The notes below the pieces were generated by a model. It did not search any database. It was not told where the DNA came from and worked only from the letters and a program-made list of their open reading frames with translations. Of a DNA stretch of 15,144 bases, positions 1 through 15,144 are shown one piece after another (position 1 is the stretch's first letter; every line of letters begins with the position of its first letter). The position numbers were made by a program, and so were the translations under genes. The DNA is from Promethearchaeota archaeon (GTDB lineage Archaea; Asgardarchaeota; Lokiarchaeia; Sigyniarchaeales; SOKP01), in contig JBHLLT010000041.1 of the NCBI GenBank assembly GCA_048938855.1, forward strand, positions 1 through 15,144, given 5' to 3'.

Positions 1-80
1 CATACATATAAGAAGTTAGGATTTTCAATATGCTATACTCATTATTCTTATGAGAGATTGTAAACTTTATCTAAAATTTA

Positions 81-127
81 CACTAAAATTTCATTGAACT
101 CAGACACTGAATTTACCTTTCAGGAAA
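81..127. repeat. Dispersed intergenic element, A half (copy 1)
   Basis: cactaaaatttcattgaactcagacactgaatttacctttc aligns without gaps to 1084-1124 (about 36/41 nt) and to 4007-4050. Confidence 0.8.
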
Positions 128-139
128 TCATAAACAAAT

Positions 140-160
140 GTTATCACATTTAGTGATAAC
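140..160. promoter_or_regulatory. Perfect 8-5-8 inverted repeat, candidate transcription-factor operator
   Basis: GTTATCAC-attta-GTGATAAC, ~175 nt upstream of the isochorismatase start. The palindrome is seen directly; the function is inferred. Confidence 0.45.
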
Positions 161-333
161 CTCATTTTGTCGGGATTTTGTTGGGATTATTAATCTTCCC
201 ATTTTGTAAATGTGTGTTGTAGTTTTTCGGAAAATTCAATTAAGGTTTAAATAAATTAAAGAATATAAAGCTACAAATTAAAAAACTGAATATAAAAAAA
301 TAATTAAAAATTAGTTTATATGAGGAAGAAAAT

Positions 334-1002
334 ATGAAAGTGGGAAGCTTCTCTGAACAAGACGTATATAACCTAGCAAAAAAAGCGTATAATGAAGGCA
401 ATGCTCAATTTGAAATTATCCCTAACAAATGTGTTTTATTGGTTATTGATATGCAAGATGAATTTGTAAAACCTCATTGGTCACCTGACTGGGTACCAGA
501 AGCAACTAAGCAAGTTACTAGGATCAAGAGATTAATCGAACATTGCAGAAAAAAAAACATTCCCGTAATCTTCACAGTCTATGCAAAAACGCATAACTAT
601 TTAGATCGTCCTAAAACCGGAAAATTTATGCCTGGACGATATTCAGATTTAGACATTGATTTTTCACAATTTTATGTGGAAGGACGTGTATGGCATGAAC
701 TTACCCCCAGAGAGGATGAAATAGTAATTAAAAAATCATCCTACGGTGCATTTTATGACACACCTTTAGAAACAATTTTGAAGAATATGAGTAAAGACAC
801 TGTAATAATAAGTGGAACACTGACAAATTTCTGTTGTGGTGCAACAGCACGACAGGCGTATGAAAGGAGCTTTAAGGTAGTCTTCGGAAGTGATGTTACA
901 GCCACCGATGATCCTGAAATGCAAGAACCCGAGTTGAAAGTATTAAGGAAGGGTTTTGCAAAAGTTTTAACTTCAAACGAAATTCTTAAAGCTTTAAAGT
1001 AA
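334..1002 (+). CDS. Isochorismatase-family cysteine hydrolase
   Basis: LLVIDMQDEF (catalytic Asp), KKSSYGAF (Lys), ISGTLTNFCC (Cys nucleophile), TARQAYER..V..SDVTA; GAGGA upstream of the ATG. Confidence 0.92.
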   Translation: MKVGSFSEQDVYNLAKKAYNEGNAQFEIIPNKCVLLVIDMQDEFVKPHWSPDWVPEATKQVTRIKRLIEHCRKKNIPVIFTVYAKTHNYLDRPKTGKFMPGRYSDLDIDFSQFYVEGRVWHELTPREDEIVIKKSSYGAFYDTPLETILKNMSKDTVIISGTLTNFCCGATARQAYERSFKVVFGSDVTATDDPEMQEPELKVLRKGFAKVLTSNEILKALK

Positions 1003-1083
1003 AGTGCATAATTTGTAAGGCAATTTGATTCACAATTTTAATTTTAAGCTTATTTTTGATTTTAAAAACTTTTTTTAACTTTT

Positions 1084-1230
1084 CACTAAATTTTCAATGA
1101 AATCAGACGCTGAATTTACCTATCCATAAAAAAAGAAAATGAAGAAGAAAAAACCTTCGTCAAGACCATCCTCCATCTCACATCATCTCTCAAATCACTC
1201 CAAAAACAATTCACTTACTCTTACCCTCAC
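1084..1230. repeat. Dispersed intergenic element, most complete copy (A half + A-rich spacer + B half)
   Basis: 1084-1131 matches 81-127 and 4007-4050. 1160-1174 and 1188-1218 match 12293-12307 and 12322-12352 (27/31 nt for the latter block). Confidence 0.75.
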
Positions 1231-1322
1231 TCAATCTACTACTAATAAAGAAGTTCTCTCACTTAATAGTAAAGAAAAAGATCAGAAAAAAGGTTTTTAT
1301 GTAAATACTATTTCTTAAAACT

Positions 1323-1808
1323 ATGAAAACTCTAATTGCATATTTTACAATGGGAGGAAGAACGAAGAAAACAGCAGAGGCTATCGCAAGTGTGCTAACC
1401 AATTACGAAGTGAGCTACTTTCCAATAGAATTATCAGGAAAATTTGTCGAAAAGATAAAAATGCTGAATGCATTCGAGAATAAAGACTTTTCAATAATAG
1501 AAGCTGAATTAAATCTTCTTGATGCTTTACCTTATGATTTAATTATTTTTGGTATGCCTACATATGGAAATTTTCCACCAAAAGCCTTTGATGAAATAGT
1601 GGCTAGAATGAAAAATCTTAGCGGTAAAAATGCGATTGTATTCAATACAGCTCGTTTTACTGGTGGAAAAGCGCTTGATTATATGAAAGCAAAGGTTGAG
1701 GAAGCAGGTGCCCAAGTAATCAACGAATCCAAATTCAGAAAGTTGTTTTGGATTGGCACAAAAAATGCTATTAAATTTGGTATCCAAATCAATGAAAAGC
1801 AGGAGTAA
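1323..1808 (+). CDS. Flavodoxin-family protein
   Basis: N-terminal FMN phosphate loop IAYFTMGGRTKKTAEAIA, YDLIIFGMPTYG, LSGKNAIVFNT. Confidence 0.88.
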   Translation: MKTLIAYFTMGGRTKKTAEAIASVLTNYEVSYFPIELSGKFVEKIKMLNAFENKDFSIIEAELNLLDALPYDLIIFGMPTYGNFPPKAFDEIVARMKNLSGKNAIVFNTARFTGGKALDYMKAKVEEAGAQVINESKFRKLFWIGTKNAIKFGIQINEKQE

Positions 1809-1811
1809 GTT

Positions 1812-1836
1812 TCAGATTCTTAATTTACCTTTCCAT
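1812..1836. repeat. Dispersed intergenic element, truncated A half
   Basis: tcagattcttaatttacctttccat versus tcagacgctgaatttacctatccat (1103-1127); begins 3 nt after the flavodoxin stop. Confidence 0.5.
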
Positions 1837-1861
1837 TCCAATTCAATAAAAATTAGTTCTT

Positions 1862-3229
1862 TTAACTATTCTCATTTGTTATGAAATAATTTTGCAGTTT
1901 TTTAATACGGAGATTTATTTTCTGAATTTGTTTATCTCGCTTATCATCCTCATTTTGGCTAGATAAGTTTTCTTTTATTTGAAATAAGTATTTCAATGCA
2001 ACTACATAATCTTTCTTCTTTTCAGATTTGGATGCCTGCTCTAAAGCAAATTTCAATTCAACTTCTTTATTTAATTTTATAATATCTAAAACTTTAAACG
2101 AGATTTTGCCAATCATCGTTTCCATATTGAACTCTTTTGCATATGTGAGTGCTTTTTGATATTCATTTAACGCTTCTTGATAAGCAGCATCTTTTTCAGC
2201 AATTTCTCCTTTTTTTAATAAAGATTTGACTTTTTTCATTGCATCATCTTTATTCATATCCTGGCATTCAAAAATAATCTCATCCAAATCTTTTATCTCC
2301 ATAATTTTTTGAATAACATATTCTCTTTTTTGCATATCTTCTTCTTTTGATTCTAACTCTTTCCTTTGAAATTCAAGATCTGCCCAAATAATAATATCTT
2401 CTCTTATCATTTGGTAAATATTCCAGAGAATTTCTTCTTTCGATATCACACCTAATAATTTTGATGTTGTTTTAATAAGACTTAAGATGAAAAAATATTC
2501 CTCATCTTTTAATAGATCTTTACAAGTTTCATACACGGCTTTTTGAATAGGTGTAAGATTTTCAAATATATCAAGTGGAATTTGAGTAGAGAGTGTGAGC
2601 GGATATATCATCGTAACTTCAAATATTTTTTCCACTAAGCTTTTTACTTGATTTAATATATTTAAATCCCCGGTTTTCTCAAATTCTTGCAATTCATCTT
2701 CATAATCTCTCTCAAGAATGTCCGTGAATTTCGAAAGTAAATCCCTCATACTACCAGAAGCTCTCCTGTCAAGAATTAAACATGGTGTACATAAAGTTCC
2801 AACTCTCAATAAAAGATGAAAATTTTTATACTCAAACTCAAAAAAATTCTTTTCTGGATTAATTTTATCTATTAAGGTTAATTCCTCCCCCGAGAATACT
2901 ACATTTGCTTGAATAAATCCTGCTATCAACGAAGGATCAATAGGTAGATCACCTACAGCCATATTGAATGCCGGTACTCCACCTTTTGATAAAATAATTA
3001 CGTGTCTTATAGTTAAAATATCTTGGTATTTTCTCCAAATATGTTTATATAGCATTTCTCTTCTTTTTTGTTCAGAGTGTTGCTCTACCACATCAAAAAT
3101 ATCCATTAATATATTTGCTTTGTTAAATCTTTTCGACAAGCAATTAAAACAATTGTCAGGATATCCATTTTGACAGACAGATTTGTCTACTCCACAATCA
3201 ATTCCTAAAACTAATTTAAAATAAGTCAC
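1862..3229 (-). CDS. Asgard longin-like domain protein with N-terminal Cys4 cluster and C-terminal TPR-like helices
   Basis: IRHVIILSKGGVP..DPSLIAGFIQA..F..E..FEFEYKNFHLLL..CLILD..LLSKFTDILERDYEDEL pattern typical of Lokiarchaeal longin-like domains. N-terminal C-x6-C-x7-C-x2-C. GEIAEKDAAYQEALNEYQKAL resembles a TPR. GTG start. Confidence 0.65.
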   Translation of the reverse strand: MTYFKLVLGIDCGVDKSVCQNGYPDNCFNCLSKRFNKANILMDIFDVVEQHSEQKRREMLYKHIWRKYQDILTIRHVIILSKGGVPAFNMAVGDLPIDPSLIAGFIQANVVFSGEELTLIDKINPEKNFFEFEYKNFHLLLRVGTLCTPCLILDRRASGSMRDLLSKFTDILERDYEDELQEFEKTGDLNILNQVKSLVEKIFEVTMIYPLTLSTQIPLDIFENLTPIQKAVYETCKDLLKDEEYFFILSLIKTTSKLLGVISKEEILWNIYQMIREDIIIWADLEFQRKELESKEEDMQKREYVIQKIMEIKDLDEIIFECQDMNKDDAMKKVKSLLKKGEIAEKDAAYQEALNEYQKALTYAKEFNMETMIGKISFKVLDIIKLNKEVELKFALEQASKSEKKKDYVVALKYLFQIKENLSSQNEDDKRDKQIQKINLRIKKLQNYFITNENS

Positions 3230-3479
3230 ACAACTACACCCAATATTCTTATACTAAGAATAAAAAAATGATTCTAATATTTATTTTTAAATATTGAATA
3301 TACAAAAAACAAAATAGAATTTACAAGGATTAGGACATTTTACAGCTTTTTTTTCGATATTTCCAGTAATTGTGTATCTAAACTCTAAAACAAAAAAATT
3401 TAATTATTTGAGCAGGTTCTATTTTATATAATATCGAGGACGCGGATTAGCGGAAGATATCAAGGAGAGTAATAAAAGA

Positions 3480-3986
3480 ATGAGGATTTTAGTATTTCTC
3501 CATGGAACTTGTATCATGCACAGGAATACTTTAGGGCTATCAAGGATGCAAATAGTACGGCAGGTTATTGAGAATACTGATGAATCTATCTCTGATTTTG
3601 CTTCGTATATTCCAATTGGTAGAGCTATTAAGAAATTAACATCATGGCAAAATCAGGGGGCTGAGATATCATATCTTAGTTCTCATTTAACTATTGAAAA
3701 CGTGAAAAAAGACGAAATTGTATTAAAAAAATATAATTTCCCTGAGGGTACTATATTTTATCGCCAAAAGGAGGAAGATTGGAATTTACAAATTGAAAAA
3801 GCAAAACCTGATTTAATAATTGAAGATAACTGTGAGAGTATTGGAGGAGAATCTCAGATGACATTCCCTAATCTTAGGCCAGAATTGCAATCTAAAATAA
3901 CTTTAATTGTTATAAAAGAATTTGCTGGAATTGACCATCTTCCTGATGATGTAAAGGAGCTCAAGGATTTTGCTGCTAATTTATGA
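3480..3986 (+). CDS. HAD-fold-like protein with non-canonical motif I
   Basis: ILVFLHGT where DxDGT is expected, GAEISYLSS (motif II-like), PDLIIEDN (motif IV-like). GGAGA upstream; TTTTATATA at 3422-3430. Confidence 0.6.
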   Translation: MRILVFLHGTCIMHRNTLGLSRMQIVRQVIENTDESISDFASYIPIGRAIKKLTSWQNQGAEISYLSSHLTIENVKKDEIVLKKYNFPEGTIFYRQKEEDWNLQIEKAKPDLIIEDNCESIGGESQMTFPNLRPELQSKITLIVIKEFAGIDHLPDDVKELKDFAANL

Positions 3987-4006
3987 TATTATCCATAAGA
4001 TTCTTC

Positions 4007-4077
4007 AAATGAATTTTCATTGAAATTAGATGTTGAATTTACCTTTCCATGAAAAATAAGAAAAAGAAGGGAAAAGA
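4007..4077. repeat. Dispersed intergenic element, A half plus A-rich spacer
   Basis: aattttcattgaaattagatgttgaatttacctttccatgaaaaataagaaaaagaag matches 1089-1146; the spacer aaaaataagaaaaa is also at 12971-12984. Confidence 0.78.
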
Positions 4078-4106
4078 GAAAACTAATAGGTAAATAATTT
4101 CTTTTT

Positions 4107-4241
4107 TTATTTCTTTTTTGACCCTTTCGTAGCTGCTTTCATAGCTCGAGATTTAAAGCCGGCGTCTCCCTTAGATCCTTTCTTGTCTTGGCTAGACTGT
4201 ATTCTTCTCGCTGCTTTTTGAGTCATGCCTTTTTTAGCCAC
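4107..4241 (-). CDS. Small basic 44-aa protein (MTxxAAxRIQS...FxxRAxxAA family, SMP-domain-like); absent from the ORF track
   Basis: GTG start; MAKKGMTQKAARRIQSSQDKKGSKGDAGFKSRAMKAATKGSKKK*. Perfect Shine-Dalgarno AAGGAGGTGA 4 nt upstream; 26 nt downstream of the nucleotidyltransferase stop. Confidence 0.85.
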   Translation of the reverse strand: MAKKGMTQKAARRIQSSQDKKGSKGDAGFKSRAMKAATKGSKKK

Positions 4242-4245
4242 TATT

Positions 4246-4255
4246 TCACCTCCTT
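4246..4255 (-). promoter_or_regulatory. Ribosome-binding site AAGGAGGTGA
   Basis: Reverse complement of tcacctcctt, directly upstream of the GTG at 4241. Confidence 0.85.
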
Positions 4256-4267
4256 TTTAATATTATC

Positions 4268-5209
4268 TCAAAATATATCAAAAATTTCCTTCCAATCTTC
4301 TTTTTGAGCATAAAATATAGCTTCTCTAAGGTTTTCGAGATACTTTTCGATTTCATTGTCAGAATAATCTTCCAATATTGAATACTGGCTATAAACTCTG
4401 TCAGGTAATATCTTCTTTTTGTCCAAGATGTAAATAGCTTGATTAAAAAATGTTTTCACAGCTTTATCCCAAGCATAAACTTGGATTTTATCGAATATAC
4501 TTTCAACCAAGCGTTCAATTATATACCCTTTTATTGGTTTTCCCCATGTAAAATTCCAGTATTTAATAAGGAGTATAAGTTTAGTTATTTTTCCATTTTG
4601 CTTCTTATTTAATTTAGAGAGTGTTTGTTCTTCTAATTTTGGATTTACCTTTTTAATTCCTCCTACACCATTAGGCTTAACAAGGTACCCGTTGGGTAAT
4701 TCAATAGCGGGAATACAGTCAAATAGTATTGAATTCCCTGGATAATCCATTCTAATTGGGATAGCATGTCCGTATGGGGGATCTTTTAATAATTTCATAT
4801 CTGTTCCATGATAATAATTGAAAGACTTAAGATTTGAATATATTAATTCAAAAAGTAAATCGCCTGTTATCATATCTTGCTCATTAGAATAATTTCTCCA
4901 AATATTCACAGTTTGAACAGTAGTATTTTGAGGACTATCTCTGCAGTAGATAAAGTACAAATCAATATCAAATCGATTCTTAATGAAAATACCTCTATCG
5001 AAAGAGCCTCCATACCAGAATCGTTCCAAAGTGTATATATCTGATGATATAAAGATATTTGACCAAGAAGGCATTTGATATTGAGATATATTCTTTAATG
5101 CATCATAGAATTCATTAGTTTTTCTTCGAAGGAAGGTCTTTTGATTCTCTTTAATAGTTAAAGAATTAATTAATCGTTCCAACCTATTATGAATTTTTTT
5201 TCCTGCCAA
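4268..5209 (-). CDS. SMODS / cGAS-DncV-like (Pol-beta superfamily) nucleotidyltransferase
   Basis: GGSFDRG..DIDL (hG[GS]-xn-DxD), third Asp in FDCIPA, C-lobe VNPK..LILLIKYWN..IKGYIIERL typical of CD-NTase/OAS-like enzymes. TTG start; TTAAATATA about 25-30 nt upstream. Confidence 0.8.
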   Translation of the reverse strand: MAGKKIHNRLERLINSLTIKENQKTFLRRKTNEFYDALKNISQYQMPSWSNIFISSDIYTLERFWYGGSFDRGIFIKNRFDIDLYFIYCRDSPQNTTVQTVNIWRNYSNEQDMITGDLLFELIYSNLKSFNYYHGTDMKLLKDPPYGHAIPIRMDYPGNSILFDCIPAIELPNGYLVKPNGVGGIKKVNPKLEEQTLSKLNKKQNGKITKLILLIKYWNFTWGKPIKGYIIERLVESIFDKIQVYAWDKAVKTFFNQAIYILDKKKILPDRVYSQYSILEDYSDNEIEKYLENLREAIFYAQKEDWKEIFDIF

Positions 5210-5258
5210 ATCAGATATTGAAGAAAATTTCTATATTTAAATGTTTCTTGGAAAACTA

Positions 5259-5351
5259 TTAGAAAATAATGAATGCAAAAAATTCGAGCTCATCAAATTC
5301 TTCCGTCGCTCCATTGTACTCAAAAATACGGATATTTTCATTGTCATTCAT
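5259..5351 (-). pseudogene. 5' fragment of a gelsolin-like gene
   Basis: MNDNENIRIFEYNGATEEFDELE-FFAFIIF*. The first 23 aa are identical to residues 128-150 of the 9926..10951 protein, after which homology stops. Confidence 0.8.
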
Positions 5352-5363
5352 TGATTTTGCCTT
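5281..5363. repeat. 83-bp direct repeat, copy 1
   Basis: 81/83 nt identical to 10500-10582. Confidence 0.97.
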
Positions 5364-5376
5364 CTTAATAGGGTAA

Positions 5377-5901
5377 TTATTCCCATTTTCTTTTCAAATC
5401 TTCTATTGTCATCGTTCTTACTTTATCTAGAGCCCATATAACAAATTTATAACAAGTTTTTTCCCATGTTCCACTTTCTCGATAATTCATATATCCATTA
5501 GGATCACTAAAGTCAAAACCACAGAGTTCTGAACATACTACTGACCCAAATTCCTTTTCAAATTCAGATGCAAATTCCCTTGCTTTTAAATATGCTGTAA
5601 ACATCGTCTCTTCATCCATTTTCTCTTGACCTCCCAAAATTGCTCCAATAGCTGCACAACCACCTACAACTGCACCACAAGCTCCCATCCACCCTTTCTT
5701 AGATTTATATCCTCCAAAACCTCCTGCTAAAGGTTTTGCTATGTTATGAAATATGTAATTATCTATCTCAAGCACATCTAATACATTTGTTAAGGTTAAT
5801 TCAGCACAATTAACATCTTTTTTTAGATATGGTAATTCTTTCTCTAATTCTTGAATCTTGTTATTAAACTTAGAATTTATATTAATCCCCATCTGATTCA
5901 C
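5377..5901 (-). CDS. C_GCAxxG_C_C family putative redox-active protein
   Basis: NCAE..GGFGG..GACGAVVGG..FGSVVCSEL..TCYKFV; all four family cysteines present. Confidence 0.88.
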   Translation of the reverse strand: MNQMGININSKFNNKIQELEKELPYLKKDVNCAELTLTNVLDVLEIDNYIFHNIAKPLAGGFGGYKSKKGWMGACGAVVGGCAAIGAILGGQEKMDEETMFTAYLKAREFASEFEKEFGSVVCSELCGFDFSDPNGYMNYRESGTWEKTCYKFVIWALDKVRTMTIEDLKRKWE

Positions 5902-5914
5902 TTTTTTGACTTTT

Positions 5915-6430
5915 TTACTTTTTTGGACTAAATTGATTATCTAAAATAATTTGAACTGCCATTTTTGCAACATTTCCCACAACTTCTGAAGAATAATTCA
6001 TCATTCCTGAGCTAGAAGCTTCTTCAAATTCTTTTTCATTCCAAAGATTATAAGTTCTGCCCATTAATTTCTGTTGAACATCAAAACATCGGCATGAACC
6101 ATATATGCTGACATACTTATCATGAAGCTCTTTAACAAGTTTATAAGACTTCAATGGTTTATACATATCCTTAAAATCCTTATGTTCCCTGCCAAAAAGA
6201 TAACTTATAACCATAGATGCCCCTACTAAAGCCCCACATGATCCGTCTCCGGTTAAACCTAAACCATCGGCTAAACCACTTGCTGCCTTAAATACAGCTT
6301 CATTCCAAATTCCTAACGCTTCAAATATTGCCGCAATAGCACTCTGAGAACACCCAGTACATTGCTTCTCATATTTTTTCCCCAGCTCATATGCCTTATC
6401 TAATATTTCTTTTTCTGACATTTTAGTCAA
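5915..6430 (-). CDS. C_GCAxxG_C_C family putative redox-active protein
   Basis: GCSQS..ASGLADGLG..GSCGALVGA..YGSCRC; 13 nt from the downstream paralog. Confidence 0.88.
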   Translation of the reverse strand: MTKMSEKEILDKAYELGKKYEKQCTGCSQSAIAAIFEALGIWNEAVFKAASGLADGLGLTGDGSCGALVGASMVISYLFGREHKDFKDMYKPLKSYKLVKELHDKYVSIYGSCRCFDVQQKLMGRTYNLWNEKEFEEASSSGMMNYSSEVVGNVAKMAVQIILDNQFSPKK

Positions 6431-6599
6431 CTTACATTATGTTTTATCCAAATTAAGATAAGAATGAAATGTAAATAAGGTTTTGATAATTTTTAAAATT
6501 AAAAATAACTCATCCTTCGGTGGTAATCTACCTCTGACTGGAATAATGCCAGAAGTTAGGTTCGTTTATTGGACTATTAGACAACAAATTGAGAAAAAT

Positions 6600-6748
6600 A
6601 AATCTGTGCAAAGATTTTAGAGCACGATCTTTCTTAATTAACCTACTCTTAGATATTTCCTCATTTGGCCTCTAATCCAGAATAGTTTCCATCAAAATAT
6701 AGCATCTCGGTAGAAAGATAAGTATTTTATAAAATCTGTCCAGATTTT
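6600..6748. promoter_or_regulatory. Two related palindromes in a divergent intergenic region
   Basis: AAATCTgTGCAaAGATTT (6600-6617) and AAAATCTG-tc-CAGATTTT (6731-6748). Confidence 0.35.
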
Positions 6749-6937
6749 TAAGTTCTCTCCATTTTTCACCACTACTCCTAACTGTGATATGTCAAATTCT
6801 TACCTTACTTTAATTCTAAGAAGATAGAAAATTATGACAAATAAGTAATTTTTATATATCTTATGTGTCTTGTAGATATTGGTAGAATCAAATTTCTAAA
6901 AAACAAGATTTCTTAACTAGAGATTTTCAAAATTTGA

Positions 6938-7732
6938 ATGAGATTAAAGAATAGAAATTATAGAGATTCAAGATGTCTTTGTGTTAAAGAACAGGTTATA
7001 GTGCTAATAATACTTCTTATAATTATAGCAGTATTGGCAAAAATTGAGATAATTATTATATTAGGAATATCATTATTAACAGTAGAGCTAGTAGTGGTTT
7101 ATTATGGAGTTAAAAATAAAACAAAAGAGAATAAATGGGAAAGAGTACCAGAAATCACAGAAGAACCACTTTCTTTAACAGAAACCATAGAAAAACCACC
7201 TTCTTTAACAGAAACCATAGAAAACCAAAAACCAAATTGGCTTTTTAAAATACTCTTATTAGGTGATCCTTCTTCAGGAAAGGAGGATTTAAATGGAAAC
7301 CATTTTGATTTCGATACTAAATTAACTATAGGTGTTGATTTCTTTACAAAGGATATTGTTCTTAATAAAAAAATAATAAGACTCAATCTTTGGGATATGG
7401 ATATTGAGGAGGATAAAAGATTCAGATGTCTAATACCAAGCTACTTTGAAGGGGCCAGTGGGGCAATTATTTTGTATGATATTACAAACTCAAATAGCTT
7501 AAAGCATGTTCCAGAGTGGATTCAAATAATTAGAGAACACGTGGGTGATATTCCAATCTTTTTTATTGGAAATAATATTGATCTTGCCGAATCTCGTAAT
7601 GTCTCAAGAGAGGAAGGAATTAACCTTGTAACAAAATATAATTTAAATGCATTTAGCGAGATATCAACTAAGACTGGTGAGAATGTAGAAGAGATATTTA
7701 ACACTCTTAGTGATATTATAATAAAAAGATAG
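6938..7732 (+). CDS. Membrane-anchored Rab-like small GTPase with degenerate G motifs
   Basis: Hydrophobic N-terminal stretch (VIVLIILLIIIAVLA..IIIILGISLLTVELVVVYYGV). FKILLLGDPSSGKE, TIGVDF, LNLWD, YFEGASGAIILYDIT, GNNIDL, EISTKTGENV. Confidence 0.85.
   Translation: MRLKNRNYRDSRCLCVKEQVIVLIILLIIIAVLAKIEIIIILGISLLTVELVVVYYGVKNKTKENKWERVPEITEEPLSLTETIEKPPSLTETIENQKPNWLFKILLLGDPSSGKEDLNGNHFDFDTKLTIGVDFFTKDIVLNKKIIRLNLWDMDIEEDKRFRCLIPSYFEGASGAIILYDITNSNSLKHVPEWIQIIREHVGDIPIFFIGNNIDLAESRNVSREEGINLVTKYNLNAFSEISTKTGENVEEIFNTLSDIIIKR
7164..7223 (+). repeat. In-frame 30-bp tandem duplication (PLSLTETIEK / PPSLTETIEN)
   Basis: aaccac(t/c)ttctttaacagaaaccatagaaa x2, 29/30 identical. Confidence 0.95.
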
Positions 7733-7811
7733 GAGTGACATTAACTCGGAAGCCCGAAAGCTCTCTACGTACACCCCCACCTTATTAAGCCCGTCTTATA
7801 CGAATGTTTCT

Positions 7812-8408
7812 CTAATCAACCTTATTTCCACATATATGACAAATAGTTTGACCCTTTGGAAGATTAGCACCACAGTGTTTACAATAAGACTCATATTTTA
7901 CATCTTCTTCAATAATTGGTCGCTTGCCTTGTGGTTTACCCTGTATTCCTAGATCTCCAGGCGGACTCGGAAGCTTGAAGATATATGGAAATGGCAGATA
8001 TCCATTATCATCATTATCATCAAAATCTCCTCTAAAAATTTTAGCAATTCTCTCACTCATTCGCTTACAATCTAGGAAAATTAGTCCTAATCTAGCATTT
8101 ATACTTGTAGAAATTGTTAATGCTGCCTCTGGACCGGCAGGAAATGTAAGAAGATACCCATCTGAGCCTTTTACATATAATTGGTCGAATTCGCCAATTT
8201 CCATCTCTTTTATTGAATTTTTAGCTAAGGAGAGCAAAGAAGCAGTCATCGCAGCCACCCTTGTTTCATCTAATCCTTGACGTAAAGCTGAAGCAATTGG
8301 TAAACCATCTATAGTACTAATTAAAGAACCATTGACACCAGGAATCGATCCTAAAAATTTTCTTTTTCTTCTTTTCCTTTTTGCATCATCATCGGCATAA
8401 GGGCCCAT
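7812..8408 (-). CDS. Roadblock/LC7 (MglB-like) protein with basic N-terminus and C-terminal PFPYIFK-proline + zinc-ribbon tail
   Basis: ISTIDGLPIASAL..DETRVAAMTASLLSLA..GEFDQLYVKGSDGYLL..AGPEAAL..LGLIFLD; tail CKHC..CHIC. Confidence 0.9.
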   Translation of the reverse strand: MGPYADDDAKRKRRKRKFLGSIPGVNGSLISTIDGLPIASALRQGLDETRVAAMTASLLSLAKNSIKEMEIGEFDQLYVKGSDGYLLTFPAGPEAALTISTSINARLGLIFLDCKRMSERIAKIFRGDFDDNDDNGYLPFPYIFKLPSPPGDLGIQGKPQGKRPIIEEDVKYESYCKHCGANLPKGQTICHICGNKVD

Positions 8409-8742
8409 AAAATCTACGCTTCTTTTTATTTAGTTTTTCTAAATAATCTTTTGTACAGAATTGTATGTATTGAATATCATTTAAACTTGTTCCTTCCACT
8501 CTTAACTTCAAATGTCTTTTTTTCTTTGATAATTAATTTATATTCAGTACCTAAGATTGGTTAAATAAAATATTGATTGAATTCATTTAATAGGTTTAAA
8601 GCAAAATAATAGTAGTTTTCTAAGCTTTCTAGCAAAAGAATAATGTGAGGAAATTTTAAATACAATTAAATATGTACGGTTTTGTATAATTCTCTAGAGA
8701 AATAAGATATTATTATTAGTTAAGAAGAATTTGTGTTTGAAG

Positions 8743-9273
8743 ATGGTTTATGATGCTTCATATAAAATTATCGTTTTTGGTGAGCCTGGAGTAAAGACTC
8801 AACTAATTCAAAGATTTTTAACTAATTTGTATAAATCAGGTTCAAAAATGACTCCTGGAGTTGATTTTGAAGTTAAAACTCTTATGGTTGATAAATATAG
8901 GGTAAAACTACAAATTTGGGATTTTGGTGGGGAAGAAAGATTTCGATTTTTATTACCAACTTATGTGCGAGGGGCAAATGGGGCTCTATTTGTATACGAT
9001 GTCACAAGTTATAGTTCCTTAGCACACATAGATGATTGGTTAATGGTAATTAGAAGAGAACTTAGACTAGAAGACACACTTCCCATTATAATGGTAGGAG
9101 TAGTATCAGATTTAGACGCAGAACGGCAAATCTCGACAGAAGAAGCAATTAAAATTGCAAAATCTAAAAGTACAGACGGTTTTGCAGAATGTAATCCGAG
9201 AACAGGTGAAAATGTAAAAGAAACCTTCGAAACGTTAACAAGGCTAATGCTTGCTAATTCAGGATTGTTATAA
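8743..9273 (+). CDS. Rab-like small GTPase with degenerate G1/G4/G5
   Basis: YKIIVFGEPGVKT, TPGVDFEVK, KLQIWDFGGEERFRFLLPTYVRGANGALFVYDVT. ATG at 8743 preferred over TTG at 8731. Confidence 0.88.
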   Translation: MVYDASYKIIVFGEPGVKTQLIQRFLTNLYKSGSKMTPGVDFEVKTLMVDKYRVKLQIWDFGGEERFRFLLPTYVRGANGALFVYDVTSYSSLAHIDDWLMVIRRELRLEDTLPIIMVGVVSDLDAERQISTEEAIKIAKSKSTDGFAECNPRTGENVKETFETLTRLMLANSGLL

Positions 9274-9301
9274 CTAAATTATAAACAACTTGGAGTAAAT
9301 T

Positions 9302-9877
9302 ATGTATTGTGGAAATTGTGGTATAGAGCTACCCGATCCTAATCAACAATTTTGTCCGAACTGTGGAATTCCATTAAAATACCAGAATATGATAGATTCT
9401 TTAAAAAAGAATTTCGAAATTATTGCTGGAGCTGTAATTAAAGATTCGCGAATTGTTTATACAACAGATAATTGGGATATTAGTAGAGATATTGACAATC
9501 TATTATCAAATTGGAGAGACAAAGATGCTAAATTCATAATGGTTTCGGGAGTAAAATATTCTATTTTACAAATGGTGCCAGAACGTTTAGTTGCTATCTC
9601 TTTAAAAGGCGAAGGAAGTATCGTGGGTGCAAAAAATGATGATTATATAATTATTCTTCAAGTAAATCACGAGAAAAGTAAAAATGGGAATTATCCGTTT
9701 CCTTACATATTCAAGCCCCCCAGTCCAGCTGGAGATCTAGAATTAGCAGCGCAACCACAGGCCAAAGAATCTATTACCGAACAAGATATTGAGTATGAGA
9801 CCTATTGTAAGCATTGTGGCGCTGAACTCCCAAAAGGACAAACTATTTGTCATGTATGCGGAAATAAAGTCGAATAA
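9302..9877 (+). CDS. Asgard profilin-like domain flanked by an N-terminal zinc ribbon and a C-terminal PFPYIFK-proline + zinc-ribbon tail
   Basis: IVYTTDNWDISRDID and SGVKYSILQMVPERLVAISLKGEGSIV match the Lokiarchaeal profilin pattern (TxNWxIxxD; GxKY..ER..GxG). CGNC..CPNC head, CKHC..CHVC tail. GGAG upstream; 28 nt after the GTPase stop. Confidence 0.8.
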   Translation: MYCGNCGIELPDPNQQFCPNCGIPLKYQNMIDSLKKNFEIIAGAVIKDSRIVYTTDNWDISRDIDNLLSNWRDKDAKFIMVSGVKYSILQMVPERLVAISLKGEGSIVGAKNDDYIIILQVNHEKSKNGNYPFPYIFKPPSPAGDLELAAQPQAKESITEQDIEYETYCKHCGAELPKGQTICHVCGNKVE

Positions 9878-9885
9878 TTTTTTTT
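9878..9885 (+). terminator. Oligo-T archaeal terminator candidate
   Basis: T8 immediately after the profilin stop, between convergent genes. Confidence 0.5.
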
Positions 9886-9925
9886 AAACCTAGAACTACC
9901 TTAAAGGATAAGAAAGAAAAGTGTT

Positions 9926-10951
9926 CTATATACTATCTTGTTTTTTCAGAAGTTCAATTAACTTGATTTTATTAAATGAGAAGATTAACCGAGGAATATA
10001 ATCCTCCAGCAGATAAGAACCATCCTCTACCTCTTCCTTTAACGTGAATAACTTCTCAGAGCCTACATGAGACCCAATTTCCTCAATCTCTTTGTAATAA
10101 TATATTTCATTATTTACTATAATTATTTTTCTCTCATATCCTTCTGGAATATCTATTTTTTTCAAAAGTAAAAGAATTTGCTCATGGGATATGAGCTCAT
10201 CCTCCACCTCCAACCCCTTATACTCTGGCTCTATCTGCTCTGGAGCATAATCTTGTTCTTGTTCTAATCCTATGAACACCCTAAAACCTAATGGCTCAAA
10301 TCCCTCGTTGATTCCAGATACTTTAAACGCAAAAGCATGCTGATCTCGTATACGCTCGGCATTCTTAATCGCAGAAACTCTCATATAAATTGTGGTATCA
10401 ATCCCATACCACACCCACACCCTCTTCCGCTGCGGATCAATAAAAAGCAGAATATATTCCGATCCTAATAATTCATACAACGGAGCCTCATTATCTTCCA
10501 ATTCGAGCTCATCAAATTCTTCCGTTGCTCCATTGTACTCAAAAATACGGATATTTTCATTGTCATTCATTGATTTTACCTTAGTATCCTGATTATTTGG
10601 CTTTTTTTTTAACATGATTTTGAATTCTAAGGGTTCACTACCCTCCTCAATAGGTACTATTTTAAATCCCTTCCCATATTTATTCCGTGCCCATTTATCA
10701 GCAATATATCTCATTCTTGTAGTCGTATTGCTCCCACACCATATCCAAACTCTGTAAAGAAAAGAATCAGCTATAAGTATAATAAAATCTGAATCGAGAA
10801 TTTCATAAAGAGGCATTTTAATTTTAAAGGGTCGAAATTCATGTTCTCGAACAGAATATTTGAAACCTTTTATTTTAAGCGGAATTCCACAATTTGGGCA
10901 ATATCGCTGACTTGGATCCTGTAATTCAGCTCCACAATTTTCACAATACAT
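9926..10951 (-). CDS. Zinc-ribbon + two gelsolin-like domains + unknown C-terminal domain
   Basis: Two internal repeats, PLYEILDSDFIILI..RVWIWCG..TTTRMR..IEEGSEPLEF and PLYELLGSEYILLF..RVWVWYG..TTIYMR..INEGFEPLGF, match the gelsolin LxSxx..hhhWxG..EGxEPxxF pattern. Confidence 0.82.
   Translation of the reverse strand: MYCENCGAELQDPSQRYCPNCGIPLKIKGFKYSVREHEFRPFKIKMPLYEILDSDFIILIADSFLYRVWIWCGSNTTTRMRYIADKWARNKYGKGFKIVPIEEGSEPLEFKIMLKKKPNNQDTKVKSMNDNENIRIFEYNGATEEFDELELEDNEAPLYELLGSEYILLFIDPQRKRVWVWYGIDTTIYMRVSAIKNAERIRDQHAFAFKVSGINEGFEPLGFRVFIGLEQEQDYAPEQIEPEYKGLEVEDELISHEQILLLLKKIDIPEGYERKIIIVNNEIYYYKEIEEIGSHVGSEKLFTLKEEVEDGSYLLEDYIPRLIFSFNKIKLIELLKKQDSI
10500..10582. repeat. 83-bp direct repeat, copy 2 (inside the gelsolin-like gene)
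   Basis: 81/83 nt identical to 5281-5363; spans the internal Met128 codon at 10570. Confidence 0.97.
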
Positions 10952-10981
10952 GCTCTTTCTAATTACCTATTCAAAGAAATT

Positions 10982-11000
10982 TTTATGAATTTCTCATAAA
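10982..11000. promoter_or_regulatory. 7-5-7 inverted repeat just upstream of the gelsolin-like gene, candidate operator
   Basis: TTTATGA-atttc-TCATAAA, between a TATA-like box (11018-11025) and the start at 10951. AT-rich, so chance is possible. Confidence 0.3.
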
Positions 11001-11005
11001 GTTAA

Positions 11006-11067
11006 AAGAAAAAGGAATATAAAAATAATACTCAAGAGCATACTCCACCTTCTCAAACCTCTCCAAA
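11006..11067. repeat. Dispersed intergenic element, B half
   Basis: 11006-11046 is 39/41 nt identical to 12267-12307; tctcaaacctctccaaa (11051-11067) is identical to 12322-12338. Confidence 0.9.
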
Positions 11068-11097
11068 TACCTCAACTCACATTATGTATTTTCAAGC

Positions 11098-11910
11098 TCA
11101 AATATCAGAATTTAATAATTTCTCAACTTTTTTCCATAAGATCAACATTTCAGGAAGTTCTTTAGTATTCATAATGTGCTTTTTATATTCAGCAAGACTA
11201 AGTACATATTCTTCCTGTTTATCAAGATAATCTTCAAAAGAATCTGTTTCTCCGATGTGATATTTTCTCCACAATTTTTGCTGCTTTTTTAACTTTCTTT
11301 TACCTCTAAATTTCTCTTTTTGAGTCTTGATCTTTCTGTCAATTATCCAAATGAAATGTTCACGTTTCTCTTCTAACATCTCTTTAAAATCAATGTTTAG
11401 TATCAAACACGCTATGTTGAAAAGCATTTTTTCAACATTTTGTCCTGTTTTTAGTGAAATCTCCATCCATGAGGATATATCGTTAATTTCTTTAAATTTT
11501 TCTGCGTGCTCTTTTGATACTTCTCGATTCTCCTCCAAATCTAATTTATTTCCCACTAATAAGATTCGAATATCACCCCTATACTCTTTTACTATTCTAC
11601 ACCACTCAGATAATCTGTTTAAGGTTGTTGTATTAGTTATATCATACATTAATATTACCCCCCCAGATCCTCTAATAAAGCTATCCCACAGTTTTTCAAA
11701 TTCTTTATCTTCAGAAATTATCCAAAATTGTAGCCTTATAATTTTTTCATGAAATTCTACCTCTTTAATAGCGAAATTAACTCCTGTTGGTGAGTTTTTA
11801 TAATACTCAAAAGAGCTATTCAAAAAATTACTTTTTGCTAAGGTTTCTTTCCCTACATCTTTATCAGCAAACAAGCATATTTTAAACAACAGGTATGAAT
11901 CATGATTCAT
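11098..11910 (-). CDS. Rab-like small GTPase with degenerate G1/G3 and a charged helical C-terminal extension
   Basis: FKICLFADKDVGKE, PTGVNF, RLQFWIISED, FIRGSGGVILMYDIT, LVGNKLDL, EISLKTGQNV; ~95-aa Lys/Glu-rich tail. Confidence 0.86.
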   Translation of the reverse strand: MNHDSYLLFKICLFADKDVGKETLAKSNFLNSSFEYYKNSPTGVNFAIKEVEFHEKIIRLQFWIISEDKEFEKLWDSFIRGSGGVILMYDITNTTTLNRLSEWCRIVKEYRGDIRILLVGNKLDLEENREVSKEHAEKFKEINDISSWMEISLKTGQNVEKMLFNIACLILNIDFKEMLEEKREHFIWIIDRKIKTQKEKFRGKRKLKKQQKLWRKYHIGETDSFEDYLDKQEEYVLSLAEYKKHIMNTKELPEMLILWKKVEKLLNSDI

Positions 11911-12035
11911 ATTCTTGTCTTATAGAAAATCTTTTTTTGATAATAATAAAAATATTACTATATAATTTTTCTTTTCAGAAGGTCAATAATTCCGACTACA
12001 CCTCGTTAGGCCTTGTCTTTTTAAACATATTCTAT

Positions 12036-12227
12036 TCACTCCTTCTCTGGTTCCGTCCACTTCTTTTTCCATGCCTTTAGATATTCCTTGAAAGCACTCG
12101 TTGATATTCCAATTTTACTTTCATCTTTATCAGTTGAGTCCTTCTCCTTCATTTGCATTTCCCAATTATAATAACTTTCCGGAAATCCCTTCTTTGATTT
12201 TCCCGTCCTCCCCTTATTGTTTTTCAT
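12036..12227 (-). CDS. Small charged hypothetical protein (63 aa)
   Basis: GGAGG 4 nt before the ATG at 12227 (preferred over TTG 12242); fills the gap between co-oriented genes; no recognised motif. Confidence 0.55.
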   Translation of the reverse strand: MKNNKGRTGKSKKGFPESYYNWEMQMKEKDSTDKDESKIGISTSAFKEYLKAWKKKWTEPEKE

Positions 12228-12266
12228 GCTTTCCTCCAACAATTTAGAGTAATGATACTACTAATT

Positions 12267-12358
12267 AAGAAAAAGAAATATAAAAATAATACTCAAGAAC
12301 ATACTCCTTCTTATCTCTTCATCTCAAACCTCTCCAAACACACTTCACTTACCCTCAC
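12267..12358. repeat. Dispersed intergenic element, B half
   Basis: Matches 11006-11067 and 1160-1230. Confidence 0.9.
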
Positions 12359-12372
12359 GCTCTAAGCCTGAT

Positions 12373-12936
12373 TTATGAATTTTTTATAAATCTTACCACA
12401 GTTCCCCAATACTCCGTTTTAATCCCACGCAACAATAAATTTTCTGCTACAGAATTTTTTAACATCGGAAATCCATCACTAGAAATCTTTAAATAGCGTT
12501 CACTTAAAATCTCGGGAAGGTATTGCCTCTCAATTGTAATTTCAGAAACAGACTCTTGTTCCATGAGGGCTATAATTTTCCTGTAAGCACCTCCTTCTGA
12601 TCTTAGATCCGAAAAAATGAGTCCAAGGCTTACATCGTTAGTTGTCGAAATTGCTAATAGAGCATTAGGTCCTGCTGGACGCACTAATAAGTATCCATCT
12701 GAACCTTTAATGTAAAGTTGGTTCAATTCCCCCTTATTCATCTCAATAATCGATTGCCTAGATAAAGAATGTAAGGATGCCATTAGTGCAGATACACGGG
12801 TCTCATCAAATCCTTGAGGAAGGGCCGATGCTATAGGTAAGCCCTCCATACTCACAATTGCTGCTGCTGTCGCCTCTGGAATAGTTGCTAACAGCCTTTT
12901 TAAAATATCATCTAGATTTTCTGAAACTGGATCCAT
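12373..12936 (-). CDS. Roadblock/LC7 (MglB-like) protein with ~75-aa C-terminal extension
   Basis: LDDILKRL..AAAIVSMEGLPIASALP..DETRVSALMASL..GELNQLYIKGSDGYLL..AGPNALL..LGLIF. Confidence 0.9.
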   Translation of the reverse strand: MDPVSENLDDILKRLLATIPEATAAAIVSMEGLPIASALPQGFDETRVSALMASLHSLSRQSIIEMNKGELNQLYIKGSDGYLLVRPAGPNALLAISTTNDVSLGLIFSDLRSEGGAYRKIIALMEQESVSEITIERQYLPEILSERYLKISSDGFPMLKNSVAENLLLRGIKTEYWGTVVRFIKNS

Positions 12937-12970
12937 GGATTAGCAATATGAATATGTTCTAATTATTATA

Positions 12971-13013
12971 AAAATAAGAAAAAAGAATTAAAAAACTTGC
13001 TCTAGAACATACT
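12971..13013. repeat. Dispersed intergenic element, degenerate spacer + B half
   Basis: aagaaaaaagaattaaaaaacttgctctagaacatact versus aagaaaaagaaatataaaaataatactcaagaacatact (12267-12305); tctcttcatct also recurs just downstream. Confidence 0.55.
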
Positions 13014-13154
13014 ATAATGAAAATTATTTTACCTTTCTTATCAACTCTCTTCATCTTCTCAGCCTTCAATCCTCTACATTGTTTTCTATTGTAAGATACT
13101 TACCTATTTAACTCTATTGTAAGTTCTTCTCAACAATTATTATGCTTGGGATCA

Positions 13155-13853
13155 TTAAAATCTGTTCTTCCTACGTATTACAAAAACTAATATTCCAATT
13201 GCTACTGCACCAATACCCACGCTCACTCCTATAATTATAGGTAAATCGCTGACTCTATAATGAAAGATCAATTTAGGAGGCACATCCCAAAAAGGTTCAT
13301 CATCCCAACATTGTCTTGAAGAGAAACACACGCTATTTAAATCATCGGTAGTGATGCGTATAGACCAATATCCTAATACTCCTTCAAGACCCCCAGTAAC
13401 ATCGATTATTAAGTCTGTTTCGTCAGAAATTAACACTGAAGTTAATGGAGAAGCTTGGCGTAGGGGAGCATTGTTCCAAGTAACAGTCATTTCAACCCAA
13501 TTAGAAAAACATCCATAGATATCTGCCGTCACAAGTGCTTGAACATAATTCATGTCCAGCCGTAATACTACTTTATAAAAATTCGAAGGCGGGTCCGATA
13601 TATCAAATTTAATAATTGTATCGAGCAGTGCTGGACTATAATTTTTATTAATTCCTCTATAAAAATAACTGTAATATCCTATTCTGAGAGATGGATCATC
13701 ACCATAATTTAAATCAGGTTCATTGAAATCGATGAATGAATCTGCAATTGGTGTATAGGTTTTTCTTTCCTCTAAAGCCATTACAGGCATGATAAATGAG
13801 CAAAGCAACATACCACATAGCAAAAATAAGTATAAATATATTGTTTTTTTCAA
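13155..13853 (-). CDS. Secreted, C-terminally membrane-anchored DNRLRE/CBM96-like domain protein
   Basis: Signal peptide; PIADSFI..PDLNYG..L.IG, IKFDIS, WVEMTVTWNNAP, IDVT, FSSR..PKL; C-terminal TM helix followed by RRKNRF. Confidence 0.78.
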   Translation of the reverse strand: MKKTIYLYLFLLCGMLLCSFIMPVMALEERKTYTPIADSFIDFNEPDLNYGDDPSLRIGYYSYFYRGINKNYSPALLDTIIKFDISDPPSNFYKVVLRLDMNYVQALVTADIYGCFSNWVEMTVTWNNAPLRQASPLTSVLISDETDLIIDVTGGLEGVLGYWSIRITTDDLNSVCFSSRQCWDDEPFWDVPPKLIFHYRVSDLPIIIGVSVGIGAVAIGILVFVIRRKNRF

Positions 13854-14104
13854 TTAATTCCCCTTTTTATTATATTTTTCTTCTTATGAAATTAATATTT
13901 GCTGAGTAACGTTATAAACATTTCATCTAATTTTTGCTGTGAATTCCAGGCTTTTACCACTATATAGTTCTTATTAGGAAGTAAATGTCAAATATGATAT
14001 CAATATTGCTTGAGGAAGATATTGTTATAAAAAGTTTTTACATTTTTGATTAATTTATCTGATGAACCATTTTTTGTTTAAAAAGGATTGCTTTAAAGTA
14101 ATTT

Positions 14105-15144
14105 ATGGTTACGATAAAAACCCTCACTGAAGAAGACAAAAAGAGACGAGAAAAGAAAGAAAAAAGAAGACTATTTTTCAGAAAATTCTCCAATCGAATC
14201 GTTAAGACAGCCATGATTTTAAATATTATTGTTATTGCCTTTATCGTGAGCGCCCCATTATTTAATTTTGCTTCCACTTCAATCAACTTTTACAAAGAAG
14301 AAGAAAATCAATTTAGAGTGGGATATCCTATTGTGTTTGGATGGAAGATCTCAGGTTCTCCCTCACAAGCGTATATCTTATGGGGGGATGGAAGTTCTGA
14401 GGATATTACTATGAATCGCTCTGGCACTGTGAAGCATAAGTATGCGTTACAAGGAAGATATTCCCCTACGCTACTTTACTGGAGTATATTTGGCAATTTA
14501 AGATCAAAATCTCTTGCAGTAAAAATCGAAAATGATATATTAAATTATGAAATTACATCTAAGGATCGTGTATTTGAAGGAGAAGAGGTTGTTATCTCTA
14601 TTGATTCGGTATATAGATTAAATAAGGAACTTAGTAAAACTGAGGAAGAGCTCACTTTTATATATGACGTGTCAGAGTCGCAGATAACATCAAATCAAAG
14701 TTCTATAGTGTATAGTTGGAATAATGCGGGAATATTTCCCATAAAAGTTACTATTATGGATTCTCAAGGAGTATTAAGCAAACAAAGCAAAAGTATTACA
14801 GTTCAAAATAAAGCCCCAGAAGCTAAATTTTTGATTTTAAGCAATACTAGTAATCGTGCTCTTTCTCCAATTAAATTCAGTGCTGGAACAAGTACAGACA
14901 CAGTAAATGATAAGATTTCTCTACAATATTTATGGAACTGGGGAGACAACACGGTTTCATGGGGGAAATATGTCTCCCATACATATAGTTCCCCAGGAAG
15001 TTATAATATTTCCTTATGTGCTATGGATGATGATGCGGTTAGTGATCTATATTCTCAATTCATTACCATAGAAGAAGAACTCTCATCAGATATACCCATC
15101 TATAATTCTACCTCTAAAGAACCTTATATTGCGATTGGAACCTT
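14105..15144 (+). CDS. PKD-repeat surface protein, partial (runs off the window; absent from the ORF track)
   Basis: Open from ATG 14105 (MVTIKTLTEEDKKRREKK..) to the window end. N-terminal TM segment; ILWGDGS..KHKYALQGRY, YSWNNAGIFPIKVTIMDSQG, NKAPEA..YLWNWGDN..SHTYSSPGSYNISL..DDD give about three PKD domains. Confidence 0.9.
   Translation, partial: MVTIKTLTEEDKKRREKKEKRRLFFRKFSNRIVKTAMILNIIVIAFIVSAPLFNFASTSINFYKEEENQFRVGYPIVFGWKISGSPSQAYILWGDGSSEDITMNRSGTVKHKYALQGRYSPTLLYWSIFGNLRSKSLAVKIENDILNYEITSKDRVFEGEEVVISIDSVYRLNKELSKTEEELTFIYDVSESQITSNQSSIVYSWNNAGIFPIKVTIMDSQGVLSKQSKSITVQNKAPEAKFLILSNTSNRALSPIKFSAGTSTDTVNDKISLQYLWNWGDNTVSWGKYVSHTYSSPGSYNISLCAMDDDAVSDLYSQFITIEEELSSDIPIYNSTSKEPYIAIGT

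Follow-up and report, generated by a model that had tools for sequence, protein, structure and literature searches.

The window, that is the whole 15,144-nucleotide stretch analysed here, holds between positions 6938 and 12936 three genes for Ras/Rab-like proteins (G1, G2 and G3), two for roadblock proteins (RB1 and RB2), one for a profilin (PFN), one for a two-domain gelsolin (GEL) and one ORF of 63-68 aa (sORF). All eight ORFs were found where the initial annotation had placed them, seven of the eight being of eukaryotic-signature types. With seven Ras, roadblock, profilin or gelsolin genes in 6 kb, the locus is the densest such cluster of the 3.95 Mb genome (next best, four). The genome totals about 126 Ras/roadblock and 15 profilin/gelsolin genes, and the Poisson probability for at least seven such genes per 6 kb is 3e-9 (2e-6 genome-wide); no profilin or gelsolin gene of this genome outside the locus lies less than 3.2 kb from any Ras or roadblock gene. 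Since the gene order is identical in an independent assembly (GCA_048885565.1, 99.47% identity) and in a Logan contig, misassembly is ruled out.

The three Rab-like proteins match Pfam Ras (PF00071), and none has a canonical P-loop. G1 (6938..7732, plus strand, 264 aa, 5e-33), predicted to be membrane-anchored, has an N-terminal hydrophobic segment (residues 10-59, Kyte-Doolittle 19-residue maximum of 3.19), a linker of two 10-aa repeats and a Ras domain (104-261) with GDPSSGKE as P-loop, WDMDIEE in switch II and NNID in place of NKxD. G2 (8743..9273 within the ORF 8731-9273, plus strand, 176 aa, 7e-38), which likely starts at the ATG at 8743, has a P-loop one residue short (GEPGV-KT) and VSDLD replacing NKxD, with switch II (WDFGGEERFRFL) intact. 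Its closest solved relatives are Rabs (Ypt6 at 4e-34, Rab35 and a Thorarchaeota Rab), and the same degenerate motifs are found throughout a genus-wide clade that includes G2. G3 (11098..11910, minus strand, 270 aa, 8e-30) combines ADKDVGKE, a WIISEDK segment without DxxG and a retained NKLD with a Lys-rich C-terminal extension of 100 aa that has no match outside this species' own assemblies. Only six of the genome's 91 Ras domains have substituted P-loops, and three of these are in the locus. With DxxG missing in G1 and G3 and NKxD in G1 and G2, the motifs do not support canonical GTP switching by these proteins, nor the "GTPase signalling" first attributed to them, and a switch function of G1-G3 is improbable. 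A G1-like domain (47% identity) and a G2 orthologue are fused in one 548-aa protein of a relative (G011:C10), so G1 and G2 probably pair.

Downstream of G2, PFN (9302..9877, plus strand) begins exactly 28 nt after the G2 stop codon, the spacing already noted in the initial annotation, with GGAG 8 nt before its ATG. It consists of a zinc ribbon (residues 1-25), a profilin core (about 27-122), a disordered Pro-rich linker and a C-terminal zinc-ribbon module that we call Tail (124-191). Pfam recognises zinc ribbons only, and the profilin assignment comes from matches of residues 27-115 to solved profilins at 4e-8 to 8e-6 (7pbh 4e-8, 5zza 3e-7, 5yed/5yee 1e-6). While the core aligns to the Loki and Heimdall structures (5yee, 5zza, 7pbh), PFN seems, unlike these, to lack a full C-terminal helix, its AF2 model (pLDDT 70) having merely a short helix at 124-128 past the last strand. 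GEL (9926..10951, minus strand) comprises an N-terminal zinc ribbon, two gelsolin repeats (47-113 and 157-227) and a domain X (240-339), assigned with our own HMMs and by PDB matches to adseverin (5a1k, 2e-6) and Asgard 2DGel (7whf/7whg). Domain X recurs in those gelsolins of the genus that consist of one repeat plus an extension and are termed 1DGelX here. Three Asgard gelsolin architectures have been described, namely ProGel, 1DGelX and 2DGel (Akil et al. 2020, PMC7444086); the zinc ribbon-gelsolin-gelsolin-X and zinc ribbon-profilin-Tail layouts fall outside them. The PFN core is 61% identical to a 219-aa housekeeping profilin (at C31), GEL residues 124-339 are 50% identical to a conserved 1DGelX paralogue (at C47), and the N-terminal zinc ribbons of PFN and GEL are 60% identical to each other. 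PFN and GEL are accessory paralogues rather than conserved copies. Every gene of the locus has a housekeeping counterpart in another part of the genome, of which it is a tagged paralogue.

RB1 (7812..8408, minus strand; Pfam Robl_LC7 PF03259, 9e-15) has a roadblock/LC7 domain at residues 18-117 followed by a C-terminal Tail (YLPFPYIFKLPSPPGDL...CKHCGANLPKGQTICHICGNKV). RB2 (12373..12936, minus strand; PF03259, 6e-17) has a roadblock domain at 10-100, a long helix and a winged-helix-like alpha/beta domain of 60-70 aa, RB2C. In its AF2 model (pLDDT 79 overall, 85-96 in RB2C), the roadblock part resembles MK-D1 roadblocks and MglB (Z 6-6.8), and RB2C resembles winged-helix domains (Z 4.5-6.3). 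RB2C is also found on a gelsolin (C32), on profilins (L022, L072), on a receiver protein (L031) and on Tail proteins. The Lys-rich sORF (12036..12242, minus strand, ATG at 12227) is annotated as a gene in the public assembly and has only weak paralogues in the genome (39-43% over 44-46 aa). RB2, sORF, G3 and GEL are co-oriented on the minus strand, as previously noted, but gaps of 130, 125 and 146 nt speak against one tight operon. Instead, the genes seem to be transcribed individually, and promoter-like elements recur along the minus strand: one copy 42 nt upstream of GEL (10993..11072, including TTTTTATATT), one about 30 nt upstream of the sORF (12256..12344) and a diverged one 30 nt upstream of RB2 (12966..13068, nhmmer E 5e-12). 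Outside the cluster, an 83-nt gelsolin linker fragment (5281..5363, minus strand) is 98% identical to 10500-10582 and is read here as a relic of a recent rearrangement. The same fragment adjoins a CD-NTase-like gene.

Three accessory modules are shared among the locus genes, namely the N-terminal zinc ribbon, the Tail and the winged-helix-like domain. The Tail is a very conserved 68-aa C-terminal module made of PFPYIFKPPxPPGDL, a linker and a CxxC...CxxC zinc ribbon. The Tails of PFN and RB1 are 66% identical, and mean column identity reaches 73% across differing host domains; the Tail is better conserved than the domains to which it is attached. Among 129 representatives of Tail clusters, our own HMMs found 22 gelsolin, 24 roadblock, 13 Ras and 3 profilin partners, the gelsolin and profilin HMMs being derived from sequences of this genome and its loci and Pfam confirming only a minority of such calls. 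Pfam itself recovered 21 Robl, 12 Ras, 5 REC, 4 Gelsolin, 3 LAMTOR5 and 1 Profilin in the same set. No other frequent partner family besides zinc ribbons was found among them, and 68 of the 129, many of them fragments, have no recognised partner domain; moreover, zinc ribbons are promiscuous in archaea. The Tail defines a wider Asgard protein network that includes the locus products.

In other genomes, the same parts occur fused in single proteins. First, zinc ribbon-gelsolin-roadblock-Tail proteins exist (L081 and P0018; Pfam Robl plus our gelsolin HMM at 2e-31). Second, Ras-gelsolin-Tail proteins are represented by P0179 (Pfam Ras and Gelsolin) and by P0240 (Pfam Ras, 4e-39), which stands for a cluster of four members drawn from JGI and ENA and has canonical motifs (P-loop GDSAVGKT, NKLD and SAK). 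Third, P0247 and P0272 are Ras-roadblock-Tail fusions. Adjacencies recur as well: a roadblock-zinc ribbon-roadblock-Tail gene adjoins a 66% identical gelsolin paralogue; L079/L080 has a zinc ribbon-gelsolin gene followed by a roadblock-Tail gene, with Ras genes flanking; L076 has a profilin-Tail gene followed by a roadblock gene, and in L075 a zinc ribbon-profilin gene converges with a gelsolin gene. In L078 (GCA_033723575.1), a full-length GEL orthologue (93%) has an RB1 orthologue (91%) directly downstream. A G2-like gene precedes the profilin orthologue with the 28-nt spacer of the locus in L071 (GCA_012974705.1), the spacer region being 97% identical. Overall, Ras, roadblock or Tail contexts were found for six of seven tagged gelsolins and five of eight tagged profilins, compared with none of 25 1DGelX orthologue loci and none of 30 housekeeping-profilin loci (within 1.5 kb), although Fisher values overstate this contrast because related genomes are not independent. 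Exceptions are the zinc ribbon-profilin relatives L072 and L073, which lie in unrelated contexts, and the full-length GEL orthologue of SCS4bin.30 (57%, with an in-frame TAA), which has no Ras or roadblock gene within 10 kb. The initially proposed linkage of GTPase and roadblock genes with actin regulators is thus supported beyond the one adjacency of the locus.

As a whole, the locus is restricted to the species, where a 99.5% identical assembly retains it; 40 congeneric and 154 same-order genomes did not yield it. Two of the 154 have the zinc ribbon-gelsolin type. Neighbourhood conservation holds for sub-blocks and fails for whole-locus synteny. The relative L078 (94.5% nucleotide identity) is without G2-profilin, sORF-G3 and RB2, with relics of G2-PFN remaining, so the parts are individually dispensable. 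As conservation across Lokiarchaeia is lacking, neither an ancestral origin nor the "pre-eukaryotic" label is supported; these comparisons point to a young, unstable and lineage-specific set of tagged paralogues.

A rival reading is a recombination or paralogue hotspot without functional coupling, in which duplicated fragments of abundant families pile up and shuffle in a variable island, a dispersed repeat of ~150 nt offering the sites of recombination and shared tags recording no more than recent common DNA descent. The source families are indeed abundant (about 96 matches to Ras and 17-30 roadblock domains), every locus gene is a lineage-specific paralogue, the repeat copies at 10993-11072 and 12256-12344 bracket the very sORF-G3 segment absent in L078, and homologues have in-frame stops (TAA in L043, TGA in L079 and L144). 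The missing synteny, the G2-PFN deletion, the gelsolin fragment and the adjacent CD-NTase-like defence gene fit as well. However, adjacencies and fusions with these domain combinations are also found in assemblies whose proteins are merely 40-65% identical (L079, L081, L021, L076, P0240, P0247), the Tail outdoes its hosts in conservation with a narrow partner repertoire, untagged paralogues lack such neighbours, and two assemblies of the species have a complete locus in which every reading frame is open. We therefore regard an uncoupled hotspot as a serious but rather doubtful explanation.

Still less probable is a canonical GTP/GDP switch, a Rho-type forerunner in which roadblock GAP/GEFs would cycle the Rab-like GTPases, with profilin and gelsolin as effectors. 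The closeness of GTPase and roadblock genes, the Ras-roadblock-Tail fusions, the canonical motifs of P0240 and the known roadblock-GTPase precedents MglA/MglB and Rag/Ragulator (PMC10933270) favour it, but the degenerate motifs of G1-G3 and the lack of a roadblock-GTPase operon (RB1 is divergent from G2; the sORF and gaps of 125-130 nt split RB2 from G3) speak against it, as does the lack of conservation for an ancestral status. Least probable of all is that tagged paralogues and pseudo-GTPases are parts, targets or decoys in a virus-host or mobile-element conflict. A patchy distribution, fast turnover, a CBASS-type cyclase homologue 1.7 kb away (PADLOC 2e-16), an L144 Ras-gelsolin-Tail gene near AAA_15/AAA_21+SLFN_AlbA_2 and DUF4238 genes and a group II intron reverse transcriptase adjoining the zinc ribbon-profilin gene of L075 favour this reading; however, the neighbourhood evidence is anecdotal, none of the eight locus products matches a PADLOC model, and the window has no phage or integrase genes.

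We lean instead, somewhat beyond an even balance, towards a real, lineage-specific functional network in which roadblock/Rab-like scaffolds are tied to actin regulators: because these parts are found joined in single proteins in related genomes, the locus parts probably work together. Eukaryotic Rho-family GTPases control actin via effectors (formins, WASP/VASP) that recruit profilin-actin by proline-rich motifs. The locus likewise brings together GTPases, a Pro-rich motif, a profilin and a gelsolin, and the Ras-gelsolin fusions are a direct GTPase-actin-regulator link; however, components of the Rho, formin FH2, WH2 or Arp2/3 kind did not turn up, and the short PPxPP motif is only a putative profilin ligand. 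As in MglA/MglB and in archaeal and Asgard roadblock-GTPase pairs and fusions, a small Ras-superfamily GTPase stands beside or fused to a roadblock/LC7 domain, but the locus GTPases are Rab-like rather than MglA-like by best matches, and its roadblocks bear Tail or RB2C and come with actin regulators. A conserved Asgard operon also joins a LAMTOR1-like roadblock and a Rab-like GTPase, together with DENN (Liu et al., bioRxiv 10.1101/2020.10.19.343400); in contrast, our locus has no DENN match, is species-specific and includes profilin and gelsolin. Ragulator-Rag/EGO, with several roadblock-fold subunits and a GTPase pair on a membrane anchor, resembles the two roadblocks, the TM-anchored G1 and the G1-like/G2 fusion, and some Tail proteins match Pfam LAMTOR5 or MAPKK1_Int. 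Unlike Rags, the locus GTPases lack a C-terminal roadblock domain, a TM segment of a GTPase would be the anchor instead of a lipidated LAMTOR1, and actin regulators take the place of the TOR link.

In the network that we favour, RB1 and RB2 would pair, as is usual for roadblock domains, and would form with the nucleotide-site-degenerate Rab-like proteins a platform similar to Ragulator or MglB, held at the membrane by G1. The Rab-like proteins would serve as scaffolds or as switches of a non-canonical kind and not as GTP-driven ones. Through the shared zinc-ribbon, Tail and RB2C tags, the paralogues of profilin and gelsolin would be recruited to a common partner or site, and the locus products, assembled there, may provide a localised supply of actin monomers and the severing or capping of filaments.

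The eight open reading frames described at 6938-12936 are all present, in a Lokiarchaeial (Promethearchaeia) MAG of 3.95 Mb, 97% complete and with about 31% GC; the contig (C72) runs to 19,587 nt, the window being its first 15,144 nt. By searching Pfam, we found a Ras-fold G domain (PF00071) in the three Rab-like proteins G1 (6938-7732, plus strand, 5e-33), G2 (8731/8743-9273, plus strand, 7e-38) and G3 (11098-11910, minus strand, 8e-30), and a Roadblock/LC7 domain (PF03259) in RB1 (7812-8408, minus strand, 9e-15) and RB2 (12373-12936, minus strand, 6e-17). The RB2 model also aligned with 9jue, 7yh1 and MglB 6hjm (Z 6.8, 6.1 and 6.0), as expected of a roadblock fold. In the profilin PFN (9302-9877, plus strand) Pfam detects only zinc ribbons, and the core matches solved profilins by phmmer (7pbh 4e-8, 5zza 3e-7, 5yed/5yee 1e-6). 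Its AF2 secondary-structure order, an N-helix followed by beta-sheet, is consistent with profilin; where the C-terminal helix of the poly-proline groove was sought, the model has no more than a short helix (124-128), followed by disorder, at moderate confidence (pLDDT 70). The gelsolin GEL (9926-10951, minus strand) is below threshold for Pfam PF00626, and matches adseverin (5a1k, 2e-6, across both repeats) and Asgard 2DGel structures, with 7c2f, 7whf and 7whg among its matches. Our own HMM gave 2e-26 and 1e-27 for its two gelsolin/cofilin repeats, which are followed by an X domain common to the Gel-X orthologs of the genus. The 28-nt spacer reported between G2 and PFN is borne out and contains a GGAG. 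The proposed co-orientation of RB2, the small sORF, G3 and GEL stands as regards the strand, with gaps of 125-146 nt between the genes.

The genome holds about 96 Ras and 17 roadblock matches in Pfam and, by our own HMMs, 5 profilins and about 11 gelsolin-domain genes. With 7 such genes in 6 kb, the locus is the densest cluster of the genome (next best 4; Poisson 3e-9), and no Ras or roadblock gene lies within 3.2 kb of any other profilin or gelsolin gene. Across the window, scans against Rfam and for tRNAs were negative. Two tandem paralogs of a C_GCAxxG_C_C putative redox protein (5377-6430, minus strand) lie directly upstream of the cluster, and at the other side a CBM96-domain protein (13155-13853) precedes a PKD-domain protein of very large size, which begins in the window (14105-15142 and beyond, L069:13131-18903+) and is 2556 aa long in the public assembly.

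Each gene of the locus is a paralog of a conserved "housekeeping" gene elsewhere in the genome. The PFN core is 61% identical to a 219-aa profilin (C31), GEL residues 124-339 are 50% identical to a 1DGelX, the one-repeat-plus-extension gelsolin of the genus (C47), RB1 is 66% identical to a 131-aa roadblock (C34), and G2 is 67-71% identical to genes on C91 and C1. Genus-wide orthologs exist for the untagged housekeeping genes, not for those of the window. In many genomes of the genus, some 3.5 kb separate the housekeeping roadblock from a Rab-like GTPase that is near-canonical, with intact P-loop and DxxG and with SKLD for NKxD; this conserved neighborhood (G000:C34:349466-353768, with syntenic sites in most congeners) is distinct from the locus of the window.

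Conservation of the gene neighborhood was put forward as a check on the cluster. The whole order recurs in an independent assembly of the same species (GCA_048885565.1, 99.47% identity) and in one Logan contig, and we did not find it in 40 congeneric species genomes or in 154 genomes of the order. Of these 154, just 2 yielded a gelsolin with an N-terminal zinc ribbon (ZnR). In the relative GCA_033723575.1 (L078), three blocks are missing despite 94.5% nucleotide identity, and GEL is directly followed by RB1. First, G2-PFN is replaced by about 200 nt in which there remain a vestige of the PFN zinc ribbon and 32 codons of a GTPase N-terminus, its P-loop short in the same way. Second, sORF-G3 is absent, the gap being bounded precisely by two copies of a recurrent intergenic element. 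Third, a GNAT-like gene stands in place of RB2. Moreover, an 83-nt direct repeat (5281-5363 and 10500-10582, 98% identical) is a gelsolin-linker fragment whose second copy lies 5.2 kb away, flanked by one CD-NTase-like and one C_GCAxxG_C_C gene. Taken together, the losses in the relative, the repeat copies and the 83-nt fragment indicate that the locus is recent and in flux. The CD-NTase-like gene (4268-5209, minus strand) encodes 313 aa matching the CBASS oligonucleotide-cyclase models of PADLOC (best 2e-16); Pfam gave no match for it, and among its neighbors we recognised no gene that is obviously an effector.

The intergenic element, of about 150 nt, is dispersed in the window at 60-150, 1075-1228, 1809-1861, 3990-4100, 10952-11097, 12243-12372 and 12963-13088, always on the minus strand. 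Its 5' part (...GGAGTATGTTCTTGAGTATTATTTTTATATTTCTTTTTCTT) precedes GEL, sORF and RB2, and its 3' part (ATGGAAAGGTAAATTCAGCGTCTGATTTCAATGAAAAT) is present at the remaining sites. The promoter-like repeat ahead of these genes, which is part of this longer element, contains a TATA-like TTTTTATATT; its end lies 30-44 nt before four gene starts, those of GEL, sORF, RB2 and, on a different contig, a Ras gene. A full copy stands ahead of an amidase gene in L078 (2538-2700), and copies bracket the sORF-G3 indel. That this promoter-like repeat is a genome-wide regulon motif was considered and rejected, as only one further strong copy was found, upstream of a Ras gene at C81:162676, the rest being weak.

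Such turnover brings forward a first alternative, that the locus is a hotspot of recombination and paralog accumulation whose products are not coupled. We regard this as possible, if rather doubtful, since sub-blocks and fusions of the same components recur in relatives, against negative controls. In two loci of about 63% identity (L079/L080), a ZnR-gelsolin is followed by a roadblock carrying the 68-aa C-terminal module that we call the Tail, with Ras genes flanking. Elsewhere a 1DGelX paralog adjoins a Robl-ZnR-Robl-Tail fusion (G014), a Pfn-Tail gene is followed by a roadblock (L076), ZnR-Pfn and Gel are convergent (L075), ZnR-Gel and Ras are divergent (G008), and Gel-Tail adjoins Ras (G061). 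A G2-like gene lies 28 nt upstream of a ZnR-Pfn-Tail gene in a different context (L071), with spacer and flanks 97% identical. Fusions comprise ZnR-Gel-Robl-Tail (L081, P0018), Ras-Gel-Tail (P0240, Pfam Ras 4e-39, four cluster members from JGI and ENA; P0179, Pfam Ras and Gelsolin), Ras-Robl-Tail (P0247, P0272), Robl-Robl-Tail, and a 548-aa fusion of a G1-like protein with the G2 ortholog (G011). Ras, roadblock or Tail neighbors were found in 6/7 tagged gelsolin and 5/8 tagged profilin contexts, kinship among these inflating the P values, whereas within 1.5 kb of the conserved 1DGelX and the conserved profilin there were none (0/25 and 0/30 loci, respectively). A prediction of the complex between GEL residues 1-236 and RB1, made with our own alignments and run without controls, scored 0.17 and 0.08 where the mark is 0.32, a result that weighs on neither side.

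Among the contigs compared, many are short pieces of metagenomes, and some contain Ns or in-frame stops. A single in-frame TGA, exactly at an expected conserved Trp codon, is present in two tagged-family genes that are unrelated to each other, one for a ZnR-gelsolin and one for a Ras-gelsolin-Tail protein (L079:2056-2520, L080:1132-1596, L144:7971-9542); it may be a pseudogene lesion or reflect TGA read-through or recoding. About 3.4 kb from the Ras-Gel-Tail gene of L144 (GCA_004196295.1) are defence-like AAA_15/AAA_21+SLFN_AlbA_2 and DUF4238 genes (1394-4603). In another relative (L031, G062:C37, 6762-11221), a co-oriented row encodes a TPR-Ras protein (895 aa), Robl-Tail, receiver-RB2C-ZnR and Robl, and TPR proteins also flank a gelsolin (G014:C273) and the Pfn-Tail gene of L076.

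The proteins of the locus also share modules. The N-terminal zinc ribbons of PFN and GEL are near-identical, and the C-termini of PFN and RB1 share the Tail (66% identity), which consists of PFPYIFKPPSPPGDL, a linker and then CKHCGAxLPKGQTICHxCGNKV. RB2 ends in a confidently modeled alpha/beta domain of 60-70 aa (RB2C), weakly winged-helix-like (Z 4.5-6.3), which we also found in a gelsolin (C32), profilins (L022, L072), one receiver protein and Tail proteins. By using hhalign, we detected no relationship of RB2C to the GelX, Robl, Gel or Pfn profiles (probability <=1%), and only 7% between Pfn and Robl. A Tail profile search of 1.84 billion cluster representatives returned 169 proteins at E <=1e-10, where the Tail is almost always C-terminal. 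Among the 129 full-Tail proteins, our own HMMs (those for gelsolin, profilin, Tail and RB2C being home-made) recognise a gelsolin domain in 22, a roadblock domain in 24, a Ras domain in 13 and a profilin domain in 3, and Pfam independently detects Robl in 21, Ras in 12, receiver in 5, Gelsolin in 4, LAMTOR5 in 3 and Profilin in 1, with no further frequent family apart from zinc ribbons. The same profile was also run, without a positive control, on five closed genomes from the order, where this query found nothing at E <=1e-8. Column identity in the Tail is 73%, above that of its host domains, which argues for a common, constrained partner.

A second alternative is the one first proposed, a canonical and ancestral module passing a GTP switch to actin. 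We consider this reading quite unlikely because the nucleotide motifs are degenerate in all three proteins and the locus is not conserved. The best PDB matches of G2 are Rabs. None of the three has the P-loop GxxxxGK[S/T] (GDPSSGKE in G1, GEPGV-KT in G2, ADKDVGKE in G3), that of G2 being one residue short, a deletion visible against Ypt6. The canonical P-loop is kept in 79 of the 91 aligned Ras domains of the genome and substituted in only 6, three of which are in the locus. DxxG is kept only by G2 (WDFGGEE; WDMDIEE in G1, WIISEDK in G3) and NKxD only by G3 (NKLD; NNID in G1, VSDLD in G2). A genus-wide clade including G2 has the same motif losses with switch II perfectly kept. The C-terminal Cys prenylation motif of eukaryotic Rabs is absent from all three (ends ...IIKR, ...NSGLL and ...NSDI); of them, only G1 carries a strong hydrophobic anchor at its N-terminus (TM segment). 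A tandem 30-nt repeat in the linker of G1 between anchor and G domain (7146-7205) encodes PEITEEPLSL / TETIEKPPSL. A third alternative, that the variable locus is a conflict-related island, is highly improbable, PADLOC giving no matches for its eight products.

We lean, with modest conviction, towards a lineage-specific member of an Asgard network defined by the Tail, in which roadblock proteins and Rab-like proteins, the latter probably serving here as scaffolds and not as GTP switches, have docking modules in common with paralogs of profilin and gelsolin that are accessory to the conserved copies. G1 would supply the membrane anchor, and we infer that the proteins physically assemble and affect actin. 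A more specific version, which we judge to be on the unlikely side, is that the Tail is itself a docking module, whose short Pro-rich motif would recruit profilin(-actin), or some other cytoskeletal partner in common, and whose zinc ribbon would anchor the protein, so that Tail-bearing roadblock and Rab-like platforms would be actin hubs.

MglA/MglB, Ragulator-Rag and the Asgard LAMTOR1-like/Rab-like/DENN operon likewise pair roadblock folds with small GTPases; the locus differs from them by its own degenerate G motifs, its tags and its attached actin regulators, and has no DENN. Its ZnR-Gel-Gel-X and ZnR-profilin-Tail architectures are outside the ProGel, 1DGelX and 2DGel forms of Akil et al. 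(PMC7444086). GTPases of MK-D1 are generally outside operons with roadblocks (Tran et al., PMC10933270), conserved neighborhoods are wanting for most Asgard ESPs (Liu et al., bioRxiv 10.1101/2020.10.19.343400), and according to these analyses genome layout cannot pair GTPases with their regulators (bioRxiv 10.1101/2020.10.19.343400; PMC10933270). Our literature search found no description of the fusions listed above, gelsolin-roadblock among them, of a zinc-ribbon profilin, of Asgard pseudoGTPases or of the Tail, which does not prove absence.

Being recent, unstable and made of GTPase paralogs with degenerate nucleotide sites, the locus cautions against an ancestral reading of such clusters. 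Asgard profilins, gelsolins, roadblocks and small GTPases have so far each been studied alone; the locus, the Tail family and the Ras-gelsolin and gelsolin-roadblock fusions are concrete, cloneable candidate partners, which make an archaeal wiring of actin regulation to GTPase/roadblock platforms testable in vitro. If the Tail does dock in this way, roadblock and Rab-like platforms with Tails would be archaeal hubs of actin assembly and remodelling, Ras-gelsolin-Tail proteins would be nucleotide-gated severing factors, and a GTPase-to-actin link would have emerged among Asgard archaea, either separately from the Rho-formin/WASP logic of eukaryotes or earlier than it.

What the first reader, a model, noticed from the sequence alone, without database searches (positions are those of the whole stretch)
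7812..10951. Interchangeable zinc-ribbon tags daisy-chain a roadblock, a profilin and a gelsolin
Seen: the last 60 aa of the roadblock (7812-7994) and of the profilin (9695-9877) align without gaps at 42/60 identity (PFPYIFKxPSPxGDL...YCKHCGAxLPKGQTICHxCGNKV). The first 26 aa of the profilin (9302-9379) and of the gelsolin (10874-10951) are 20/26 identical (MYCxNCGxELxDPxQxxCPNCGIPLK). The cores show no such similarity. Many DNA differences in the tags are synonymous, so the tags look selected at the protein level. Known: roadblocks regulate small GTPases; profilin and gelsolin regulate actin. Inference: a portable tag system that targets a GTPase regulator and two actin regulators to a common partner, scaffold or degradation route.
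Basis: partly seen in the sequence, partly recalled or inferred. Interest (0 to 1): 0.85.

Follow-up and report, generated by a model that had tools for sequence, protein, structure and literature searches.

The report
Portable tags on Asgard signalling proteins
In one family of Loki-type Asgard archaea, a 60-residue proline-motif-plus-zinc-finger tail (and a shorter zinc-finger head) has been grafted again and again onto spare, often clipped copies of actin and GTPase regulators, which shows eukaryote-style domain shuffling still under way in a prokaryote, although what the tags bind is unknown.

Summary
It is a small sample of something larger. The tail (acidic patch, PYIFKPP motif, fixed-length spacer, zinc finger) was found on 132 proteins. 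It occurs in only two genera of one Lokiarchaeia family and is patchy there (36 of 134 genomes). Of carriers with a sizeable host part, 78% are copies of roadblocks, gelsolins, profilin, small GTPases, receivers or longin-like domains, families that make up about 4% of genes. Hosts are often truncated; this profilin lacks its C-terminal helix. Tails swap hosts constantly (59 changes among 108 tails), relic tails persist, and one tail sits in frame inside a conserved gene at a 12/13-bp repeat. The head is a subtype of a common Loki zinc ribbon. The window is an accretion island marked by copies of the 23S rRNA end. A portable, selected tag is supported. A literal daisy chain or shared partner is not shown. 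The scan earlier noted this tail as a recombination anchor in another genome, and 23S arrays in other Asgards. I found no paper describing the tail.

The parts
7812..8408 (-). Roadblock chimera, 198 aa: short basic N-terminal leader, copy of the core roadblock (66% to own C34:349466), acidic linker, tail
7815..7994 (-). Tail copy 1: PFPYIF-proline motif, spacer, C4 zinc ribbon (first Cys at 7883)
8352..8408 (-). Third mobile module: N-terminal PY-x(n)-KRKRR leader, also on other roadblocks and unrelated hosts in relatives
9302..9877 (+). Profilin chimera, 191 aa: head, profilin core lacking its C-terminal helix (64% to own core profilin C31:14795), tail
9302..9379 (+). Head copy 1: 26-aa N-terminal C4 zinc ribbon (PF13240-like)
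9695..9874 (+). Tail copy 2; its last codons and downstream DNA match a resident relic in a close relative, the rest matches a different donor, so the join lies inside the zinc ribbon
9926..10951 (-). Gelsolin chimera, 341 aa: head, extra gelsolin repeat, then a near-whole copy of core gene C47:9361 (one gelsolin repeat plus C-terminal domain)
10874..10951 (-). Head copy 2
8731..9273 (+). Rab-like GTPase with a shortened P-loop (GEPGVKT); lies upstream of the profilin chimera also in L031, so the two move as a unit
12373..12936 (-). Second roadblock copy ending in another mobile module of about 60 aa (12376-12561; no Pfam match), also fused to profilin, GTPase and longin-like copies in relatives
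7743..7806 (-). Decayed copy of the 23S rRNA 3' end, directly after the roadblock stop codon
11001..11080 (-). Decayed copy of the 23S rRNA trailer (others at 12248-12371 and 1075-1228; shorter pieces at 86-121, 3996-4068, 12960-13013)
5281..5363 (-). Orphan 83-bp copy (98%) of the internal start of the gelsolin's second part (10500-10582), a footprint of recent piecemeal rearrangement

Best explanation
The three genes are accessory chimeras: spare copies of core actin and GTPase regulators fitted with portable end modules. How the tags spread (pattern shown, mechanism inferred): a tag first joins a new host by illegitimate, microhomology-type recombination. After that, the conserved tag DNA serves as a crossover site through which whole host genes are swapped, above all in accretion hotspots such as the array behind the 23S rRNA gene. 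What the tail does (inferred): it is a two-point docking module, a disordered acidic-aromatic-proline motif held about 35 residues from a zinc finger. It brings any carrier to one common cytosolic partner or site in the actin/GTPase network. Because carriers are often truncated or catalytically damaged, they most likely act as tethered competitors or modulators of their intact parent proteins, not as full regulators. The head is a second, more generic address label taken from the common Loki terminal zinc ribbons.
For: 132 carriers. Pfam tally: roadblock 28, Ras 11, receiver 7, gelsolin 5. 87 of 112 hosts fall in six families that are 3.9% of genes, and 5 of 128 have a membrane helix against 22% of the genome. 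The tail tree needs 59 host changes among 108 rows (least possible 11, shuffled 74.5), and junctions in one donor gene fall at many positions. Of 43 full tails in fetched DNA, 40 have no internal stop, 42 end within 2 codons of a stop, and motif-to-Cys spacing is 34-36 in 32 of 34. Motif and ribbon are conserved while the spacer drifts (dN 0.24, 0.31, 0.76). The finger type changes (C4 or C2HC) while motif and spacing stay. One tail is inserted in frame in a syntenic 1082-aa gene between 12/13-bp direct repeats. Relic ribbon ends lie behind new tails. The crossover falls inside the ribbon of the window's profilin, whose tail has dS 0.44 against 0.08 for the core (Fisher p 0.002). Tagged genes appear as solo insertions in syntenic core regions. 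Core genes of this genome, a Rab-like GTPase and an actin-like protein, also carry such ribbons.
Against: No partner is identified. Many near-complete genomes of the genus show no tail, so it is dispensable. Close orthologues show weak or no purifying selection (roadblock tail 9N/1S, not significant; cores dN/dS 0.3-1.2), and about a fifth of tail copies in the loci are relics or broken. AlphaFold orders only the ribbons; the motif and part of the clipped profilin are low-confidence. The host bias could partly reflect which genes are multi-copy and easy to recombine. The tail tree rests on 64 columns and its bootstrap had not settled.
Confidence: 0.55

Rival explanations
1. Hitch-hiker model. 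The tags persist because their DNA is a handy recombination anchor and because a small zinc finger is a harmless or stabilising cap. The chimeras are short-lived products of gene birth and death with no common partner.
For: Patchy presence; relics and broken copies; weak selection in close pairs; truncated hosts with varied junctions; location in accretion islands.
Against: No untagged master copy was found from which conservation could be inherited, yet dS is near saturation with low dN in the motif. The disordered motif and the spacer length are kept even when the finger type changes. Similarity stops at the stop codon. Hosts are strongly biased and include no metabolic enzymes.
Confidence: 0.22
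2. Adaptor or degradation model. The tail works like a SOCS box or F-box: a constant module that recruits a ubiquitin-type or protease machine, while the variable host domain selects actin, roadblocks or GTPases as substrate.
For: Constant C-terminal module with variable binding domains. Asgards encode ubiquitin machinery (10.1101/2020.10.19.343400). Some hosts are pieces of PAN or of a CDC48-like N-domain.
Against: No recurrent ligase or protease neighbour in the loci read. The ribbon lacks the Thr-Phe pair of ubiquitin-binding NZF fingers (seen; motif from my own knowledge).
Confidence: 0.1
3. Decoy model. The chimeras are baits that mimic core cytoskeletal or GTPase proteins attacked by viruses or competitors, and the tail reports or sequesters.
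For: Variable islands, clipped and fast-changing hosts (profilin core dN/dS about 1.2), and a CD-NTase-like gene in the same array that also lies near a tagged GTPase in L039.
Against: No effector domain on any carrier. The cyclase link is two cases in hotspots that collect all kinds of genes.
Confidence: 0.07
4. Literal daisy chain: head binds tail, linking roadblock to profilin to gelsolin.
For: The profilin and P0004/P0005 carry both tags, and head genes often lie next to tail genes (L033, L041).
Against: Only 4 of 132 tail carriers start with this head. The head-profilin unit occurs without the tail (P0175, P0177, L157). The trio is not kept in a 94%-identical relative.
Confidence: 0.06

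Closest known systems
Zinc-ribbon domain PF13240 (Zn_Ribbon_1) / DZR PF12773
   Same: Head and the C4 form of the tail match these profiles; both fold as small ribbons.
   Different: The tail adds a conserved acidic-PYIFKPP motif at fixed distance, found in only two genera, and the finger can be swapped for a C2HC type. No Pfam family covers the motif.
Lineage-specific domain shuffling of Asgard eukaryotic signature proteins (Liu et al., 10.1101/2020.10.19.343400)
   Same: Narrowly distributed multidomain architectures built from roadblock/longin, GTPase and actin-regulator domains.
   Different: In the passages I searched, the paper infers shuffling from architectures and names no shared tag. 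Here one constant module, its junctions, relics and strain-level swaps can be seen.
Asgard profilins (5YED, 5ZZA, 7PBH) and gelsolins ProGel/1DGelX/2DGel (PMC7444086)
   Same: Core sequences are homologous.
   Different: The profilin lacks the C-terminal helix and carries two zinc ribbons. The gelsolin is a recent fusion of head, extra repeat and a copy of a core gene, not a described 2DGel. Activity is untested.
SOCS-box and F-box adaptors, and other promiscuous eukaryotic modules (from my own knowledge)
   Same: Short constant module fused to many signalling domains, including small GTPases.
   Different: No sequence or fold link, and no ligase partner shown. An analogy of layout only.
Rickettsia palindromic elements and coding MITEs (from my own knowledge; reviews listed, not read)
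   Same: A short repeat found in frame in unrelated genes, once inside a conserved gene.
   Different: No palindrome (z -0.33 and 0.65), no conserved non-coding ends, and conservation is at protein level.
Tandem gene accretion at tRNA/tmRNA 3' ends; homology-facilitated illegitimate recombination (from my own knowledge)
   Same: Gene blocks separated by same-direction, 5'-truncated copies of a stable-RNA gene end.
   Different: The anchor is the 23S rRNA end, and no integrase stood out in the ORF lists of the arrays. This is the setting of the tags, not the tags themselves.

Membership tests
PF13240-type zinc ribbon | CxxC-x(9-11)-CxxC and profile score above the cut-off | tested here: met
   Profilin 47.4 and gelsolin 27.6 bits against cut-off 25; roadblock tail 22.3, just below
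PF13240-type zinc ribbon | Binds zinc | not testable with these tools
   First two Cys invariant in 132 carriers; binding inferred
Profilin (Asgard) | Homology to solved Asgard profilins | tested here: met
   E 2e-8 to 6e-6; best fold match LokiProfilin1, weak at E 3.5e-3
Profilin (Asgard) | Complete fold with C-terminal helix | tested here: not met
   Helix present in all parent-gene rows, absent in P0001/P0002/P0021/P0036; model unsure at 81-103 and 134-162
Profilin (Asgard) | Binds G-actin | not testable with these tools
   Needs biochemistry
Roadblock/LC7 | PF03259 match over the whole domain | tested here: met
   E 8.8e-15, profile 8-90 of 91; 66% to the core paralogue
Asgard 2DGel gelsolin | Two gelsolin repeats | tested here: met
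   both repeats match own C47:9361 and C44:2610
Asgard 2DGel gelsolin | Orthology to described 2DGels and calcium-regulated severing | not tested
   Both repeats are closest to one single-repeat gene of this genome, which suggests a separate fusion; no tree was built
NZF/RanBP2 ubiquitin-binding finger | Trp before the first Cys and Thr-Phe after the second | tested here: not met
   Consensus is Y-CKHC-GA; motif definition from my own knowledge
Palindromic coding repeat / MITE | Stable hairpin or terminal inverted repeats | tested here: not met
   Folding no better than shuffles
Palindromic coding repeat / MITE | Conserved non-coding ends and target duplication | tested here: inconclusive
   No shared DNA after the stop in about 30 loci; one 12/13-bp direct repeat at L089 fits microhomology or target duplication
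SOCS-box/F-box adaptor | Binds a cullin-ligase adaptor | not testable with these tools
   Layout analogy only

The most novel reading that the evidence does not exclude
This Lokiarchaeia family runs a modular tagging system for its actin and GTPase network. A handful of short end modules (tail, heads, basic leader, a 60-aa C-terminal module) each bind a dedicated receptor, and recombination at the tags keeps generating new regulator-tag combinations under selection. It would be a living prokaryotic counterpart of the promiscuous-domain shuffling that built eukaryotic signalling proteins.
Probability: 0.3. Interest if true: 0.85.

Novelty: new variant of a known kind. Interest (0 to 1): 0.62.

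Why it matters
Domain shuffling among Asgard eukaryotic signature proteins has been inferred from static architectures. Here it can be watched between strains: constant modules, named donor genes, junctions, relics and landing sites. If the tail has a receptor, that protein is probably an unknown hub of the Loki actin/GTPase network, and a 60-aa bait makes it findable. There is also a practical point: counts of profilins, gelsolins, roadblocks and small GTPases in these genomes include clipped accessory chimeras that should not be read as intact eukaryote-like regulators.

Tried and rejected
Head-plus-tail complex prediction gave no answer (score 0.00); it is not used as evidence either way. 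No RNA holder was listed for the region, so expression is untested. Contigs of four DNA runs showed no inversion between the inverted tag copies. A few joints link GTPase or gelsolin pieces to a tail, but they may come from other organisms, so I did not rely on them. The ESM Atlas gave only generic zinc ribbons for the tail and nothing for the unknown host family. Rfam found nothing in the window itself; the 23S origin of the repeats came through L099. The idea that the proline motif replaces the missing profilin helix got no support from the model (pLDDT under 50), though a weak model cannot exclude it. Palindromic-element and MITE readings were rejected. The conserved Rab-like GTPase with a long tail (own C81:18169) was checked as donor: it has a terminal ribbon but not the motif. 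Literature searches found no description of the tail; the library lacks most subscription papers. L034 lies in a Patescibacteria bin on a 3.4-kb contig and is probably misbinned. Phylum names in record titles conflict with genome kinship and were not used for distribution.

Full report
Observation. Tails match at 42/60 and heads at 20/26, both without gaps. For the tails dS is 1.53 and dN 0.17; for the heads synonymous sites are saturated and dN is 0.15. In DNA they are the two longest inverted repeats of the window. The cores are a roadblock, a profilin-like domain and two gelsolin repeats. In the own genome the full tail occurs only twice, while zinc ribbons like the head sit at the ends of dozens of proteins.

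The tail is a family-wide module. A tail profile found 132 carriers with the proline motif. Its layout is constant: acidic patch, PYIFKPP-type motif, spacer, zinc finger, stop. The finger is usually C4 and in a subgroup C2HC, and motif-to-cysteine spacing is 34-36 in 32 of 34 measured. It was found in 36 of 134 other genomes of the family, in two of 13 genera, and in none of the other families sampled across the phylum. Record titles point to Promethearchaeia, that is Lokiarchaeia; this is an inference, since titles conflict. Several near-complete genomes of the genus show no match, so the module is accessory.

The hosts are not random. 111 of 132 host parts match resident genes of the own genome, and a few donors dominate: the core roadblock (28 segments), three gelsolin-family genes, the core profilin, a receiver protein, a longin-like gene and Rab- or MglA-like GTPases. 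Of 112 hosts of 60 aa or more, 87 fall in six such families, which make up about 3.9% of genes. Only 5 of 128 have a membrane helix, against 22% of the genome. Hosts are often clipped. The window's profilin stops after its last strand and lacks the helix present in all parent genes, and its model is unsure in the core and across the motif while both ribbons are confident. Three of six tagged Rab-like proteins checked lack a normal P-loop, as do the three GTPases of the window.

Tails move. On a tail tree, host class changes 59 times among 108 rows (least possible 11, shuffled 74.5). The tree is weakly resolved, but starred branches alone force 9 changes for gelsolins, 7 for the main roadblock and 10 for longin-like hosts, and junctions within one donor fall at many positions. 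In L089 a tail lies in frame in the middle of a syntenic, otherwise conserved 1082-aa gene, between 12/13-bp direct repeats. Relic ribbon ends follow the stop of newer tails. Tagged genes turn up as solo insertions among syntenic core genes.

The window shows one swap in detail. A relative at 94.5% identity has the gelsolin and the roadblock but not the GTPase-profilin unit, and keeps a host-less tail end at the same spot. The window's profilin follows the L031 orthologue up to the zinc ribbon and the relic after it. Its tail has dS 0.44 against 0.08 for the core (Fisher p 0.002). I read this as crossover inside the conserved ribbon DNA.

The head is a weaker case. Its close subtype starts profilin, gelsolin and roadblock chimeras. 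More distant forms start common membrane proteins and a conserved soluble family across the whole Loki family. Only 4 of 132 tail carriers begin with it, and head-profilin units also end in another module or in nothing. At least three further end modules take part: a basic leader on the window's roadblock, a 60-aa C-terminal module on the second roadblock, and a second type of head.

Setting. The GC-rich piece behind the roadblock stop is a decayed copy of the 23S rRNA 3' end, and the intergenic repeats are copies of its trailer, all in one direction and continuing on the adjoining contig. Across the genus such copies punctuate variable gene arrays behind the real 23S gene. Two of 16 arrays read hold a tail gene and two a head chimera, so the arrays are one landing site among several. 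The 23S gene is not assembled beside this window. Other reports of the scan describe such arrays in other Asgards.

Selection. Over long times motif and finger are conserved and the spacer drifts (dN 0.24, 0.31, 0.76; dS 1.5 or more). Forty of 43 full tails are unbroken. No untagged master copy was found, so this selection acted on chimeras. Over short times it is weak or unclear, and relics are common. This is birth and death with a selected module.

Mechanism. Shown: portability, host bias, protein-level conservation, frequent truncation, swaps and relics. Inferred: microhomology joins plus crossover at tags, and a docking role in which motif and finger bring carriers to a common cytosolic partner where they compete with or modulate their parents (0.55). 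Rivals are hitch-hiking (0.22), a degradation adaptor (0.10), decoys (0.07) and a literal head-to-tail chain (0.06). No partner is identified.

Comparison and verdict. The ribbons belong to a known promiscuous family, and domain shuffling of Asgard signature proteins is a published inference. I found no description of this motif-plus-finger tail, of its bias to actin and GTPase regulators, or of its strain-level exchange. It is a new variant of a known kind, interest 0.62, rising to about 0.85 if a dedicated receptor is found.

Noticed in passing
window 86-13013 (minus); L138-L153: Decayed copies of the 23S rRNA 3' end and trailer separate gene blocks; genus-wide arrays behind the true 23S gene.
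   Followed up: yes
window 4268-5209 (minus); L039:3008-3913: CD-NTase-like gene (PADLOC cyclase, E 2e-16) without an obvious effector; a 66% homologue lies near a tagged MglA-like GTPase in another genome.
   Followed up: partly
window 12376-12561 (minus): Mobile C-terminal module of about 60 aa with no Pfam match and no other copy in the own genome; fused to roadblock, profilin, GTPase and longin-like copies in relatives.
   Followed up: partly
window 6938-7732, 8731-9273, 11098-11910: Three Rab-like GTPases with altered P-loops; the first has an N-terminal hydrophobic segment and a 30-bp tandem repeat.
   Followed up: no
L081:3575-5029 and L157:94-2277: Different chimeric genes (GTPase-module-tail; head-profilin-module) lie directly behind what looks like the ribosomal protein S11 gene in two genomes, a possible second landing site.
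   Followed up: no
L099:100-370: The 23S rRNA of this genus has an insertion of roughly 270 nt near model position 2882.
   Followed up: no
own genome C34:41952-43472: Actin-like protein of 506 aa with two zinc ribbons inserted near its C-terminus, one resembling the head.
   Followed up: no
own genome C6:90512-91156: Conserved 214-aa protein of unknown family with a terminal zinc ribbon, next to three genes whose starts look like JAB/MPN proteins (not tested); donor for about ten tagged chimeras.
   Followed up: partly
L017:213-1481, L086:881-2683, L095:4781-6304: Proteins ending in the reverse order: zinc ribbon, acidic patch, then the PFIFKPP motif and a glycine run; a permuted relative or possible source of the tail.
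   Followed up: no
window 5281-5363: Orphan 98% copy of 83 bp of the gelsolin gene, 5.2 kb away.
   Followed up: partly
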